From positions 25,069-89,068 of IMG/VR virus record IMGVR_UViG_3300032250_000269: a stretch of DNA of 64,000 nucleotides; one strand, given 5' to 3'. This DNA comes from a virus. Its lineage: Duplodnaviria > Heunggongvirae > Uroviricota > Caudoviricetes. Shown here in pieces: positions 1 through 64,000 of this stretch. Each line of letters opens with the position of its first letter. Position 1 is the first letter of the stretch. A program made the translations under genes and the position numbers. Under the pieces are notes generated by a model, which was not told the origin of the DNA, did not search any database, and saw nothing but the letters and a program-made list of their open reading frames with translations.

Positions 1-1
1 G

Positions 2-163
2 GGTTATAACGTATGTTTATGGCCTGAGACAATTGAGCAAAAAGATATCAATGATATGGTTCTTGCTGATATGACACCACAAAAAATTGTTGACATTATC
101 AATGAGAATACATATAATGGTCTATTGGCTAAGGCAAAATTTACAACTTGGAAGAAAATTTAA
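2..163 (+). CDS. 3' end of a gene that begins upstream of the window (partial; product unknown)
   Basis: Open frame runs from the window edge to TAA at 161-163; next gene starts at 166. Confidence 0.4.
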   Translation, partial: GYNVCLWPETIEQKDINDMVLADMTPQKIVDIINENTYNGLLAKAKFTTWKKI

Positions 164-165
164 TA

Positions 166-314
166 TGGTCAAAGAATTTTTCAGAAATTTTCTATGTCGT
201 ATTGGTTGGCATTTATGGACACCGTGGGATACTCCTAGAGTAATGCCAGATGGCCGCTCACAACAATTTCGTGCATGTAAAAAATGTAATAAACAGCAAA
301 GGCATATATTCTGA
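166..314 (+). CDS. small Cys-rich protein (C-x3-C ... CKKC), possible Zn ribbon
   Basis: ATG overlaps upstream TAA (TAATATG); 49 aa; T4-like early small ORF. Confidence 0.4.
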
Positions 315-475
315 TGAGTGATGAATATCCAAAGTATTACAACGATGGTAATGTAAGAGTTGATGCTGATGGTAAGATATCCTTCAAGAATATGCAAGCT
401 GCACAGGAATATTTCTCTGCACCAGAAAAATATTATGAAAACATTATGAAGGATGATAATGATGACACAAGATGA
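314..475 (+). CDS. hypothetical small acidic protein
   Basis: ATGA start-stop overlap with previous ORF; 53 aa. Confidence 0.35.
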   Translation: MSDEYPKYYNDGNVRVDADGKISFKNMQAAQEYFSAPEKYYENIMKDDNDDTR

Positions 476-605
476 ACTTGACATTTGGGCTAGAGATTTA
501 GCCGAACGAATTAATAATACTCCTAACGGAGAGTTGATGGAATTACTTGCTGAAGTCGATCAATTCACCAAACAATTCAATATCATTTATAATGGAGGTG
601 AATAA
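462..605 (+). CDS. hypothetical small protein
   Basis: 47 aa ORF; stop TAA overlaps next ATG (TAATG). Confidence 0.35.
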   Translation: MTQDELDIWARDLAERINNTPNGELMELLAEVDQFTKQFNIIYNGGE

Positions 606-829
606 TGACTAAACCATATCCAGCATTATGTCGTGACTGTAAATGGTCACGTAAAGAAGATAATCGTGATTGGTATCTTCGTTGTGTCAACCCTGTGATT
701 AATGCCAATGACTCATGGGCTTTATCTAGAGGCACTAATGAATATGGATCAGACACGCAACAAGAACGTTCTAAAAAAGGATGGTTTGCCAAGTGTGGTA
801 TGAAGGGTAAGCTATGGGAACGCAAGTAA
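605..829 (+). CDS. hypothetical protein with CxxC-like pair (CRDCKW...RCVNP)
   Basis: 74 aa ORF, RBS GGAGGTGAATAATG. Confidence 0.45.
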   Translation: MTKPYPALCRDCKWSRKEDNRDWYLRCVNPVINANDSWALSRGTNEYGSDTQQERSKKGWFAKCGMKGKLWERK

Positions 830-954
830 CACATGAAGATGCCATGAGATGGCTTCGTCTAATGAAAGAATGCGCCTACAAACAAGAAGAGCGAGATTTG
901 ATTGATTATATTAAAGAAGTTCTTTGGCGCTATGAAGATATGAGGAATAGATAA
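814..954 (+). CDS. hypothetical small protein
   Basis: 46 aa ORF in a tight overlapping array. Confidence 0.3.
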   Translation: MGTQVTHEDAMRWLRLMKECAYKQEERDLIDYIKEVLWRYEDMRNR

Positions 955-1115
955 TGGGTAAGTGGAGTATCAAAGCAAAAGATTTTCGTCAATGGGTTAT
1001 CGATGCTGATGATGAGCATCTACAGGATTTTATTGATGAAATTGAGCGTGACATTATCAGCCTTGAACAGGATGATTTTTTTGGAACTGAAGGTTTGAAC
1101 AAGAGGTTTTCGTAA
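954..1115 (+). CDS. hypothetical small acidic protein
   Basis: 53 aa ORF; TAATG overlap on both ends. Confidence 0.35.
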   Translation: MGKWSIKAKDFRQWVIDADDEHLQDFIDEIERDIISLEQDDFFGTEGLNKRFS

Positions 1116-1197
1116 TGAGTAAAGTTGTATCGATGATCAAAGCGACTGATACTGGTCGTCGCTCTATAAAGCAAATGTTTGAAGAGGATAGTTTTGA

Positions 1198-2061
1198 ATG
1201 AGACAATATCATGATGCTTTGAGACAGATTTATCAAGATGGTATTGATCGTGGTGATCGTACCGGTGTTGGTACTCGTAGTCTATTCGGTCTACAGATGC
1301 GTTTTGACCTACAGGAAGGCTTCCCTGCTGTAACTACAAAGAAGCTTGCATGGAAGGCTGTTGTCAGCGAATTGCTTTGGTTCCTAGAAGGTTCAGATGA
1401 TGAGCGTAGACTTGCTGAAATCCATTATGGTAAGCCACGTGAAGAGCTAATCGGAAAGACTACAATATGGACTGCTAATGCTGATGCACAGGGTAAAGCA
1501 CTAGGTTATAGCAATACAGATGATCTTAAGCTTCTCGGACCTGTATATGGAGCGCAATGGCGTTGCTGGATTGATCCAGATGGAAATACTATTGACCAGA
1601 TTGAAAATTTGATTAATGGTATTAAGAATGATCCTAATGGTCGCCGTCATATTCTATCTGCATGGAATGTAGGTGAAATTGATGTTATGGCTCTACCACC
1701 TTGTCATTGTTTTGCACAGTTTTTTGTACATAATGGTAAGCTAAGCTGTCAAATGTATCAGCGTTCTGCTGATATGTTCCTTGGTGTACCTTTCAATATT
1801 GCCAGTTATGCATTACTTACTCATATGATCGCACAAGTGTGTGATCTGGATGTTGGTGAGTTGATCATGACTTTTGGTGATGCACATATATACAAGAACC
1901 ACTTTGAACAGGTGAAGACCCAACTTGAAAGAGAACCTTACAAGTTGCCAACACTTTGGTTGAATCCAAATATTGACAATATCGATTATTTTGATATGGA
2001 ACATATTGCGTTAAATAATTATGTTAGCCATGATACTATCAAAGCACCAATGGCTGTATGA
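1198..2061 (+). CDS. td: thymidylate synthase (ThyA/T4 Td type)
   Basis: Catalytic-Cys motif LPPCHCFAQF, DRTGVGT, YQRSADMFLGVPFNIASY (Asn of dUMP specificity), C-terminal KAPMAV; 287 aa. Confidence 0.9.
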   Translation: MRQYHDALRQIYQDGIDRGDRTGVGTRSLFGLQMRFDLQEGFPAVTTKKLAWKAVVSELLWFLEGSDDERRLAEIHYGKPREELIGKTTIWTANADAQGKALGYSNTDDLKLLGPVYGAQWRCWIDPDGNTIDQIENLINGIKNDPNGRRHILSAWNVGEIDVMALPPCHCFAQFFVHNGKLSCQMYQRSADMFLGVPFNIASYALLTHMIAQVCDLDVGELIMTFGDAHIYKNHFEQVKTQLEREPYKLPTLWLNPNIDNIDYFDMEHIALNNYVSHDTIKAPMAV

Positions 2062-2522
2062 TTGTTCTCGTGGTTGCCAGAGATATCTTTGGTCTTATTG
2101 GTAAAGATAACAAGCTTCCATGGCATTGTAAGGAAGACCTTCAGCGTTTTAAAAAAATCACAATGGGGAAAAGGATTGTGATGGGGAGGAAAACGTTTGA
2201 AAGTCTTCCTAAAATGCTACCGGGCAGACAACATATTGTTTTAACAAAAAATAAGGATTTTAAACATGAGGGTGTTGAAGTTTTTCATAGCATTGATGAT
2301 TTACTTACTGCCTATAAGGGCAAAGAAGATTTGTACGTCATCGGTGGAGCCGAAATATACAATCAATTCATAGATAAGTTTGATGTTATCGAAATGACTG
2401 TTATCATTGGAAATTATGAAGGCGATACATATTTTCCTGATATTCCAGTTCCAACTTATATGGAAATTGTGGAAGAAAGCAGTCAATATATGTTTTTGAG
2501 AATTCATAGGATTGATATATAA
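2058..2522 (+). CDS. frd: dihydrofolate reductase
   Basis: N-terminal MIVLVVA..GLIG..LPW and GKRIVMGRKTFESLP motifs; ATGA overlap with td. Confidence 0.9.
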   Translation: MIVLVVARDIFGLIGKDNKLPWHCKEDLQRFKKITMGKRIVMGRKTFESLPKMLPGRQHIVLTKNKDFKHEGVEVFHSIDDLLTAYKGKEDLYVIGGAEIYNQFIDKFDVIEMTVIIGNYEGDTYFPDIPVPTYMEIVEESSQYMFLRIHRIDI

Positions 2523-2891
2523 ATGGCTAAAGAACTATTATTCTCTATCACTGCCAATGACTGTGATTGGTCTTACACTCGTGGTACTGGTAAAGGCGGT
2601 CAGAAGAAAAACAAGACTTCATCTGCCGTACACTGTATGCATCGCCCTTCAGGCGCACATGGCTATAGTGAAGCTTCTCGCTCTCAGTTGGATAACAAGA
2701 GAGAAGCTTTTCGCAAGATGGCCGAAACAAAAGAATTCCAGAAATGGCATAAGATCGAAGCGGCAAGGCGCATGGGTACACTTGCCACTATCGAAGACAA
2801 TGTTAATCGTGAGATGAATAACATCACGGTTGAAATCAAAGACGAAAAAGGTCGCTGGACTAAAGTGGACAGGGACTATCCTTTAGAATAA
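2523..2891 (+). CDS. RF-1-domain GGQ protein, ArfB-like peptidyl-tRNA hydrolase
   Basis: GTGKGGQKKNKTSSAVH matches ArfB/YaeJ GAGGQHVNKTSTAIH; 122 aa. Confidence 0.7.
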   Translation: MAKELLFSITANDCDWSYTRGTGKGGQKKNKTSSAVHCMHRPSGAHGYSEASRSQLDNKREAFRKMAETKEFQKWHKIEAARRMGTLATIEDNVNREMNNITVEIKDEKGRWTKVDRDYPLE

Positions 2892-2919
2892 TCAAACAAA
2901 GAATAAGAGGCAATAATAA

Positions 2920-4728
2920 ATGACAACAGAAACCTATCTAGGTATTACTATCGATAAGAGTAGAGATGAACTTTTTGATGAGCTTGGAATAAAGCGTCTC
3001 AAAGAATCTTATATGAAAGATGATGAGACTTCACCGCAAGAACGTTTTGCCTTTGTATCAAAGGCATTCTCATCAAATCCAGAACACGCACAACGCCTCT
3101 ATGATTATGCCAGTAAACATTGGTTGTCATATGCTACCCCAATTCTATCATTTGGTCGTACAACTAATGGTATGCCAATTAGTTGCTTTCTTAACTATAT
3201 CGAAGATACTGCTGAAGGTCTAGTTAAGAATTATGAAGAAACCAGCCGCTTGTCTATGATGGGCGGTGGTGTTGGTATTGGATTTGGTATTCGTTCCGCT
3301 GGTAGCAAGTCAACTGGTGTTATGCCTCACCTTAAGACATATGATTCGGGTTCCATGGCATATCGTCAGGGCCGCACTCGTCGTGGTTCATATGCAACAT
3401 ATCTTAACATTAGTCACCCTGATATTCAGATGTATCTTGAGATGCGTAAGCCTACAGGTGATCCCAATATTCGTTGTTTAAATCTTCACCATGCTGTAAA
3501 TATTACAGATGACTTCATGGAAATCATCGAACGTTGTATGATTGATCCAGAGGCAAATGATGATTGGCATCTTCGTGATCCTCATACTGGTGAAATTCGT
3601 GATACTGTTTCTGCAAAGCATTTGTGGCAGTCATTACTTGAAATACGTATGCAAACAGGCGAACCCTATATTCATTATATTGATACTTCAAATCGTCTTA
3701 TGAAGGATTTTCAAAAGAAAAAGGGTCTACGTATCAATCAGAGCAATCTTTGCAGTGAAATTATTCTTCCAACAGATAAAGATCGCACTGCTGTTTGTTG
3801 CTTGTCTTCATTGAATTTAGAGTATTCTGATGAGTGGAGTAAGCCTGATATCATCGATCAATTTATTCGTGACGTAGCTGAAATGCTTGACAATGTTCTT
3901 CAATATTTTATTGATAATGCTGATCGTAAGGTTGCTCGTGCTATCTATTCTGCTAGTCAAGAACGTTCTATTGGTATTGGTGCTCTAGGTTTCCATGCTT
4001 ATCTACAGAAGAAGAATGTTGCATTTGAAAGTGCTGTTGCTAAAGCAATCAACATCAAAATTTTCAAATCAATAAATACTGCTCTAGAAAAGGCCAATCT
4101 TGAATTAGGCGCAGAACGTGGTGAAGCACCTGATGCTGTTGGTACTGGTCGTCGTTTCTCAAATTCAATGGCGATTGCTCCTAATGCATCCTCATCATTG
4201 ATTATGGGCAACACTTCTGCTTCTATTGAACCAATGCCAGCAAATGCATATCGTCAAGATACTTTGTCTGGTGCTTATTTGAATAAAAATAAGTATCTCG
4301 ACAAGATTATTCTTAAGGAAGCAGAAAACCAAAAGAATAATTGGTATGATGACGTTTGGTCAAGCATCATTGCAAATGATGGTTCTGTTCAACATTTGAA
4401 TTGGCTTGACGATCATACAAAATCAGTATATAAAACTGCAATGGAAATTGATCAACGTTGGATCATTGAACTTGCTGCTGATAGACAGCAATTTATTGAC
4501 CAAGCACAATCTCTTAATGTATTTTTTAGACCAACTTCTAACATTAAGTACCTACATGCGGTACACTTCCTTGCTTGGAAGCGTGGTCTTAAGACACTTT
4601 ATTACTGCCGCTCAGAAAAGATTGGCAAGGCAGATAAGGTCTCAAAGAAAATTGAACGTGAAGTCATTAAAGAAATCGATATGCAAAGCCTAGTAGACGG
4701 CGAAACATGTATTATGTGTGAAGGTTAA
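2920..4728 (+). CDS. nrdA: ribonucleotide reductase class Ia large subunit
   Basis: 602 aa; NLCSEI active-site motif, C-terminal Cys pair (CIMCEG); sits in a td-frd-nrd block. Confidence 0.9.
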   Translation: MTTETYLGITIDKSRDELFDELGIKRLKESYMKDDETSPQERFAFVSKAFSSNPEHAQRLYDYASKHWLSYATPILSFGRTTNGMPISCFLNYIEDTAEGLVKNYEETSRLSMMGGGVGIGFGIRSAGSKSTGVMPHLKTYDSGSMAYRQGRTRRGSYATYLNISHPDIQMYLEMRKPTGDPNIRCLNLHHAVNITDDFMEIIERCMIDPEANDDWHLRDPHTGEIRDTVSAKHLWQSLLEIRMQTGEPYIHYIDTSNRLMKDFQKKKGLRINQSNLCSEIILPTDKDRTAVCCLSSLNLEYSDEWSKPDIIDQFIRDVAEMLDNVLQYFIDNADRKVARAIYSASQERSIGIGALGFHAYLQKKNVAFESAVAKAINIKIFKSINTALEKANLELGAERGEAPDAVGTGRRFSNSMAIAPNASSSLIMGNTSASIEPMPANAYRQDTLSGAYLNKNKYLDKIILKEAENQKNNWYDDVWSSIIANDGSVQHLNWLDDHTKSVYKTAMEIDQRWIIELAADRQQFIDQAQSLNVFFRPTSNIKYLHAVHFLAWKRGLKTLYYCRSEKIGKADKVSKKIEREVIKEIDMQSLVDGETCIMCEG

Positions 4729-4731
4729 AAA

Positions 4732-4965
4732 ATGAAAGCAATTATTTACTCAAAGCCTGATTGTTCGTTTTGCGTTAAGGCAAAGGATTTTATGTTTGGC
4801 GCAGGAATCGAATATTCTGAGTACACTGTAGGCAAAGATATTATGTGGGAAACAGTACAAGCACGTGCAAAGACTGATGTTACAACTGTTCCGCAAATTT
4901 GGATCGATGGTCAGTATGTCGGGGGATATACTGAACTGGTTAAATGGTATACGGAGAACCTATAA
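4732..4965 (+). CDS. glutaredoxin-like redoxin (RNR electron donor)
   Basis: 77 aa, CSFC active site near N-terminus (KPDCSFCVKAK), lies between nrdA and nrdB. Confidence 0.75.
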   Translation: MKAIIYSKPDCSFCVKAKDFMFGAGIEYSEYTVGKDIMWETVQARAKTDVTTVPQIWIDGQYVGGYTELVKWYTENL

Positions 4966-5954
4966 TGGTAAAGAAAAACAAAGAACTTTCTATAACAGAT
5001 ACAAGGTCTTACTTCAAACCTTTTAATTATGCTTGGGCTTATGATGCTTGGTTAAAACACGAACAAAGTCACTGGTTGCACCTAGAGGTGCCGATGCTTG
5101 AAGACCTTCAGGATTGGAAGAAGTTTCTCACCGATGAAGAAAAGTATTTTCTTACAAATATTTTTCGCTTTTTTACACAAGGCGACATTGACGTTGCAGA
5201 CGGTTATGTAACAAACTATCTTCCTTATTTTCGTCAACCAGAAGTGCGTATGATGCTATTAGGATTTGCAGCACGTGAAGCACTTCATATTGCTGCTTAT
5301 TCACACCTGATCGAAACACTTGGTATGCCTGAAGCAACATATTCAGAGTTTCTTGAATATGAAGCAATGAAAGATAAGCACGATTATATTACAGAGTTGG
5401 CTTCTGCTAACGGAGATAAGCAAACAATTGCTGCTAATATTGCTGCATTCTCAGCCTTCACTGAAGGTATGCAGTTATTCTCTTCATTCATCATGCTATT
5501 GAACTTTCCTCGTCACGGTCGTATGAAGGGTATGGGTCAGATTGTCACATGGTCAATCGTTGATGAAACAATTCATGCCGAATCAATGATCAAGGTTTTC
5601 CGTACATACGTACAAGAGAACAACGAGATTTGGAATGATGATCTTAAGGCACGTATATATACTATTGCTGAAAAAATGGTAGAACTTGAAGATAAGTTCA
5701 TCGACCTTTCATTCAGTATGGGTCCAATGAAGGACTTAACTTCTGATGAAGTAAAGAAGTATATTCGTTATATTGCTGATCGTCGTTTGATTTCTCTTGG
5801 TCTAAAGGGAATCTTCAAGGTGAAGAGAAATCCTCTTCCATGGGTTGAAGGTATGATCAATGCTCCTACTCATACAAACTTCTTTGAGAACCGCTCTACA
5901 GATTATGCCAAGGGTGCTCTCACTGGTAGTTGGGAAGATGTGTGGGCTTCATAA
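4965..5954 (+). CDS. nrdB: ribonucleotide reductase class Ia small subunit
   Basis: Di-iron ligand motifs FTEGMQLFSSF, EAIHAESM-like (ETIHAESM); start chosen at TAATG overlap (track ORF starts 4944). Confidence 0.88.
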   Translation: MVKKNKELSITDTRSYFKPFNYAWAYDAWLKHEQSHWLHLEVPMLEDLQDWKKFLTDEEKYFLTNIFRFFTQGDIDVADGYVTNYLPYFRQPEVRMMLLGFAAREALHIAAYSHLIETLGMPEATYSEFLEYEAMKDKHDYITELASANGDKQTIAANIAAFSAFTEGMQLFSSFIMLLNFPRHGRMKGMGQIVTWSIVDETIHAESMIKVFRTYVQENNEIWNDDLKARIYTIAEKMVELEDKFIDLSFSMGPMKDLTSDEVKKYIRYIADRRLISLGLKGIFKVKRNPLPWVEGMINAPTHTNFFENRSTDYAKGALTGSWEDVWAS

Positions 5955-5966
5955 AAGGAATAAATA

Positions 5967-6146
5967 ATGTATATTACGTTAGATAATGATAGATGGGAAG
6001 ACTTAGGTAAAAGATATTTTGTTATAGAGTGGAAACGTAGAACAAATTCGACTGCTGTTGATCTTGTTCTTGAAGACGAGTGTGGAAATATTATTCGTCG
6101 TACAGAACCTCTGTCTTATATTATTGAGGAACGCTCAAATGATTGA
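5967..6146 (+). CDS. hypothetical small protein
   Basis: 59 aa, RBS AAAAGGAA. Confidence 0.35.
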   Translation: MYITLDNDRWEDLGKRYFVIEWKRRTNSTAVDLVLEDECGNIIRRTEPLSYIIEERSND

Positions 6147-6315
6147 GCCTTATGCTACTGTAGATGATGCTGTTGATGACATGGCAAATCAATACTGGAA
6201 AAATATTACTGTTTCCATGATTAATAGAGATATTGATTTGCTGTATGATTCTGCAATTTCGCTAAAAGCACTGGAAGAAGCCAGAATATCCGTTAAAAAT
6301 AAACTAAAAAAATAA
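6139..6315 (+). CDS. hypothetical small protein
   Basis: 58 aa, ATGA overlap. Confidence 0.35.
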   Translation: MIEPYATVDDAVDDMANQYWKNITVSMINRDIDLLYDSAISLKALEEARISVKNKLKK

Positions 6316-6326
6316 AGGAAACTAAA

Positions 6327-6473
6327 ATGAAGTGGTACGATTGTGGAAGCTGCTTATCAGAATTTCGTGTTGTGTCTGAAAGTGATGAACCAATTGAATA
6401 TTGCCCATTTTGTGGTTCTGTGATAGAAGATAAAGAAGACGAAGACGAAGAAGGCTATGATTACAATGAATAA
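6327..6473 (+). CDS. small Zn-ribbon protein (CGSC...CPFCG)
   Basis: 48 aa, two CxxC pairs, acidic tail. Confidence 0.4.
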   Translation: MKWYDCGSCLSEFRVVSESDEPIEYCPFCGSVIEDKEDEDEEGYDYNE

Positions 6474-6487
6474 ATAATACTCCTAAT

Positions 6488-6922
6488 GTGGAGTATTATA
6501 TGTGGTTATACAGAAATGAAGAAATAAATGAACTGCCAGAGGGGTGTGAAGCATTTGTTTACTTGATCACCAACAAAACAAATGGTATGATGTATGTTGG
6601 TAAGAAATTAGCAAAGTTTAAGGTCACAAAAGCACCACTTAAAGGCAAAACAAAGAAAAGACGTTCTACAAAAGAAAGTGATTGGCGAGAATATTGGGGT
6701 TCTAGTGATAGACTGAAATCCGATGTAGAAAAACTTGGAGAAGAAAATTTTACAAGAGAAATCTTGCATTTCTGTCCAAGTCGTGGTATTGCTAGTTATT
6801 TAGAAGCAAGAGAACAATTTGAGCGTAAAGTATTAGAAACCGATGATTACTATAATGGTATTATAAACGTAAGAATTGGTGGATCAAATATTTTAAAAGA
6901 GTACTTAAAAACTATAAGATAA
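6488..6922 (+). CDS. GIY-YIG homing endonuclease-like protein
   Basis: VYLITNKTNGMMYVGKK GIY-YIG motif; free-standing between metabolic genes. Confidence 0.7.
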   Translation: MEYYMWLYRNEEINELPEGCEAFVYLITNKTNGMMYVGKKLAKFKVTKAPLKGKTKKRRSTKESDWREYWGSSDRLKSDVEKLGEENFTREILHFCPSRGIASYLEAREQFERKVLETDDYYNGIINVRIGGSNILKEYLKTIR

Positions 6923-6936
6923 AGGGATTATATGAG

Positions 6937-7323
6937 TTGTCACAGATACTGGAACACAAGCATCTAATTGTACGAGCAGAACTATCCAATCCTCCAAAGT
7001 GCGCTGAAGCTATTCAGGATTGGATGAAAACTCTTGTAGATAAGATTAACATGAAAATTCTCATGGGACCGTATGCCGTATATTCGGATATGGTTGGTAA
7101 TAGAGGACTAACAGCCGTAACAATCATTGAGACGAGTCATTTGGCAATCCACGTCTGGGATGAAGTAGACCCTGCACTTATGCAGCTTGATGTATATACG
7201 TGCTCTACTTTAAACATTGAAGATGTATTTAGTGCGATTGAAGAATTTCAGCCAGTGAAAGTAGAATATAAGTATATCGATAGAGAGAATAGTATATTTG
7301 TTCTTGACAAGAAGATAAATTGA
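6937..7323 (+). CDS. pyruvoyl-dependent decarboxylase of the AdoMetDC (SpeH/SpeD class 1) family
   Basis: HLIVRAEL and GLTAVTIIETSHLAIHVWDE / LDVYTC align to SpeH ESHLTIHTWPE / IDLFTC; apparent TTG start after AAAGGGA. Confidence 0.7.
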   Translation: MSQILEHKHLIVRAELSNPPKCAEAIQDWMKTLVDKINMKILMGPYAVYSDMVGNRGLTAVTIIETSHLAIHVWDEVDPALMQLDVYTCSTLNIEDVFSAIEEFQPVKVEYKYIDRENSIFVLDKKIN

Positions 7324-7328
7324 GTGTA

Positions 7329-7373
7329 TATACCCTGTAAGGTATAAAATAAAAATATACCTTACAGGGTATA
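7329..7373. repeat. perfect 18-bp inverted repeat with 9-nt spacer (operator or hairpin)
   Basis: TATACCCTGTAAGGTATA aaataaaaa TATACCTTACAGGGTATA between the AdoMetDC-like gene and the basic-protein gene. Confidence 0.8.
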
Positions 7374-7409
7374 ACAGTAGTAATGTTAATATGAAAGGTG
7401 ATGTTAATT

Positions 7410-7679
7410 ATGGGTAAGAAGAGAATTCGTAGTAAGAAGGTATCAGGCGGTGAACGCCGTTCTATCGGTCGCTGGGTAATCAACGCTGTTCGTCGTGACA
7501 AGTCAGAATTTGATAAGGCACTAGATAAGCTTGCTGCTTGGAAGGCCGGTAAGAATCCTTGGATTACTATTGCTGGCCCATCGTCTAATCAGCGTTTCAT
7601 TAGAGTACGTGCAAATATTCTCTATGGAAACCCAAAGACTGCTATGGCAAATATCTACGGTAATAAGACTGAAGAATGA
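7410..7679 (+). CDS. small highly basic protein (possible nucleic-acid binding)
   Basis: Lys/Arg-rich 89 aa; downstream of an 18-bp perfect inverted repeat. Confidence 0.5.
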   Translation: MGKKRIRSKKVSGGERRSIGRWVINAVRRDKSEFDKALDKLAAWKAGKNPWITIAGPSSNQRFIRVRANILYGNPKTAMANIYGNKTEE

Positions 7680-7990
7680 TATACATTGTTGATATCGACC
7701 AAACCATTTGTACTACCGAAAAGAAAAATGGTAAATGGGATTATGAAAACTCAACTCCCATATATAATAGAATAGATCATATAAATCAACTATATGATCT
7801 AGGTCACACGATTATCTATTGGACTTCAAGAGGAAACTCTACCGGTATTGATTGGTCAGAGCTTACAAAGAACCAATTAGATGGTTGGGGATGTAAATAT
7901 CATGAAGTTAAACTCGGAAAACCTGAATACGATGTATGGGTTGACGATAAAGCTTATAATGATGAACAATTTTTTGATGAGTATCTATGA
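7676..7990 (+). CDS. HAD-superfamily phosphatase-like protein (DxDxT motif IVDIDQT)
   Basis: N-terminal DIDQT motif; 104 aa; first gene of the sugar cassette. Confidence 0.45.
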   Translation: MIYIVDIDQTICTTEKKNGKWDYENSTPIYNRIDHINQLYDLGHTIIYWTSRGNSTGIDWSELTKNQLDGWGCKYHEVKLGKPEYDVWVDDKAYNDEQFFDEYL

Positions 7991-8946
7991 AAAAAGCGAT
8001 TATTACTGGTGCGGCTGGATTTATTGGCCGTGTTCTTCAGCTAAAACTGAAAGAAGCTGGTTATTATGTTTATGCTATTGATAAAAGACATGATGACGTA
8101 TCGTCTGATGAATATTATCAAATAAACTATTCTTTAATCGCAAACTATGAATACATTAACATTCATGATATCGATGTTATTTTTCATCTTGGCGCAAACA
8201 GCCTACTTGGTCCTTCAGTGACCGATCCCTTGACATATTATCAAAATAATGTTGGTAATATGTCAGAAATGCTAAACAATCTAGTAAAACAAAAGTGGAA
8301 GGGCGTTTTTATATTCGCCTCTTCTGCTGCAACTTATGGTGATCTTAATACTTCATCTCTTCTTGATGAGAATATGGCAGGAAATGCTATAAATCCATAT
8401 GGATCAACTAAAGTTGTTGGTGAGATGATGCTTAAAGAAACGTGTGAAGCATACGGTTTCAAGGCATACTCCATGCGATTTTTTAATGTCGCTGGTTCCT
8501 ATAAAAATGTTGGTCAAGATTTAAATCAACCACACATTTTAACCAAAATGTCCTTATCCTCTCTACAAAACGATACATTTTATATCAACGGAAACACGTA
8601 CAATACATATGATGGTACGTGTGTTCGTGACTATATTCATGTGTCTGATGTTTGTGATGCATTGATGGCCGCAGAAACGTCACTATACACTATGCCAGAA
8701 GGTCACTATGATGCCTTTAATGTTTGTACTGGTAATGCAGTATCAAACAAACAGTTGGCTGAGAAGTTTATTGAAAATTATCCTTTACAATATGACTTCA
8801 AAGAAATTCGACTTGGCGATCCGGGATATTTGATTGGAAATCCAAGTAAGTTATCTTCTATATGGAAGACCGGCCCACAATATCAAATTGATGATATTAT
8901 CAAAACACATTATAACTATGCATTATATGCAAATGAAAGGAAGTAA
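7987..8946 (+). CDS. NAD-dependent sugar epimerase/dehydratase (SDR; HldD-like heptose epimerase candidate)
   Basis: N-terminal AIITGAAGFIGRVL Rossmann motif; 319 aa. Confidence 0.72.
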   Translation: MKKAIITGAAGFIGRVLQLKLKEAGYYVYAIDKRHDDVSSDEYYQINYSLIANYEYINIHDIDVIFHLGANSLLGPSVTDPLTYYQNNVGNMSEMLNNLVKQKWKGVFIFASSAATYGDLNTSSLLDENMAGNAINPYGSTKVVGEMMLKETCEAYGFKAYSMRFFNVAGSYKNVGQDLNQPHILTKMSLSSLQNDTFYINGNTYNTYDGTCVRDYIHVSDVCDALMAAETSLYTMPEGHYDAFNVCTGNAVSNKQLAEKFIENYPLQYDFKEIRLGDPGYLIGNPSKLSSIWKTGPQYQIDDIIKTHYNYALYANERK

Positions 8947-8949
8947 ATT

Positions 8950-9948
8950 ATGAGTGTTATTTGGGAACGTAATGAAATGAATCAGAATTCTCAAGGTGGT
9001 ACTGAGAGAATGATGGAAGGCGTTCTTTCTCGTCTTAAACCAGAATATCATGAAAAGTTTCAGATTATTCCTTCACGTGTTCGTGAACTATATGATGATC
9101 GTATTCGTATATATTGGCTACATGATTTGCCATGGGACAATGAAACAAATCATCTAGCAGATGAAAATAGTCGTGATCGTTTTCATAAGATTGTTTATTG
9201 CGGTAATTGGCAAATGAATATGTATCAAAATATGCTTAATATTCCTCAAAACCAAAAGAGTTGTGTTATTGATACTGCCATCACTCCATTTGATGAGATA
9301 CAAAAGGGCGATCCAAAAGAAGAAATTCGCCTCATCTATACAAGCACTCCACAACGTGGTCTTAGTATTTTGGTCCCCGTTTTTGAAAAGCTGTGTGAAA
9401 AGTATGATAACATTGTACTTGATGTTTTTTCTAGTTATAGAATATATGGTTGGGAACAAGCAGATTATCAGTTTGAAAGTCTTTTTCAAAGATGCCGTGA
9501 TCATCCTAAGATTAATTATTATGGTTTCGCTCCAAATGATGTTGTACGTAAACATATGGCTAAGGCACATATTTTTGCATATCCTTCAATTTGGCCAGAG
9601 TGTAATAGTCAGTCTTTGATTGAAGCTATGTCTGCTGGTGCGATATGCGTCCATCCTAACTATGCTGGTCTTAGTGACACATCAGGCTCTATAACAATTC
9701 AATATCATTGGGATAATGATTTAAATACCCATGCAAATATTTTTTATTCTGTTCTTGACGGAACGATTCAAAAGATGTATAATGCTGATATGATACCATA
9801 TCTAAATTTCCAGAAAAATTATGCCGATTATCGTTATAATTGGGATAAGATTGGTTTTCAATGGAATTCTCTGTGTGAGAATCTACTAGCTCAGTATGAA
9901 GGTAAGAGCTTTGCTGTTTCCAAGCCAAGCTTTATCTACAGAACATAA
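8950..9948 (+). CDS. glycosyltransferase, GT-B fold (GT4-like)
   Basis: C-terminal QSLIEAMSAGAICV resembles the GT1/GT4 E-x7-E sugar-donor motif. Confidence 0.55.
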   Translation: MSVIWERNEMNQNSQGGTERMMEGVLSRLKPEYHEKFQIIPSRVRELYDDRIRIYWLHDLPWDNETNHLADENSRDRFHKIVYCGNWQMNMYQNMLNIPQNQKSCVIDTAITPFDEIQKGDPKEEIRLIYTSTPQRGLSILVPVFEKLCEKYDNIVLDVFSSYRIYGWEQADYQFESLFQRCRDHPKINYYGFAPNDVVRKHMAKAHIFAYPSIWPECNSQSLIEAMSAGAICVHPNYAGLSDTSGSITIQYHWDNDLNTHANIFYSVLDGTIQKMYNADMIPYLNFQKNYADYRYNWDKIGFQWNSLCENLLAQYEGKSFAVSKPSFIYRT

Positions 9949-9959
9949 AGAGACATTTT

Positions 9960-10901
9960 ATGATACTTGCAAAAGCACCACTTCGTGTTAGTTTTTTTGG
10001 TGGGGGTAGTGATATCCCCACCCATTTTTTAAAGTGGGGCGGTTCTACTATCTCCATGGCTATTGACAAATACGTCTATGTTGTTGTTATGCCAACTCCT
10101 CATAATTATATAAAGGTATCATATTCAAAGCAAGAATGTGTCACAAATGTTGATGATTTGCAGAATGATATTATAAAAAACACATTGAAGTTTTTTGGTA
10201 TTAAATCTAATATAGAAATAAACACATTTGCTGATATCCCAACCGTAGGAACAGGTCTTGCCGGTTCTTCTGCATTTACTTGTGCTTTAGTAAAGGCATT
10301 AAGTGCGTTTGTTGGTAATGAATATCATGATTCATATGATATAGCAAAAATTGCATGTCATATTGAGATTAATATGTGCGGTTGGAATATTGGTATGCAA
10401 GATCAATATGCTGCTGCTTTTGGCGGAATGAACTATATTCAATATTCTGATAAAAACATTCTTGTTCATAAAATGAATGTCAATCAAATTGATGAATATA
10501 TGTTGTTGATTCCAACCAATATTCAAAGACATTCTTCAAAAGTCCTTGACAATGTTAATTTTTCAGATAAAGCTTCTTGTATATGGAGTCTATCTGATAT
10601 AGCTGATGATGAATATAAAAATATTCCTTCTTTATGTCAATATGGAAAATTGTTAGAGAAATCTTGGGACTTGAAAAAGCAGATGGATTCTGGTATATCC
10701 AATCCAGAGATTGATGCCATGTATGATAAGTGCATGAACCACGGTGCTGTTGGTGCCAAATTGCTTGGCGCTGGTGGTGGTGGATATATGCTAGCTCTAA
10801 CAGAAGATCGTGCTAAAATCAAAGAAGCATTTTCTGATCGTGTGTGTCTAAATGTTTCTGTTTCACATGAAGGAACCAAAATTGTATATAGAGAGCCTTG
10901 A
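9960..10901 (+). CDS. hddA: GHMP sugar kinase, D-glycero-D-manno-heptose 7-phosphate kinase-like (HddA family)
   Basis: APLRVSFFGGGSDIP N-terminus and GxGSSAA, GAGGGG GHMP motifs. Confidence 0.72.
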   Translation: MILAKAPLRVSFFGGGSDIPTHFLKWGGSTISMAIDKYVYVVVMPTPHNYIKVSYSKQECVTNVDDLQNDIIKNTLKFFGIKSNIEINTFADIPTVGTGLAGSSAFTCALVKALSAFVGNEYHDSYDIAKIACHIEINMCGWNIGMQDQYAAAFGGMNYIQYSDKNILVHKMNVNQIDEYMLLIPTNIQRHSSKVLDNVNFSDKASCIWSLSDIADDEYKNIPSLCQYGKLLEKSWDLKKQMDSGISNPEIDAMYDKCMNHGAVGAKLLGAGGGGYMLALTEDRAKIKEAFSDRVCLNVSVSHEGTKIVYREP

Positions 10902-11448
10902 ACTAATTCGTAACACGCATACTGCAACAGTTCAGTATGGTTTTGAATCTATTAACCAAAAGCAATTTCAAGAAGCGGCAGATTGCATTGTCAATGCCAT
11001 TTATAATGGAAAGACAATCTTTACGGTTGGTAATGGCGCTTCTGCCGCAATCGCACAGCATTGGGCATGTGACTATACCAAAGGGTGCCGTCCTTATGGA
11101 AATCCTCGTGTTATCTCATTATCAACCAACATTCCGTTGATGACTGCGATTTCCAATGATATTTCATACGATGAAGTATATGCTTATCAGGTAAATGCTC
11201 TTGGTGATTGGGAAGATGTACTCATCACAATTTCTTCTAGCGGAAACTCACCAAACGTGGTAAGAGCCATTGAAGCAGCAAAGAAAAGAAACATGAAGAC
11301 CATCGCATTGACAGGTTTTCAGGGCGGCAAGTCAAGAGAACTTGCTGACTACCCCATTCATGTTGATGTTCAAGAGTATGAGGCTGCTGAAGATGTTCAT
11401 CAGGCGATTATGCATATGATTGCCAAATATATTAGGGTTGTTCTCTAA
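10852..11448 (+). CDS. gmhA: phosphoheptose (sedoheptulose-7-P) isomerase, SIS domain
   Basis: TVGNGASAAIAQHWACDY and ISSSGNS SIS motifs; start uncertain (10852 or 10867, overlaps hddA end). Confidence 0.8.
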   Translation: MFLFHMKEPKLYIESLELIRNTHTATVQYGFESINQKQFQEAADCIVNAIYNGKTIFTVGNGASAAIAQHWACDYTKGCRPYGNPRVISLSTNIPLMTAISNDISYDEVYAYQVNALGDWEDVLITISSSGNSPNVVRAIEAAKKRNMKTIALTGFQGGKSRELADYPIHVDVQEYEAAEDVHQAIMHMIAKYIRVVL

Positions 11449-11449
11449 A

Positions 11450-12562
11450 ATGATTAAGACTGCGAAGAAAAAAGCTACTCCTCGTACCACAAAGTTTGCT
11501 GATCAACGTTGGATGGGTTCTGAACCTGAAGAGAACGTTTCTATCACTGATGGCTCTGATATGCGCTATCATAATGCTTTGTATTGGTATGGTTATTACT
11601 ACGACACTGATCAAGCAAAAGATTGGCTTCTTGAATATATGAAGAAGAATAGCTATGATGCAAGTATCATAGCTAGTGTCAAAACTGCCCCTGCATCCCG
11701 TACACCTACTACAATTGGCTGGATGGCCAAGTTGATGATGCGTGGTTGGATTCTTCCTGAAAAGTCCATGCAATTTTTCAATAGTCGCATTCAAGAAAAT
11801 GCTTCGTTTGGTAAGCGTGAAAAGAAGGAAGACGATTCTCCAAAGGTTGTTGTCAACATCCAAGAAAAGATTGCTGTTAAGGCTCGTGAGCTTCGTGCAA
11901 AGCTTGACGAACATATTGATGCATTCGTTTTTGATGGTTTGGATAACAATTTTTCACTTTACAGTTTTCTACAGACAGAAAGTCCAACTCCTGTTGGAAT
12001 CAATCTGATTGTGTCTTACGTCAATTCTTTGTACCAAGATTTGGTAAATAAGGAAGGATATGAAGACATTCCTGCTGCCAAGTACAAGTCATGGCTTAAG
12101 TTTCATAAGGCTCTTGTAGACGATGCAGAGCGTTTTCATTCGAACATGAAGATCACTCGACAGGTTCGTAAGCCACGTGCTATCAAGATCAAGCCAGCCG
12201 CTAAGCTGGTTGAAAAGATGAAGTACAAGAAGGAAGATACTGAGCAAAAGCTAGTTAGTATCAATCCTGTTGACATTATTAAGGCTCAAACTTTGTGGGT
12301 GTATAATACTAAATATAGACAGCTATCAGTGTATCATGCCATTGATGAAGGCGGTCTATCAGTTAAGGGTACTACCATCACACAGTTTGATGAGAAAAAG
12401 TCTGTGACAAAGCGTTTACGCAAGCCACAAGAAGTACTACCCGAATTGCTTGCTGCTGGTAAAATTGCTCTTAGAACGTTTATGGAACGTATTAAGACGA
12501 ATTCAACGGTACCAACTGGTCGCATTAACGAAGAAGTAGTACTATTGAGGATAATGAAATGA
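11450..12562 (+). CDS. hypothetical protein
   Basis: 370 aa ORF starting right after gmhA stop; no motif recognised. Confidence 0.5.
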   Translation: MIKTAKKKATPRTTKFADQRWMGSEPEENVSITDGSDMRYHNALYWYGYYYDTDQAKDWLLEYMKKNSYDASIIASVKTAPASRTPTTIGWMAKLMMRGWILPEKSMQFFNSRIQENASFGKREKKEDDSPKVVVNIQEKIAVKARELRAKLDEHIDAFVFDGLDNNFSLYSFLQTESPTPVGINLIVSYVNSLYQDLVNKEGYEDIPAAKYKSWLKFHKALVDDAERFHSNMKITRQVRKPRAIKIKPAAKLVEKMKYKKEDTEQKLVSINPVDIIKAQTLWVYNTKYRQLSVYHAIDEGGLSVKGTTITQFDEKKSVTKRLRKPQEVLPELLAAGKIALRTFMERIKTNSTVPTGRINEEVVLLRIMK

Positions 12563-12921
12563 CAGATAACGTAGTAATGTTTCCAAAGGCTAAGAAAGAT
12601 ACTCCCCTTCACACAAGAGAGGAAGTTGAAGCAAAAGTTTCTGCTGCTAGAAAGGAACATGTAGAATATATTATTGATGAGACGTTATCGTTTGTTTTTA
12701 GCCGTTGCTATGAAGAAGGCTTCAATATGAACAATGATAATTGTTTTAAAACTACTGGAATGCTAGTAGAATCAATGAGAGCCGCATTATATAATACTGT
12801 TGGATTGCATCATCCTCTTCATAGCATTGCGGAAGAACTTTTTTCTAGTGATGAAGAAGCACTTGAACAAACTGAAAATATTATATCGAAAAGTCTTGAC
12901 GAGGAAGACTTAGAAGACTAA
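12559..12921 (+). CDS. hypothetical acidic protein
   Basis: 120 aa, ATGA overlap. Confidence 0.5.
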   Translation: MTDNVVMFPKAKKDTPLHTREEVEAKVSAARKEHVEYIIDETLSFVFSRCYEEGFNMNNDNCFKTTGMLVESMRAALYNTVGLHHPLHSIAEELFSSDEEALEQTENIISKSLDEEDLED

Positions 12922-12950
12922 ATACATGATGAACTATAAGGTATGATAAA

Positions 12951-13808
12951 GTGTTATTGATCGATTTATCTCAAACAATGATTTCTACGTTCATGGCAAC
13001 GATTGGAAATCATACTAACATTCCTGTAGAAGAAGACCTTCTACGACATATGGTGTTGAATGCTATTCGCAGTTACAATGTCAAGTTCCGTAAAGAATAC
13101 GGTCAAATGATTATTGCATGTGATGATCGCCGTTCTTGGCGTAAGGAGCTATTTCCTTATTACAAGGCAAATCGCCATAAGGATCGTGAAGAATCAGAAA
13201 TCGACTGGAACACCGTATTTGAAATCCTCAACAAAGTTCGTGACGAACTCAAAGAATATTTCCCCTACAAAGTAATCCACATCGACAGAGCAGAAGCTGA
13301 TGATATCATTGGTACGCTGGTTCATGAGAACGGCGACACCCTTGAAAAGATCATGATCGTTTCTGGTGATAAAGACTTTCGTCAACTGCAAACGTATACT
13401 AACGTAAAGCAGTACGATCCAACTCGCAAAAAATATCTAGAAGAACGTGATCCTGATCGATATCTACGTGAACATATCTTGCGTGGCGACAGAGGCGATG
13501 GTGTGCCTAACTTCCTTTCACAAGATGATTGTTTTGTGGTTGGAGCTAGACAAAAGCAGCTAAGGGACGCAAAGATTGATCTATGGGTTAATCAGAAGCC
13601 TGAAGAATTTTGTGATGAAGTAATGCTGAAGCGTTACAATCGAAATAAGCAAATGGTTGATTTGTCTTTGATTCCAGATGATATAAAGGAATCAATCAAG
13701 CAATCGTATACCACTCAACAAGAAATGAAAAAGAACAGAAATGTTCTATTCAACTATTTTATACAACACAAACTCAAGAATCTCATTGAAAATATTGATG
13801 AATTTTAA
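12951..13808 (+). CDS. rnh: RNase H / flap endonuclease (T4 Rnh-like 5'-3' exonuclease)
   Basis: LIDLSQ...IIACDDRRSWRKELFPYYKANR...ADDIIGTL matches T4 RNase H; apparent GTG start. Confidence 0.8.
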   Translation: MLLIDLSQTMISTFMATIGNHTNIPVEEDLLRHMVLNAIRSYNVKFRKEYGQMIIACDDRRSWRKELFPYYKANRHKDREESEIDWNTVFEILNKVRDELKEYFPYKVIHIDRAEADDIIGTLVHENGDTLEKIMIVSGDKDFRQLQTYTNVKQYDPTRKKYLEERDPDRYLREHILRGDRGDGVPNFLSQDDCFVVGARQKQLRDAKIDLWVNQKPEEFCDEVMLKRYNRNKQMVDLSLIPDDIKESIKQSYTTQQEMKKNRNVLFNYFIQHKLKNLIENIDEF

Positions 13809-13820
13809 TAGGAAAAAATA

Positions 13821-14234
13821 ATGGCACGTAAATCAATTGCATGGATTTTAAGCTTTACATCAAAGCTTCCAACTGAAGAAGAACAAATTAAATGTTTACA
13901 AGCAAACGATAATTTTGCTATCAGAACAATTTTGGCAGGAGCGTTTGATCCTAGAATTAAGTGGCTTCTTCCTGAAGGTGATGCACCATATACTCCATGT
14001 GAGTATCCAAATATGGAAAATTCACTATACATTGAAGCAAGACGTTTGTATCTTTTTGTCGAAGGTGGTAATAATGGCTTGACACCTCTAAAAAGAGAAT
14101 CTATGTTTATTGAACTCTTGCAAACGGTTTGCCCTGATGATGCAAAACTTCTTATTGCCGTAAAGGATAAGAAGCTGCCATTTGAAGGTCTATCAGCAAA
14201 GACTGTACTAAAAGCATTTCCTAACCTTTTTTAA
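13821..14234 (+). CDS. hypothetical protein
   Basis: 137 aa ORF. Confidence 0.5.
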   Translation: MARKSIAWILSFTSKLPTEEEQIKCLQANDNFAIRTILAGAFDPRIKWLLPEGDAPYTPCEYPNMENSLYIEARRLYLFVEGGNNGLTPLKRESMFIELLQTVCPDDAKLLIAVKDKKLPFEGLSAKTVLKAFPNLF

Positions 14235-14257
14235 ACACTACCCGGAGCCTTTAATAA

Positions 14258-14428
14258 ATGAGTAAGAAGTTTTCACGCAACACAAGTTTTGATGATTTCC
14301 ATGAAGATGATCATTATGAAAATGGATATCACGATAGTTTGAAAGAACGTAGGAAGCTTAAGAGAATGAAAAATGCATTGAAGTCACGCAATGTAGATTA
14401 TCTCTTAGACCTTGATGAAGAATTTTAA
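14258..14428 (+). CDS. hypothetical small protein
   Basis: 56 aa, not in the >=60 aa track. Confidence 0.4.
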   Translation: MSKKFSRNTSFDDFHEDDHYENGYHDSLKERRKLKRMKNALKSRNVDYLLDLDEEF

Positions 14429-14430
14429 GA

Positions 14431-14739
14431 ATGCCATTATACTCTGTATATAATATAGAAACTGGCGAGCCAGAAGAAGATTTCTGGGGATCATGGGATT
14501 CTCTTCAAACATATCTTGAAGAGAATCCTCATCTAAAACAAACACTAACTGCGCCAGCGTTCATTTCTGGCGTATCAGGTGTCACTCATAAAAATGATGG
14601 TGGTTTCAACGACATGCTCTCACGCATTGCCGATGCTAACCCGCACTCCCCGCTTGCACAAACACATGGCAATAAGGGCATTAGAGAATCCAAAACTAGA
14701 GCGGCTGTAAACAAAGCAAGAGAAAAACAGCCTTTTTAG
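14431..14739 (+). CDS. hypothetical protein
   Basis: 102 aa ORF. Confidence 0.5.
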   Translation: MPLYSVYNIETGEPEEDFWGSWDSLQTYLEENPHLKQTLTAPAFISGVSGVTHKNDGGFNDMLSRIADANPHSPLAQTHGNKGIRESKTRAAVNKAREKQPF

Positions 14740-14788
14740 ACGTATACATTATGCTTCAGTGATAACAACAACAACACTAGGAGCTACC

Positions 14789-15547
14789 ATGGTAGACAGA
14801 AGTACTCAGCGTTTAACTAAAAGACAACAAAGACTAGCTGAAAAGGGAGCATCAGTTAAACTTGTTCCAAGTATTAAGCAACAACACTTTGAACTAAAAG
14901 ATATTTTTCCTATAACTGACAATCAAGTGAAAACATTTGATGCCTACAATATGGGAAAGAATCTCTTCTTGCATGGTTGTGCTGGTACTGGTAAAACATT
15001 TATATCTATGTTTCTTGCACTTAATGAAATTATGAACGGAAAATCTCCACGAAAAAAACTTGTGATTATTCGTAATACTCAATCATCAAAAGATCAAGGA
15101 TTTTTACCCGGAAACGTTAAAGAAAAAGGCGAAGTTTTTGAAGCAGCTTATAGAGCAATATGCTGTGAATTGTTCCACCGTGATGATGCTTATGAAATCC
15201 TTAAACAAAAGGGTATTATTGAATTTCATACCACATCATATCTTCGTGGTACTACCATTGAAAATGCAATAATTCTGGTTGACGAAGTTCAAAACCAACG
15301 TTATGTTGAGCTAAGAACAGTCTTGACAAGAACCGGCGATCATAGTAGAATCATTCTTTGTGGCGATACGAAGCAGGATGATCTATCTTCGACTCGTTAC
15401 AATGAAGTATCTGGACTTAAGGATATGATGAGAGTGTTTGAACGTATGGGTCTTATGTCTACCGTTCAATTCACTATTGATGATATTGTGCGTTCTGGAT
15501 TTGTTAAGTCATTCATCATTGCTGAGAATGAACTAGGACTATATTAA
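14789..15547 (+). CDS. phoH: PhoH-like ATPase
   Basis: LHGCAGTGKTF Walker A and DEVQN motif; start placed at ATG after AGGAG. Confidence 0.85.
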   Translation: MVDRSTQRLTKRQQRLAEKGASVKLVPSIKQQHFELKDIFPITDNQVKTFDAYNMGKNLFLHGCAGTGKTFISMFLALNEIMNGKSPRKKLVIIRNTQSSKDQGFLPGNVKEKGEVFEAAYRAICCELFHRDDAYEILKQKGIIEFHTTSYLRGTTIENAIILVDEVQNQRYVELRTVLTRTGDHSRIILCGDTKQDDLSSTRYNEVSGLKDMMRVFERMGLMSTVQFTIDDIVRSGFVKSFIIAENELGLY

Positions 15548-15562
15548 TATAGGATTTTTGTT

Positions 15563-15940
15563 ATGATCGAAATTGAAGCTACTGAAATTTCTGTTGATGA
15601 TAGTGGGGAGGAAGACTTTGATCTTCCTTCCTACGGTGAATATGGCAAGATCATTGTTGAGGTGCTAGGTAAGATTGATTCTCCTTTCCATCCATATTGG
15701 CAGTGGGAAATTGATCGTTATACATATGAAGGCTCTGCTTTCTGGATCAATGAAGGCATGGGTATGGATTACTTCATCAACGATTATATTCGTGAAGATA
15801 TTCCCGGTGCTGGTATTTGGACAATCGATGATATCAAGGGTACCTATTTCAAGGGTGAATGGGGCTTTACTGATGATGATGAAGAATGGGAATGGAGTGA
15901 CATTCGTCCTGCAACCCAAGATGAAATTAATGAAATTTAA
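15563..15940 (+). CDS. hypothetical acidic protein (Trp/Glu/Asp-rich)
   Basis: 125 aa ORF. Confidence 0.5.
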   Translation: MIEIEATEISVDDSGEEDFDLPSYGEYGKIIVEVLGKIDSPFHPYWQWEIDRYTYEGSAFWINEGMGMDYFINDYIREDIPGAGIWTIDDIKGTYFKGEWGFTDDDEEWEWSDIRPATQDEINEI

Positions 15941-15954
15941 AACAGGAGTAAATT

Positions 15955-16152
15955 ATGAAAAAACTTAATGGATGCGTACCTTTCAATAAAGAAATTGATT
16001 TTGTTGGTAAGTTTGTATTGACTTATTATGACAGAGAAAATCATAGTAATAGCAAATTAGATTCTATTATTGAAGAAGGACATTTAATTTTTGATAAAAT
16101 TTATGAAAATTGTTGTGCTAAGTATGAAGAATTAATTGAAGATTATGAATAA
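15955..16152 (+). CDS. hypothetical small protein
   Basis: 65 aa. Confidence 0.4.
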   Translation: MKKLNGCVPFNKEIDFVGKFVLTYYDRENHSNSKLDSIIEEGHLIFDKIYENCCAKYEELIEDYE

Positions 16153-16178
16153 TTTTCATATGTTATAAGGAATGAAAA

Positions 16179-16361
16179 ATGGATAGAATTGAATTTATAC
16201 AGCGTTTTATTATTCAACACGCAACTGATGAAAAATTTGATGAACTAAATGGACAAAACACATTGATATGTCGTGCAATGGATTGGTGGGATTTGATCGA
16301 AGATAGAATTGAAAAGCCAGTAGTAGACCCAACAAATCTGTGGGACTATAACGACAAGTAA
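16179..16361 (+). CDS. hypothetical small protein
   Basis: 60 aa. Confidence 0.4.
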   Translation: MDRIEFIQRFIIQHATDEKFDELNGQNTLICRAMDWWDLIEDRIEKPVVDPTNLWDYNDK

Positions 16362-17029
16362 TGTTTGATCTTGATCTAATAGAACTTCCAAAACTATTAC
16401 AGATTAATGGGCCGAAGAGATACTATCAAATCCCTAGCGGTAAGAAGTATCCATCTGTAACCACGATTCTTAGCGCCATGTCAGATAAGTCTGGCCTAGA
16501 CAATTGGCGTAAAAGAGTTGGTGAGGAAGAAGCCAATCGAAAACTTGTTCAGGCTTCTGCACGTGGTACAGCGGTCCATGCAATCTGTGAAAAGTATGTG
16601 TTGAATCAACCTGTCGATATGACGGGTGAAATGCCTCTAACAACTCGTTGTTATAATCAGCTAAAAAACTTTGTAAAAAATAACGTCAACAACATTCGAA
16701 GTTCTGAAGGCCAGTTATATTCAGACACTCTAAAGACTGCTGGTTCTGTCGATTTGGTGGCAGATTATCGTAACATGCCAGCTATCATCGACTTCAAAAC
16801 ATCCGAAAAAGAAAAGAAAGAAGAATGGATTGAGAATTATTTTCTTCAAACATCCATGTACTCTTATATGCTTTGGGAAAGAACAGGATTGTTGTATCCC
16901 AATATCGTCATCGCAATTGGTGTAGACGAACGTACAGAAGCACAAATCTTTGTCCGTAAGGCTAAGGACTATCTACCAAAGGCAAAGAAAATGTGCATCG
17001 AATATCATGAAAGGTTTGAAAATGACTGA
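16361..17029 (+). CDS. PD-(D/E)XK nuclease (RecB/Cas4-like fold)
   Basis: DLVADY...IIDFKTSEK motif pattern. Confidence 0.6.
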   Translation: MFDLDLIELPKLLQINGPKRYYQIPSGKKYPSVTTILSAMSDKSGLDNWRKRVGEEEANRKLVQASARGTAVHAICEKYVLNQPVDMTGEMPLTTRCYNQLKNFVKNNVNNIRSSEGQLYSDTLKTAGSVDLVADYRNMPAIIDFKTSEKEKKEEWIENYFLQTSMYSYMLWERTGLLYPNIVIAIGVDERTEAQIFVRKAKDYLPKAKKMCIEYHERFEND

Positions 17030-17432
17030 TATTAATCTAAACAAATATGCAGATTTTACATTCGAACTAGCATCATTAGCTAGCAAGGATTTGGAAACAT
17101 TGATTGAACGTCTTCGTGATCTTGATGAACACGAGACTGTTAATGTTGCCCTATTAATCACAGGTGCTTTTGGACTTGGCAGTGAAGGTGGTGAGTTTCA
17201 GGAAATTGTGAAGAAGATTCTTTTTCAGGGTAAGCCACTGAATGATGAAAACATCTTTCATATGAAGCGTGAGCTTGGTGACATTGCTTGGTATTGGGTA
17301 AATGCTTGTAATGCTTTGGCAATTGATCCAAACGAAGTTCTTGCTGAGAATATCGAGAAACTAAAAGCACGTTATCCCGGTGGAGATTTTGATGCTTACT
17401 ATAGTGAAAACCGTAAGGAAGGCGATTTATGA
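17022..17432 (+). CDS. mazG: MazG-like nucleoside triphosphate pyrophosphohydrolase
   Basis: EGGEFQE and ELGDIAWY MazG motifs; ATG at 17022 overlaps upstream stop. Confidence 0.8.
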   Translation: MTDINLNKYADFTFELASLASKDLETLIERLRDLDEHETVNVALLITGAFGLGSEGGEFQEIVKKILFQGKPLNDENIFHMKRELGDIAWYWVNACNALAIDPNEVLAENIEKLKARYPGGDFDAYYSENRKEGDL

Positions 17433-17956
17433 TCAATAAGAAGCCCGTTCAAATCGAACGTGGCATGAGGGGCAATCATAAGAATTATGATGAAGAGGAA
17501 AAAAACATCTATGATCCTCTAGCCAAAGAGGCGATGATTGCGACCCTAAACAGAGCATTTACTCGCCTGCATCATATTGAAAACCCAAATCCACATGGGA
17601 TTGACGTTCTTTCAATTAATGAAGACGGTAAGGTTTCTGCTTGTTGGGAACTAGAAGTTCGTCATGGCAACTGGCAGGGCGATAAGCCATTCCCTTTCAA
17701 GAAGGTGAATTGCATCGAACGCAAGGATCATCAATGGCGCAGAGACCAACAATTCTTAGATAATATTCCATATGAGATGGCAGACAAGTACAAGGTTTTC
17801 TATGTTCAAATGAACAAGGAATGTACTAGAGCGGCTATTATCAATGGTAACACTGTTCTCAAGTATCCATTGAAATCATGGGACAATCGTAAGCAATTTG
17901 GTGAATTTGTCAGACAGGTTCCGATTGAAGAAGCAATTCAGATAAAATTGGGTTGA
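17429..17956 (+). CDS. hypothetical protein (possible restriction-endonuclease-like fold)
   Basis: 175 aa; GIDVL...ELEVRHG pattern is only suggestive. Confidence 0.5.
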   Translation: MINKKPVQIERGMRGNHKNYDEEEKNIYDPLAKEAMIATLNRAFTRLHHIENPNPHGIDVLSINEDGKVSACWELEVRHGNWQGDKPFPFKKVNCIERKDHQWRRDQQFLDNIPYEMADKYKVFYVQMNKECTRAAIINGNTVLKYPLKSWDNRKQFGEFVRQVPIEEAIQIKLG

Positions 17957-18004
17957 CATTAAAACCGAATCATTTTATATCTCTTTCATCAAGACGAAAG
18001 GGAA
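17953..18004 (+). promoter_or_regulatory. consensus early promoter plus conserved leader
   Basis: TTGACA-N17-TATATC with CGAATC spacer box, then TTCATCAAGACGAAAGGGAA. Confidence 0.6.
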
Positions 18005-18009
18005 ATGAA

Positions 18010-18165
18010 ATGACCGTAAACGATCTTATCAACGCTCTTCAGGCAAACATCGATAACTACAAGGCAATCATTAATGATCCTAACAGCGATGTTGATCATG
18101 TTGAACGTCTCAAGCGTGTAGTCGTTCGTTATGAAGCAGACATTCTTGAACTGAAAGGTGAGTAA
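18010..18165 (+). CDS. hypothetical small protein
   Basis: 51 aa; ATG sits at the conserved leader motif (GACGAAAGGGAA-ATG). Confidence 0.45.
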   Translation: MTVNDLINALQANIDNYKAIINDPNSDVDHVERLKRVVVRYEADILELKGE

Positions 18166-18166
18166 G

Positions 18167-18358
18167 ATGGAATATCAAACTTTCAATGCTCCTGTCGAAC
18201 CTAAGTGGCCTGATTATGGTTGCAACATCTATAAGGATGGTGTCTTTATTGAAGGTCGCATCTATCCTAACTATAGCGGTAATGCTATGATGGATGAGGT
18301 CAAAGACCTTAAGAGTTTTACCTTCCCTCCCTCTGAGGGTTATGAAGTAAGGTGGTGA
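18167..18358 (+). CDS. hypothetical small protein
   Basis: 63 aa, RBS AAAGGTGAG. Confidence 0.45.
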   Translation: MEYQTFNAPVEPKWPDYGCNIYKDGVFIEGRIYPNYSGNAMMDEVKDLKSFTFPPSEGYEVRW

Positions 18359-18360
18359 AT

Positions 18361-18801
18361 ATGAAAAAAGGCGAACTTCTTGGAAATGTTCTTGTTCTAG
18401 CAACCAATGCACATGCAGGACAGTTTGATCGTGGTGGCAAGCCATATATCCTTCATCCTCTTAAGGTTATGCATTATCTCAAGAGTGATGATGAGGAACT
18501 TCAGTGTATGGCACTACTTCATGATGTGGTAGAAGATACTAAGACTACTTGGCATGATCTAGTTGCTATTGGATGCACAGAACGTGTTATCAATGGTGTA
18601 AAGGCTCTTACCAAGATGCCCGGTGAAAGCTATGATCAATACAAGGATCGTGTTTTTGCGAATGAAGATGCGATGAAGGTAAAGATGGCTGATCTTCGCC
18701 ACAACACAGACATTCGCAGACTCAAGGGAGTTACGGAAAAAGATATGATCCGTATGGAAAAATACAACCGCTTCTATATCGAACTTCAAGCCAAAGTCTA
18801 A
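18361..18801 (+). CDS. HD-domain phosphohydrolase (RelA/SpoT-type (p)ppGpp hydrolase-like)
   Basis: HPLKVMHYL...ALLHDVVEDT HD motif. Confidence 0.7.
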   Translation: MKKGELLGNVLVLATNAHAGQFDRGGKPYILHPLKVMHYLKSDDEELQCMALLHDVVEDTKTTWHDLVAIGCTERVINGVKALTKMPGESYDQYKDRVFANEDAMKVKMADLRHNTDIRRLKGVTEKDMIRMEKYNRFYIELQAKV

Positions 18802-18805
18802 AGAA

Positions 18806-18838
18806 AATCCCTCAGAGAAATCTGGGGGATTTTTTTTA
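18806..18838 (+). terminator. rho-independent terminator
   Basis: CCCTCAGAGAAATCTGGGGG hairpin plus T8. Confidence 0.7.
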
Positions 18839-18848
18839 TCTTTTTTTG

Positions 18849-18905
18849 TTGACACGAATCACGAATCATTATATATTCTCTTCATCAAGACGAGAAAGGG
18901 ACTTC
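18849..18905 (+). promoter_or_regulatory. consensus early promoter plus conserved leader
   Basis: TTGACA CGAATCACGAATCATTA TATATT ... TTCATCAAGACGAGAAAGGGAC. Confidence 0.65.
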
Positions 18906-18907
18906 AA

Positions 18908-19267
18908 ATGGCTTACATGAACCAAGAAACCAAGAAGGCAATTGCTCCGGTTGTGAAGAACATTCTTAAGAAGTATGGCCTTAAGGGCACTCTTGGTGTC
19001 CGTCATTACAGCACTCTGGTTCTCAACATTACTGAAGGCAAGATTAACTTTCTTGAAGGTCAGGACCGGAATTACACCAGCGTCAATCCTTACTGGTTTC
19101 ATGAACACTTTGATGGTGTTGCCAAGGATTGTCTGACTGAAATCATCACCGCCATGAACAACGGCAACTGGAATAACAGCCGCATTGAGGTTGATTTTTT
19201 TGATATTGGTTGGTATATTGATGTGAACATTGGTAAGTGGGGCAAGCCCTACAAGTATGCAGCATAA
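18908..19267 (+). CDS. hypothetical protein
   Basis: 119 aa, driven by the consensus promoter and leader. Confidence 0.55.
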   Translation: MAYMNQETKKAIAPVVKNILKKYGLKGTLGVRHYSTLVLNITEGKINFLEGQDRNYTSVNPYWFHEHFDGVAKDCLTEIITAMNNGNWNNSRIEVDFFDIGWYIDVNIGKWGKPYKYAA

Positions 19268-19278
19268 GGAGATTTGAT

Positions 19279-19497
19279 ATGGCATATGCAATTCGTAGTG
19301 ATAATGGCCGGGTGTTTTTGAGTGTTGGCAATTCGGATGCTAAACATCTTATGGATATATTGCCGGGTCATTTTCAACAAAAAACTTTTACTAATACCGG
19401 CAAGAAGACAGTATTTGTGGTTGACTGTGATTGTCAAATCACTTATGGTAATGCAACAATCTGTTTTAAAGAAAAAGATTATTTTTTCCCAATGTAA
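19279..19497 (+). CDS. hypothetical small protein
   Basis: 72 aa; RBS AAGGAGATTTGAT-ATG. Confidence 0.45.
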   Translation: MAYAIRSDNGRVFLSVGNSDAKHLMDILPGHFQQKTFTNTGKKTVFVVDCDCQITYGNATICFKEKDYFFPM

Positions 19498-19508
19498 AGG
19501 ATTTTGAA

Positions 19509-19814
19509 ATGAGTCGTGGTAAGTATAGTCCAGCACTTAGCCGTAAGGATGCAGATCGTCCTTACAGTGCATATTGCTACAATGCTGATAAGCAAATTCC
19601 TCCTGAAACATGGGCGGAAGGCGAATATGATCATCGTACACATTTTGCCAACTATGATGAAAATGGCTATGATAGATATGGATATAGTGCCTTTTTAGAA
19701 GATGGTACATTCATTGGTCTTGGTCAGGGAATTGATCGTTGGGGATACACTGAAGATGAATATCTTACAATGAGCTATGAAGAATTTGAAGATATTTGTT
19801 TGAGTGGTGGATGA
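19509..19814 (+). CDS. hypothetical protein (Tyr/Asp/Glu-rich)
   Basis: 101 aa. Confidence 0.5.
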   Translation: MSRGKYSPALSRKDADRPYSAYCYNADKQIPPETWAEGEYDHRTHFANYDENGYDRYGYSAFLEDGTFIGLGQGIDRWGYTEDEYLTMSYEEFEDICLSGG

Positions 19815-19830
19815 AAGGAAAAATTAATTG

Positions 19831-19885
19831 TTGACATAGAATCGGCATAGTGTATACTCTCTTCATCAAGAACGGAGATTACACT
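19831..19885 (+). promoter_or_regulatory. consensus early promoter plus leader
   Basis: TTGACA-N16/17-TATACT then TTCATCAAGAACGGAGA. Confidence 0.6.
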
Positions 19886-20536
19886 ATGTCGATTTTTCTT
19901 AATTCTGATCAGATTCGCAAGATTGCTGAAGACAACGCAGTTTCCTACAATGTTGCTAACCTTTATGCTGAATATGTCGCAAAGGCTAAGAAGAAGAATG
20001 TAGTCTTGAACATGGGTCGTAACACTCTTCGTGACAGTACCCAACAGAAGACTTACAACGCTGAAAACAAGTTCATGTCTAAGTATGGTCGTGGCGGGTA
20101 TTTCTCTACTGTAGAAGAAGCTCAGAAGTTCGCTGACAAGGTGTTTGCTTCGAAGGTGTGGGAAAAGCACAAGACCAATCGGGTTAGCCGCACCTCTCCC
20201 CGTATCGAATATTCCAGCAAGATGACACGTTATAGCGGTATGGCTTATAGCAATCACATTTCGCTTGGTCGTACTGGTATGAACGTTTACATCCTCCTTC
20301 ATGAACTGGCTCATACCAATGGCCATCGTCATCATGACTCGTCTTTCCGCAAGTGCCTTGTTGCCTTTGTCGCTAAGTTCATGGGTAAGGAAGCCGGTGA
20401 ACTTCTTAAGAAGGAATTCAAGGATGCTGGTCTTAAGATGACTATTCCTAGTGCTAAGCCTGTGAAGGAATTTAAGGATTGGTATGCATTCTATAAGAGG
20501 GCTGAAGTTGCTCGCTACGCACGAAACAATTCTTAA
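19886..20536 (+). CDS. putative HExxH zinc metallopeptidase-like protein
   Basis: ILLHELAHTNGHRHH; driven by the consensus promoter. Confidence 0.5.
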   Translation: MSIFLNSDQIRKIAEDNAVSYNVANLYAEYVAKAKKKNVVLNMGRNTLRDSTQQKTYNAENKFMSKYGRGGYFSTVEEAQKFADKVFASKVWEKHKTNRVSRTSPRIEYSSKMTRYSGMAYSNHISLGRTGMNVYILLHELAHTNGHRHHDSSFRKCLVAFVAKFMGKEAGELLKKEFKDAGLKMTIPSAKPVKEFKDWYAFYKRAEVARYARNNS

Positions 20537-20545
20537 AATAATTTG

Positions 20546-20604
20546 TTGACACGAATCAACGAATCGATTATTGTCCTTTCATAGAAAGAGAAAAGGAATT
20601 CAAA
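20546..20604 (+). promoter_or_regulatory. consensus early promoter plus leader variant
   Basis: TTGACA CGAATCAACGAATCGAT TATTGT. Confidence 0.55.
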
Positions 20605-20943
20605 ATGCAAGTTATGGTTATTCATACTGATCGTGAAACCAACAAGCAGGAAGTTGTTGCTACTGTTGAGTTTGATGGTAACAACCCGATCAACGCTATG
20701 GATTATGCTTATCGTTGGACCAACAATATTGATGGTTCGTGGTCGCAGGGTGAAGATATCGTGATTGATGGTCATCTTTATGAGAACCCTGATTTCAATC
20801 CTAATGTCAAGGTTCTTGCTCCTCTTCCTAATCATCTTGGTCGCACTTATGGAATTCGTTCTACTTCTGTTGGCGATATCATGATTATCAATGGTGAAGC
20901 TTACAGGGTTGCTTCGTTTGGTTTCGAGAAGGTGGAGGGTTAA
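20605..20943 (+). CDS. hypothetical protein
   Basis: 112 aa; consensus promoter upstream. Confidence 0.5.
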   Translation: MQVMVIHTDRETNKQEVVATVEFDGNNPINAMDYAYRWTNNIDGSWSQGEDIVIDGHLYENPDFNPNVKVLAPLPNHLGRTYGIRSTSVGDIMIINGEAYRVASFGFEKVEG

Positions 20944-20944
20944 G

Positions 20945-21277
20945 ATGGATATCGAAAAGCTTGTTGCAGAATACGGTGCTATCAATCTTCGATTTTTTAT
21001 TCCAATGCGTAGAATGCATTCTTTGCATGGGTTTGGTATTCCTATGGCATTTACAAGCAGTGACGATCCTTATGACACTACAGAATGTGTAATTGATGAG
21101 GATCGCTACAAGGTTGCTGATGGGTACAAGATTACCTTTCGTGCCATCGATGAAAATTATGGTTATAAACACTGGTATCAGATGGACTTCAATAACATCT
21201 ATAGGCGTAAAAAAGAAATTCGTGTCTATGTTCTTGTAGATGAAGATAACAAGTATGAGAAAGTAGAGGTTAAGTAA
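20945..21277 (+). CDS. hypothetical protein
   Basis: 110 aa. Confidence 0.5.
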   Translation: MDIEKLVAEYGAINLRFFIPMRRMHSLHGFGIPMAFTSSDDPYDTTECVIDEDRYKVADGYKITFRAIDENYGYKHWYQMDFNNIYRRKKEIRVYVLVDEDNKYEKVEVK

Positions 21278-21278
21278 T

Positions 21279-21668
21279 ATGCCATGTGTTAGTGATTATA
21301 TGGAGCCTACTGGTAAGGAGCGTAAGCTTCAACAGACTGCACAGCTTCTAGAGTATGCACTATTTGAGCTTAACCTTCCTATTCCTAGTAAGGTTAAGAC
21401 TGCTTCTAGTAACATCTATTGTCATTTAGATTTGGTTCCTGATCTTTGTGAACTTATTACCAACATGAATGATCTTCAGCGTGATCGTGTAGTTTACAAT
21501 GCCTATAACAAACAGTCACGTGAACTGGCTCATTGGTGGGAGAATCATCAGGAAGCTGATCGTAAGCGTATTGCTGCTGATATGGAAAAGGCTGATCGAC
21601 AATCTTTGATTGAAAGCGCCAAGTCCAAGTTGACTGATGCTGAACGTAAGGCACTTGGTCTTGGGTAA
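21279..21668 (+). CDS. hypothetical protein
   Basis: 129 aa. Confidence 0.5.
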   Translation: MPCVSDYMEPTGKERKLQQTAQLLEYALFELNLPIPSKVKTASSNIYCHLDLVPDLCELITNMNDLQRDRVVYNAYNKQSRELAHWWENHQEADRKRIAADMEKADRQSLIESAKSKLTDAERKALGLG

Positions 21669-21714
21669 GCGTTCAGATTTCGAGAGAGTTGAAAGAGACT
21701 ATTATCCCAGCCCA

Positions 21715-22185
21715 ATGAAGGCAGTACTGCCGTTGCTACCACACTTGGCAAGGGGAACACACTTCATTGAGCCTTGTGCTGGTGATGGTCGTCTTATTGA
21801 TCATCTAGAGGCACATGGGCATAGATGTACAAGTGCTTCTGATATTGAACCTATACCACCCATGACAAGGATTGGTGACGCAACCACCATGAAGTACAAT
21901 CATAGTGGCCACCAGTACTTTATTACCAATCCACCATGGGATAGAAAGATTCTTCATCCTATCATTGAAAATCTCAGCAATCAGTTGCCTACATGGCTTT
22001 TGTTTGATGCTGATTGGATGCACACAAAGCAAGCAACACCCTACTTGACACGACTCGAAAAGGTCGTTAGTATCGGTAGGGTAAAGTGGATTGAAGATAG
22101 CAAGTCTGTCGGTAAGGATAACTGTTGTTGGTATCTGTTCTGGCATAAGAATGATATTCAGACACAATTTTTTGGAAGAACGTAA
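21715..22185 (+). CDS. DNA N6-adenine (or N4-cytosine) methyltransferase, small
   Basis: Motif I FIEPCAGDGRL then motif IV NPPW; about 156 aa from internal ATG. Confidence 0.65.
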   Translation: MKAVLPLLPHLARGTHFIEPCAGDGRLIDHLEAHGHRCTSASDIEPIPPMTRIGDATTMKYNHSGHQYFITNPPWDRKILHPIIENLSNQLPTWLLFDADWMHTKQATPYLTRLEKVVSIGRVKWIEDSKSVGKDNCCWYLFWHKNDIQTQFFGRT

Positions 22186-22186
22186 T

Positions 22187-22399
22187 ATGAAGTTTTGGCT
22201 GGTACTAATGATCTTTAATTTGAACGGCCATTTTCTTTATAAGAAAGAAATTCCTTTTAAAACTCGTGTAGAATGTGTGCAAGCTGCTGGTCAAAAAGCA
22301 AAGAAATTTGTAAACAAATCGGTTGCAGTCTCGTCGTTTTGTGTTACTGATAATCATCATAGAGGGATTTCTGTTGATCCGGGAATTCCTCTAGACTAA
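22187..22399 (+). CDS. small secreted/membrane protein
   Basis: Hydrophobic N-terminus MKFWLVLMIF. Confidence 0.4.
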   Translation: MKFWLVLMIFNLNGHFLYKKEIPFKTRVECVQAAGQKAKKFVNKSVAVSSFCVTDNHHRGISVDPGIPLD

Positions 22400-22410
22400 G
22401 GATTAAACAA

Positions 22411-22614
22411 ATGCTGAATTTTATCAAATGGTTTGGTACTCTGTGTATAATTTTAGCCGCATTTTCTAGATCGGCTAATTATCATACATTTGACATGGTA
22501 CTATCTATTATCGGTGCTTCTATATGGGCATACGCTGCGGTACGTGTAAAGGATAAAGCACTTCTGGTAGTGAATGTTTTTATTCTTATCATTCTTATTT
22601 TTGGACTTTTATAA
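22411..22614 (+). CDS. small membrane protein (two TM)
   Basis: 67 aa hydrophobic. Confidence 0.45.
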   Translation: MLNFIKWFGTLCIILAAFSRSANYHTFDMVLSIIGASIWAYAAVRVKDKALLVVNVFILIILIFGLL

Positions 22615-22626
22615 AAGGATTTTGTT

Positions 22627-22995
22627 ATGTGGTATGATCAGACTGACATTAAGGAAATGGAAGGCAAGACCTTCACTCGTGTGTATGAACTTGATAATGA
22701 TACTTTGGTCTTTGAAAACGAAGATTATCGTTACACTTTCTATCACTCGCAGGACTGTTGTGAGTACGTGTATATCGAAAGTATCGTTGGTGATCTTGAC
22801 GATCTTGTTGGTTCACCTCTGCTTCTTTCTGAGGAAGTTAGCAGTGATGAAGGTCCACTTAATGAATATGAAGAATCATACACTTGGACGTTCTACAAGT
22901 TTGCGACAATCAAGGGCTATGTAGACGTTCGCTGGTATGGTATTTCCAATGGTTATTATTCTGAGAGCGTACAGCTTAGAAGAGAAAATGCGTGA
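22627..22995 (+). CDS. hypothetical acidic protein
   Basis: 122 aa. Confidence 0.5.
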   Translation: MWYDQTDIKEMEGKTFTRVYELDNDTLVFENEDYRYTFYHSQDCCEYVYIESIVGDLDDLVGSPLLLSEEVSSDEGPLNEYEESYTWTFYKFATIKGYVDVRWYGISNGYYSESVQLRRENA

Positions 22996-23210
22996 TCAAT
23001 CCTCGTATCAAGGAAATTGGTGAGCAGGTTGGCTTGTATATGGAACCCCACTATCAAGGTGGGTTTCCAAACGAGCAACTTATTTCAGCTTTGCAATTTG
23101 CAGACTTGATTGTACGTGATTGTCTTGATATAATGCAAAACTGTGATGGCGATCTGGATTTTGCTATCTGGTTGTTGAAAGATAGGTTTGGTGTTGACAC
23201 CCCTTCCTGA
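22992..23210 (+). CDS. hypothetical small protein
   Basis: 72 aa. Confidence 0.45.
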   Translation: MINPRIKEIGEQVGLYMEPHYQGGFPNEQLISALQFADLIVRDCLDIMQNCDGDLDFAIWLLKDRFGVDTPS

Positions 23211-23247
23211 ATGATATAGAATAATTCTATCAACAAAGGAAAAAATT

Positions 23248-24435
23248 ATGAACTACAAATTCCCTATCATTACGAATATCAGCGACGTACTTCCTGCTAT
23301 TGAAGGTAGGGATGAGTTCGTTGTGGCTGTCAAGGAAGGCTATACTGTCATCAACTACAATGTGATGATGGCTGATACGTTTCCTGCTATTCACAGCGAT
23401 TTCTTGGACGCTGGTTGGCATGAAGATGTAAATGCAGCACTTCGTCGTGAATGTCGTGGTATCATCTTTGATACTGCTACTGGCAACATCATTCGTCGTC
23501 CGTTCCATAAATTTTTTAATGTATCGGAAAGAGAAGAAACCCAAGTAAATGTGATTGATTTGTCTCGTCCTCATGCTATTCTTGATAAGCTTGACGGGAG
23601 CATGATATGCCCATTTATTGTCAACGGACAAATGATTTGGGGTACCAAGATGGGTGCTACTGATGTGTCAAAGCCTGTTGAGGAGTTTGTGAAGAACAAT
23701 CCTGAGTATATTCGCTTTGCTGAAGAAGCGATTGCAAATGAATGGACTCCTATCTTTGAATGGTGCTCACGAAAGCAGCGTATTGTTCTAGATTATTTTG
23801 AAGATCAATTGGTTCTCACTGCTATGCGCCACCTTAACACTGGTTCGTATGCCCTTCATGATAATCTGGTAGAATTGGGTAAGGCATTCGAAATTCCTGT
23901 AGTTCGTGCATTCGAACCGCAGACTGATATGAAGGCATTCATCGAATACGTTCGTGATCTAGAAGACCTTGAAGGTTATGTGGTTCGTTTTGGCGATGGT
24001 CATATGATCAAGCTGAAGTGTGATTGGTATGTCCAAATTCATAAGGCTAAGGAAGCTATTCTACAGGATCGCAACATTGTTGAGTTGATCCTTGACGAAA
24101 AGCTGGACGATATCAAGGCACATCTCCCTGCTGAAGATCGTGATCGTCTGTCTCAGTTTGAAAATGACTTCAATGTTGAAGTGGCTTGTAGGTGTATTGA
24201 GATTGAAAGCATTCTGAAGAACATTGAGGCTGATGGTGTTGATCGCAAGACGTTTGCTCTTGAAATTGCTCCTAAGTTTGATAATTTTCTTCGTGCATCA
24301 GTATTTACCTGTTGGGATGATAAGTCCAAGGTATATAATACTGTACGCAACACAATTCGCAACAATCTTGGTCGTACAGTCAAGTACGAAGCAATTCGTG
24401 ATGTTTGGTTTCCGGGGGTAGTTTTCAATGGTTAA
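23248..24435 (+). CDS. rnlA: RNA ligase (T4 Rnl1-like nucleotidyltransferase)
   Basis: Motif I LDKLDGSM (KxDG) and size (395 aa) similar to T4 RNA ligase 1. Confidence 0.65.
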   Translation: MNYKFPIITNISDVLPAIEGRDEFVVAVKEGYTVINYNVMMADTFPAIHSDFLDAGWHEDVNAALRRECRGIIFDTATGNIIRRPFHKFFNVSEREETQVNVIDLSRPHAILDKLDGSMICPFIVNGQMIWGTKMGATDVSKPVEEFVKNNPEYIRFAEEAIANEWTPIFEWCSRKQRIVLDYFEDQLVLTAMRHLNTGSYALHDNLVELGKAFEIPVVRAFEPQTDMKAFIEYVRDLEDLEGYVVRFGDGHMIKLKCDWYVQIHKAKEAILQDRNIVELILDEKLDDIKAHLPAEDRDRLSQFENDFNVEVACRCIEIESILKNIEADGVDRKTFALEIAPKFDNFLRASVFTCWDDKSKVYNTVRNTIRNNLGRTVKYEAIRDVWFPGVVFNG

Positions 24436-24622
24436 CAAGTCTGACTTTATTGGTATTCTAGTCCTGCATTGGATGGTTTTTGCACTTGCATTCCTTGGAT
24501 TTGCAGCATATATGGATGTTAGAAATATGAATAACAAACTTCAATATGTGCAGTATTTCCAAGAGTCTATAACCAGCCATGATCTTCAAGATATCATGTG
24601 TAACGGGAGTCCAGTAGGATGA
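24428..24622 (+). CDS. small membrane protein
   Basis: 64 aa, hydrophobic segment. Confidence 0.4.
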   Translation: MVNKSDFIGILVLHWMVFALAFLGFAAYMDVRNMNNKLQYVQYFQESITSHDLQDIMCNGSPVG

Positions 24623-24804
24623 CATTTGAACAATGGTTTGATAAAGAATACCCTGAGTCAGATTTTGCAACCCATATGATTATCATTCGTCTTTCATTGA
24701 AAGAAGTTGCTCAGAAGGCATGGACCACTGCTTGGGAAGACGGCCACAGTGCTGGTGTTTCTGCACAAGCCGGTTGGCAAGATTATTTGGATAATTACGA
24801 ATGA
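24619..24804 (+). CDS. hypothetical small protein
   Basis: 61 aa. Confidence 0.4.
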   Translation: MTFEQWFDKEYPESDFATHMIIIRLSLKEVAQKAWTTAWEDGHSAGVSAQAGWQDYLDNYE

Positions 24805-25067
24805 GTCTCGAAAAATCAATCTATGAAGCATGGGATAATGCTTTGCAAAATGGATATGAAGAATGGCTGTTGGAAGCTAGCACTATTGACATAGCCGTTG
24901 ATATGATGGATTGTGATGGTGATATTGAGTTGTATTCAAATGGAATGATTGATGTTGTTGTTGGTCATATCGACACTCTTCAATTAAATTATCGAAGGGA
25001 AGTTTATGGTAATTTTCCAGAAGATTATATGAAATTAGGTCTTTATAGGAAAAATAAAAATGGCTAA
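24801..25067 (+). CDS. hypothetical protein
   Basis: 88 aa. Confidence 0.4.
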   Translation: MSLEKSIYEAWDNALQNGYEEWLLEASTIDIAVDMMDCDGDIELYSNGMIDVVVGHIDTLQLNYRREVYGNFPEDYMKLGLYRKNKNG

Positions 25068-25290
25068 GTTTATTCTTGCTAAAGATGATGAAAATCAGGG
25101 TCCATATCAATGGACCAATGTCAATCGCCGTGACTATTTCGGTTGGGAGGGTGCATGGGCAGAATCATTTGCCTCTGAAGAATGGGCTATTTTTGCTGCT
25201 GAACAACGCACAAAAGAAGGTTGGATTGTTGACTGCTATCATAACGTAGGGTATACGGTGAATAGCAATTATGGAGAAGATAATGCGTAA
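25060..25290 (+). CDS. hypothetical protein
   Basis: 76 aa. Confidence 0.4.
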   Translation: MAKFILAKDDENQGPYQWTNVNRRDYFGWEGAWAESFASEEWAIFAAEQRTKEGWIVDCYHNVGYTVNSNYGEDNA

Positions 25291-25768
25291 GTGTACAATT
25301 CTTGTTGGTGTTCCTGCTTCTGGCAAGTCAACATGGCTTAAAAATAATTATGAAAATATGGAGTTTGGTTCGATTGTTGCATCAACCGACAATATTATTG
25401 AAGAATTGGCTGATATGTTTGGATTTACATACAATGATGTTTTTTCAGAAACTATCAGGTTTGCTGATATGGTTATGAACAACAATTTGATTGTAGCAGC
25501 AGAAGATGGTGTAGATATTTACGTTGATCGTACTAATCTTTCTCAAAAGTCTCGTCGTCATTTTATTAAAACTCTCAAGCCATATGGGTATACTTTTGAT
25601 GATGTGGTTTTTGAAACTCCTGAAAAGGATGAATGGAAACGCCGTTTGAATTCTCGTTGTGGAAAGTCTATTCCAAATGATGTTATTGATAGGATGGTGA
25701 ATAGCTACGAAATTCCTTTGGAAAACGAAGGGTTTGAAAAAATCACTTTTATTGAAAATAATGTTTGA
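25283..25768 (+). CDS. P-loop kinase (polynucleotide-kinase-like kinase domain)
   Basis: Walker A GVPASGKST; about 161 aa. Confidence 0.6.
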   Translation: MRKCTILVGVPASGKSTWLKNNYENMEFGSIVASTDNIIEELADMFGFTYNDVFSETIRFADMVMNNNLIVAAEDGVDIYVDRTNLSQKSRRHFIKTLKPYGYTFDDVVFETPEKDEWKRRLNSRCGKSIPNDVIDRMVNSYEIPLENEGFEKITFIENNV

Positions 25769-25821
25769 CACGAATCGTTAATAGTTTTATATTGTGTTCA
25801 ACAAGACGAAAGGAACACAAT
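25765..25821 (+). promoter_or_regulatory. consensus early promoter plus conserved leader
   Basis: TTGACA CGAATCGTT.. TATATT then GTTCAACAAGACGAAAGGAAC. Confidence 0.65.
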
Positions 25822-26130
25822 ATGACTATCAACACTGGCTACAAGTTCTACTCTGATCCCGGTCATGGTTGGTTGGCAGTGTCTTTCAAGAACTTCTTTG
25901 CCGTTGGTGCAAAGCTTGAAGACGTTTCCAACTTCTCGTATGCACGTGGCAAGACGCTGTATCTTGAAGAAGATTGTGATGCTGGTGTCTTCATCAAGGC
26001 TTTTCGTGAGAAGATGGGTACTGATCCTATTTTCTTTGAGAAGTTTCATGAACGCACCGCCATTCGTTCGTATCAGCCGTTGTTTTTTGTCGGCACTCGT
26101 GAAAAGATTGCCGCTGGTGAAGCTGTCTAA
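25822..26130 (+). CDS. hypothetical protein
   Basis: Consensus promoter and leader upstream. Confidence 0.5.
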   Translation: MTINTGYKFYSDPGHGWLAVSFKNFFAVGAKLEDVSNFSYARGKTLYLEEDCDAGVFIKAFREKMGTDPIFFEKFHERTAIRSYQPLFFVGTREKIAAGEAV

Positions 26131-26141
26131 GGAGATTTGAT

Positions 26142-26354
26142 ATGGATACTACTGCACGTTGGGATGAAAATGTCCTCATGGTCCGCTGGTATGGTAGCTC
26201 GACCGAAGATGAAGCTGCATATCTTTTCATTAAGAATGGTACATATCGTCTAGAACTTGATGGGTATGAAGAAACTTTTTTTAAGACATATCCAACCAAG
26301 CCTACTGCTGAAGAAGCTCTTATGTCAGTACTTAAGTGGCAAAGCGGTTATTAA
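26142..26354 (+). CDS. hypothetical small protein
   Basis: Same AAGGAGATTTGAT-ATG junction as 19279. Confidence 0.45.
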   Translation: MDTTARWDENVLMVRWYGSSTEDEAAYLFIKNGTYRLELDGYEETFFKTYPTKPTAEEALMSVLKWQSGY

Positions 26355-26365
26355 GGAATTTTATC

Positions 26366-26581
26366 ATGATTACTGAAACTGGCGATTACCTAACTCGGGA
26401 TGGTACCAAAGTGACTATTCATGAGATTCGTCTAGGCACTTCCACGTTCGAAGCAAAGGGTAGTGTTTGGAAAATGTTTCGTGGAAAACTTCGTCCACGT
26501 GGCTTTAATATTTGGAAAACTGATGGACAACACATGGCTGTTGGTGTACATCGTCTAGACATTGTTGAAAGGATTTTTTAA
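26366..26581 (+). CDS. hypothetical small protein
   Basis: 71 aa. Confidence 0.45.
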   Translation: MITETGDYLTRDGTKVTIHEIRLGTSTFEAKGSVWKMFRGKLRPRGFNIWKTDGQHMAVGVHRLDIVERIF

Positions 26582-27036
26582 TGCGTGTTTCTGTTGAATA
26601 TAGCCAATACTGTACTCATGATTATCACTCGGGTGAAAAGTATGGTGATTGGGAAAAGCAGTACGATTCCAGTGTAACTGGTGTTCGTGTTCTTCGTGAA
26701 GATGAAGAGTCTGGTTATAGCAGCGAGACTTTTCTTCTCCCTGATGATGCTACTACTGCCTATGTTGTTTATATGATTTATAGCAGTGGTGATAGCTTTG
26801 GTCGTTCTGATGGTGAAATCGATATCCTTCACTGCACTGCAAGTTCCGATAAGGCACATGCTCTTGCAAAGATGGTGACTGACAACCCGAATGAATATTC
26901 GATCAAGTTCACTGATGATTTTGATCGTGAAGTCAGCATCTACAACCGTGGTGCTGGATATTTTGAACGTATTGAATATGTTGAGGTGCTTTCGTTTGAT
27001 CTAAACGGTAGTCCTCGTCGTTATCGTGTAAACTAA
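26581..27036 (+). CDS. hypothetical protein
   Basis: 151 aa. Confidence 0.5.
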   Translation: MRVSVEYSQYCTHDYHSGEKYGDWEKQYDSSVTGVRVLREDEESGYSSETFLLPDDATTAYVVYMIYSSGDSFGRSDGEIDILHCTASSDKAHALAKMVTDNPNEYSIKFTDDFDREVSIYNRGAGYFERIEYVEVLSFDLNGSPRRYRVN

Positions 27037-27051
27037 GAAAGGAAATATATT

Positions 27052-27567
27052 ATGACACATTTTGTTGGACTCGTTATTGCTGATACCGTAGAAGAGATTG
27101 CTTCTCTCCTTGCTCCTTATGATGAAAATATGGATGTAGAATCGTACTTTGAACCTGTAGAGGTTGAGGGTATGGTTGAATATGCCAAGGAAAAGAAAGT
27201 AGAATTTACCAATCCTATCGATCTGGTAGAGTGGTGGGATGGCAAACCCGGTGTTATCAATGAAGCTGGTGAAATCGGCTATATGAGCACCTACAACCCC
27301 GATTCGAAGTGGGATTGGTATGTTGTTGGTGGTCGTTGGGATGATGTTGTCGTAGGCAATCGTTGCCTTGCTGAAGATGTTGAAAGCACCTTTGAGCCTT
27401 TGGGTTACATTCCTTCTGTGATCGTTGATGCTGATGGTTGGCATCAGGCAAAGGAATGGGGTTGGTTTGGTTCATCTAGCCCTGTAGAAGGTAATGAGAA
27501 CATCGTTCGTGAGAAGCTTGCTCAGCACAAGGGTAAGAATGTTTTCATCGTAGATTTCCACATCTAA
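27052..27567 (+). CDS. hypothetical acidic protein
   Basis: 171 aa. Confidence 0.5.
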   Translation: MTHFVGLVIADTVEEIASLLAPYDENMDVESYFEPVEVEGMVEYAKEKKVEFTNPIDLVEWWDGKPGVINEAGEIGYMSTYNPDSKWDWYVVGGRWDDVVVGNRCLAEDVESTFEPLGYIPSVIVDADGWHQAKEWGWFGSSSPVEGNENIVREKLAQHKGKNVFIVDFHI

Positions 27568-27585
27568 AAAATAATCAAAAAATGT

Positions 27586-27646
27586 TTGACAGTCCTTTCC
27601 GACTCATGTAGAAGAAATTCAACAGAGACGGAAAGGACTTTTTTTA
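27586..27646 (+). promoter_or_regulatory. promoter embedded in a terminator-type hairpin
   Basis: TTGACA then stem GTCCTTTCCG...CGGAAAGGAC plus T7; -10-like TAGAAG lies in the loop. Confidence 0.5.
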
Positions 27647-27960
27647 TGACCAAGCTCATCGCAATCAAGGAAGAAAGCAACTTCAAGCAGCAGTACAAGA
27701 TCGTGTCTGCTTCGAACCGGAACTTCACCTATGGCCGCATTCGCTTCGAACCGTTTGGTCCTCATGGTGCTGGTTGGAATGTTCGTTGCAGCGAAAATGA
27801 TGAAGACCTTGAACGTCTGGTTCGTGCCAAGTTCTTTCAGAATGGTCGTCGTTTTCCTATGAAGAAGGCTTTCGATCTTTTTGTTGAAGCGCAGGAAGAA
27901 CTGGAAATCGAATACAAGGCTGATCGTAATTCTTGGGAACGTTCGATGGAAATGGCATAA
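27646..27960 (+). CDS. hypothetical protein
   Basis: 104 aa; promoter overlaps a terminator hairpin. Confidence 0.5.
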   Translation: MTKLIAIKEESNFKQQYKIVSASNRNFTYGRIRFEPFGPHGAGWNVRCSENDEDLERLVRAKFFQNGRRFPMKKAFDLFVEAQEELEIEYKADRNSWERSMEMA

Positions 27961-27966
27961 TAGCTG

Positions 27967-28023
27967 TTGACACGAATCACGAATCATTATATATTCTCTT
28001 CATCAAGACGAAAGGAACTTCAC
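27967..28023 (+). promoter_or_regulatory. consensus early promoter plus conserved leader (near-identical copy of 18849)
   Basis: TTGACACGAATCACGAATCATTATATATTCTCTTCATCAAGACGAAAGGAAC. Confidence 0.65.
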
Positions 28024-28377
28024 ATGGGCGTTTATCAGTACACACTTCGCAAGGAAACCAAGACCGTTGATGGCATGAAGATTGGCCGTTATGGTTATGC
28101 TTACAAGCACTCTTATTTCCGCCACTACAATCAGGATCGCTATGCTACCATGTACAACCGTCTGGTTGGCAGTGTTGAAGCAGCGGCTGATCGTGCTTTT
28201 GAAGCCAATGCTGATCTGGAATACGCTGCCATTGGTGAATGGAAGTATGCCAATGAAGGTGAAGGTCTGACTGTCATCAAGGTCAAGAATGCTTCTTTCG
28301 CTGATGATACCGCCAAGCATGAAGTGGTCGGTTATCTGAAGAAGGAAGGCCGCAAGTTCAAGTTCGTGAGGGCGTAA
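28024..28377 (+). CDS. hypothetical protein
   Basis: 117 aa; consensus promoter and leader. Confidence 0.5.
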   Translation: MGVYQYTLRKETKTVDGMKIGRYGYAYKHSYFRHYNQDRYATMYNRLVGSVEAAADRAFEANADLEYAAIGEWKYANEGEGLTVIKVKNASFADDTAKHEVVGYLKKEGRKFKFVRA

Positions 28378-28874
28378 TGAAAATTTATGTTGATGACATT
28401 ATTCCTCAGTGGAAAGTCACCAAGGCTAAGAAACTGATCAAGAAATCTCTTCCTTATCTGAAGAAGGAATTTTGCTTTCCTAAGAATGTTGAAATTCGAC
28501 TTCAGGAAAGAGCACCAGATGAAGATAAAAAGCTTACTCTTGGTGAAGTTGTGAAGTTTACGAATGGTAATTATGCTTGCATTCTAAACCTGAATAATGA
28601 TGGTTATAGTTTGATAGAAACCCTTTCTCATGAATTCACACATATTGAGCAGATGTGGCAATGTCGTTTAGCTAAGTCAGCACATTGTTATCATTGGATG
28701 GAAAATGATAAGACTATCAGAAGGGTTGACAAGGCAACCAGTTTTGAAGAATATCGAAATTATCCTTGGGAGATTGAAGCACGTAAGCGTGGGCGTGATT
28801 TCAAAAATAAGTACCGTGCAGTGATTGATCCCACTATCAAGGATCGTGTTAAGAAGTTTTTTGGTTTCATTTGA
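28377..28874 (+). CDS. hypothetical protein with HExxH motif (SHEFTHIEQ)
   Basis: 165 aa. Confidence 0.45.
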   Translation: MKIYVDDIIPQWKVTKAKKLIKKSLPYLKKEFCFPKNVEIRLQERAPDEDKKLTLGEVVKFTNGNYACILNLNNDGYSLIETLSHEFTHIEQMWQCRLAKSAHCYHWMENDKTIRRVDKATSFEEYRNYPWEIEARKRGRDFKNKYRAVIDPTIKDRVKKFFGFI

Positions 28875-28887
28875 AAGGAAATATATT

Positions 28888-29481
28888 ATGGGTACTCGTC
28901 ATCTTATTGCTGTACAAAAGAATAATTCGTATAAGGTCGCTCAGTATGGACAGTGGGATGGTTATCTCTCTGGTCAGGGTGATAGCATTCTAAAGTTCTT
29001 CCACGAAAACGATCTTGAAGTTTTTCGTACCAAGATTGATAATTGCTTCTTTGGAACTGAAGAGCAAATCAATGAAGCATTTGCTGCATACAGCACTGAT
29101 GGTTGGATGACTTTTGAACAGTCCAAGGCTTTTAAGGAATCGCAGTTTGGTCATCTCAGTCGTGATACTGGTTCTGATATTCTTGATATCATCATGAAGT
29201 CTGATGGTCCTCTTATGATGACCGACAACATCGATTTCGCTAAGGATTCACTGTTCTGCGAGTATGCTTACGTGATCGATCTTAATCGCAATGTTCTTGA
29301 AGTTTATGAGGGTTTTAACGAGGAACCGATTGAACCCGGTCAGCGTTTCTATTCTGAAGAAAATAAAGATGGGTATTACCCCGTCAAGCTTGTGAAGGAA
29401 TACAGCCTGTTCGATCTTCCCGAAAACTTCGATGAACTTGAAAAGGAACTTAATCCTGAAGAGGGCGAGGAAGAAGAGTAA
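28888..29481 (+). CDS. hypothetical acidic protein
   Basis: 197 aa. Confidence 0.5.
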   Translation: MGTRHLIAVQKNNSYKVAQYGQWDGYLSGQGDSILKFFHENDLEVFRTKIDNCFFGTEEQINEAFAAYSTDGWMTFEQSKAFKESQFGHLSRDTGSDILDIIMKSDGPLMMTDNIDFAKDSLFCEYAYVIDLNRNVLEVYEGFNEEPIEPGQRFYSEENKDGYYPVKLVKEYSLFDLPENFDELEKELNPEEGEEEE

Positions 29482-29498
29482 AAAACTAAAAAAAGTTC

Positions 29499-29581
29499 TT
29501 GACCCGAATTACGAATCATTTTATATAAGGTTCATCAAGAGGGCATGGTGCTTCTCTGATAGTGAAAAAAGGAATTATATT
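29499..29581 (+). promoter_or_regulatory. promoter (TTGACC) with long leader
   Basis: TTGACC CGAATTACGAATCATTT TATATA then GTTCATCAAGAGGG... 60-nt leader. Confidence 0.55.
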
Positions 29582-30544
29582 ATGGCACATGAGTTGGAAA
29601 TGGTAAACGGTCAGGCTTGTCACGCTTACGTTGGTGAAACTCCTTGGCACGGCCTCGGCGTTAAGGTTTCTAATGACCTTACTCCTGAACAGATGCTTCA
29701 GGCTGCTGGTCTCGATTGGTCGGTTGAGAAGGTTCCTGCCTTCGCTAACATCAATGGTGAACAGGTTGGTATTGGCCGTTCGGCTCTCGTTCGTAACACT
29801 GATGGAAACATTCTTGATGTGGTTTCGGATGACTGGAACCCCTGCCAGAACACCGAAGCTTTCGAATTCTTCAATGACTTCGTTGCTGCTGGTGACATGG
29901 AAATGCACACTGCTGGTTCGCTGAAGGACGGTAAGATCGTCTGGGCACTTGCTAAGGTCAAGGACAGCTTCGAACTGTTCAACGGTCGTGATCAGGTTGA
30001 TGCTTATCTGCACTTCACCAATCCTCACCAGTATGGTCAGTCGATTGACGTTCGTTTCACTCCGATCCGTGTTGTGTGCAACAACACTCTTACTCTCTCG
30101 CTCAACATGAAGAGCAAGAACATGGTCAAGATCAGCCATGCTCGTGAGTTTGACGGTGACATGGTGAAGGAAGCTCTTGGTGTTGCCAAGGAAAAGCTCG
30201 ACAAGTACAAGGAAATGGCTCAGTACCTGTCGCAGAAGCGTTTCAATGATGAGAACATCGTTGACTACTTCAAGCGTGTCTTCCCTGTGATCACCAACAA
30301 GCCTGAAGCGAAGAAGGAACTGTCGCTGAACGCTCGTACCGCTCTTGAAGCTCTTCACACTCAGCCCGGTGCGGAACTTGGTGAAGGTACTTGGTGGAGT
30401 GCGTTTAATTCCGTAACCTACATGACCGATCACGTTATGGGTCGTACCACTGATAGCCGCCTTCACAGCGCATGGTACGGTGTGAACAAGACCCTGAAGA
30501 CCAAGGCTCTTCAGACCGCTGTTGAGATGGCTGATGCAGCCTAA
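29582..30544 (+). CDS. hypothetical protein (possibly DUF932-like phage/plasmid protein)
   Basis: 320 aa; consensus promoter with unusually long leader; family call is from memory only. Confidence 0.5.
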   Translation: MAHELEMVNGQACHAYVGETPWHGLGVKVSNDLTPEQMLQAAGLDWSVEKVPAFANINGEQVGIGRSALVRNTDGNILDVVSDDWNPCQNTEAFEFFNDFVAAGDMEMHTAGSLKDGKIVWALAKVKDSFELFNGRDQVDAYLHFTNPHQYGQSIDVRFTPIRVVCNNTLTLSLNMKSKNMVKISHAREFDGDMVKEALGVAKEKLDKYKEMAQYLSQKRFNDENIVDYFKRVFPVITNKPEAKKELSLNARTALEALHTQPGAELGEGTWWSAFNSVTYMTDHVMGRTTDSRLHSAWYGVNKTLKTKALQTAVEMADAA

Positions 30545-30740
30545 TCAACTGACTGACAAGGAAGTGGTGGAGTTGCTTAAGGGCAACTCCACCCTAAACA
30601 AAGCCCGTCAGATTTTCTCTTCATACTCTGCTATGATCGAAAATGATCAGCATCAGAGAAAGCCTATGGGGCCAATCGAAATGCGTAGGCTGGAATTTGA
30701 AGCAGTCCAAAAGATCAAGGAAATTTTTGATGACAACTGA
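30534..30740 (+). CDS. hypothetical small protein
   Basis: 68 aa. Confidence 0.4.
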   Translation: MQPNQLTDKEVVELLKGNSTLNKARQIFSSYSAMIENDQHQRKPMGPIEMRRLEFEAVQKIKEIFDDN

Positions 30741-30939
30741 AGAAGTTAAAACTCTGGTTAGAGCTTACGAAAACCGTATGGCAACATTCTGGAAATATAA
30801 CGGAATGCTTGAATATCAGGATCGTGAGATTAGCTACTCTCAGGCAAAAAAGTCAGATGAATATCAAGCTGCTGTTGACAAGGCCCGTCAAGACCTATAT
30901 GACGCTATTGAAGCACTGGAATCGCAAAGGGCAATGTAA
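30730..30939 (+). CDS. hypothetical small protein
   Basis: 69 aa. Confidence 0.4.
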   Translation: MTTEEVKTLVRAYENRMATFWKYNGMLEYQDREISYSQAKKSDEYQAAVDKARQDLYDAIEALESQRAM

Positions 30940-31172
30940 TGTTGGCACTAGAAAAACTTGATAATCCCGGTTTGATTAAGGAACTCAAAAAGTGGAAAGA
31001 CGTTGAGTTTCGTATTGATAATTCTGGTAAACATATCAAGTTTCATCTTACTGTAAACAATAAATCACGGTTTGTTCTTTTTTCAAAGACCATCAGTGAT
31101 TGGCGAGGAAAGCACCGTCAAGTTTCTGATGTGCGTAAGACCCTGATTGAACTTGGCGCTGAAAAAAAGTAA
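30939..31172 (+). CDS. hypothetical small basic protein
   Basis: 77 aa. Confidence 0.4.
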   Translation: MLALEKLDNPGLIKELKKWKDVEFRIDNSGKHIKFHLTVNNKSRFVLFSKTISDWRGKHRQVSDVRKTLIELGAEKK

Positions 31173-31183
31173 AGGAAAATATT

Positions 31184-31402
31184 ATGTCTGAAACTAAGTA
31201 TGTAACTGTTAATTTTCCCTTCTTGGGAATTCTCACTCTCATCTTCATCACTCTCAAGCTCACTCATTTCATTAATTGGTCTTGGTGGTGGGTACTTGCT
31301 CCTATGTGGGTGCCTGTTGCTTTCTTCCTATTTGTTCTACTTATGATTATGATTGGTGTTGCTCTTGGCGGAAAGCTTACTGTTAGGAAGCGCAAGCCAT
31401 GA
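31184..31402 (+). CDS. small membrane protein
   Basis: Two hydrophobic helices. Confidence 0.45.
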   Translation: MSETKYVTVNFPFLGILTLIFITLKLTHFINWSWWWVLAPMWVPVAFFLFVLLMIMIGVALGGKLTVRKRKP

Positions 31403-31611
31403 AGATACCTATGAAATACGCACTGCTGCCGTTGGGTGCATTTGGTGCGTTCTTTCTAATACCCAAACTTTTCCAGTTTCTGATTAATTCACACACAGAT
31501 ACTGGAATTGTGCTTGCTATTACCGTTGTGTGTGTTATTGCTAGTGTTCTTATTGGCTTTATCAATAAGATGATTAACCATGTTGAAAAGGAAAATGATA
31601 ATGAAGTTTAA
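31399..31611 (+). CDS. small membrane protein
   Basis: Two hydrophobic helices. Confidence 0.45.
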   Translation: MKIPMKYALLPLGAFGAFFLIPKLFQFLINSHTDTGIVLAITVVCVIASVLIGFINKMINHVEKENDNEV

Positions 31612-32431
31612 GAATATTGTTCTAATTGCTGCCTCTGCTCTTTCGCTTGCTGCTTGTTCTCAAGTAGAACCCGGCCATGTTGGTATCCGTGTTGATCAGT
31701 ATGGTTCAAGTGCGGGTGTTTCTCAAACAGCACTTCCAGTTGGTACGTATTACACTGGTCCCGGCACCACCATCTATGAGTATCCTGTATTCACTCAGAC
31801 ATATACATGGACTATCAACAAGGAAGAGGGCAGCGAAAAGAACGAAGAATTTTCGTTTGCTGATAAGAGCGGTCTAACCCTTACTGGTGACGTAGCTGTT
31901 AGCTATCATGTCGATGCTACTAAGGCTCCTATTCTTTTCCAGAAGTATCGTATGGATATGGACGCAATCGTTTCTGGACCAATGCGTGTGGCTATTCGTG
32001 ATGCTATCACAAACAATGCTTCAAACATGACTGTCGAGGAAATCTATGGTCCTCGTAAGGCAGAACTGATTGCAAAGGCACAAGCTGACGTTCAGAAGTT
32101 CTTTACACCATTTGGTCTTAATGTAGAGAAGCTTTATTGGGCTTCACCAGTGCGTGTTCCTGATACGGTAATGCGCCAGATCAATGCGAAGATTGCTAAT
32201 GAACAGCAAGCTCTAGCTGCACAGGCTGCTGTTGCTACTGCTGAAGCAAACGCACGTGCACGTATCGCAAAGGCAGAGGGTGAAGCAAAGGCTACTCAGA
32301 TCGAAGCTGAAGCACTTCGCACCAACCCTGCTATTCTTCAGCAGAAGTGGATTGATAAGTGGTCAGGTAATCTTCCTACTTATATGGCAGGAAATGGCAA
32401 TGGGATCATGATGACCATTCCTACTAAGTAA
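31601..32431 (+). CDS. SPFH/band-7 (prohibitin/HflKC-like) lipoprotein
   Basis: Signal peptide plus lipobox LAAC; C-terminal Ala/Glu-rich coiled coil typical of SPFH proteins. Confidence 0.6.
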   Translation: MKFKNIVLIAASALSLAACSQVEPGHVGIRVDQYGSSAGVSQTALPVGTYYTGPGTTIYEYPVFTQTYTWTINKEEGSEKNEEFSFADKSGLTLTGDVAVSYHVDATKAPILFQKYRMDMDAIVSGPMRVAIRDAITNNASNMTVEEIYGPRKAELIAKAQADVQKFFTPFGLNVEKLYWASPVRVPDTVMRQINAKIANEQQALAAQAAVATAEANARARIAKAEGEAKATQIEAEALRTNPAILQQKWIDKWSGNLPTYMAGNGNGIMMTIPTK

Positions 32432-33020
32432 CTTTTTTCCAGTGGAATCCTTTATGTCTTCCACCATTTATACAAGCTCTAGAAATTTTTGATACTGAAC
32501 CATTAATTTCTTCTGCTGCTGCGCTGAGACTTTCATATATTATGTTAGTCTCAGCGCAGATTACCCTTTTCTTTAAAGAATCTATACTTTTACCTTTATT
32601 AGATTTATTTCTTTCTACTAAATCTGGTCTAGGTTTTAGTTTTCTTCCGGTTCTTCTGATATTAGATTCAGAAATCCAAGGGGCTTTAAATGTTTTACCA
32701 AACATAGGATGCATTTCTTTTGGTTTACCTAATAGCCAATGATTTTCAATCATAGGACCATTACAGACATTTACTAATTTTGAGCCGTTATTTCTATACT
32801 CTTCTATTAGTTTTATTTCTAATTCTTCTGCTTCACGTTTTGTAAGATTTTTTGAAATAATTTTGACACCAAAACCTCCATGTTTAGCAACTTTGTTGTT
32901 CCAATGTTTGTTTCTATTGAATTTATCTTTAGCTCGTTTTGGTCTTCCTTCACCAATATAAAATATTTCTTCTGTTTCTATTATATAATGTGCATATACA
33001 ACAAAGTTTTTGTCTTCCAT
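32424..33020 (-). CDS. GIY-YIG homing endonuclease
   Basis: VVYAHYIIETEEIFYIGEG GIY-YIG motif; only minus-strand gene in its neighbourhood. Confidence 0.7.
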   Translation of the reverse strand: MEDKNFVVYAHYIIETEEIFYIGEGRPKRAKDKFNRNKHWNNKVAKHGGFGVKIISKNLTKREAEELEIKLIEEYRNNGSKLVNVCNGPMIENHWLLGKPKEMHPMFGKTFKAPWISESNIRRTGRKLKPRPDLVERNKSNKGKSIDSLKKRVICAETNIIYESLSAAAEEINGSVSKISRACINGGRHKGFHWKKVT

Positions 33021-33094
33021 AGTAGATTCCTTTCATATCTATTTATGCCGAATTGAAGTGGAATGGGAATGTTCCAATTAAAAAAAGGATTTAT

Positions 33095-33391
33095 ATGAAT
33101 ATTAAAATTAGTCTTCTCACGATTGGGCTACTGATTTCGCTGGCTGGTTGCAAAGAAGTGCCAGCCAGCGAAACACAACAGTCTAATCAAGAACAGTCAA
33201 GTCAACCGACTGAAGAAACTGCTCCAAATCCAAACAATCCAGATAGTTATGGTGTCGTAAAGATTTGTGGTGATGGTACCAATGTTTACCTTTTTCAAGG
33301 TGGTAACTATAGTGGACAATATGCAATCTGGAATGATAGTCAGTGGGAACCATTAGCCGCTGGAACAACTCCTGATACGGTTTGTCAGTAA
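33095..33391 (+). CDS. small lipoprotein
   Basis: MNIKISLLTIGLLISLAGC signal with lipobox. Confidence 0.5.
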   Translation: MNIKISLLTIGLLISLAGCKEVPASETQQSNQEQSSQPTEETAPNPNNPDSYGVVKICGDGTNVYLFQGGNYSGQYAIWNDSQWEPLAAGTTPDTVCQ

Positions 33392-33395
33392 AGAA

Positions 33396-33428
33396 AAGGG
33401 GGGGAGAAATCCTCCCTTTTTTTATTTT
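33396..33428 (+). terminator. probable terminator
   Basis: GGGGGGAGAAATCCTCCC short GC stem plus T-rich run. Confidence 0.5.
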
Positions 33429-33459
33429 GATAAATACTACAAACCTAACGGAGAACTCC

Positions 33460-34329
33460 ATGCTAACCACTAACTTCAAAGATTTTATGGATAATGTTAT
33501 TGTTGAAAATCTGCACCCCGAACTTCAAAATGTGATTCATGGTGGTGCCAGCAATAAAGCCAAACAAACACAATTAGCCAAAAAGATTAAAGACCTTACA
33601 TCACGTGGTGAAACCACAGGCATTGAAGGTAATATGCCTAAAGGTTCTTCACGTGCATATTTACAACATGCAGAGCCTGAAAACATCATTGTAGATAAGA
33701 AGATTGTGCCTATGAAGGTTGGTACAAAGGTTGTCATTAGATCGGTTCTAGACAAATATCACGATCATAAAAAGCATGATGGTCTTCATCTTGGCGCAAT
33801 GCAAAATCAAGCTGAAGGTGGCGATCACTGGACAAACAATAATTATCGTGTTTTGACACATACTGGAAACGGTCATTTTAAAACAAATACAGAGCAAGGA
33901 ATTTTTCCTCCACTCATTGATCATGATGACAGGGATCATCAGTGGACTAAAGTTGGTCATGCTCGTGACGTTAAGGCCGCAGATTGGAAACGTCTTACAA
34001 AAACAAAAGAACTTCCAAAAGGAATAACACATAAAGATTTTTATCAAACACTAAATCGTTTTCATAATAGAAATCTTGGTAAGCATTGGAATAGAAGCAC
34101 AAGTGAAGAAGAGCATATGGACAGAGTTGAACAACATCCTTTGGTCCAAAAGTTTATTGATTATCATTCAAACACAGGACACTCTCCCGCTGATTACATT
34201 CAACAAAAGAACCTTGGTGTATGGAAACATCCCGTAACAGGTGAAGAACATATCGTTGCTCGTGATCACGGTTTCAACAATGAAGTTGAAGGCGCATATA
34301 GAGATGCTAGAAGAAATATGTATAGATAA
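33460..34329 (+). CDS. His-rich protein with CTS-like N-terminus
   Basis: N-terminus MLTTNFKDFMDNVIVE resembles the T4 capsid-targeting sequence. Confidence 0.5.
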   Translation: MLTTNFKDFMDNVIVENLHPELQNVIHGGASNKAKQTQLAKKIKDLTSRGETTGIEGNMPKGSSRAYLQHAEPENIIVDKKIVPMKVGTKVVIRSVLDKYHDHKKHDGLHLGAMQNQAEGGDHWTNNNYRVLTHTGNGHFKTNTEQGIFPPLIDHDDRDHQWTKVGHARDVKAADWKRLTKTKELPKGITHKDFYQTLNRFHNRNLGKHWNRSTSEEEHMDRVEQHPLVQKFIDYHSNTGHSPADYIQQKNLGVWKHPVTGEEHIVARDHGFNNEVEGAYRDARRNMYR

Positions 34330-34369
34330 ATACATTTGAATACAATACTTACATCAAAAGGGAAAAAAT

Positions 34370-36181
34370 ATGTTTTCATTTAAACAATTTATTAGAGATT
34401 TAACAGAGTCAAAGTATGAAGATGATGATTATGAAAGTGATTATCTTGATCCTGCTGGTCCCGGTGCACTATATGCTCATTTTGCTAGTCTAGATGAACT
34501 TGATCCAGAAATCAGGGATCATATGCTTAGCAACACTGGTAAGCAAAATATTAAAGAAAGTGCTGAAGCACCACACAAAGTTCTTCAGAAAAAAATGTCT
34601 GAACCAGCCGCTAATCCAGAAGCACAGTCAGATGTTGATAATCAAGTAAAATCAGCACTTAAAAGACACGTTCAAGCATATGGTCGTGAAATTGGTGCTC
34701 CATTAAACCGTTCACAGTCTACAGAAGCGGGAAGAAAAGCCGTAGAAGACCACTATAAGAAATCACCAGAAGAACAAGCCGTAGCATTGCAAGCTGCTGC
34801 ATCAAGAATTGGTCATGTTGCTTATGGTGATAAAAATATGTCACCAAAAGAAGTAGCTGATCGTCTTGCTGGTGGTAATAAGAAAACCGATACTGTTATC
34901 AACAATCCTATCGCAAAGTATAAGGGAAAGCTTACTAGCTCTGTGTCTAGTTATGGTGGTGCTCCCGGTGCATATACTCACTTTGGAGATTCTTCAGGTA
35001 GCTCACAACACCATGTGATAACTTGTCCACATGGTACAACTGGATGTATGGTTGGACAATCTCTTGCTGCTGGGATTGGACACAATTCAAGAATAGGTAG
35101 GGTTGGCCCTTCATGTCTTGCTAAGTCTGGTGGATATGGTTTCAAATCAACTCGTAAAAAAGTTCAAATTAATTCACACATTCGTTCTGGTGGTGATGGT
35201 GGTACTGGTGGTCCAAGCACTGTTGCTGATCATGCTATTCTTACTGCATATAGATTGGCAACAGAAGCAGCCAAAGCAAAGAAGTCAGGTGCAATTCATG
35301 CTGTAAGAACACAAACAACTGATCAACGAGGCGAGGACATTCGTGCTATTGCTAATGAAACTGCTAAGCACGTACCTTCTGTAAGAAGTAATACCGTTTT
35401 GTTTGGCTATTCAAAAAATCCTAAAGAAGTTTTGGATGCTGCAAGAGCAACAAAAAACAGTGGAAATGTTCCAGAACATATTGTGCATAGCCATCCCGGA
35501 CCAGCATATCATCAAGACCGTCAAGGCAATTTAAATCTCAACACAGAGAATATTCGTGCTCTTAAAAACCTTCGTGCTGCACATAAAGCTGCAACTCAAG
35601 AGGGGTTGAACATTAGCGATTATGTTGTTACTGGTGGTAATTCTCTTGATAGCAACGGTGATGCTATTGCAGGAACTGTGCATCGTCAGCCAAAAAGTAA
35701 TGCTAAACCAGAAGAAAAGCAAAGATTTAATAATTTAGATTCTTCTGTTAAAACTGTTCGTTATTGGGATTTACACCACAGCGGTGAGTTGCAACCGGGT
35801 GAACCAGAATCACATCATGATAAAAAAACCGGAACTGGTCATACTACAATTGAACAAGGCGGTAAGCGTCTTAAAGTCAAGTATTATGATCGTAAAGCAA
35901 ATCCCGGTGCCACTGAAACTGGCAGAACTGTGTATAGCCAAAGACATGATGCTCGTTATTCTGATGCAGAAACTAATGCACCACACGCAAATGTCACTGC
36001 TCCTGTAGCTTCTACAAGTAATGAAGCAACACATTCTAGTCAAACTAACTCTATGTTCCATCAAATGCACGTATCATACGATATGCATGGTAACAAGATG
36101 CGCCACAGTCAAGCTGGTATGCTTCACGATGCTCATCCTGATCTTATGCAAAAAGCAGGATACGTATATCCAGATAAGTAA
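34370..36181 (+). CDS. large His/Gly-rich protein with CTS-like N-terminus (candidate packaged/injected protein)
   Basis: MFSFKQFIRDLTE N-terminus; 603 aa. Confidence 0.55.
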   Translation: MFSFKQFIRDLTESKYEDDDYESDYLDPAGPGALYAHFASLDELDPEIRDHMLSNTGKQNIKESAEAPHKVLQKKMSEPAANPEAQSDVDNQVKSALKRHVQAYGREIGAPLNRSQSTEAGRKAVEDHYKKSPEEQAVALQAAASRIGHVAYGDKNMSPKEVADRLAGGNKKTDTVINNPIAKYKGKLTSSVSSYGGAPGAYTHFGDSSGSSQHHVITCPHGTTGCMVGQSLAAGIGHNSRIGRVGPSCLAKSGGYGFKSTRKKVQINSHIRSGGDGGTGGPSTVADHAILTAYRLATEAAKAKKSGAIHAVRTQTTDQRGEDIRAIANETAKHVPSVRSNTVLFGYSKNPKEVLDAARATKNSGNVPEHIVHSHPGPAYHQDRQGNLNLNTENIRALKNLRAAHKAATQEGLNISDYVVTGGNSLDSNGDAIAGTVHRQPKSNAKPEEKQRFNNLDSSVKTVRYWDLHHSGELQPGEPESHHDKKTGTGHTTIEQGGKRLKVKYYDRKANPGATETGRTVYSQRHDARYSDAETNAPHANVTAPVASTSNEATHSSQTNSMFHQMHVSYDMHGNKMRHSQAGMLHDAHPDLMQKAGYVYPDK

Positions 36182-36191
36182 GGACTAATAA

Positions 36192-38372
36192 ATGTTAACT
36201 TTTATCAACTATATGTTAATGATCGAAGCCAAGGTAGATGATTTGGTGACGAAGCACCCTGAACACGCAGAAGCAATTCGTGCATACAATGCTGCTGATC
36301 CTACACCTACCAAGAAGTTTTTGCCTTGGTTAGTAAAGCAACATATTGCTGGTAATGTTACGCCTAATGATGCTAGACTTGGTTCTACACTACAAAATTT
36401 TGATAAAGTAAAACACCAACTTGATAACAAAGATCATAGCGGTTATCATTATAATGATCTTGCTAATAAGGTTGGTGATCGTGTCAAAGCAAAGTTAGAA
36501 GCAGACGCAAAAAAGAATGCTGTAGAGACTATCCATAAAGAACCAAGCGGTATAACAGCACAACATATCAAAACCAAAGAAGCTTCACAAGACCTTTATG
36601 GTGGCGGCGCTGAACGTGGTGGTAAGAAAGGATGTGCTCGTGGTACTTCATGGTGTGTTTCTGCACGTTCTGAAGGAAACTTGTTTGATCGTTATGGTCA
36701 TATGTATACCATACACGATCCAAACGATGATAATGCACCTTATGCCGTACATCCATTCAATCGTGGCGGTATCATAACGTCAAGACATAATGATGGTGAT
36801 AAATCATACAAACTAGTATTAGAACAAAAGCCACATTTAAAAAATGCTGTTAATGCTATTATTGATCATTCCGCAAAACATATTGATGAAATGATGACAG
36901 GCGAAGAAGCTCGTAATGCTATTAATCATCCAAATATAACACCAGAGCATATCGATAAGGCATTAAATCATCCTTATGATAATGGTGTTCGTGAAAAGGC
37001 CGCTGCTCATCCGAATGCAAGTCCTGCAAACATTGAAAAGGCTTTGAAGGCTAATCAGCCAGCCACTGTGCAAGAAGCAGCAATTAGAAACCCAAATGCT
37101 ACTCATGCACAAATTCAAAACGCACTAGAAAATGGAGACAGTGGATTAATCATTTCTGCAATCAGTAATCCAAATCTATCATCAAGTCATATTGATCATG
37201 TTTTGAAAAATGGTTCTAAGCTTCAGAAAATTAAGGCGATGCAACATCCAAATGTAACATCAGAGCATATCACCAAAGCACTAAATGATCCAGAAGCGTC
37301 TGTCCGTTATGCTGCTATAAATCATCCAAATGCAACCGCAGAACACATTACCAAAGCATTAGATGATCCAGATGATAATGTGCGTTATGAAATTATGAGG
37401 TCTGGACACAAAAATATGACACCAGAGCATATCACCAAAGCACTAGATGATACTGATGCTGGTGTGCGTAGGGTTGCTTTGAAAAACTCATTAGTTACAC
37501 CAGAACATATCACCAAAGCACTAGATGATACTGATGCTGGTGTGCGTAGGATTGCTATAGAACATCATAAAATAATACCAGAACATATCACCAAAGCACT
37601 AGATGATACTGATGCTGGTGTGCGTAGGATTGCTATAGAACATCATAAAATAATACCAGATCATATTACCAAAGCATTGAAAAGTGCAGACGCTGATGTT
37701 CGTGAGATTGCTATAAAAAATCGTAATGCAACACCAGAGCATATCACACAAGCATTAGATGATCCTGACACATATGTTCGTGAATCTGCTATAAAAAATC
37801 GTAATGCAACACCAGATCACATCACCAAAGCACTAAATGACAAAAATGTTAATGTACGTGCTGTCGCTGCGTATCGCTCAAATGCAACAGAAGATCATAT
37901 TACTAAAGCATTAAATGATGAACACCCACAAGTTCGTAGGGCTGCTATAGAAAATCGAAATGCAACACCAAAGCATATTAATAAGGCATTAGATGATAAA
38001 AACTTTAATGTTCGTTTTGCTGCTATTGATAATCGAAATGCAACACCAGATCACATCACCAAAGCACTAAATGATAAAGATAATAATGTTCGTCGTGCTG
38101 CTATAAGACATCCAAATGCAAACACCGAGCATATTACCAAAGCATTGGATGATTCTAACAACTATGTTCGTGAAGCTGCTTTAGAACATCCAAATGTAAC
38201 ACCAGATCATATCACCAAAGCATTGGACGATCCTGATGAATATGTTCGTGGAATTGCTATAGAACATCCTAAAGCAACCGCAGAACACATTAAAAAAGCA
38301 TTAAATGATCCAGATTATGATGTTAGATTAACCGCACAGGTCAAAGCTGATGCTATACGTCCAAGACAATAA
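36192..38372 (+). CDS. large protein: novel N-terminal domain plus about 19 HEAT-like (PBS-lyase type) repeats
   Basis: Tandem 31-aa units HITKALDDxDxxVRxxAIxHPNATPE; N-terminus MLTFINYMLMIEAK. Confidence 0.6.
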   Translation: MLTFINYMLMIEAKVDDLVTKHPEHAEAIRAYNAADPTPTKKFLPWLVKQHIAGNVTPNDARLGSTLQNFDKVKHQLDNKDHSGYHYNDLANKVGDRVKAKLEADAKKNAVETIHKEPSGITAQHIKTKEASQDLYGGGAERGGKKGCARGTSWCVSARSEGNLFDRYGHMYTIHDPNDDNAPYAVHPFNRGGIITSRHNDGDKSYKLVLEQKPHLKNAVNAIIDHSAKHIDEMMTGEEARNAINHPNITPEHIDKALNHPYDNGVREKAAAHPNASPANIEKALKANQPATVQEAAIRNPNATHAQIQNALENGDSGLIISAISNPNLSSSHIDHVLKNGSKLQKIKAMQHPNVTSEHITKALNDPEASVRYAAINHPNATAEHITKALDDPDDNVRYEIMRSGHKNMTPEHITKALDDTDAGVRRVALKNSLVTPEHITKALDDTDAGVRRIAIEHHKIIPEHITKALDDTDAGVRRIAIEHHKIIPDHITKALKSADADVREIAIKNRNATPEHITQALDDPDTYVRESAIKNRNATPDHITKALNDKNVNVRAVAAYRSNATEDHITKALNDEHPQVRRAAIENRNATPKHINKALDDKNFNVRFAAIDNRNATPDHITKALNDKDNNVRRAAIRHPNANTEHITKALDDSNNYVREAALEHPNVTPDHITKALDDPDEYVRGIAIEHPKATAEHIKKALNDPDYDVRLTAQVKADAIRPRQ
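37438..37716 (+). repeat. three near-identical tandem 93-bp DNA repeats inside the HEAT-repeat gene
   Basis: Repeated unit ...CCAGAACATATCACCAAAGCACTAGATGATACTGATGCTGGTGTGCGTAGGATTGCTATAGAACATCATAAAATAATA. Confidence 0.8.
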
Positions 38373-38390
38373 ACAAGTAAGGTTTAATAA

Positions 38391-40028
38391 ATGTTAACTT
38401 TTATCAACTATATGTTAATGATCGAAGCCAAGGTAGATGACTTGGCAGCAAAGCACCCTGAACATGCAGAAGCGATTCGTGCTTATCATGCTGCTGATCC
38501 ATCACCAACCAAGAAGTTCCTACCTTGGTTAGTAAAGCAACATATTGCTGGTAATGTAACTCCTAATGATGTAAGACTTGGCTCTACTTTACAACACTTC
38601 GACAAAGTAAAGCATCAACTTGATAACAAAGATCATAGTGGTTATCATTATAATGATCTTGCTAATGCTGTTGGTGATCGTGTCAAAGCTAAACTTGAAG
38701 CTGATGCAAAAAAGAATTCTGTAGAAACCATTCACAAAGAACCAAGCGGTATAACAGCACAACAAATCAAGACCAAAGAAGCATCACAAGACCTTTATGG
38801 AGGTGGAGAAGCTCGTGGTGGTAAGAAAGGTTGTGCACGTGGTACAAACTGGTGCGTTTCTGCTCGTCCCTCTTCTCATGGTGATGGAAATCTTTTTGGA
38901 CATTATGGTCATATGTATACTATACATGATTCAAATGATGAAAATGCACCATATGCTGTGCATCCTTTTTATTATGGTGGTCCGACAATCACTTCTAGAC
39001 ATAATGATGGAGACAAACCACATACACAAGTATTGGCACAGAAACCACACTTAAAAAAAGCTGTGAATGCTATTCTAAATCATTCTGCAAAACATATCGA
39101 TTCATTAATTAATTCAGATGATGATGATGAAGTTTATCATGCCATTAGCCATCCACGTGCGACACCAGAGCATATTGATAAAGCATTAAGTCATACCGAT
39201 TCTGATGTTCGTAATACTGCTGCTAGTCATCCCAATGCATCTCCTGCAAATATTCAAAAGGCTATGAAAGGCAGTGCTTCCATGCAAGAAGAAGCAATCA
39301 AAAATCCAAATGCTACTCATGCTCAAATTCAAAATGCATTGGAGAATGGTCATGGTGGTTTAGTTCGTGCTGCTATTGATAATCCAAATCTATCATCAAG
39401 CCATATTCATCATATTTTGGATCATGGTTCTGAAATACACCGTATCGTAGCTTTAAATCATGCTAATGCAACGGAAGATCATATTACTAAGGCATTAGAT
39501 GATGTTAATACAAGTGTTCGTTTTGCTGCTTTAAACCATCCAAAAGTCACACCTGATCATATTACTAAAGCATTGAGTAATGATGATCCAGAGGTTCGTG
39601 CTGCTGCTATACGTCATCAAAATGCAACACCAGATCATATCACAAAGGCATTGAATGACGATGATCCAGATGTTCGTGCTGCTGCTATACGTCATCAAAA
39701 TGCTACACCTGATCATATTACTAAAGCATTAGATGATCCCATTCGTGTAGTTCGTCTATCTGCTATAAATCATCCAAATGCAACACCAGAGCATATTACT
39801 AAAGCACTAAATGATTCTCACCCATATGTTCGTGCTGCTGCTATAAATCATCCAAATGCAACACCAGATCATATCACTAAAGCACTAAATGATCCTGATT
39901 TTCAAGTTCGCAAAGCCGCTATTAAAAACCCAAATCGTACACCAGAGCATATTGCTAAAGCATTGAATGACGATGATGGAATAGTTCGTGATGCTGCTGA
40001 CGTTGCTCGTATCCAACAAAATCGATGA
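38391..40028 (+). CDS. paralog of the preceding HEAT-repeat protein
   Basis: Near-identical N-terminal domain, divergent repeat number. Confidence 0.6.
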   Translation: MLTFINYMLMIEAKVDDLAAKHPEHAEAIRAYHAADPSPTKKFLPWLVKQHIAGNVTPNDVRLGSTLQHFDKVKHQLDNKDHSGYHYNDLANAVGDRVKAKLEADAKKNSVETIHKEPSGITAQQIKTKEASQDLYGGGEARGGKKGCARGTNWCVSARPSSHGDGNLFGHYGHMYTIHDSNDENAPYAVHPFYYGGPTITSRHNDGDKPHTQVLAQKPHLKKAVNAILNHSAKHIDSLINSDDDDEVYHAISHPRATPEHIDKALSHTDSDVRNTAASHPNASPANIQKAMKGSASMQEEAIKNPNATHAQIQNALENGHGGLVRAAIDNPNLSSSHIHHILDHGSEIHRIVALNHANATEDHITKALDDVNTSVRFAALNHPKVTPDHITKALSNDDPEVRAAAIRHQNATPDHITKALNDDDPDVRAAAIRHQNATPDHITKALDDPIRVVRLSAINHPNATPEHITKALNDSHPYVRAAAINHPNATPDHITKALNDPDFQVRKAAIKNPNRTPEHIAKALNDDDGIVRDAADVARIQQNR

Positions 40029-40109
40029 TAAATAAGTATATAATAATAAAAGCACAACATAAAAACTGGTGGGGGGTGGCATTTTTTAGTGTTGCTCCCC
40101 ATTTTTTAC

Positions 40110-40139
40110 TTGACAAAGCACGAATCACTTGATATAATC
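40110..40139 (+). promoter_or_regulatory. perfect sigma70-type promoter TTGACA-17-TATAAT
   Basis: TTGACAAAGCACGAATCACTTGATATAAT. Confidence 0.65.
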
Positions 40140-40188
40140 CGTATGTCGGCATGAAATATTACTATAAACATAATATAAAGGAACTTAC

Positions 40189-40395
40189 ATGCAACAAGAA
40201 AACAAGAAGAGAAATGCAATGTATGCTTTACCATGTAAGTTCAATGAAGAAGATTATGAAGAAATATTCTTTATAACATTCAATACAAAAAATGAAAGAG
40301 AAGCATTAAGATTAGCTAGCTGTGTATGTGGTAAAGACTCAAACAAAAGTTTAGTCATTATAACAGAAGATGGTGAATATTACGATTGTAGTTGA
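40189..40395 (+). CDS. hypothetical small protein
   Basis: 68 aa; consensus promoter upstream, hairpin terminator downstream. Confidence 0.4.
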   Translation: MQQENKKRNAMYALPCKFNEEDYEEIFFITFNTKNEREALRLASCVCGKDSNKSLVIITEDGEYYDCS

Positions 40396-40396
40396 C

Positions 40397-40450
40397 TGAC
40401 TGATATATCATGCATAAAAGGCTATTACGACTGATATATCAGTCATTTTA
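40397..40450 (+). terminator. hairpin terminator (14-bp stem, 21-nt loop, TTTT)
   Basis: TGACTGATATATCA...TGATATATCAGTCA then TTTTA. Confidence 0.55.
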
Positions 40451-40462
40451 TAGGAGAGCAAT

Positions 40463-40684
40463 ATGAGAGATAAAGCTTTTCGTAGAGAAGCTGAAAAGCG
40501 TAAAAAAGAATGGGCAAAAAAGACCTTTACACATGAATATTGGAATGGTATGTCTGATGTTCAAGTTGGAATACGTGCTCACTCTCCAAAAAAGTGTTCC
40601 TGCTTGATGTGTGGTAATCCAAGAAAACATTGGAAACAAAAGACCATACAGGAAAAAAAGCATTTAGGGGTTGACATTTTCTAA
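40463..40684 (+). CDS. small basic Cys/His protein (possible Zn-binding)
   Basis: CSCLMCGNPRKH. Confidence 0.4.
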   Translation: MRDKAFRREAEKRKKEWAKKTFTHEYWNGMSDVQVGIRAHSPKKCSCLMCGNPRKHWKQKTIQEKKHLGVDIF

Positions 40685-40755
40685 ACAATCCCTATATACA
40701 AGAAATCACTCAGATAGACTGTGTGATATATTTTAACACAAAGGAGTTTTGTGGA

Positions 40756-41856
40756 ATGGACAAAGAATTTGATCTACTAGTTTTCATTGGGCGTTTTCAG
40801 CCCTTTCATACTCAACATAAACACGTAATTGATATTGCTCTTCAGAAAGCTAATAAGGTTCTTATTCTTATTGGTTCTTCTGGGAAAGCACGTACTATTC
40901 GCAATCCGTTCACTTTTGATGAACGTTGCGATATGATTCACAAATCATTTCTTGACTATGATCTTGATGCATCAAATGATGTAGATGGATGTGTAGCAAC
41001 TTCTCGTCTTATCATCAAGCCTCTCTATGACAAGACTTACAATGATGCTGCTTGGATCAAGCAAGTACAGGATATTGTCAAGGATACTACACTTCGTATT
41101 ATGAATCCAAGTGGTTTCATGGCCTCTGGATTGAATGATGCTAAGGTTGGTTTGATTGGTGCCAGTAAGGACAACACTAGCTACTATCTGAAGCTTTTTC
41201 CTCAATGGGGTTCTGTCAATGTACCTATCAATACGATGATGCATTCGACAGCAATTCGTGATGGTTTCTTTTCTGGTAAGATGAAGCGTCATGAATTGAT
41301 CACAAATGAACTTACTACACCTGTTGCAAATTTCATGTTTAATGAGTTTGCTCATACTGATGAGTTTTCTCAGCTTCAGCGTGAACTCGATCATGTGAAA
41401 AAGTATAAGGAAGCATGGAAAGCTGCACCTTATGCCGTAAAGCATATCACAGTAGATGCTATTGTTGAACAGAGCGGTCATATTCTGGTTGTAAAGCGTA
41501 GAAGCGAACCGGGTAAGGGTCTATGGGCTTTGCCGGGTGGTCATCTAGAAGAATTTGAAACTCTTGAAGATGGTGTTATTCGTGAGCTACGTGAAGAAAC
41601 CAAGATTAAGGTTCCTGATCCTGTTCTTCGTGGTTCGATTCAAAAGACGCATATGTTTGATGATCCACATCGTTCAAATATTGGTCGTGTAATCACTTTT
41701 GCTGCACACATTAAGCTTAATGATGATACCAAGCTTCCAAAGGTAAAGGGTGCTGATGATGCAGAAAAGGCGATATGGTTGCCAATCACTGATGTGAAGG
41801 AAGATATGCTTTTTGATGATCATTATCACATCATTAGTTATTTCTTGGGTCTTTGA
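40756..41856 (+). CDS. natV: bifunctional NMN adenylyltransferase / Nudix hydrolase (NadM-Nudix, KVP40 NatV-like)
   Basis: GRFQPFHTQH (HxGH) nucleotidyltransferase motif; Nudix box GGHLEEFETLEDGVIRELREETKI. Confidence 0.8.
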   Translation: MDKEFDLLVFIGRFQPFHTQHKHVIDIALQKANKVLILIGSSGKARTIRNPFTFDERCDMIHKSFLDYDLDASNDVDGCVATSRLIIKPLYDKTYNDAAWIKQVQDIVKDTTLRIMNPSGFMASGLNDAKVGLIGASKDNTSYYLKLFPQWGSVNVPINTMMHSTAIRDGFFSGKMKRHELITNELTTPVANFMFNEFAHTDEFSQLQRELDHVKKYKEAWKAAPYAVKHITVDAIVEQSGHILVVKRRSEPGKGLWALPGGHLEEFETLEDGVIRELREETKIKVPDPVLRGSIQKTHMFDDPHRSNIGRVITFAAHIKLNDDTKLPKVKGADDAEKAIWLPITDVKEDMLFDDHYHIISYFLGL

Positions 41857-41945
41857 ATAAAGACTTGACAAATTTTTGATTTATCGTAAACGTAAAAATG
41901 GCAAGGGATAGACTCAAGCCAAAAAACAAATAGAGGAGTTCTATT

Positions 41946-43316
41946 ATGAAAAATATTATTCTAAATTCAGATAGTTACAAGTACAGTCAGTTCAATCAAT
42001 ACCCGGAAGGGACTGAGTACATCTACAGCTACATCGAAAGTCGTGGTGGTAAGTATGATGAGACTGTGTTCTTTGGTCTTCAGGCATTCATCAAGGAATA
42101 CTTGACAAAGCCTATCGATTATTATGATATTGATGAAGCAGCCGCCATTATTGGTGCACATGGAGAACCTTTCAACTATAAAGGTTGGGAATACATCGTT
42201 CGTGAACATGGTGGTTATCTTCCTGTGAAGATCACGGCTGTTCCTGAAGGTCTTGTTATTCCCACTCGTAATGTGCTGGCAACTATTGTTAACACTGATC
42301 CTAAGTGTTACTGGTTGACTAGCTTCCTAGAAACTGCACTGCTTCGTGCTATTTGGTATCCTACCACAGTGGCTACTAACAGTCGTGAAATTAAGAAGGT
42401 TATTCTTGATGCTCTTGAGCGTACCGGTACTCCTGAAGATATTGCTTTTAAGCTTCATGACTTTGGCGCTCGTGGAGTCAGTAGTCTCGAAAGTGCAGGA
42501 ATTGGTGGTGCTGCCCACTTGGTCAACTTCATGGGTACTGACACTGTTGAGGCTTTGCTTTATGCTCGTCGTTATTATGGTGCTGATATGGCCGGGTTCT
42601 CAGTTCCTGCAATGGAGCACTCAACTGTAACTAGCTGGGGTCGTGAACGTGAGGTTGATTCATACCGCAATATGGTAAAGAAGAATGGCAAACCCGGTGG
42701 TATTGTATCTGCTGTTAGTGATAGCTATGATATCTTCAATGCATGTAAGCTTTGGGGTACTGAGCTAAAGCAGGATGTTCTTGATTCAGGTGCAACTCTT
42801 GTAGTTCGTCCTGATTCTGGTAAGCCTGATGAAGTTGTTCTTGGTTGTCTTGTGGTGCTTGATAAGTACTTTGGTCACACTATCAATAACAAGGGATACA
42901 AGGTATTGAATAACGTTCGTGTCCTTCAAGGTGATGGTATTACGATTGATTCAATCAAGGAAATCCTTGCTCTTATTATTGCTAATGGCTATAGTGCAGA
43001 TAATCTTGTATTCGGTCAAGGTGGTGCATTGCTTCAGATTGTCAATCGTGATGATCAGAAGTTTGCTATGAAGTGTTCTGCTGCTTTTGTTAATGGTAAG
43101 TGGGTTGATGTATTCAAAGACCCTATTACTGACAAGGGTAAGCAGAGTAAGAAGGGTAAGCTCAAGTTGGTCAAAGATGTAGATCATTATATTACTATCA
43201 ACAGCCACGATAAAATGTTCGAAATCCTTCACGATGAGATGGAAGTTGTATTCGAAAATGGTGTACTTCTTCGTGACATGAGCTTTGATGAAGTTAGAAA
43301 AAATGCAAATATGTAA
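41946..43316 (+). CDS. nadV: nicotinamide phosphoribosyltransferase (NadV/Nampt)
   Basis: N-terminus NSDSYKYSQ and size typical of Nampt; adjacent to NMNAT. Confidence 0.85.
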   Translation: MKNIILNSDSYKYSQFNQYPEGTEYIYSYIESRGGKYDETVFFGLQAFIKEYLTKPIDYYDIDEAAAIIGAHGEPFNYKGWEYIVREHGGYLPVKITAVPEGLVIPTRNVLATIVNTDPKCYWLTSFLETALLRAIWYPTTVATNSREIKKVILDALERTGTPEDIAFKLHDFGARGVSSLESAGIGGAAHLVNFMGTDTVEALLYARRYYGADMAGFSVPAMEHSTVTSWGREREVDSYRNMVKKNGKPGGIVSAVSDSYDIFNACKLWGTELKQDVLDSGATLVVRPDSGKPDEVVLGCLVVLDKYFGHTINNKGYKVLNNVRVLQGDGITIDSIKEILALIIANGYSADNLVFGQGGALLQIVNRDDQKFAMKCSAAFVNGKWVDVFKDPITDKGKQSKKGKLKLVKDVDHYITINSHDKMFEILHDEMEVVFENGVLLRDMSFDEVRKNANM

Positions 43317-43389
43317 AAAAAGTGTTGACAGATGCATTTTTTTCTCATATTTACGACTCAACTTGTATAAATAACTATGTAAGAAATAA

Positions 43390-43578
43390 TTTGCATTAAA
43401 GGAAAAATCGTGCAACTCACCTATCAACCCATTATACAAGATATGAAGCCAGCCTGTTCATTAGAACATGGCCGCTTTGCGTCTGTCAATAATGGCGTAT
43501 GGACAGGCAAGATGTAACCGGAGCACGACACAGGTATAAGTTGTCAAGCCCCGGTCTAAAAAACCGGGGCTTTTTTTA
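43390..43578 (+). ncRNA. candidate small RNA with its own terminator
   Basis: ORF-free 150 nt between promoter-like TTGACA (43325) and strong hairpin AGCCCCGGT...ACCGGGGCT plus T7. Confidence 0.35.
43547..43578 (+). terminator. rho-independent terminator
   Basis: AGCCCCGGT-CTAAAAA-ACCGGGGCT plus T7. Confidence 0.75.
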
Positions 43579-43583
43579 TAGGG

Positions 43584-43640
43584 TTGACACAGTTTGCGAA
43601 TCAGTTTATAAGAGACTTCATAAAGAGAAGGAAATTAGAA
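43584..43640 (+). promoter_or_regulatory. consensus promoter
   Basis: TTGACA CAGTTTGCGAATCAGTT TATAAG. Confidence 0.55.
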
Positions 43641-43853
43641 ATGGATTCGATTGCTCTTAAGTATGATTATCGCCATGGTGGTCCTTATGACCGTGGTTCG
43701 GCTGATGCTTATTATCGTCGTCCTTATAGTCCTCACTATTATGTTGGTTGTACCTATGATAGTGAAAAGATTACGGACTTGACAGAAGATGAGCTTATGG
43801 AGTATCAAGCTGGTTATAGCGATCAGAATAATTCTGGGGATTTTAAAGATTAA
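43641..43853 (+). CDS. hypothetical small protein (Tyr-rich)
   Basis: 70 aa; consensus promoter upstream. Confidence 0.4.
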   Translation: MDSIALKYDYRHGGPYDRGSADAYYRRPYSPHYYVGCTYDSEKITDLTEDELMEYQAGYSDQNNSGDFKD

Positions 43854-43915
43854 GGAGACCAATTTATTGGTCTGTCACGGCTGGTGAAAAACACTGTAAG
43901 ACCGATGAGATTAAT

Positions 43916-43992
43916 GGGGGTATAGCCCAACAGGCAGAGGCAGGAGACTTAAAATCTCTTCAGTGCGAGTTCGAATCTCGCTATCCCTACCA
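43916..43992 (+). tRNA. tRNA, class I length; anticodon loop CTTAAAA gives apparent UAA anticodon (Leu-type) with A73
   Basis: 7-bp acceptor GGGGGTA/TATCCCT, T-arm GCGAG-TTCGAAT-CTCGC, CCA encoded. Confidence 0.6.
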
Positions 43993-44093
43993 AAGTTTAA
44001 GTTTTTCCGTTGGGTTCGATTCCCAAGGTATATAGATGGTCTTCGTCAAGGTTCGACTCCTTGATATATCGAATAAGCATGGTGGTGGATTAT

Positions 44094-44167
44094 GCCCCTA
44101 TAGTTAAATGGTATAACAGTTGCCTTGTAAGCATCAATCCACAGTTCGATTCTGTGTGGGGGCACCA
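44094..44167 (+). tRNA. tRNA-Thr (UGU) probable
   Basis: Acceptor GCCCCTA/TGGGGGC, T-loop TTCGATT, loop CTTGTAA. Confidence 0.6.
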
Positions 44168-44190
44168 GAGTAAAAGATATTTAAAGTTTT

Positions 44191-44266
44191 GGGGATATAG
44201 CTCAGTTGGGAGAGCAGTAGCTTTGCAAGCTTCAGGTCAGGAGTTCGAACCTCCTTATCTCCACCA
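44191..44266 (+). tRNA. tRNA-Ala (UGC)
   Basis: G3:U70 wobble pair, loop TTTGCAA, T-arm GGAGTTCGAACCTCC. Confidence 0.7.
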
Positions 44267-44337
44267 AGTTAGAGGTTGACATTCAATAAGCACGGAGGTA
44301 CTGTAATTGAATGTTGGCTTCGACATAATAAATTGTA

Positions 44338-44411
44338 GCGGGAGGGAGGTCTGGTATCTCACTGGTTTCATAAGCCATTAGAAGCGGTTCGAATCCGTCT
44401 CTCCGCAACCA
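44338..44411 (+). tRNA. tRNA-like (CAU loop?), structure uncertain
   Basis: T-arm GCGGTTCGAATCCGT and CCA end, but acceptor pairing is poor. Confidence 0.3.
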
Positions 44412-44513
44412 TTTATTGCTCTTTGACATTGTTAGAAAAAAAGTAATTTTACTTTAAAGATCAATTGCGGCTTCGGTCTATATATTGACGCCATTTATGG
44501 TAGTTATTTTACG

Positions 44514-44589
44514 TCTGGGAGAGGGCAAATGGCGAGCCGCTGCGTTTGGGGCGCAGAGACAGTGATTTCGAATATCACCTTCCAGACCA
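44514..44589 (+). tRNA. tRNA-Pro (UGG) probable
   Basis: Acceptor TCTGGGA/TTCCAGA, anticodon arm CTGCG-TTTGGGG-CGCAG, T-loop TTCGAAT. Confidence 0.6.
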
Positions 44590-44659
44590 TTTAGTTTTCT
44601 TGCTTTCTTTAAAAAGCAAGTGGTGGATGCTCGTATCCTAGTGATACGGCCCTAAATAT

Positions 44660-44735
44660 GGTGTCGGTAGTTCAGTGGTAGAACGGAGGCTTGTGGTGCC
44701 TCATGTCGTGGGTTCGATCCCCATCCTTCACCCCA
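44660..44735 (+). tRNA. tRNA-His (GUG) with G-1
   Basis: Anticodon arm GAGGC-TTGTGGT-GCCTC, C73 then CCA; 2 acceptor mismatches. Confidence 0.6.
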
Positions 44736-44736
44736 T

Positions 44737-44814
44737 GTCGGTGTAGCTTAGCCCGGTCTAAAGCAACGGTCTCCAAAACCGTGATCGTGAGTTCGAATCT
44801 CACCACCTTCGCCA
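44737..44814 (+). tRNA. tRNA-Trp (CCA)
   Basis: Anticodon arm ACGGT-CTCCAAA-ACCGT; T-arm GTGAG-TTCGAAT-CTCAC; 1 nt after tRNA-His. Confidence 0.6.
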
Positions 44815-44834
44815 TTTTAAACAATAGGTGATTT

Positions 44835-45272
44835 ATGATTGAAGAAGCACGGAAAGCAATATTGGCATCAAGTCAAAATTCTTCTGTTTATATCGGTGCT
44901 GATAGTATCCGTTATAAGAAAAATGGTAAGTGGTTTGCGAAGTATTCAACAGTGATTGTCCTTCACATGGATTCTAAGCATGGTTGTAGGTTGTTCAGTA
45001 AAAGCATTGATTTGCCAGACTATGGAAACTTAAAGCAACGCTTACTTACAGAAGTTGGATATGCTATCGAAGCAGCTACAGAGATTATTGATGCAGTTGG
45101 TGATCGTCATTTGGAAATCCACATTGACGTTAATCCAAATCCTAATCATAAGTCATCTGTTGCAATCAAGGAAGCCTTGGGTTATGTTAAGGGTTCTCTT
45201 GGTATAGATGCTATTCCAAAGCCACATGGTTGGGCTGCTACACATGCTGCTGATCATATAGCTAATAACTAA
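44835..45272 (+). CDS. hypothetical protein (possibly RNase-H-like fold)
   Basis: 145 aa. Confidence 0.45.
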   Translation: MIEEARKAILASSQNSSVYIGADSIRYKKNGKWFAKYSTVIVLHMDSKHGCRLFSKSIDLPDYGNLKQRLLTEVGYAIEAATEIIDAVGDRHLEIHIDVNPNPNHKSSVAIKEALGYVKGSLGIDAIPKPHGWAATHAADHIANN

Positions 45273-45280
45273 TTTTTTTG

Positions 45281-45335
45281 TTGACACTCCATTCCTTATG
45301 ATTTATAACCCATCTCATAAGGAATGGAGATTGAA
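45281..45335 (+). promoter_or_regulatory. promoter embedded in a hairpin
   Basis: TTGACA then 15-bp stem CTCCATTCCTTATGA...TCATAAGGAATGGAG with TATAAC in the loop. Confidence 0.5.
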
Positions 45336-45713
45336 ATGACTAAGCGTATTATAAATGTTTCGGTTGGTACTCCTGCTATTCGTATGGATCGTGGTAATAA
45401 TCCAAAGCCATATATTACTGATCGTGTATCAATTTATCCTGACGGCACTTCTATTGAGAGCCTAATCGACACGTTGAACAAGATTCAGGAAAAGTATGGT
45501 AATGATTATACCAACTTGAATATTGATAGCGAACGAGATTGTGGTTGTTATCACGATTGTACATGTTCGCCATCATATTATGTTTGGGGAAATCGCCTTG
45601 AAAGTGATCTTGAATACGACTATCGTATCAACGAAGAAAACTCACGCAAAGCTGAACAGGAAAAGCGTGATCGCAAGGCTTATGAAGAACTAAAGAAAAA
45701 GTTTGGTGATTGA
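45336..45713 (+). CDS. hypothetical protein
   Basis: Promoter embedded in a hairpin upstream. Confidence 0.45.
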   Translation: MTKRIINVSVGTPAIRMDRGNNPKPYITDRVSIYPDGTSIESLIDTLNKIQEKYGNDYTNLNIDSERDCGCYHDCTCSPSYYVWGNRLESDLEYDYRINEENSRKAEQEKRDRKAYEELKKKFGD

Positions 45714-45714
45714 C

Positions 45715-45903
45715 ATGCAAGATATTCTACCTAACATTTATCAGACTATCGTGACCAACTTTGGTCTTACAAAGTATACTGGTGATGATGTTGATCAGGC
45801 TATTCTGATTGCTGAACGCTGTGGATATGAATGTCACGTTCTCAAGGATGGTGCTCTGATTGGTGAATATTCTCCCATCTCTGGATGGAAGAAGTGTCGA
45901 TGA
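45715..45903 (+). CDS. hypothetical small protein
   Basis: 62 aa. Confidence 0.4.
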   Translation: MQDILPNIYQTIVTNFGLTKYTGDDVDQAILIAERCGYECHVLKDGALIGEYSPISGWKKCR

Positions 45904-46064
45904 ATATATTTGTGGTACAGCATGATCCTGATATGACCACAAACAGTAGACCATACAAGTTGTCTTATCATAAGACACGTGAAGGCGCTGAAAAATTCAT
46001 TGATGGTCATAAGTCAAATGATTGGGAATATTGGGAAATTATCCAAGTTCCATTAAAAGATTAA
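45900..46064 (+). CDS. hypothetical small protein
   Basis: 54 aa. Confidence 0.35.
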   Translation: MNIFVVQHDPDMTTNSRPYKLSYHKTREGAEKFIDGHKSNDWEYWEIIQVPLKD

Positions 46065-46069
46065 TTAGT

Positions 46070-46144
46070 GCCTGATTAACTCAGCGGTAGAGTGCTGCTT
46101 TTACACGGCAGATGCCAGTGGTTCGACCCCACTATCAGGTACCA
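46070..46144 (+). tRNA. tRNA-Val (UAC)
   Basis: Acceptor GCCTGAT/ATCAGGT, loop TTTACAC, CCA encoded. Confidence 0.65.
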
Positions 46145-46625
46145 ATTTTTTTAACCTGTATCTTTTACGATACTCACTTCTTTTAGAATTCTTTTTGTTT
46201 CTACCACAAAAAGTTTCTGTTTGTGAATGACAATTAGGACAAAGAAGTCTGAGATTTGATGGAAAGTTGTTATCAGAATTTCCATCGATATGATCTACAT
46301 GAAGAGATATAGGTTTTGATTGCCATTCGGATATACCACATTCAGTGCATTGATATCCGTACTCATTTGTTAAGTATGTTTTAAGAGTTGGTGCTTGATC
46401 AACCAAACCTTGTTCAATAAGAGGTTTAGTTACAAACTCTACCTTATATTTACCTTGACAACTGTTAGAACAATACTTACCATAAGAAGATTTTGAATCG
46501 TATGTGAATTCTATTTTGCAATATAGACAAGTGGAAGTTTTTTTCATATTATTCTCCTTAGACCCTCTATTTATACATAGAGAGTCTTTAAGAAAATTAG
46601 TTGTTGACATAGTGATGCGAATCAC
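46101..46625 (-). CDS. HNH homing endonuclease
   Basis: HVDHIDGN...NLRLLCPNCH HNH motif; its 3' end is antisense to tRNA-Val. Confidence 0.7.
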   Translation of the reverse strand: MIRITMSTTNFLKDSLCINRGSKENNMKKTSTCLYCKIEFTYDSKSSYGKYCSNSCQGKYKVEFVTKPLIEQGLVDQAPTLKTYLTNEYGYQCTECGISEWQSKPISLHVDHIDGNSDNNFPSNLRLLCPNCHSQTETFCGRNKKNSKRSEYRKRYRLKKLVPDSGVEPLASAV

Positions 46626-46640
46626 TTATAAAGGCTTCAA
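46604..46640 (+). promoter_or_regulatory. consensus promoter reading into a tRNA/ncRNA stretch
   Basis: TTGACA TAGTGATGCGAATCACT TATAAA GGCTTCAACAAA. Confidence 0.55.
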
Positions 46641-46667
46641 CAAATATATTCAAAGTTTATAAAGTTT

Positions 46668-46751
46668 TGGTCTGTGGGGGAATGGTAGACCCAACTGCCT
46701 GTTAAGCAGTCGCTTATGCAATTGCAGGTTCGAGTCCTGCCAGATCAGCCA
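46668..46751 (+). tRNA. class II-length tRNA (apparent GUU loop CTGTTAA; identity uncertain)
   Basis: Acceptor TGGTCTG/CAGATCA, T-arm GCAGG-TTCGAGT-CCTGC, 13-nt variable region. Confidence 0.5.
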
Positions 46752-47059
46752 AATTTAGTGAGTGTTATAGATAGAATGCACTATGTGTAAACTGGCCGGT
46801 TGTAACATAGTAAAGGATGACGGTTTGAGTACGCAACATGAAAACCATCTGCTCTCTATCAATGTTAACGGACCCAAAGAACGTAAGTTCACAAGCAGAG
46901 GCGCTGATAAATTCTGCATAATGCTGTCAATGTTGTGGTGACAGGCTCACTAATTCAAGTTTACTCCGCAAGTGTAGTGCACTGTAAGACGGAAGATAGA
47001 TGGGTTGGTATTAAGACCTTTGCGGTGGGGAATCCAACATAAACCGCTTTAGATTTTAT
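46752..47059 (+). ncRNA. about 300-nt ORF-free structured spacer between two tRNAs (candidate stable RNA)
   Basis: No ORF; bounded by a tRNA 3' end and the tRNA-Asp 5' end. Confidence 0.3.
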
Positions 47060-47133
47060 GGTCCTGTTTCCGTCAGGGAAGGACACCGGCTGTCTACCGG
47101 TGAAGGCGGGTTCGAGTCCCGTCAGGATCGCCA
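47060..47133 (+). tRNA. tRNA-Asp (GUC) probable
   Basis: Acceptor GGTCCTG/CAGGATC, loop CTGTCTA, T-arm GCGGG-TTCGAGT-CCCGT. Confidence 0.55.
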
Positions 47134-47277
47134 TATTATGTACAGTAGGATCGATACTGACTGTACAAAGAAAATGCTTGACTCAGCAGTATAGCGAGTC
47201 TACACATGTAAACCATGGTAAAGCAAGTGTATGAAGCGGGGTAAGAATCCTCAGACTATGGCACGGAATTTTTATGT

Positions 47278-47353
47278 GGCGCAGAACGCTAATTGGCGGG
47301 CGGATTGTTTTTCAAGCAATTGTAAGCGGGTTCGAATCCCGTCTGCGCTACCA
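47278..47353 (+). tRNA. tRNA-Glu (UUC)
   Basis: Acceptor GGCGCAG/CTGCGCT, arm ATTGT-TTTTCAA-GCAAT, T-loop TTCGAAT. Confidence 0.6.
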
Positions 47354-47368
47354 TTTTTTTTTATATGA

Positions 47369-47461
47369 GGGTGTGTTGTAGATATGGCGTGTTCTGCCCC
47401 GGACTGTAAATCCGGTCCCATGTGGTAAACAATGTAGGTTCGACTCCTACCACACCCACCA
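47369..47461 (+). tRNA. tRNA-Tyr (GUA), class II
   Basis: Acceptor GGGTGTG/CACACCC, arm CCGGA-CTGTAAA-TCCGG, long variable arm, T-arm GTAGG-TTCGACT-CCTAC. Confidence 0.65.
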
Positions 47462-47564
47462 GTTTATGTGCAGTAAAATCCCCTGTTGTGGGTTGGGAGC
47501 TATTAGGGCTTTTTTTGGTTGGTTTGATTCCATCACTGCACACCAGTTTGAGAGGATATATTAT

Positions 47565-48057
47565 GTTGAAATATGTTAAGGGTGATCTTATTGGACTAGC
47601 ACTTGATGGTGAGTTTGATGTTATCGTCCATGGTTGTAATTGTTTCAACACAATGGGTCGTGGTATTGCATATACTATTGCAAAAAGGTTTCCTCAATCA
47701 TATGAAGCTGATACGAAAACCATCAAGGGTGATTATAACAAGCTTGGTAATTATACGAAGGCAACAGGGTTTACAAAAACCAATCCTGTAGAAAACTTTC
47801 AGATCATCAATGCATATACTCAGTACGGTTGTGATGCTCGTAAGAGTGTTGATGTTTTTGAGTATGTCGCATTTGATATGATCTTACAGAAGCTTGTAAA
47901 TGAATTTCCCAAGGCTAGATTTGGTCTTCCTTTGATTGGAATGGGACTAGCTGGTGGTGACAAGACAGTAATTATGAAGAAGATTGAGGAGTTTGCAAAA
48001 ACTATTTCAAATTCTGGTGGATCAGTAACCATGGTAGAATTTTCAATGTCTATGTAA
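47565..48057 (+). CDS. macro-domain protein (ADP-ribose binding / de-ADP-ribosylation)
   Basis: GDLIGLALDGEFDVIVHGCNCFNTMGRGIA resembles the macro GDIT...AIVNAAN...GGGV core; start at internal ATG after tRNA-Tyr. Confidence 0.6.
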
Positions 48058-48065
48058 AATAGTTG

Positions 48066-48122
48066 TTGACGGATGTTTCGAATCTTGGTACAAGAGTGCA
48101 TCAAGACGAAAGGAACTTTCTA
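48066..48122 (+). promoter_or_regulatory. promoter (TTGACG) plus conserved leader
   Basis: TTGACG ...CGAATC... then GCATCAAGACGAAAGGAAC. Confidence 0.55.
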
Positions 48123-48353
48123 ATGTCTACTGAACTCAAGGGTGTTACTGGTCGTACTGGTAAAGTTTCGATGCTTAGCTTTTTTGGCGGTAAGGAAGAC
48201 GGAAGGTGCGTTCAAATGACTTTCAGGAAGCCTGATGAAGAAAAGTGCAGCAGCCGGTACTGGTATCTGCAACTGACTAAAGAAGAAGCACTGGAAATGG
48301 CGGTTGCGCTGGTCCAGTTTGCTAATGGAACTAGAGAAGAAGTTTTTGACTGA
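48123..48353 (+). CDS. hypothetical small protein
   Basis: Consensus promoter and leader upstream. Confidence 0.45.
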   Translation: MSTELKGVTGRTGKVSMLSFFGGKEDGRCVQMTFRKPDEEKCSSRYWYLQLTKEEALEMAVALVQFANGTREEVFD

Positions 48354-48370
48354 TTAATGTAAAATAGTTG

Positions 48371-48418
48371 TTGACATAAAGACAACGAATCGCTATAATC
48401 AGTTCAACAAAAAGTTAA
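48371..48418 (+). promoter_or_regulatory. consensus promoter driving the large non-coding region
   Basis: TTGACA TAAAGACAACGAATCGC TATAAT CAGTTCAACAAA. Confidence 0.6.
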
Positions 48419-49622
48419 ATGGCGGTGTAGCGTCATTAGGGTAAGGTCGGGTAACTGATCCCAAAGCAAGTTCTCCTACAGAATTGCGCCAGAAATGGTC
48501 CATCTATGCAAGCCTGAACAAACCCGAAAGGGTCCGTCAGTAGAATGGCGGTAGGCAGTAAGTAGTGGTCGAAGGTCCGAAAGGATAGGTTACAGAGCCA
48601 AATCGGTGAGTAATTAAACGGGGTGGTACCTGTGCCAAGGCATACCAACACTATGATTGCTGAATGTTAACAGGTAGTTATTAAGTCTGACCCTGCAAGG
48701 AAAGGCAAGATAGCAGTCACAAAGTTAAAGGGATGACCGGAGACTTGAATGATCGTTGAGTAGTTCGCAAGACGAAAGACAGGAGGTGTGCAGTATTTTG
48801 TATCCCAAAAGGATATGAAGCAGCAGTAGCAGCACATCTTGGTAGGTTAACCTTTGCGGGTAGCTCATTGGTAGAGCAAATGTCTCTTAAACATTAGGTA
48901 GTGGGTTCGATTCCCATGTCGCATATCATAACGATATAAAACGCAAAGACTGCTACGGTACTATGTGAAAGGTGCTTAATACCACACTCGAAAGGGAATG
49001 TGGTTCATGGAGGTTCGCAAGACTGAAGTGATTGTTCGGATTGAAGACGTAAGGGCTTAGCGGCTCCTAACTGCTCTAAAGGTAGGCGGAAGATTGAGGG
49101 ACGAATAGCATAGTGCGACAGGTCACAAGCCAGACCTTAAAAAAGGCAGCACTGGAAGGTACTAGATGACCGTAAAAGGCTCTAGTGGATAACGGGTTAA
49201 CGATCCTCGCAAGGGACTCGGTACGGCTCAAAGACTTCCACATGAAGCAGTAATCTCATGCTTCGTAAATAAGACTGTTTAGATGAGCACATTATACATT
49301 AGAAGGTTTTTTTATCTCCTTACTTTTAATGCATGTGGTTCGGAGACACTTATAGTGTGTTCTTCTAAACAGTTTTGGTGAACACATAGGTTCCTGTCAG
49401 TGTTGTGAGGACAGGGTAATACATCAACACTATCCCTGTGTGTTCATCTAAACTGTTTTAGACTTGTTTCGCTATTACTGCATTTTACGGTTGCAAACGT
49501 CAAAAGTAGTTTAGTGTAAGGCAGCATTCCGCCCGACAATAACCCTCTACGTGACGATAGGGTGGCGGTATGGGTTTCGAAGTCCCATTGCTATATTGCA
49601 GTAATAGCGTAACAAGTTTAAT
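48419..49622 (+). ncRNA. about 1.2 kb ORF-free, highly structured transcribed region (candidate large ornate ncRNA(s); one tRNA-like unit embedded at 48854-48925)
   Basis: Begins right after consensus promoter 48371-48418; no ORF >= 60 aa on + strand; several CGAAAG/GCAAG tetraloop-like hairpins; nested long inverted repeats at 49276-49470. Confidence 0.45.
48854..48925 (+). tRNA. tRNA-Lys-like (CUU loop CTCTTAA), acceptor pairing imperfect
   Basis: D-arm GCTCATTGGTAGAGC, arm AATGT-CTCTTAA-ACATT, T-arm GTGGG-TTCGATT-CCCAT; embedded at the end of a 450-nt non-coding stretch. Confidence 0.4.
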
Positions 49623-49697
49623 GCCAGTATAGCTCAGCGGTAGAGTAGGGGACTCATATTCCCTTGGTCGCTAGTTCGATCCTAGCTACTGGCACCA
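49623..49697 (+). tRNA. tRNA with CAU anticodon (Met or Ile-lysidine)
   Basis: Acceptor GCCAGTA/TACTGGC, loop CTCATAT, T-loop TTCGATC. Confidence 0.65.
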
Positions 49698-49761
49698 ATT
49701 TATGGGCTGACGGTCTAGAACCCGTTGAGCATCGAAAGATGTAGTCAGTCCACCATATTAT

Positions 49762-49837
49762 GCCCCTGTAGCTCAGTTGGTAGAGCACTTGATTGAAGAT
49801 CAGGGTGTCAGCGGTTCAATTCCGTTTGGGGGCACCA
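49762..49837 (+). tRNA. tRNA-Phe (GAA)
   Basis: Arm CTTGA-TTGAAGA-TCAGG, T-arm AGCGG-TTCAATT-CCGTT, acceptor ends TGGGGGC-A-CCA. Confidence 0.65.
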
Positions 49838-49971
49838 AAGTTTGGGTCTAAATAGAGTAAATAGGGAACCTATTGAATGTCGAACTGCTGGTAAAACCGT
49901 TAAATGTCACCTATGACATGCAGGACACAAGACCCAATTCATTTAATAATTAACTTGACGAGGAAAACATA

Positions 49972-50535
49972 ATGAATAATAATTTACCATATCATCTAGG
50001 TGGCCATGAAAATCATACTCATATTGATGAAGGCGCTCTTGATTTCTTGATTGAACGTTATGACGCTAAGTCATTTCTTGATGTTGGTTGTGGTCCCGGT
50101 GGGATGGTCGATCTAGCTATTGAAAAAGGCTTGATTGCCCATGGTGTTGATGGTGATTTTACCGTAGTTCGCAAGAACGCTCAGAATATTACTATTCATG
50201 ATTATGTTACAGGCCCTGTAACGCTTGATAGAAATTATGACATAGGATGGTCTTGTGAATTTCTAGAGCATGTTGAAGAAGTCTATATGGCTAATTATAT
50301 GGATACCTTCAAGTATTGTAAGGCTATTGCGGTTACACATGCTTTTCCTAATCAACCCGGTCATCATCATGTGAATTTGAAGAACCCAGAATATTGGATT
50401 GAAAAGTTTTCTCTTTTTGGTTTTTCACAAGATATTGAAGCAACAAAGATAATTCGTGAAAAGTCAACAATGGGTAATGAATACATTCGTGTAAGTGGTC
50501 TTGTATTCACAAACACAAATTATAATAAAGCATAA
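49972..50535 (+). CDS. class I SAM-dependent methyltransferase
   Basis: Motif I LDVGCGPGGM; inside the tRNA island. Confidence 0.7.
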   Translation: MNNNLPYHLGGHENHTHIDEGALDFLIERYDAKSFLDVGCGPGGMVDLAIEKGLIAHGVDGDFTVVRKNAQNITIHDYVTGPVTLDRNYDIGWSCEFLEHVEEVYMANYMDTFKYCKAIAVTHAFPNQPGHHHVNLKNPEYWIEKFSLFGFSQDIEATKIIREKSTMGNEYIRVSGLVFTNTNYNKA

Positions 50536-50536
50536 T

Positions 50537-50655
50537 AAGCAGTACACTGTCCTGACCGTGAGGAAGGAAACTCGCAACGCTGAAAAATACCTAACGGTAA
50601 TGTCTTTGACAGTGCGAAAAGTTGGTACAAGACTGCGGGACCAACAGTGTACTAT
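50537..50655 (+). ncRNA. about 120-nt structured leader immediately upstream of tRNA-Ile
   Basis: Long-range inverted repeat GCAGTACACTGTCCTGACC...GGGACCAACAGTGTACTATGC. Confidence 0.3.
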
Positions 50656-50730
50656 GCACCATTAGCTCAGTAGTAGAGCATTCGCCTGATAAGCGAAAGG
50701 TGACAGGGGCGGTACCTGTATGGTGCACCA
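50656..50730 (+). tRNA. tRNA-Ile (GAU) with atypical T-loop
   Basis: Acceptor GCACCAT/ATGGTGC, arm TTCGC-CTGATAA-GCGAA; T-loop GGCGGTA lacks TTC. Confidence 0.55.
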
Positions 50731-50788
50731 TTTATTAAAACTCTGTATGGGCGGTCGAATAAAAGACTAGTAAAATCTATACATATCA

Positions 50789-50865
50789 TGGCCGTGTAGC
50801 CCAACTGGAAGAGGCGTCTGGTTTAGGTCCAGAATGTTGGGAGTTCGAATCTCTCCACGGCTACC
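50789..50865 (+). tRNA. class I-length tRNA with apparent UAG anticodon (Leu-type), A73
   Basis: Acceptor GGCCGTG/CACGGCT, arm TCTGG-TTTAGGT-CCAGA. Confidence 0.55.
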
Positions 50866-50870
50866 ATTTA

Positions 50871-50948
50871 TACTCCCATAGCTCAACTGGAATAGAGCAC
50901 TTGATTACGAATCAAGAGGTTACGGGTTCGAATCCTGTTGGGAGTACC
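50871..50948 (+). tRNA. tRNA-Arg (ACG)
   Basis: Acceptor ACTCCCA/TGGGAGT, arm CTTGA-TTACGAA-TCAAG, T-loop TTCGAAT. Confidence 0.65.
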
Positions 50949-51022
50949 AAAAATATATATTACATTTTCATTACATTGTTTCATTTTTATTATAAATAAT
51001 AAGACATGAAAGGAGATGTTCA

Positions 51023-51148
51023 ATGTATGTAACATATATAATTCTAGGTATTATCATAGGTCTTGGTGTATGCTCAGTATTTGCTCTTAGCGAATATAGT
51101 GCATCAAAAAAACTTAAATGTGTTTTAAATATACCTCAACATAGTTGA
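51023..51148 (+). CDS. small hydrophobic peptide (41 aa)
   Basis: RBS AAAGGAG; single TM. Confidence 0.3.
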   Translation: MYVTYIILGIIIGLGVCSVFALSEYSASKKLKCVLNIPQHS

Positions 51149-51209
51149 ATGCTGTCATAGGTAGCAGTCTTTATAAATAGTAAGAAAACTATTTCAATAA
51201 GGATTGAAA

Positions 51210-51914
51210 ATGAAATCATATACAGAATTTTTAGAAGAATCACTTATCAAGCAACTTACTCTGAAGTATCATAATAGGCTTAATCCAAAGATTTGGAAAG
51301 GTGATCAACTTAGAGATGGATTTGCTGAAAAACTCGTTGAAAAAGCATATGAATTTGCTTCTTACTCAGGAGTTTCTAAAGGTCGTATCAAAGATATCGT
51401 CATCACAGGCGGTAATGTCAACTACAACTATACGAAGTTCTCAGATATCGATGTTCACTTGATGTGTGATGTAAGTGGTTTAGACAGCGACAAGCTTTAT
51501 GAAAAAAAAGTGTCATGGACAGCCAGTCATAAGAATTTGAAGGTTGCAGGGTATCCAATAGAGTTTTATGCTGCTAATGACAAAGATCATTTTCCAAATG
51601 GACAGGGTGTTTATTCTATTCTTGAAAACAAATGGTTGATTGTTCCAAAGCATCTTGATCATGTGGATGTTTTGCGTGATCCAAAGGTGATTGACAAAAT
51701 CAACTATTATGTTAAGTATATCAGAACACTGTTAAAGAGCGGTACAGAAGCAGAAATTAAGGCTTTTAAAGACAAGCTACATACAATGCGTGGTTCTGGA
51801 TTGCATCATGGTGGTGAATTTTCGGTTGAGAATGTTGTCTATAAAGACCTTCGAAATCGTGGATTGTTAGATAAATTAAATGCAAAAATTCATCATAAAG
51901 GTGAAGAAGTTTAA
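51210..51914 (+). CDS. Pol-beta-fold nucleotidyltransferase with CTS-like N-terminus
   Basis: GGNVNYNYTKFSDIDVHL (G[GS]..DhD) plus later acidic residue; N-terminus MKSYTEFLEESL resembles T4 MKTYQEFIAEA. Confidence 0.6.
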   Translation: MKSYTEFLEESLIKQLTLKYHNRLNPKIWKGDQLRDGFAEKLVEKAYEFASYSGVSKGRIKDIVITGGNVNYNYTKFSDIDVHLMCDVSGLDSDKLYEKKVSWTASHKNLKVAGYPIEFYAANDKDHFPNGQGVYSILENKWLIVPKHLDHVDVLRDPKVIDKINYYVKYIRTLLKSGTEAEIKAFKDKLHTMRGSGLHHGGEFSVENVVYKDLRNRGLLDKLNAKIHHKGEEV

Positions 51915-51919
51915 AGTTT

Positions 51920-51991
51920 GCGGGTAAGCATAAGGTATGCAGCCGGTCTTCCAAACCGTGCATGGAGTGAGTTCGATTCTCATTATCCGCT
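51920..51991 (+). tRNA. tRNA-Gly (UCC) probable; no encoded CCA
   Basis: Acceptor GCGGGTA/TATCCGC, loop CTTCCAA, T-arm TGAG-TTCGATT-CTCA. Confidence 0.5.
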
Positions 51992-52059
51992 CATAGAGTT
52001 CCAGAAAATTATAAATAGGTAGTAAGTAAAACCTAATATAATTTTCTGGAACTATAAAC

Positions 52060-52707
52060 ATGAAGTACACCATATATCAAATAATCAATACTATCAATAG
52101 CAAGATTTATATTGGAAAACATCAAACTAATGATATTGATGATGGATATATGGGTTCTGGTAAAAATTTAAAACGAGCCATAAAAAAATATGGTATTGAA
52201 AATTTTGTAAAAGAAGTTCTTTATGTATTTGACTCTGAAGAAGATATGAATTATAAAGAAGCTGAATTAGTAACTGAAGAATTTTGCTTACGTGAAGACA
52301 CATACAATATATGTGTTGGTGGTCATGGTGGGTTTAGTCATATCAACTTAGATGAAAACTTTAGAAAAAATAAAAATAAAAAGGCCAGACGAGTAACTGA
52401 TAGTATTTTAAAAATAAAATACGGTGTTAAAAATCCATCTCAAATAGATTTTGTCAAACAAAAACTTTCTATAAAAATGAAAGAAAGATGGCGTGATGGT
52501 AAAATATCTTTACCGCCAACACCTTTTTTAGGAAAATCTCATTCATTAGAAACTAAGAAAAAAATGAGTGAATCTAAAAAAGGAAAATTTACTGGTGAAA
52601 AAAATTCACAATATGGTACAATGTGGATAACCAATGGAAATATAAATAAAAAAGTAAAGTGTGATGATATCATCCCTGATGGATGGTATAAAGGAAGATT
52701 AAAATAA
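52060..52707 (+). CDS. GIY-YIG homing endonuclease (Seg-like)
   Basis: YQIINTINSKIYIGKH...GYMGSG; C-terminal NUMOD-like basic repeats. Confidence 0.7.
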   Translation: MKYTIYQIINTINSKIYIGKHQTNDIDDGYMGSGKNLKRAIKKYGIENFVKEVLYVFDSEEDMNYKEAELVTEEFCLREDTYNICVGGHGGFSHINLDENFRKNKNKKARRVTDSILKIKYGVKNPSQIDFVKQKLSIKMKERWRDGKISLPPTPFLGKSHSLETKKKMSESKKGKFTGEKNSQYGTMWITNGNINKKVKCDDIIPDGWYKGRLK

Positions 52708-52809
52708 TAGTTTGATATGAATACAATGCGCTTAGTCGCTGTCGCAATGTCATACAACATTCGTACCAATACGTGCGGTACAGTATTTTTTTTTTTGTGA
52801 GATGATTAT

Positions 52810-54063
52810 ATGCTAAAGAATGCTTATATCTTATACCATAATTCACCAAAATCTATCGAATATTTACAAGATTGTATAGATTCATGTAATCAATTCCCTA
52901 ACATTCTTGCAATTCCTTTTGCTGGTCCAAGCGGAACAAATTGTGTGGATTCTTGTAATGAGTTTGGTATTCATATTATTCCTCATTATCTAAATCAAAT
53001 GAGTGCTAGACAAAAAGAATTCAATAATTCTTTCTCTTGCAGTATCGGTCATTATCGTATTTGGAGAGAAATTGTAAAGACTAATGAACCGGCTGTTGTT
53101 CTTGAGCATGATGCAGTTGTCAAGCAAGACTTTACAACTCTAGAACCAGTTGATGGCGAAATTCTATGGCTTGGTCCACGTATTCTTAATATGGATGACT
53201 ATACCTATCCTGTTGGATGGGAAAACAAGTATGTAGAAGTTGATCGTTGGGAAGGCACACATGCCTATGCAATCACTCCAAAAACTGCACAAATTCTCCT
53301 TGATTATGTACAAGAATATGGTATCAATGATTCGATTGATGGCCAGCTTGGCATGAGAAATATGTTTGATATGCGTATGAGGGCTGCTGATCCACCACCA
53401 GTAGTAGCTGTTGTTTCTGGTGATCGACAGTCAACAATTGAGCTAAGTGGTAGTGCTGCTTCGTGGAATGCATATAATACAGAAGGATTTCTTGCTGGAT
53501 TGAAGTCTGGATTACAACCACCTCCTGTTCGTCAGTTATATTTTACTGATAATAGTTTTATGAAACACACTGGTGTTTTGGATGCTATTTTTAAGGATAA
53601 TGGTTTTTACGAAAACCATCCATTGAAGGTTCTTGTTCTTGGTGGAAAAGAAGGTATGTCAACTCTATGGCTAAGCAATAAGTTGCTTCGTCATGATGAC
53701 AGTCAGTTATTTTGTGCTGGTGGTTTTGACAATAAAAACTGGCAAATTTTCAATTTTAACACATACTTCAGTAAGTATTACTACAAGCTAAATTCAATTA
53801 ATTGTAATGATGTTACTGATCTTTTGGTTGCAAGTTGTGCTGATCCTGATATTGAGTTTGATGTTGTGTACGTAGATTGTAACACAAATACCAAGGATAC
53901 TGTATTTGATGGAATCGCTTCTATCAAGATGTTGAGAGGTGATGGTATTATTATTTTTAATAACTATGATAATCCAACCGTAAAGGCTGGTGTTGATATT
54001 ATTGAAAATGCATCGGGTGTGATTTCACTTTACAAGGGTGATATTGCAGTATTTCAATATTGA
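52810..54063 (+). CDS. GT25-family glycosyltransferase (LPS/LOS beta-glycosyltransferase-like) with extra C-terminal domain
   Basis: N-terminal ILYHNSP...SIGHYRIWREIV...VVLEHDAV resembles the GT25 (Lic2B/LgtB) core. Confidence 0.55.
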   Translation: MLKNAYILYHNSPKSIEYLQDCIDSCNQFPNILAIPFAGPSGTNCVDSCNEFGIHIIPHYLNQMSARQKEFNNSFSCSIGHYRIWREIVKTNEPAVVLEHDAVVKQDFTTLEPVDGEILWLGPRILNMDDYTYPVGWENKYVEVDRWEGTHAYAITPKTAQILLDYVQEYGINDSIDGQLGMRNMFDMRMRAADPPPVVAVVSGDRQSTIELSGSAASWNAYNTEGFLAGLKSGLQPPPVRQLYFTDNSFMKHTGVLDAIFKDNGFYENHPLKVLVLGGKEGMSTLWLSNKLLRHDDSQLFCAGGFDNKNWQIFNFNTYFSKYYYKLNSINCNDVTDLLVASCADPDIEFDVVYVDCNTNTKDTVFDGIASIKMLRGDGIIIFNNYDNPTVKAGVDIIENASGVISLYKGDIAVFQY

Positions 54064-54070
54064 CAGGTGT

Positions 54071-54144
54071 TGCCCTGTCGTCTAAAGGTAGGACAGGTGG
54101 TTTTGATCCATCTAATTGGGGTTCGAATCCCTGCGGGGCATCCA
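54071..54144 (+). tRNA. tRNA-Gln (UUG)
   Basis: Acceptor TGCCCTG/CGGGGCA, arm GGTGG-TTTTGAT-CCATC, T-loop TTCGAAT. Confidence 0.6.
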
Positions 54145-54171
54145 AAATAAACTTTATAATGGAGAATGATT

Positions 54172-54519
54172 ATGTCTAAGACTATTACTGATGTTGTTGC
54201 CGAGAAGATTGCTGAAATTTCACCAGCAGTTAATGATAAGGTTATCGATGCTCTTGTAGCTCGTGAACTTGATAAGCGTTCAGATGCTATTCTAGCAGGA
54301 CTAGATAAGCTTAATTCTCTGAAGAATGATCTTAAGAAGATCAAGCCTGATGTTGGTGGTTACTTCGATGAAGATGGTAACGAGACCAAGCCAATGCAGT
54401 ATAGCAAGGCAAAGTTTGAAGAGCTTAAGAAGGGCAAGGAACAGATTGATAAGGTGCAGAAGGCGCTTGATCTTGCAATTGACAAGGGCGATATGTCAAA
54501 GCTGTATGATTTGAAGTAA
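54172..54519 (+). CDS. hypothetical coiled-coil protein
   Basis: 115 aa. Confidence 0.45.
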   Translation: MSKTITDVVAEKIAEISPAVNDKVIDALVARELDKRSDAILAGLDKLNSLKNDLKKIKPDVGGYFDEDGNETKPMQYSKAKFEELKKGKEQIDKVQKALDLAIDKGDMSKLYDLK

Positions 54520-54520
54520 T

Positions 54521-54877
54521 ATGAATACGGAAGAGATGTTCCAAGAGGTTGAGCGTAGAGTAACGGATAGTCTTTTGGAACATCTTATTCCAAAGGCTAT
54601 AAACAAACACGCCAAATCAAAAACACACTTTCATAATTGTGACTGTAACTATTGTCACATGAAGAAAGAAGCCACACGCAATATTGCTCATGTAGTCTTT
54701 CCAAAAGATTGTGAGCGTCCCATAATCAATAATGGTATTGTTACTGCTATTGATCCTGTTACATTTGATCCAATAGTGATTGGTGGAGAATGTGAACCAT
54801 GGGAAGTCAAAGACATATTGCGTAAAAATTTACGTGAACATTATCGTAACAAATTGAAGGAATTATATGATGAGTGA
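54521..54877 (+). CDS. hypothetical protein (Cys/His cluster HNCDCNYCH)
   Basis: 118 aa. Confidence 0.45.
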   Translation: MNTEEMFQEVERRVTDSLLEHLIPKAINKHAKSKTHFHNCDCNYCHMKKEATRNIAHVVFPKDCERPIINNGIVTAIDPVTFDPIVIGGECEPWEVKDILRKNLREHYRNKLKELYDE

Positions 54878-55106
54878 TAACATTTCTGCAAATCAACTAC
54901 TACAGTACATTGAACGTATTGAACGTATCGAAGAAGAACTTGATGGTATCAAGGGTGATCGTAAGGACGTATATGCTGAAGCAAAGGCAGTAGGGTTTGA
55001 TACTAAGGCAATGCGTAAGATTGTACGTATTCGCAAGCTTGATCCTACACAACGTCAAATGGAAGAGGCGATAGAAGAAACCTATCGCACTGCACTAGGT
55101 CTCTGA
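54867..55106 (+). CDS. hypothetical small protein
   Basis: 79 aa; strong hairpin terminator follows. Confidence 0.45.
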   Translation: MMSDNISANQLLQYIERIERIEEELDGIKGDRKDVYAEAKAVGFDTKAMRKIVRIRKLDPTQRQMEEAIEETYRTALGL

Positions 55107-55111
55107 TATTT

Positions 55112-55147
55112 GTTCAACCCCTGCCTAAAAAACAGGGGTTGAACTTT
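55112..55147 (+). terminator. hairpin terminator
   Basis: GTTCAACCCCTG-CCTAAAAAA-CAGGGGTTGAAC perfect 12-bp stem, weak T tract. Confidence 0.6.
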
Positions 55148-55176
55148 AATAAATATACTAAAAGAAAGGAAACAAA

Positions 55177-55818
55177 ATGAAAACTTTTAGTGCATTTATT
55201 TCAGAAAATCGTGAAAACAACACACGTAAGACACAGGTTGCCACAACTGGTGGCACCTATAAAAAAACAGGCGAATTCCTTAAGGATAAGCTTGCTCCTA
55301 AGTCAAAGATCATCAGTATTGGTGCTGGTTTAGATCAGACACGTGAAGGTCTTCATGTAGGGCTTGGCGAAAATCATGGTCATACTATTCATGATCATGA
55401 ACCACACCCTGAAGGACGTAAGGTTAAGCCAGAATACACAGATGCATCACGCATTCCAAAGAATGGATATCATGCTGCTGTATCACATAACGTTTTGAAT
55501 GTTGTCGAGCCACATGTACGTGAACACGTAATGCATTCTATCTTCAATTCCGTTAAGGAAGGTGGTCATGCTGTTATTGGCACACGTAAATGGAGTGGCG
55601 ATATCAACACAAACAAGAACTTTGAAAAGGGTGATGAACCTAAATCAATGTGGGTCAAGAGAGGAAATACCACATCATATCAAAAAGGATATGATGGTAA
55701 TGAACTGAAGGACTATGTTGAAGATTATGCAAAGCGCAATGGTCATAAGGTTGAAGTTAAAAATTTAAACGGTATTGCAAAAAGTGGTGTTCACGTAAAA
55801 ATTATAAAAAAGGGTTGA
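55177..55818 (+). CDS. His-rich protein with CTS-like N-terminus
   Basis: MKTFSAFISE N-terminus; 213 aa. Confidence 0.5.
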   Translation: MKTFSAFISENRENNTRKTQVATTGGTYKKTGEFLKDKLAPKSKIISIGAGLDQTREGLHVGLGENHGHTIHDHEPHPEGRKVKPEYTDASRIPKNGYHAAVSHNVLNVVEPHVREHVMHSIFNSVKEGGHAVIGTRKWSGDINTNKNFEKGDEPKSMWVKRGNTTSYQKGYDGNELKDYVEDYAKRNGHKVEVKNLNGIAKSGVHVKIIKKG

Positions 55819-55869
55819 CACCCACCTCAGAATCGCATATTAAGAGTTCATACAGCGATGGAGGAAAGT
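55815..55869 (+). promoter_or_regulatory. consensus promoter
   Basis: TTGACA CCCACCTCAGAATCGCA TATTAA GAGTTCATACA. Confidence 0.5.
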
Positions 55870-56010
55870 ATGAAGACACGTAATCCGATTGCCCGCTCTC
55901 TTCGTAGCGCACATCTTAAACCTAAGATTGTTCGTGCAAAGAAGGGCAAAGGTTCTTACCGCCGTAAGAAAAAAGTTACGGCGGTTGACTTTCTTCAGCG
56001 AATCGCTTAA
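55870..56010 (+). CDS. small basic peptide, possibly ArfA-like ribosome-rescue factor
   Basis: 46 aa; KKGKGSYRRKKK resembles the E. coli ArfA KGKGSYMRKGK segment (recalled, not searched). Confidence 0.4.
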   Translation: MKTRNPIARSLRSAHLKPKIVRAKKGKGSYRRKKKVTAVDFLQRIA

Positions 56011-56040
56011 AAGAATTTTGAGACAAACGGAGATTATATT

Positions 56041-56373
56041 ATGACTGATTGTTATTGGTATAGGCGAGGAAAATATCAGCAACTTGCTGAAGCTCTTCAA
56101 ACCCGAATTCCCGTGGATGGTGAAGTTCCAAATAAGGATGAAAATCCTAAGCTTGAAGAGTATCGTAAGGTTGCTAATCAGTACTACGACCTTTTCAATA
56201 ATGGTCTTCATAATCAGCCTTATCACTTTAAACGCCGTTTTGGTGTTACTGTGGTAGAAGCTCGTTCTATACTTCGTGTTGGCGGAATTCTTGAATGTGA
56301 TATTCTTCGCACGATTGAATCAAGCGTTGACAACTTTATTCTTGAAGCTGCACGTGAACAGGGATTGATCTAA
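56041..56373 (+). CDS. hypothetical protein
   Basis: 110 aa. Confidence 0.45.
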   Translation: MTDCYWYRRGKYQQLAEALQTRIPVDGEVPNKDENPKLEEYRKVANQYYDLFNNGLHNQPYHFKRRFGVTVVEARSILRVGGILECDILRTIESSVDNFILEAAREQGLI

Positions 56374-56654
56374 TGGAAATTATTAGCCCTCGTGATCAGT
56401 ACGGATGGATTACGGCAATCATTGAAGGTCGATGGGTTCAAGCAAAGGTTTATGACTTACCTTCTTATTATGGCGTTTATGATGGTCGTGTGTCAAAGAT
56501 TTCTATTGGTAAGCCACGTTATCGTGATCCTACTCAAAACTTTTTTGAACAGATGTGTTATAATTATGACCGTGGTTTGGATTTTGATGAAGCACCTGAA
56601 GGACTGGTTCAAAAGATTGTAGCAGAGTTGGAAAAGCTTCCTCCTCTTGATTAA
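56373..56654 (+). CDS. hypothetical protein
   Basis: 93 aa. Confidence 0.45.
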   Translation: MEIISPRDQYGWITAIIEGRWVQAKVYDLPSYYGVYDGRVSKISIGKPRYRDPTQNFFEQMCYNYDRGLDFDEAPEGLVQKIVAELEKLPPLD

Positions 56655-56673
56655 AAATAAAACAAAATAAGTG

Positions 56674-56730
56674 TTGACATAAAGCTATCGAATCGTTATA
56701 AAGAGTTCAACAAAGCAAATGGAGATTGAC
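56674..56730 (+). promoter_or_regulatory. consensus promoter
   Basis: TTGACA TAAAGCTATCGAATCGT TATAAA GAGTTCAACAAAGC. Confidence 0.6.
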
Positions 56731-56952
56731 ATGAGCCGTACTCGTCGTAATGGTTGGACCGCTGTCACTGGTTCTGATGTAGATAATCGTGGTATCAAGC
56801 ATCATGCTACCAATGATTGGTTTTCTAAGAAGAATGCCTGTCGTGGTACTTCTGATGATAGCTGGGATGAATATTGGGGTCGTGATAAGAGCACTGTGAA
56901 GAAGATCACTCGTCGTGCCACACGCCGTCATCTCAATTCAGACTGTTTTTGA
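56731..56952 (+). CDS. hypothetical small basic protein
   Basis: Consensus promoter upstream. Confidence 0.45.
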   Translation: MSRTRRNGWTAVTGSDVDNRGIKHHATNDWFSKKNACRGTSDDSWDEYWGRDKSTVKKITRRATRRHLNSDCF

Positions 56953-56960
56953 TAATTAAT

Positions 56961-57037
56961 GGACATGTAGCTCAGTAGGTAGAGCAGGGGACTCTTAATC
57001 CCAAGGTCGATGGGTTCAAATCCCTCCATGTCCACCA
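56961..57037 (+). tRNA. tRNA-Lys-like (CUU loop CTCTTAA)
   Basis: Acceptor GGACATG/CATGTCC, T-arm ATGGG-TTCAAAT-CCCTC, CCA. Confidence 0.55.
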
Positions 57038-57170
57038 GTTTGCGGTAAGACTAACACCAACTTATTATTCTATGCATTATCCTGAGTGTTAGAGTGGGTA
57101 TGATTAGGAATAATAAGCCCAAAGTAAGGCGTACCGGAATGCGTCGGAAAAGGTGCCGCAATTTAGTTTT

Positions 57171-57247
57171 GGCCCCATGGTGTAAATAGTAGAGCATACG
57201 AGTCTCTCAAATTCGTGATCCGGGTTCGCATCCCGGTGGGGCCACCA
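57171..57247 (+). tRNA. tRNA-Glu (CUC) probable
   Basis: Acceptor GGCCCCA/TGGGGCC, arm CGAGT-CTCTCAA-ATTCG, T-arm CCGGG-TTCGCAT-CCCGG. Confidence 0.55.
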
Positions 57248-57253
57248 CAAATT

Positions 57254-57329
57254 GGACCATTAGCTCAGTAGGTAGAGCAAGGGGCTTTTAACCTCTGTGT
57301 CGTTGGTTCGAACCCAACATGGTCCACCA
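57254..57329 (+). tRNA. tRNA-Lys (UUU)
   Basis: Acceptor GGACCAT/ATGGTCC, loop CTTTTAA, T-arm GTTGG-TTCGAAC-CCAAC. Confidence 0.6.
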
Positions 57330-57350
57330 TTTTTATAAAGGATATATATT

Positions 57351-57530
57351 ATGAAGTATGTTATTGTTGCTATTCTTGCTATTTCTCTTGCTGCTTGTGG
57401 TAAGATGGATCAGATGCAAGCACATTATACCGGATATTCAAAGATTTGTGTTGACCATGTTCAGTACATTCAGTTTACATCTGGTGCTGCTGTTCAAGTA
57501 GATACAGACGGTAAGCCTGTAGGTTGTTAA
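57351..57530 (+). CDS. small lipoprotein (59 aa)
   Basis: MKYVIVAILAISLAAC signal with lipobox; below track size cut-off. Confidence 0.4.
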   Translation: MKYVIVAILAISLAACGKMDQMQAHYTGYSKICVDHVQYIQFTSGAAVQVDTDGKPVGC

Positions 57531-57552
57531 ATTATAAGGAAACATAAAATAT

Positions 57553-57723
57553 ATGACATGTAGAACTCAGACATTACTTAGCCTTATTGAACGACGAAAT
57601 TCATGTTGGGCAATGGCTAAAGTTTTCTTAGAAAATGAGGATGCTCATGGCATACATGATATGGGTGTAGAAATACAAGCTCTTGATAGAGCAATTAAAG
57701 AAATTGAAAAGATTACATTTTAA
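57553..57723 (+). CDS. hypothetical small protein
   Basis: 56 aa. Confidence 0.35.
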   Translation: MTCRTQTLLSLIERRNSCWAMAKVFLENEDAHGIHDMGVEIQALDRAIKEIEKITF

Positions 57724-57729
57724 GTTAAT

Positions 57730-57805
57730 GCTCCTGTAGCTCAACGGTTAGAGCAGTCGCCTCATAAGCGATTGGTTGTAGGTTCGAATCCTACCGGGAG
57801 CACCA
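57730..57805 (+). tRNA. tRNA with CAU anticodon (candidate tRNA-Ile2/lysidine substrate), directly upstream of tilS
   Basis: Acceptor GCTCCTG/CGGGAGC, arm GTCGC-CTCATAA-GCGAT, T-arm GTAGG-TTCGAAT-CCTAC. Confidence 0.65.
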
Positions 57806-57823
57806 TTTTTAGGATAGAAGATC

Positions 57824-58477
57824 ATGGCTTCTTGGAGAACTATTAGAAAAGATATTGAAAATACTTCTAATAGATATCTGGTTTGTGTGTCTGGTGGTGT
57901 TGATTCTGTTTTTCTTCTTGATTTTCTATTCCGTTGCAATGTGTATATTGAGATTGCTCATTTCAATCATCACATTCGAGAAGATTCTGATAAGGATCAA
58001 GAACTTGTTGTTGGTCTTGCTAGATCAAAAAATTGTGTTATTTGGACAGGCGAATCTCATTCATTGAATTCAGATTCAAATGAACTTGATGCAAGAACAC
58101 AACGATGGGATGTTATTGAATCTATTGCTCGTCATAGAAACTTTACACATATTATCACGGCACATCATGCAGATGATCAGATTGAGAATGTGTTGATTAG
58201 ACTGATGAGAGGCGATCCACATAACAGTCTGGCTATGCAAAAGGCAACTGAAGTAAATGGTTTCATTCGATATAAGCCTTTGCTAAATGTGACTAAGGCT
58301 GAAATTGTTGAACAAGCCGAAAAAAGACAGTTGACATGGAACGAAGATAGTACTAATGTCGATGAAGAATACGATAGAAACTTTGTTAGACATTCATTGC
58401 TACCAATGATGGCAACAAGAACTAACATTTATCAATCTATTCTTACAGGTGTTGAAAAGACACAAAATAGTTTTTAA
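57824..58477 (+). CDS. tilS: tRNA(Ile)-lysidine synthetase-like PP-loop ATPase (TilS N-terminal domain)
   Basis: LVCVSGGVDSVFLL PP-loop (SGGxDS) and AHFNHHIR; lies directly after a CAU-anticodon tRNA. Confidence 0.7.
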   Translation: MASWRTIRKDIENTSNRYLVCVSGGVDSVFLLDFLFRCNVYIEIAHFNHHIREDSDKDQELVVGLARSKNCVIWTGESHSLNSDSNELDARTQRWDVIESIARHRNFTHIITAHHADDQIENVLIRLMRGDPHNSLAMQKATEVNGFIRYKPLLNVTKAEIVEQAEKRQLTWNEDSTNVDEEYDRNFVRHSLLPMMATRTNIYQSILTGVEKTQNSF

Positions 58478-58522
58478 TGTCTGATTAAGTTCAGACTACA
58501 GCCGATACTGAGAGTCATTTAT

Positions 58523-58598
58523 GGACCGGTAACTCAGTAGGTAGAGTGTGGGACTTTTAATCCTAAAGTCGTGAGTTCGAACCTCACCCGGTCCACCA
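58523..58598 (+). tRNA. tRNA-Lys-like (UUU loop CTTTTAA)
   Basis: Acceptor GGACCGG/CCGGTCC, T-arm GTGAG-TTCGAAC-CTCAC. Confidence 0.55.
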
Positions 58599-58609
58599 TT
58601 ATTCGTCAC

Positions 58610-58662
58610 ATGTGGCCAAATATGGCCAATTATAGGTATTAACTCGTCATATTTGGCCACAT
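58610..58662. repeat. 15-bp inverted repeat (hairpin) just 3' of a tRNA
   Basis: ATGTGGCCAAATATG ... CATATTTGGCCACAT, 23-nt loop. Confidence 0.7.
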
Positions 58663-58940
58663 ACGGACATTTAATTATGGTAGAATATTATTGTCACAAT
58701 GATAACAAGATGAAGAATTTCAGCGACACAAAGCTAAAGAGACTTCTTTTACTTGCTAAATACCGTGGCGGTAGTAAAAGTCTATACCATTATTACTACT
58801 ATCTAGTATTTGAAGGTTTGGTTACATGGACATTAGGAACCGCTTTCATTACTAAAGATGGTGAAGAATTGCTTGAAGAATTATTGGAACGTGGGCAGTG
58901 TGGCAATTGCAGCGGTTTGCTAAACCGTACAACCCGTTAA
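58653..58940 (+). CDS. doubtful ORF
   Basis: TTG start inside a 15-bp hairpin; 3' end overlaps tRNA-Ser(GCU). Confidence 0.2.
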   Translation: MATYGHLIMVEYYCHNDNKMKNFSDTKLKRLLLLAKYRGGSKSLYHYYYYLVFEGLVTWTLGTAFITKDGEELLEELLERGQCGNCSGLLNRTTR

Positions 58941-58976
58941 AAGGTTGGCAGGGTTCGACTCCCTGACGTTCCGCCA
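58886..58976 (+). tRNA. tRNA-Ser (GCU), class II
   Basis: Perfect 7-bp acceptor GGAACGT/ACGTTCC, loop TTGCTAA, variable-arm hairpin AACCCGTTAAAAGGTT, T-arm CAGGG-TTCGACT-CCCTG, G73 then CCA. Confidence 0.65.
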
Positions 58977-59066
58977 GATGTTAGTGCCCATGTTTTACCG
59001 AGTGGGAAATTACACCTGAGTTGGAAGAGGGATGCATACCTCGTTAGAACCTTCATCGGTATCCAT

Positions 59067-59144
59067 GGCACTGTAGCCCAACTGGCAGAGGCATCACCCT
59101 CAAAATGTGAAAAGGTGTGAGTTCGAATCTCACCAGTGCTACCA
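59067..59144 (+). tRNA. class I-length tRNA with apparent CAA anticodon (Leu-type), A73
   Basis: Acceptor GGCACTG/CAGTGCT, loop CTCAAAA, T-arm GTGAG-TTCGAAT-CTCAC. Confidence 0.5.
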
Positions 59145-59153
59145 TATAAATAA

Positions 59154-59231
59154 GGGTCGGTGGCGGAGTGGTCCATCGCACAGGACTGCAAATCCTGAAA
59201 GCCGTGGGTTCGAATCCCACCCGGTCCTCCA
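59154..59231 (+). tRNA. tRNA-Cys (GCA)
   Basis: Arm CAGGA-CTGCAAA-TCCTG, T-arm GTGGG-TTCGAAT-CCCAC, acceptor GGGTCGG/CCGGTCC. Confidence 0.6.
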
Positions 59232-59246
59232 TTAAACGGAAAACAG

Positions 59247-59996
59247 ATGACAAAATATAAAACAATTTTCATCAGTGATGTGCATTTGGGTACGAAAGAT
59301 TGTAAGGCTGATTACCTTGACAATTTCCTCAAAAACAATAGCTGTGAAACTTTATATCTTGTTGGTGACATTATTGATGCTTGGAAAATACAGCAAAATA
59401 AAATGAAATGGAAACAATCACATACAGATGTTATCCGTAGAATTTTAAAGCTTGCAAAAAAAGGCACTCAAGTCATATATGTTGCTGGTAATCATGATGA
59501 ATTCCTTCGTCCTATGATACCATATGCAGCTAGTTTTGGTAATGTAAAAATATGTAATCAAATAACTCATACTGGCATAGACGGTAAGAAATATCTTGTT
59601 GTTCATGGTGATCTATTTGATGGTATTACGAGACTAGCACCATGGATCAGTTTTCTTGGTGATCGTGCATATGATATTATACTAAACATCAATAGTAGAT
59701 TTAATTGGATGCGTCATAGACTTGGTTTTGGTTACTGGTCATTAAGCAAATGGTTGAAACATAGAGTTAAAAAAGCCATTGATTTTATTTTTATGTTTGA
59801 AAAAACCATAACAGCCTATGCTAAAAAGCGTGGGTTTGATGGCGTTATCTGTGGACATATCCATCACGCAGAGATAAAGACTATAGATGATATTATCTAC
59901 ATGAATGATGGTGATTGGGTAGAATCGTTAACTTCTCTTGTTGAACATCATGATGGAACATGGGAAATTATAACATGGAAAGAAATAAAAATATAA
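59247..59996 (+). CDS. calcineurin-like metallophosphoesterase (LpxH-like)
   Basis: ISDVHLG...GDIIDAW...GNHDE motifs. Confidence 0.65.
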   Translation: MTKYKTIFISDVHLGTKDCKADYLDNFLKNNSCETLYLVGDIIDAWKIQQNKMKWKQSHTDVIRRILKLAKKGTQVIYVAGNHDEFLRPMIPYAASFGNVKICNQITHTGIDGKKYLVVHGDLFDGITRLAPWISFLGDRAYDIILNINSRFNWMRHRLGFGYWSLSKWLKHRVKKAIDFIFMFEKTITAYAKKRGFDGVICGHIHHAEIKTIDDIIYMNDGDWVESLTSLVEHHDGTWEIITWKEIKI

Positions 59997-59999
59997 AAT

Positions 60000-60173
60000 A
60001 TGGATGTTTTTGATACCCCACATTTTAAAAAGTCTTTCTGGGAATGGTTCGATGCTCTACCAAAACAGGAACGTAAAAAGTTTCAGGAATATCCTGCTGA
60101 TATGGCAGAGCTAAACTTTTATAACAGAGTGTACAAAAATTTGGTTGACAAAGTTGATTCGTCCCTATATTAA
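60000..60173 (+). CDS. hypothetical small protein
   Basis: 57 aa. Confidence 0.3.
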   Translation: MDVFDTPHFKKSFWEWFDALPKQERKKFQEYPADMAELNFYNRVYKNLVDKVDSSLY

Positions 60174-60175
60174 CA
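60145..60175 (+). promoter_or_regulatory. promoter-like TTGACA-N16-TATATT upstream of helicase
   Basis: TTGACAAAGTTGATTCGTCCCTATATT. Confidence 0.45.
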
Positions 60176-60203
60176 ATAGGACAGACAATCAAAGGAATAT
60201 ATT

Positions 60204-61721
60204 ATGACATTCAAGCCTTCACCTCTTCAGGAAGCAATTTTTGCAGCGGTAACTGATCGTACTCTTGGTTCTATCATTGTTGATGCCAAGGCGGGTTCTG
60301 GTAAGACTACTACAATTATTGAAGCTGCTAAGCGTATGTCTGGTGACATTTTTCTTGGCGCATTCAATAAGAAGATGGCAGATGAACTTTTCCTTCGCTG
60401 TAAGGGTATGTTCAATGTCAAGGCTGCTACATTCCACTCTGCTGGATATCAGGCTATTCGTAAGGTCATGCCAAACATTGGTAGCCCTACAAATGGTAAA
60501 GTGTTTGGTATCGTCAAGCAACTGAATGATCTTACTCATCAGGATGATGATTTCGATAAGCAAGCTTTTGAGATTTCTCGTATTGTGTCTATGGCTAAGC
60601 AGCGTGGTATCGGTGCAATCATTCCAGACACTATCGATGTTTGGAATTACATGATCTTGACGTTTGGTCTTGATGAAAAGCTTCCTGAACGTTTTGATGA
60701 ACCTTCTGAGATGATCTATCTCATTAAGTTCTGTCAGGAAGTTTTGAACTACGATTTCAACAACTCTGAAGACATCGATTTTGATGACATGATCTATCTG
60801 CCACTCAAGATGAATCTTGAAATGCCGCAGTATGATTGGGTTATGATTGATGAGGCACAGGACACAAATCCTTCTCGTCGTGAACTTGCCAAGCGTATGT
60901 TGAAGCCTAATGGTCGTATGTTGGCTGTTGGTGATCCGCATCAGGCAATCTATGGTTTTACTGGTGCTGATAATGATGCACTAGATCAAATTCGTGACCA
61001 GTTTAATGCTATCACTCTTCCTTTGTCGGTGACATATCGTTGCCCTAAGAAGGTGGTTGCATTGGCACAGACTTACGTTTCTGGTATTGAAGCTCATGAG
61101 AGCGCCCCTGAAGGTGAACTTGATAGCATTCTGTACTACAACCTACCTGATATGGTAAAGCCGGGAGAAGTCATTCTTTCACGCTATAACAAGTATCTGG
61201 TTAATCTCTGTTTCAAGTTTATTCGTCAGGGTAAGGCTGCAAAGATTGAAGGTCGTGAGATTGGTGCTAATCTGATTTCTCTTGCTAAGAAGTGGCGTAC
61301 CAAGGACTTCGAAACACTCAAGATGCATATTCGTGAATGGACAAAGAAGGAAATTGATCGTGCCAAAAAGAAGGGCGTAGAACGTACTGACTTCATCTCT
61401 GATCGTGCAGAAACTCTTACTGTTCTGATTGAACGTGCACAGGAACTCAAGCTTAAGGACAAGGATGCTCTTATTGAAATGATCGAAGGTCTTTTTGTTG
61501 ACGATTTGAATGGACACAAGAACAAGATTTTGCTATGCTCTGTTCACCGTGCAAAAGGTCTTGAGTGGGATACCGTCTATATGCTTGGTCGTAATGAAAT
61601 TATGGGCAAGCAATGCAAAATGGATTGGCAGACTGATCAGGAAAGAAATCTTGTGTACGTAGGTGTAACTCGTGCCAAGAAGCGTTATGTTGACGTTACT
61701 CAGGTACCAAAGAAGGTTTGA
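60204..61721 (+). CDS. SF1 DNA helicase (UvrD/Dda-like)
   Basis: Walker A AKAGSGKTTT; motif II MIDEAQDTNP. Confidence 0.75.
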   Translation: MTFKPSPLQEAIFAAVTDRTLGSIIVDAKAGSGKTTTIIEAAKRMSGDIFLGAFNKKMADELFLRCKGMFNVKAATFHSAGYQAIRKVMPNIGSPTNGKVFGIVKQLNDLTHQDDDFDKQAFEISRIVSMAKQRGIGAIIPDTIDVWNYMILTFGLDEKLPERFDEPSEMIYLIKFCQEVLNYDFNNSEDIDFDDMIYLPLKMNLEMPQYDWVMIDEAQDTNPSRRELAKRMLKPNGRMLAVGDPHQAIYGFTGADNDALDQIRDQFNAITLPLSVTYRCPKKVVALAQTYVSGIEAHESAPEGELDSILYYNLPDMVKPGEVILSRYNKYLVNLCFKFIRQGKAAKIEGREIGANLISLAKKWRTKDFETLKMHIREWTKKEIDRAKKKGVERTDFISDRAETLTVLIERAQELKLKDKDALIEMIEGLFVDDLNGHKNKILLCSVHRAKGLEWDTVYMLGRNEIMGKQCKMDWQTDQERNLVYVGVTRAKKRYVDVTQVPKKV

Positions 61722-61725
61722 TATT

Positions 61726-61851
61726 ATGGTTGTACATGTTATTGGTGGTGCTATTCTTTTTCTACTTTTTCTTTGGGGATATAATAGTATCCCTGATGAA
61801 GACCCAAAGAATGTTGCTGCTCGTAAGAGCTATGGCAAGGTAGGAGATTAA
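61726..61851 (+). CDS. small membrane peptide
   Basis: 41 aa hydrophobic. Confidence 0.3.
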   Translation: MVVHVIGGAILFLLFLWGYNSIPDEDPKNVAARKSYGKVGD

Positions 61852-61853
61852 TT

Positions 61854-62099
61854 ATGTTTTGGATTTGGTTGATTGGTTGTATTATTTTTGGTTCAATCGC
61901 AGCTTATTTTATGGGAAAGACTGACCCATATGAATATGAAGATGCAATTTTTGGCATAATTGTTGTAATTGTTTTGTGGCCAGCGGTTTTGGCACTTGCT
62001 ATGATTATTGCTCCTTTTGCCGTACCATTCATTCTTGGAGTGAGAGCAAAGAATAAACGTGAAGCAGCAAAAAAGGCTGAAAAGCTTAAGAATAAATAA
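61854..62099 (+). CDS. small membrane protein
   Basis: Two TM plus basic tail. Confidence 0.45.
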   Translation: MFWIWLIGCIIFGSIAAYFMGKTDPYEYEDAIFGIIVVIVLWPAVLALAMIIAPFAVPFILGVRAKNKREAAKKAEKLKNK

Positions 62100-62106
62100 A
62101 GTTAAT

Positions 62107-62200
62107 GGAAGGTTTACCCGATGGCTGGCAACGGGAGCGGTCTTGAAAACCGTCGAGCGTGATGAGCGCCTTGAGAGTTCGATCCTCTCACCTTCCGCCA
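62107..62200 (+). tRNA. tRNA-Ser (UGA), class II
   Basis: Acceptor GGAAGGT/ACCTTCC, arm GCGGT-CTTGAAA-ACCGT, long variable arm, T-arm GAGAG-TTCGATC-CTCTC, G73 then CCA. Confidence 0.65.
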
Positions 62201-62220
62201 AAATTTAAATAAAAAATGTA

Positions 62221-62276
62221 TTGACACTCCCCTTCGAATCGTTCATAGAGAATGCATTCGAGGGGGAGTTTTTTTA
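62221..62276 (+). promoter_or_regulatory. promoter embedded in a terminator-type hairpin
   Basis: TTGACA then stem CTCCCCTTCGAAT...ATTCGAGGGGAG plus T7; CATAGA in the loop. Confidence 0.5.
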
Positions 62277-62608
62277 TGGCTTTTGCACCGCACACCAACA
62301 CTGATGTTCATAACAGCAAGAACTACAGCAAGCAGTTTCCTTTGCTTCTTGGTTCTTTTTTTGAAAAGGAATCTAATGTTCTTTTCGAGTATGCTGTTCG
62401 TCCTGATGAAGGTATCGACTTTGCAGAAGATTGCCCACACATCGTGTATGTCACCAGCAAGATTGATGGTGTCGATCATGGTTTTCGTTATGCCAAGGTT
62501 CTGAAGACTGTGGCATGGATTGCTGTTGATGAAGATGCTGATGGTAATCCTGTTTATGAAAAGTGGGATATCAAGCAGCATAGGTTCTACGATACTTCAT
62601 GGGTATAA
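62277..62608 (+). CDS. hypothetical protein
   Basis: Promoter embedded in a terminator hairpin upstream. Confidence 0.45.
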
Positions 62609-62634
62609 ATATATAAAACCCATTGGAGTATTAT

Positions 62635-63333
62635 ATGAAAACATTTCGACAATTTAGAGAAGAACTTGTTAAGCAAGCTGGTACACAACTTGGTTCAAAC
62701 GAAGGTGGTGTACACGTAGATTCTGATACTGGTAAGAAGTATTATGTGAAGCACTATGATAACCCCGATCAGGGTAAGGTAGAAGCTCTCACTGGCAAGA
62801 TTTATCAGCACATGGGCATCAACACTCTCAACCCAGAGAGACATGGTGAAAGTGGCATTAAAACCGCTTGGAATGAGCATGTAAAGACAGAGAGACCATC
62901 ATTCTATGATAATCCCAGCAAAAAACATGCTGGTCAAATTGGTAAGATGTATCATGCTGCTATTCTAACAAAGAATTGGGATATTGCAGGACTTGATCAC
63001 GATAATATCGTACATAACCATAAGACAGGCAATCTACATGCTATTGATCATGGTGGAGCATTCCACTTCAGAGCACAAGGTGGACCAAAGGAATATGGTC
63101 CAGATATCTCAGAAAAAGAATCATTAAGAAATCCAAATAATGCTTCTGGTCATATTTTCAACAGTGCTTTTGAAAAACACCCTGAAGCAGAACATGAAGG
63201 TTTAAAGGCTGTTAAGAATATGGATGATGATCATATCCATCATCTGTTCAAAACTTCTGGACTTTCTAACTGGAAAGAGTTACACACCAATTTCATGAAG
63301 CGTAAACAGGCGTTGATTGATTCGTACAAATAA
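62635..63333 (+). CDS. His-rich protein with CTS-like N-terminus
   Basis: MKTFRQFREEL N-terminus. Confidence 0.5.
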   Translation: MKTFRQFREELVKQAGTQLGSNEGGVHVDSDTGKKYYVKHYDNPDQGKVEALTGKIYQHMGINTLNPERHGESGIKTAWNEHVKTERPSFYDNPSKKHAGQIGKMYHAAILTKNWDIAGLDHDNIVHNHKTGNLHAIDHGGAFHFRAQGGPKEYGPDISEKESLRNPNNASGHIFNSAFEKHPEAEHEGLKAVKNMDDDHIHHLFKTSGLSNWKELHTNFMKRKQALIDSYK

Positions 63334-63351
63334 GTGAAAGGTAATTATATT

Positions 63352-63756
63352 ATGTGGCTAATGCAAAATGATGGTTTTATTAGTGCTGTCCGAGATTGGA
63401 ATGATCCTACTGGACAGAGCCTTGTTATTCGTGCTCGTATGCGTGAGCACCTAGAAAATCAGTTTCCTGTTGCTCAATTGGAGGCATGGAAGCTTCTAAA
63501 TAATGAAGAAGGCGCTCGTATTATTCAAAAGTTTCTTTCTGGTGATGATCGTCCTATTATTGTGACAGATTGGCCTGATGATATCAAGTATTTCTGTCAA
63601 GCTATTATTACTGGTCCCGGTATGATGATCAATATTCCGAGACTTTCTTTTGAAATGGTTCGTGTTGATGCATATCCTAGTGTATTAGAAAAATATGGTG
63701 CGGTGCAACATAATGCATATTGGGATGCTATGGCATTGCGTGTGCTTTTTAACTAA
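63352..63756 (+). CDS. hypothetical protein
   Basis: 134 aa. Confidence 0.5.
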   Translation: MWLMQNDGFISAVRDWNDPTGQSLVIRARMREHLENQFPVAQLEAWKLLNNEEGARIIQKFLSGDDRPIIVTDWPDDIKYFCQAIITGPGMMINIPRLSFEMVRVDAYPSVLEKYGAVQHNAYWDAMALRVLFN

Positions 63757-63774
63757 TTTTTTGGAGTATAAGTA

Positions 63775-63993
63775 ATGACGGAATATTATCTGTTTCATAT
63801 TGACAATTGCAGATATATGTTCCAAAATGCAGATGATATTTTTGATTTCATGATCGGTTGTATCGATGATTTCACTGATGATCTTGAAAAAGAATATGGA
63901 ACACTTGTAGAATATGAAATTGATAGGTTTGAAGATAACGTATCATATTTTACAAATTCTACCAATACTATAAAAATTGTCAATATGTTTTAA
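63775..63993 (+). CDS. hypothetical small acidic protein
   Basis: 72 aa. Confidence 0.45.
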   Translation: MTEYYLFHIDNCRYMFQNADDIFDFMIGCIDDFTDDLEKEYGTLVEYEIDRFEDNVSYFTNSTNTIKIVNMF

Positions 63994-64000
63994 CTATGGA

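Follow-up and report, generated by a model that had tools for sequence, protein, structure and literature searches.

A tRNA-Ile2-like gene and a catalytic-domain-only TilS encoded side by side among the tRNA genes of a large freshwater phage

Phage T4 encodes a tRNA-Ile with a CAU anticodon, a minor isoleucine tRNA whose C34 has to be modified before it can read AUA codons, and uses the TilS of its host for this modification, whereas the phage described here brings the enzyme too. The TilS reaction proceeds in two steps and turns a methionine-accepting reader of AUG into an isoleucine-accepting reader of AUA (PMC12069591, PMC11947777, PMC9976931), at measured rates that vary about 1000-fold across species (PMC11947777, PMC12514573). 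All described TilS enzymes carry at least one appended tRNA-binding domain (PMC11947777). The discrimination of tRNA-Ile2 from tRNA-Met, two tRNAs with identical anticodons, is attributed to these C-terminal domains, and the solution adopted by the Type II enzymes is regarded as an open problem (PMC11947777). CTD1 of Type II TilS presumably recognises the anticodon stem, the E. coli enzyme reads C4-G69 and C5-G68 as identity pairs, and removal of CTD2 from a Type I enzyme leaves weak activity with relaxed specificity (PMC11947777).

Homologues of TilS have also been found in viruses. A 2019 report described the TilS of the jumbo phages MIJ3 and PA5oct as new for phages and of unknown function (PMC6892783), and in RsoM2USA, ORF84, of 349 aa, is annotated as TilS (PMC8504454). 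Furthermore, TilS is encoded in 39 of 41 chlorovirus genomes, for which a boost in AUA decoding has already been proposed (PMC7589089). In these sources, the function of viral TilS is left unknown or putative (PMC6892783, PMC8504454, PMC7589089).

A CAU tRNA and a PP-loop gene in a dense tRNA array

We analysed a 64,000-nucleotide stretch of a viral genome (the window), for which the original prediction had placed a CAU tRNA with the anticodon loop CTCATAA at 57730-57805, immediately followed by a PP-loop gene. ARAGORN and the open reading frame confirmed both the coordinates and the features. The tRNA-Ile2-like gene (57730-57805, + strand; ARAGORN, Rfam and identity elements), with an encoded CCA end, is the presumed substrate for lysidinylation at C34, and its score of 74.2 bits was the highest for the Rfam tRNA model in the window. 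It is separated by an 18-nt spacer, which contains an AGGA Shine-Dalgarno-like motif (57806-57823, +), from the ATG of a 217-aa reading frame that includes the sequence VSGGVDSVFLL and was assigned to tilS by Pfam, NCBIfam, PDB, AlphaFold2 and Foldseek (57824-58477, +). The downstream neighbour of the pair is tRNA-Lys(UUU) (58523-58598, +; ARAGORN), which serves as a synteny marker. Since a promoter and terminator scan predicted no + strand promoter-like or terminator-like site in the interval between the tRNA and tilS, the two genes are likely transcribed together. In this large freshwater phage, the locus forms a two-gene module inside the tRNA array. Among deposited phages, neither megablast of 57300-59300 nor blastn of 34370-40028 found a relative at the DNA level, and the phage is therefore without a close sequenced isolate.

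Elsewhere in the window, two adjoining large HEAT-repeat proteins of 726 and 545 aa are encoded at 36192-40028 (+), after a 603-aa ORF without a family match, and none of the three matches a PHROG family. Also encoded are a T4-type RNA ligase 1, from the family that acts in tRNA repair and the attachment of tail fibres, as well as NAMPT and the large subunit of RNR, at 23248-24435, 41946-43316 and 2920-4728, respectively.

The 57730 tRNA holds the entire bacterial Ile identity set, consisting of A73, C4-G69, U12-A23, C29-G41, A37 and A38 (PMC9976931), and shares the further pairs C5-G68 and G27.U43 with E. coli tRNA-Ile2; its anticodon stem is formed by G.U, U-A, C-G, G-C and C-G pairs. In E. 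coli, the top match was an annotated tRNA-Ile with the CAT anticodon, to which it is about 80% identical over 73 nt. Global alignment gave 78% identity to E. coli tRNA-Ile2, whereas none of the other tRNAs in the phage's genome exceeded 69%. By these identity elements and its nearest E. coli match, the tRNA is assigned to the tRNA-Ile2 type. The initiator-methionine elements that the original prediction had named as evidence against itself were not found in this tRNA: G1 and C72 are paired, and the initiator run G29-G31:C39-C41 of tRNA-fMet is absent, and the Ile set is present. Together with the assignment of the neighbouring protein to the TilS N-terminal domain (see below), these features support the predicted arrangement of a tRNA-Ile2 beside its enzyme.

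It is very unlikely that the 57730 gene encodes an ordinary elongator tRNA-Met, lying next to tilS as a by-product of the dense tRNA array. ARAGORN indeed gives it the label tRNA-Met, which every CAU tRNA receives from the program, and tilS does sit within an array of 28 tRNAs. However, the tRNA has C4-G69, C29-G41 and A38 and is without U4-A69 and A5-U68, the Met pairs of bacteria, and the global alignment values above place it closer to E. coli tRNA-Ile2 than to the tRNAs of its own genome. In addition, separate Met-like and initiator-like tRNAs are already present, and the adjacency to tilS outlives the reshuffling of the array in relatives.

All 28 tRNA genes called by ARAGORN lie on the + strand between 43916 and 62200, and three have a CAU anticodon (44338-44407, 49623-49697 and 57730-57805). 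The tRNA at 49623-49697 (+; Rfam tRNA model, 66.5 bits) has A4-U69, G5-C68, G29-C41 and the loop CUCAUAU, and is without the Ile elements C4-G69, C29-G41 and A38, so that the second CAU tRNA pointed out in the prediction is present but, on these positions, is best read as an elongator tRNA-Met and not as a second tRNA-Ile2. The third CAU gene had been missed in the prediction. Re-reading of the 70-nt ARAGORN call at 44338-44407, which has an odd D-arm, together with its flanks gave a tRNA at 44337-44411 (+) with A1xA72 unpaired, A73, CCA and the loop UUCAUAA. This tRNA is atypical and falls below the Rfam tRNA threshold; the relatives carry C1xA72 counterparts of it, and it is therefore considered initiator-like. 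Neither the 49623 nor the 44337 tRNA had a comparable tRNA-Ile match in E. coli. Furthermore, tRNA-Ile(GAU), which reads AUU and AUC, is encoded at 50656-50730 (+; ARAGORN), and its anticodon stem TTCGC/GCGAA nearly equals the GTCGC/GCGAT of the 57730 tRNA. With this tRNA included, the phage-encoded set appears to cover the whole AUN codon box.

The T-loop of tRNA-Ile(GAU) at 50656-50730 is GGCGGTA, and that of the TilS-adjacent CAU tRNA of a relative (L015, 4212-4288) is GGCAGAT; both Ile-type tRNAs have an odd 'GGC' T-loop without the near-universal T54-T55-C56. The tRNA-Lys genes of the array are duplicated, two with UUU and two with CUU, and three of them lie within 1.7 kb of tilS (56961-58598). 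A full-length GOLLD RNA (RF02032) is encoded within the array at 48783-49262 (+), matched over model positions 1-416 with 172 bits against a gathering threshold of 150, and it encloses tRNA-Lys(CUU) at 48853-48927.

A TilS catalytic domain with nothing appended

The 217-aa protein had been predicted to be a TilS-like PP-loop ATPase, and the profile and fold comparisons agree. It scored 149.9 bits with the PP-loop family PF01171 of Pfam and 157.6 bits with the NCBIfam equivalog TIGR02432 (lysidine_TilS_N), whose cutoff is 93.6, over profile positions 1-189 of 189. The PP-loop motif SGGVDS, at residues 23-28, matches SGGxDS, with S23, G25, D27 and S28 unchanged throughout 40 homologues. When the phage and cellular homologues are taken together, the invariant residues are these four and H46, H114, H115, D118, E121, R129, G130, D175, N178, R185, N186 and R189. 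The closest solved relatives by sequence are three TilS structures, from Aquifex (1wy5), E. coli (1ni5) and Geobacillus (3a2k). An AlphaFold2 model of the protein, built on 40 homologues, reached a pLDDT of 92.3 and a pTM of 0.88, and TilS chains occupied ranks 1-6 of its Foldseek matches, with query TM-scores of 0.83-0.86 (the best, 0.86, to Aquifex 2e21). The target TM-scores of the same matches were only 0.41-0.60; the model therefore spans the N-terminal domain of TilS only. The thiolases TtuA and NcsA ranked below the TilS structures.

The prediction had also named a QueC- or ThiI-like enzyme as an identity that would speak against it. The broader reading, that the protein is the remnant of a gene in decay or some other PP-loop enzyme (QueC, TtcA, a TtuA/NcsA thiolase, ThiI or MnmA-like), is largely refuted, and we regard it as extremely improbable. 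The fold is TtuA-like, and QueC gave weak matches, namely 18 bits in Pfam and PHROG 1550 (E 1.3e-5), the sole PHROG match of the protein. However, the Pfam value is under the QueC cutoff of 22, and the protein obtained 11.3 bits with TIGR00364 against a cutoff of 150, 34 bits with TtcA against 272 and 27 bits with TtuA against 450; with the NCBIfam models of LarE, MnmA and NcsA it likewise stayed far under the cutoffs. The QueC identity was rejected as outweighed by NCBIfam, Pfam, PDB and the fold. A thiolase is further opposed by the fold ranking and by the cysteines: no CxxC motif includes any of the three, and the family conserves none of them invariantly, so that an Fe-S site is absent and an Fe-S thiolase is excluded. 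As for a decaying remnant, the family is conserved over its full length, and dN/dS of tilS was 0.16 between the window and its relative L019 and 0.26 between the relatives L002 and L015, values that indicate that the gene is under purifying selection.

The protein is a complete TilS N-terminal catalytic domain with nothing appended. With NF007942, the equivalog model of full-length TilS, it scored 92.5 bits against a cutoff of 606, because the match is limited to the first approximately 208 positions of the model, and in Foldseek it spans only some 60% of the Aquifex chain, which has 317 aa. The appended CTD1 or CTD2 that the described Type I and Type II enzymes possess is absent. We built a CTD profile from the approximately 110-residue C-terminal part of 19 longer homologues, which recovered its positive controls with E-values of approximately 1e-36 to 1e-41. 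In 1424 six-frame ORF segments from the window and its syntenic relatives, this profile detected no separate CTD gene (best E 0.68), and a split-gene origin of the missing CTD was rejected for the window and the flanks of the relatives. The NCBIfam, Foldseek and CTD-profile results thus substantiate the earlier suggestion of a minimal variant without the TilS C-terminal domains, since the protein consists of the N-terminal domain only. Because loss of CTD2 weakens and relaxes a Type I TilS, the domain-less phage enzyme may, by analogy, be slow, unspecific or in need of a partner.

A TilS-derived domain could also have acquired a changed role, as a heterodimer partner or modulator of host TilS, by placing another amine on C34, or by acting on other CAU tRNAs, for instance by modifying the tRNA-Met of the host in the course of its takeover. 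The protein is without any domain by which known TilS selects tRNA-Ile2 and rejects tRNA-Met (PMC11947777), the residues W4, F30, M128, I161, R199 and N201 are invariant in the short family but no longer so once cellular TilS is included, and the Met-type tRNAs of the phage have the unusual loops CUCAUAU and UUCAUAA, all of which would fit such a role. We nevertheless judge a changed role unlikely, as every residue invariant in the N-terminal domains of cellular TilS is retained, nothing points to a partner, and the conserved tight pairing is most simply explained by the Ile2-type tRNA being the substrate.

Conservation of the gene pair and spread of the short TilS forms

The nearest homologues of the phage TilS (45-99% identity, 215-225 aa) are metagenomic, on contigs of up to 360 kb, and their given sources are freshwater-lake samples and similar; contigs of about 190 kb encode proteins with 99% identity. 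All of the relatives with at least about 59% protein identity have a CAU tRNA directly upstream of tilS and tRNA-Lys(UUU) downstream. The spacer between the tRNA and tilS is 18 nt at 84% identity (L006 and L019, the latter on the same contig as L007), 18 nt at 65% (L020, on the same contig as L041), 24 nt at 61% (L002-L005) and 25 nt at 59% (L042), while in L015, also at 59%, a 210-aa minus-strand ORF is inserted between the two genes. The tRNAs farther upstream vary by locus (Lys/Glu/Lys, Val/Ser, SeC-like, Pro/Val or Pro). That the Ile2-like tRNA adjoins tilS at 84, 65, 61 and 59% identity, while other tRNAs in an array of 28 change, indicates an association exceeding chance.

The TilS-adjacent tRNAs of the relatives all have C4-G69, A73 and the loop CUCAUAA, and C29-G41 with G27.U43 is kept in four of the five distinct sequences, the exception being L015 with U29-A41 and U27-A43. 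Compensatory changes occur in their anticodon and T stems, as expected for functional tRNAs. In the arrays of L006/L007/L019, L020/L041, L032 and L042, ARAGORN also assigned genes 70-93 nt long to 'tRNA-SeC (tca)'; these would be UGA-reading suppressor-like tRNAs, and none was called in the window. An exact 15-mer scan of viral contigs for the elongator tRNA-Met of the relatives hit 25 contigs from other samples, none of them the contig of a known relative. At the more distant phage loci with a short TilS, no tRNA was found within 3-5 kb of the gene. Adjacency as a general trait of phage TilS was accordingly rejected; it is confined to the clade with at least about 59% identity.

When 1.84 billion cluster representatives were searched exhaustively with HMMER, 25 of the 27 top matches were proteins of 201-237 aa, as were 32 of the 150 best when lengths of 201-238 aa are counted. 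These short matches span the query from residues 1-4 or so to about 205-215, and TilS forms of about 290-310 aa and about 430-450 aa ranked under them. Several lineages in IMG/VR (L032, L036/L039 and L021, whose contig measures 517 kb) have TilS-like ORFs with 209-231 aa, in addition to forms of 266 aa and 329-343 aa, and the TilS of PA5oct/MIJ3 has 203 aa. We also searched reference genomes, one per species for 185,579 species, and examined the best 80 matches. Their identity was 30-39%, and the 76 complete ORFs among them ranged from 293 to 837 aa, so none of these 76 was a short TilS. The short TilS proteins of about 200-240 aa are a diverse family, and each locus examined for its context lay on a phage or viral contig.

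The nearest cellular homologues are about 295 aa long, share 35-42% identity with the phage protein and lie in tilS-ftsH-murJ-lepA synteny; L014, L047, L049, L051 and L052 are cellular-type loci with a TilS of about 285-300 aa. On several contigs of small-genome bacteria, a CAU tRNA with G1.U72, an A31xG39 mismatch and the loop CUCAUAA lies between 9 nt and 2.4 kb from tilS. Linkage of a CAU tRNA to tilS may therefore extend to the nearest cellular relatives too.

AUA decoding and comparison with known TilS systems

The original prediction had invoked AUA decoding in an AT-rich genome, but the codon counts of the window do not support a particular demand for AUA. In the 64 + strand ORFs of the window, AUA accounts for 122 codons, corresponding to 12% of the Ile codons and 8.2 per 1000, and it is under-used relative to the third-position A content of 24%; tilS itself has no AUA codon. 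The frequency in E. coli is 4.9 per 1000 (PMC12514573). AUA enrichment as the driver is unsupported within the window, and as AUA is scarce and under-used there, the demand side of the argument is weak, even if the 122 codons do have to be decoded.

The supply side could be as follows. Unmodified phage tRNA-Ile2 would act as a Met tRNA, so that its overproduction would be useless unless the TilS capacity keeps pace. The phage would supply the substrate tRNA and TilS together, probably on one transcript, the 217-aa enzyme would edit C34 of the 57730 tRNA to give an Ile-accepting reader of AUA, and the extra AUA decoding would thereby become independent of the amount and specificity of host TilS. 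That the 217-aa enzyme makes lysidine on the 57730 tRNA we hold to be quite probable. Which tRNAs the phage TilS would accept or reject, the benefit to the phage and the independence from the host are matters that we infer from the gene pair. If the enzyme is active, large phages would import a maturation enzyme together with their tRNAs, making a would-be Met tRNA useful for AUA. The pair might also find use in AUA reassignment, as an orthogonal tool of compact size.

A further, more specific proposal is that the catalytic-domain-only TilS is self-sufficient, relies on nothing but the anticodon arm to recognise its substrate and forms a portable pair with the linked tRNA, alongside which it evolved, while the Met-type tRNAs of the phage itself escape by their altered loops (U38 in the 49623 tRNA and U32 in the 44337 tRNA). 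We offer this proposal only tentatively and regard it as rather doubtful. The initiator-like tRNAs of the relatives have the ordinary loop CUCAUAA, unlike the UUCAUAA of the window, and the escape through the U38 and U32 loops therefore remains speculation. If self-sufficiency holds, the C-terminal domains of TilS would be dispensable for discriminating tRNA-Ile2 from tRNA-Met, and the phage pair would be the smallest natural system in which to address that question. A family stripped of all CTDs provides a natural experiment on how little is required for tRNA specificity, and one clade moreover couples tilS to the tRNA presumed to be its substrate.

The phage protein shares its catalytic N-terminal domain with the Type II TilS of Aquifex aeolicus (1wy5/2e21/2e89, 317 aa), its top PDB sequence match (3e-23; query TM-score 0.86), and with the Type II-like enzymes of about 285-300 aa encoded beside ftsH in uncultured small-genome bacteria. 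However, Type II TilS keeps CTD1, whereas the phage protein stops after the linker-helix region, at residue 217. With the Type I enzymes, represented by E. coli MesJ/TilS (1ni5) and the Geobacillus kaustophilus TilS-tRNA complex (3a2k), it has the PP-loop chemistry and the N-domain motifs in common, but it is without their CTD1 and CTD2. The phage tRNA does present the C4-G69 and C5-G68 pairs that the Type I enzyme of E. coli reads; in the absence of CTD1 and CTD2, these acceptor-stem pairs cannot be read in the known way.

The viral TilS homologues of PA5oct/MIJ3, RsoM2USA and the chloroviruses reside, as here, in tRNA-rich genomes. The PA5oct/MIJ3 protein is likewise restricted to the N-terminal domain, with 27.5% identity to the window protein, but its tRNAs lie about 7-10 kb from tilS, whereas they adjoin it in the window phage. 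In MIJ3 (L040, LR588166.1), two CAU tRNAs and one C1xA72 initiator-type tRNA, at 24831-24907, 25312-25388 and 27442-27518, are located upstream of the 203-aa tilS at that distance; the two CAU tRNAs have identical bodies with an Ile2-like anticodon arm and differ only in their acceptor stems. The examined passages of the MIJ3 and RsoM2USA papers mention neither domain loss nor a tRNA-tilS pair. Our literature search found no report that many phage TilS proteins consist of the catalytic domain only, outside the Type I/Type II scheme, no description of a conserved tRNA-Ile2/tilS gene pair and no biochemical test of a virus-encoded TilS. The annotation of TilS in viruses is already known (PMC6892783, PMC8504454, PMC7589089), and what this locus adds to the described systems is the conserved gene pair and the catalytic-domain-only form of the enzyme.
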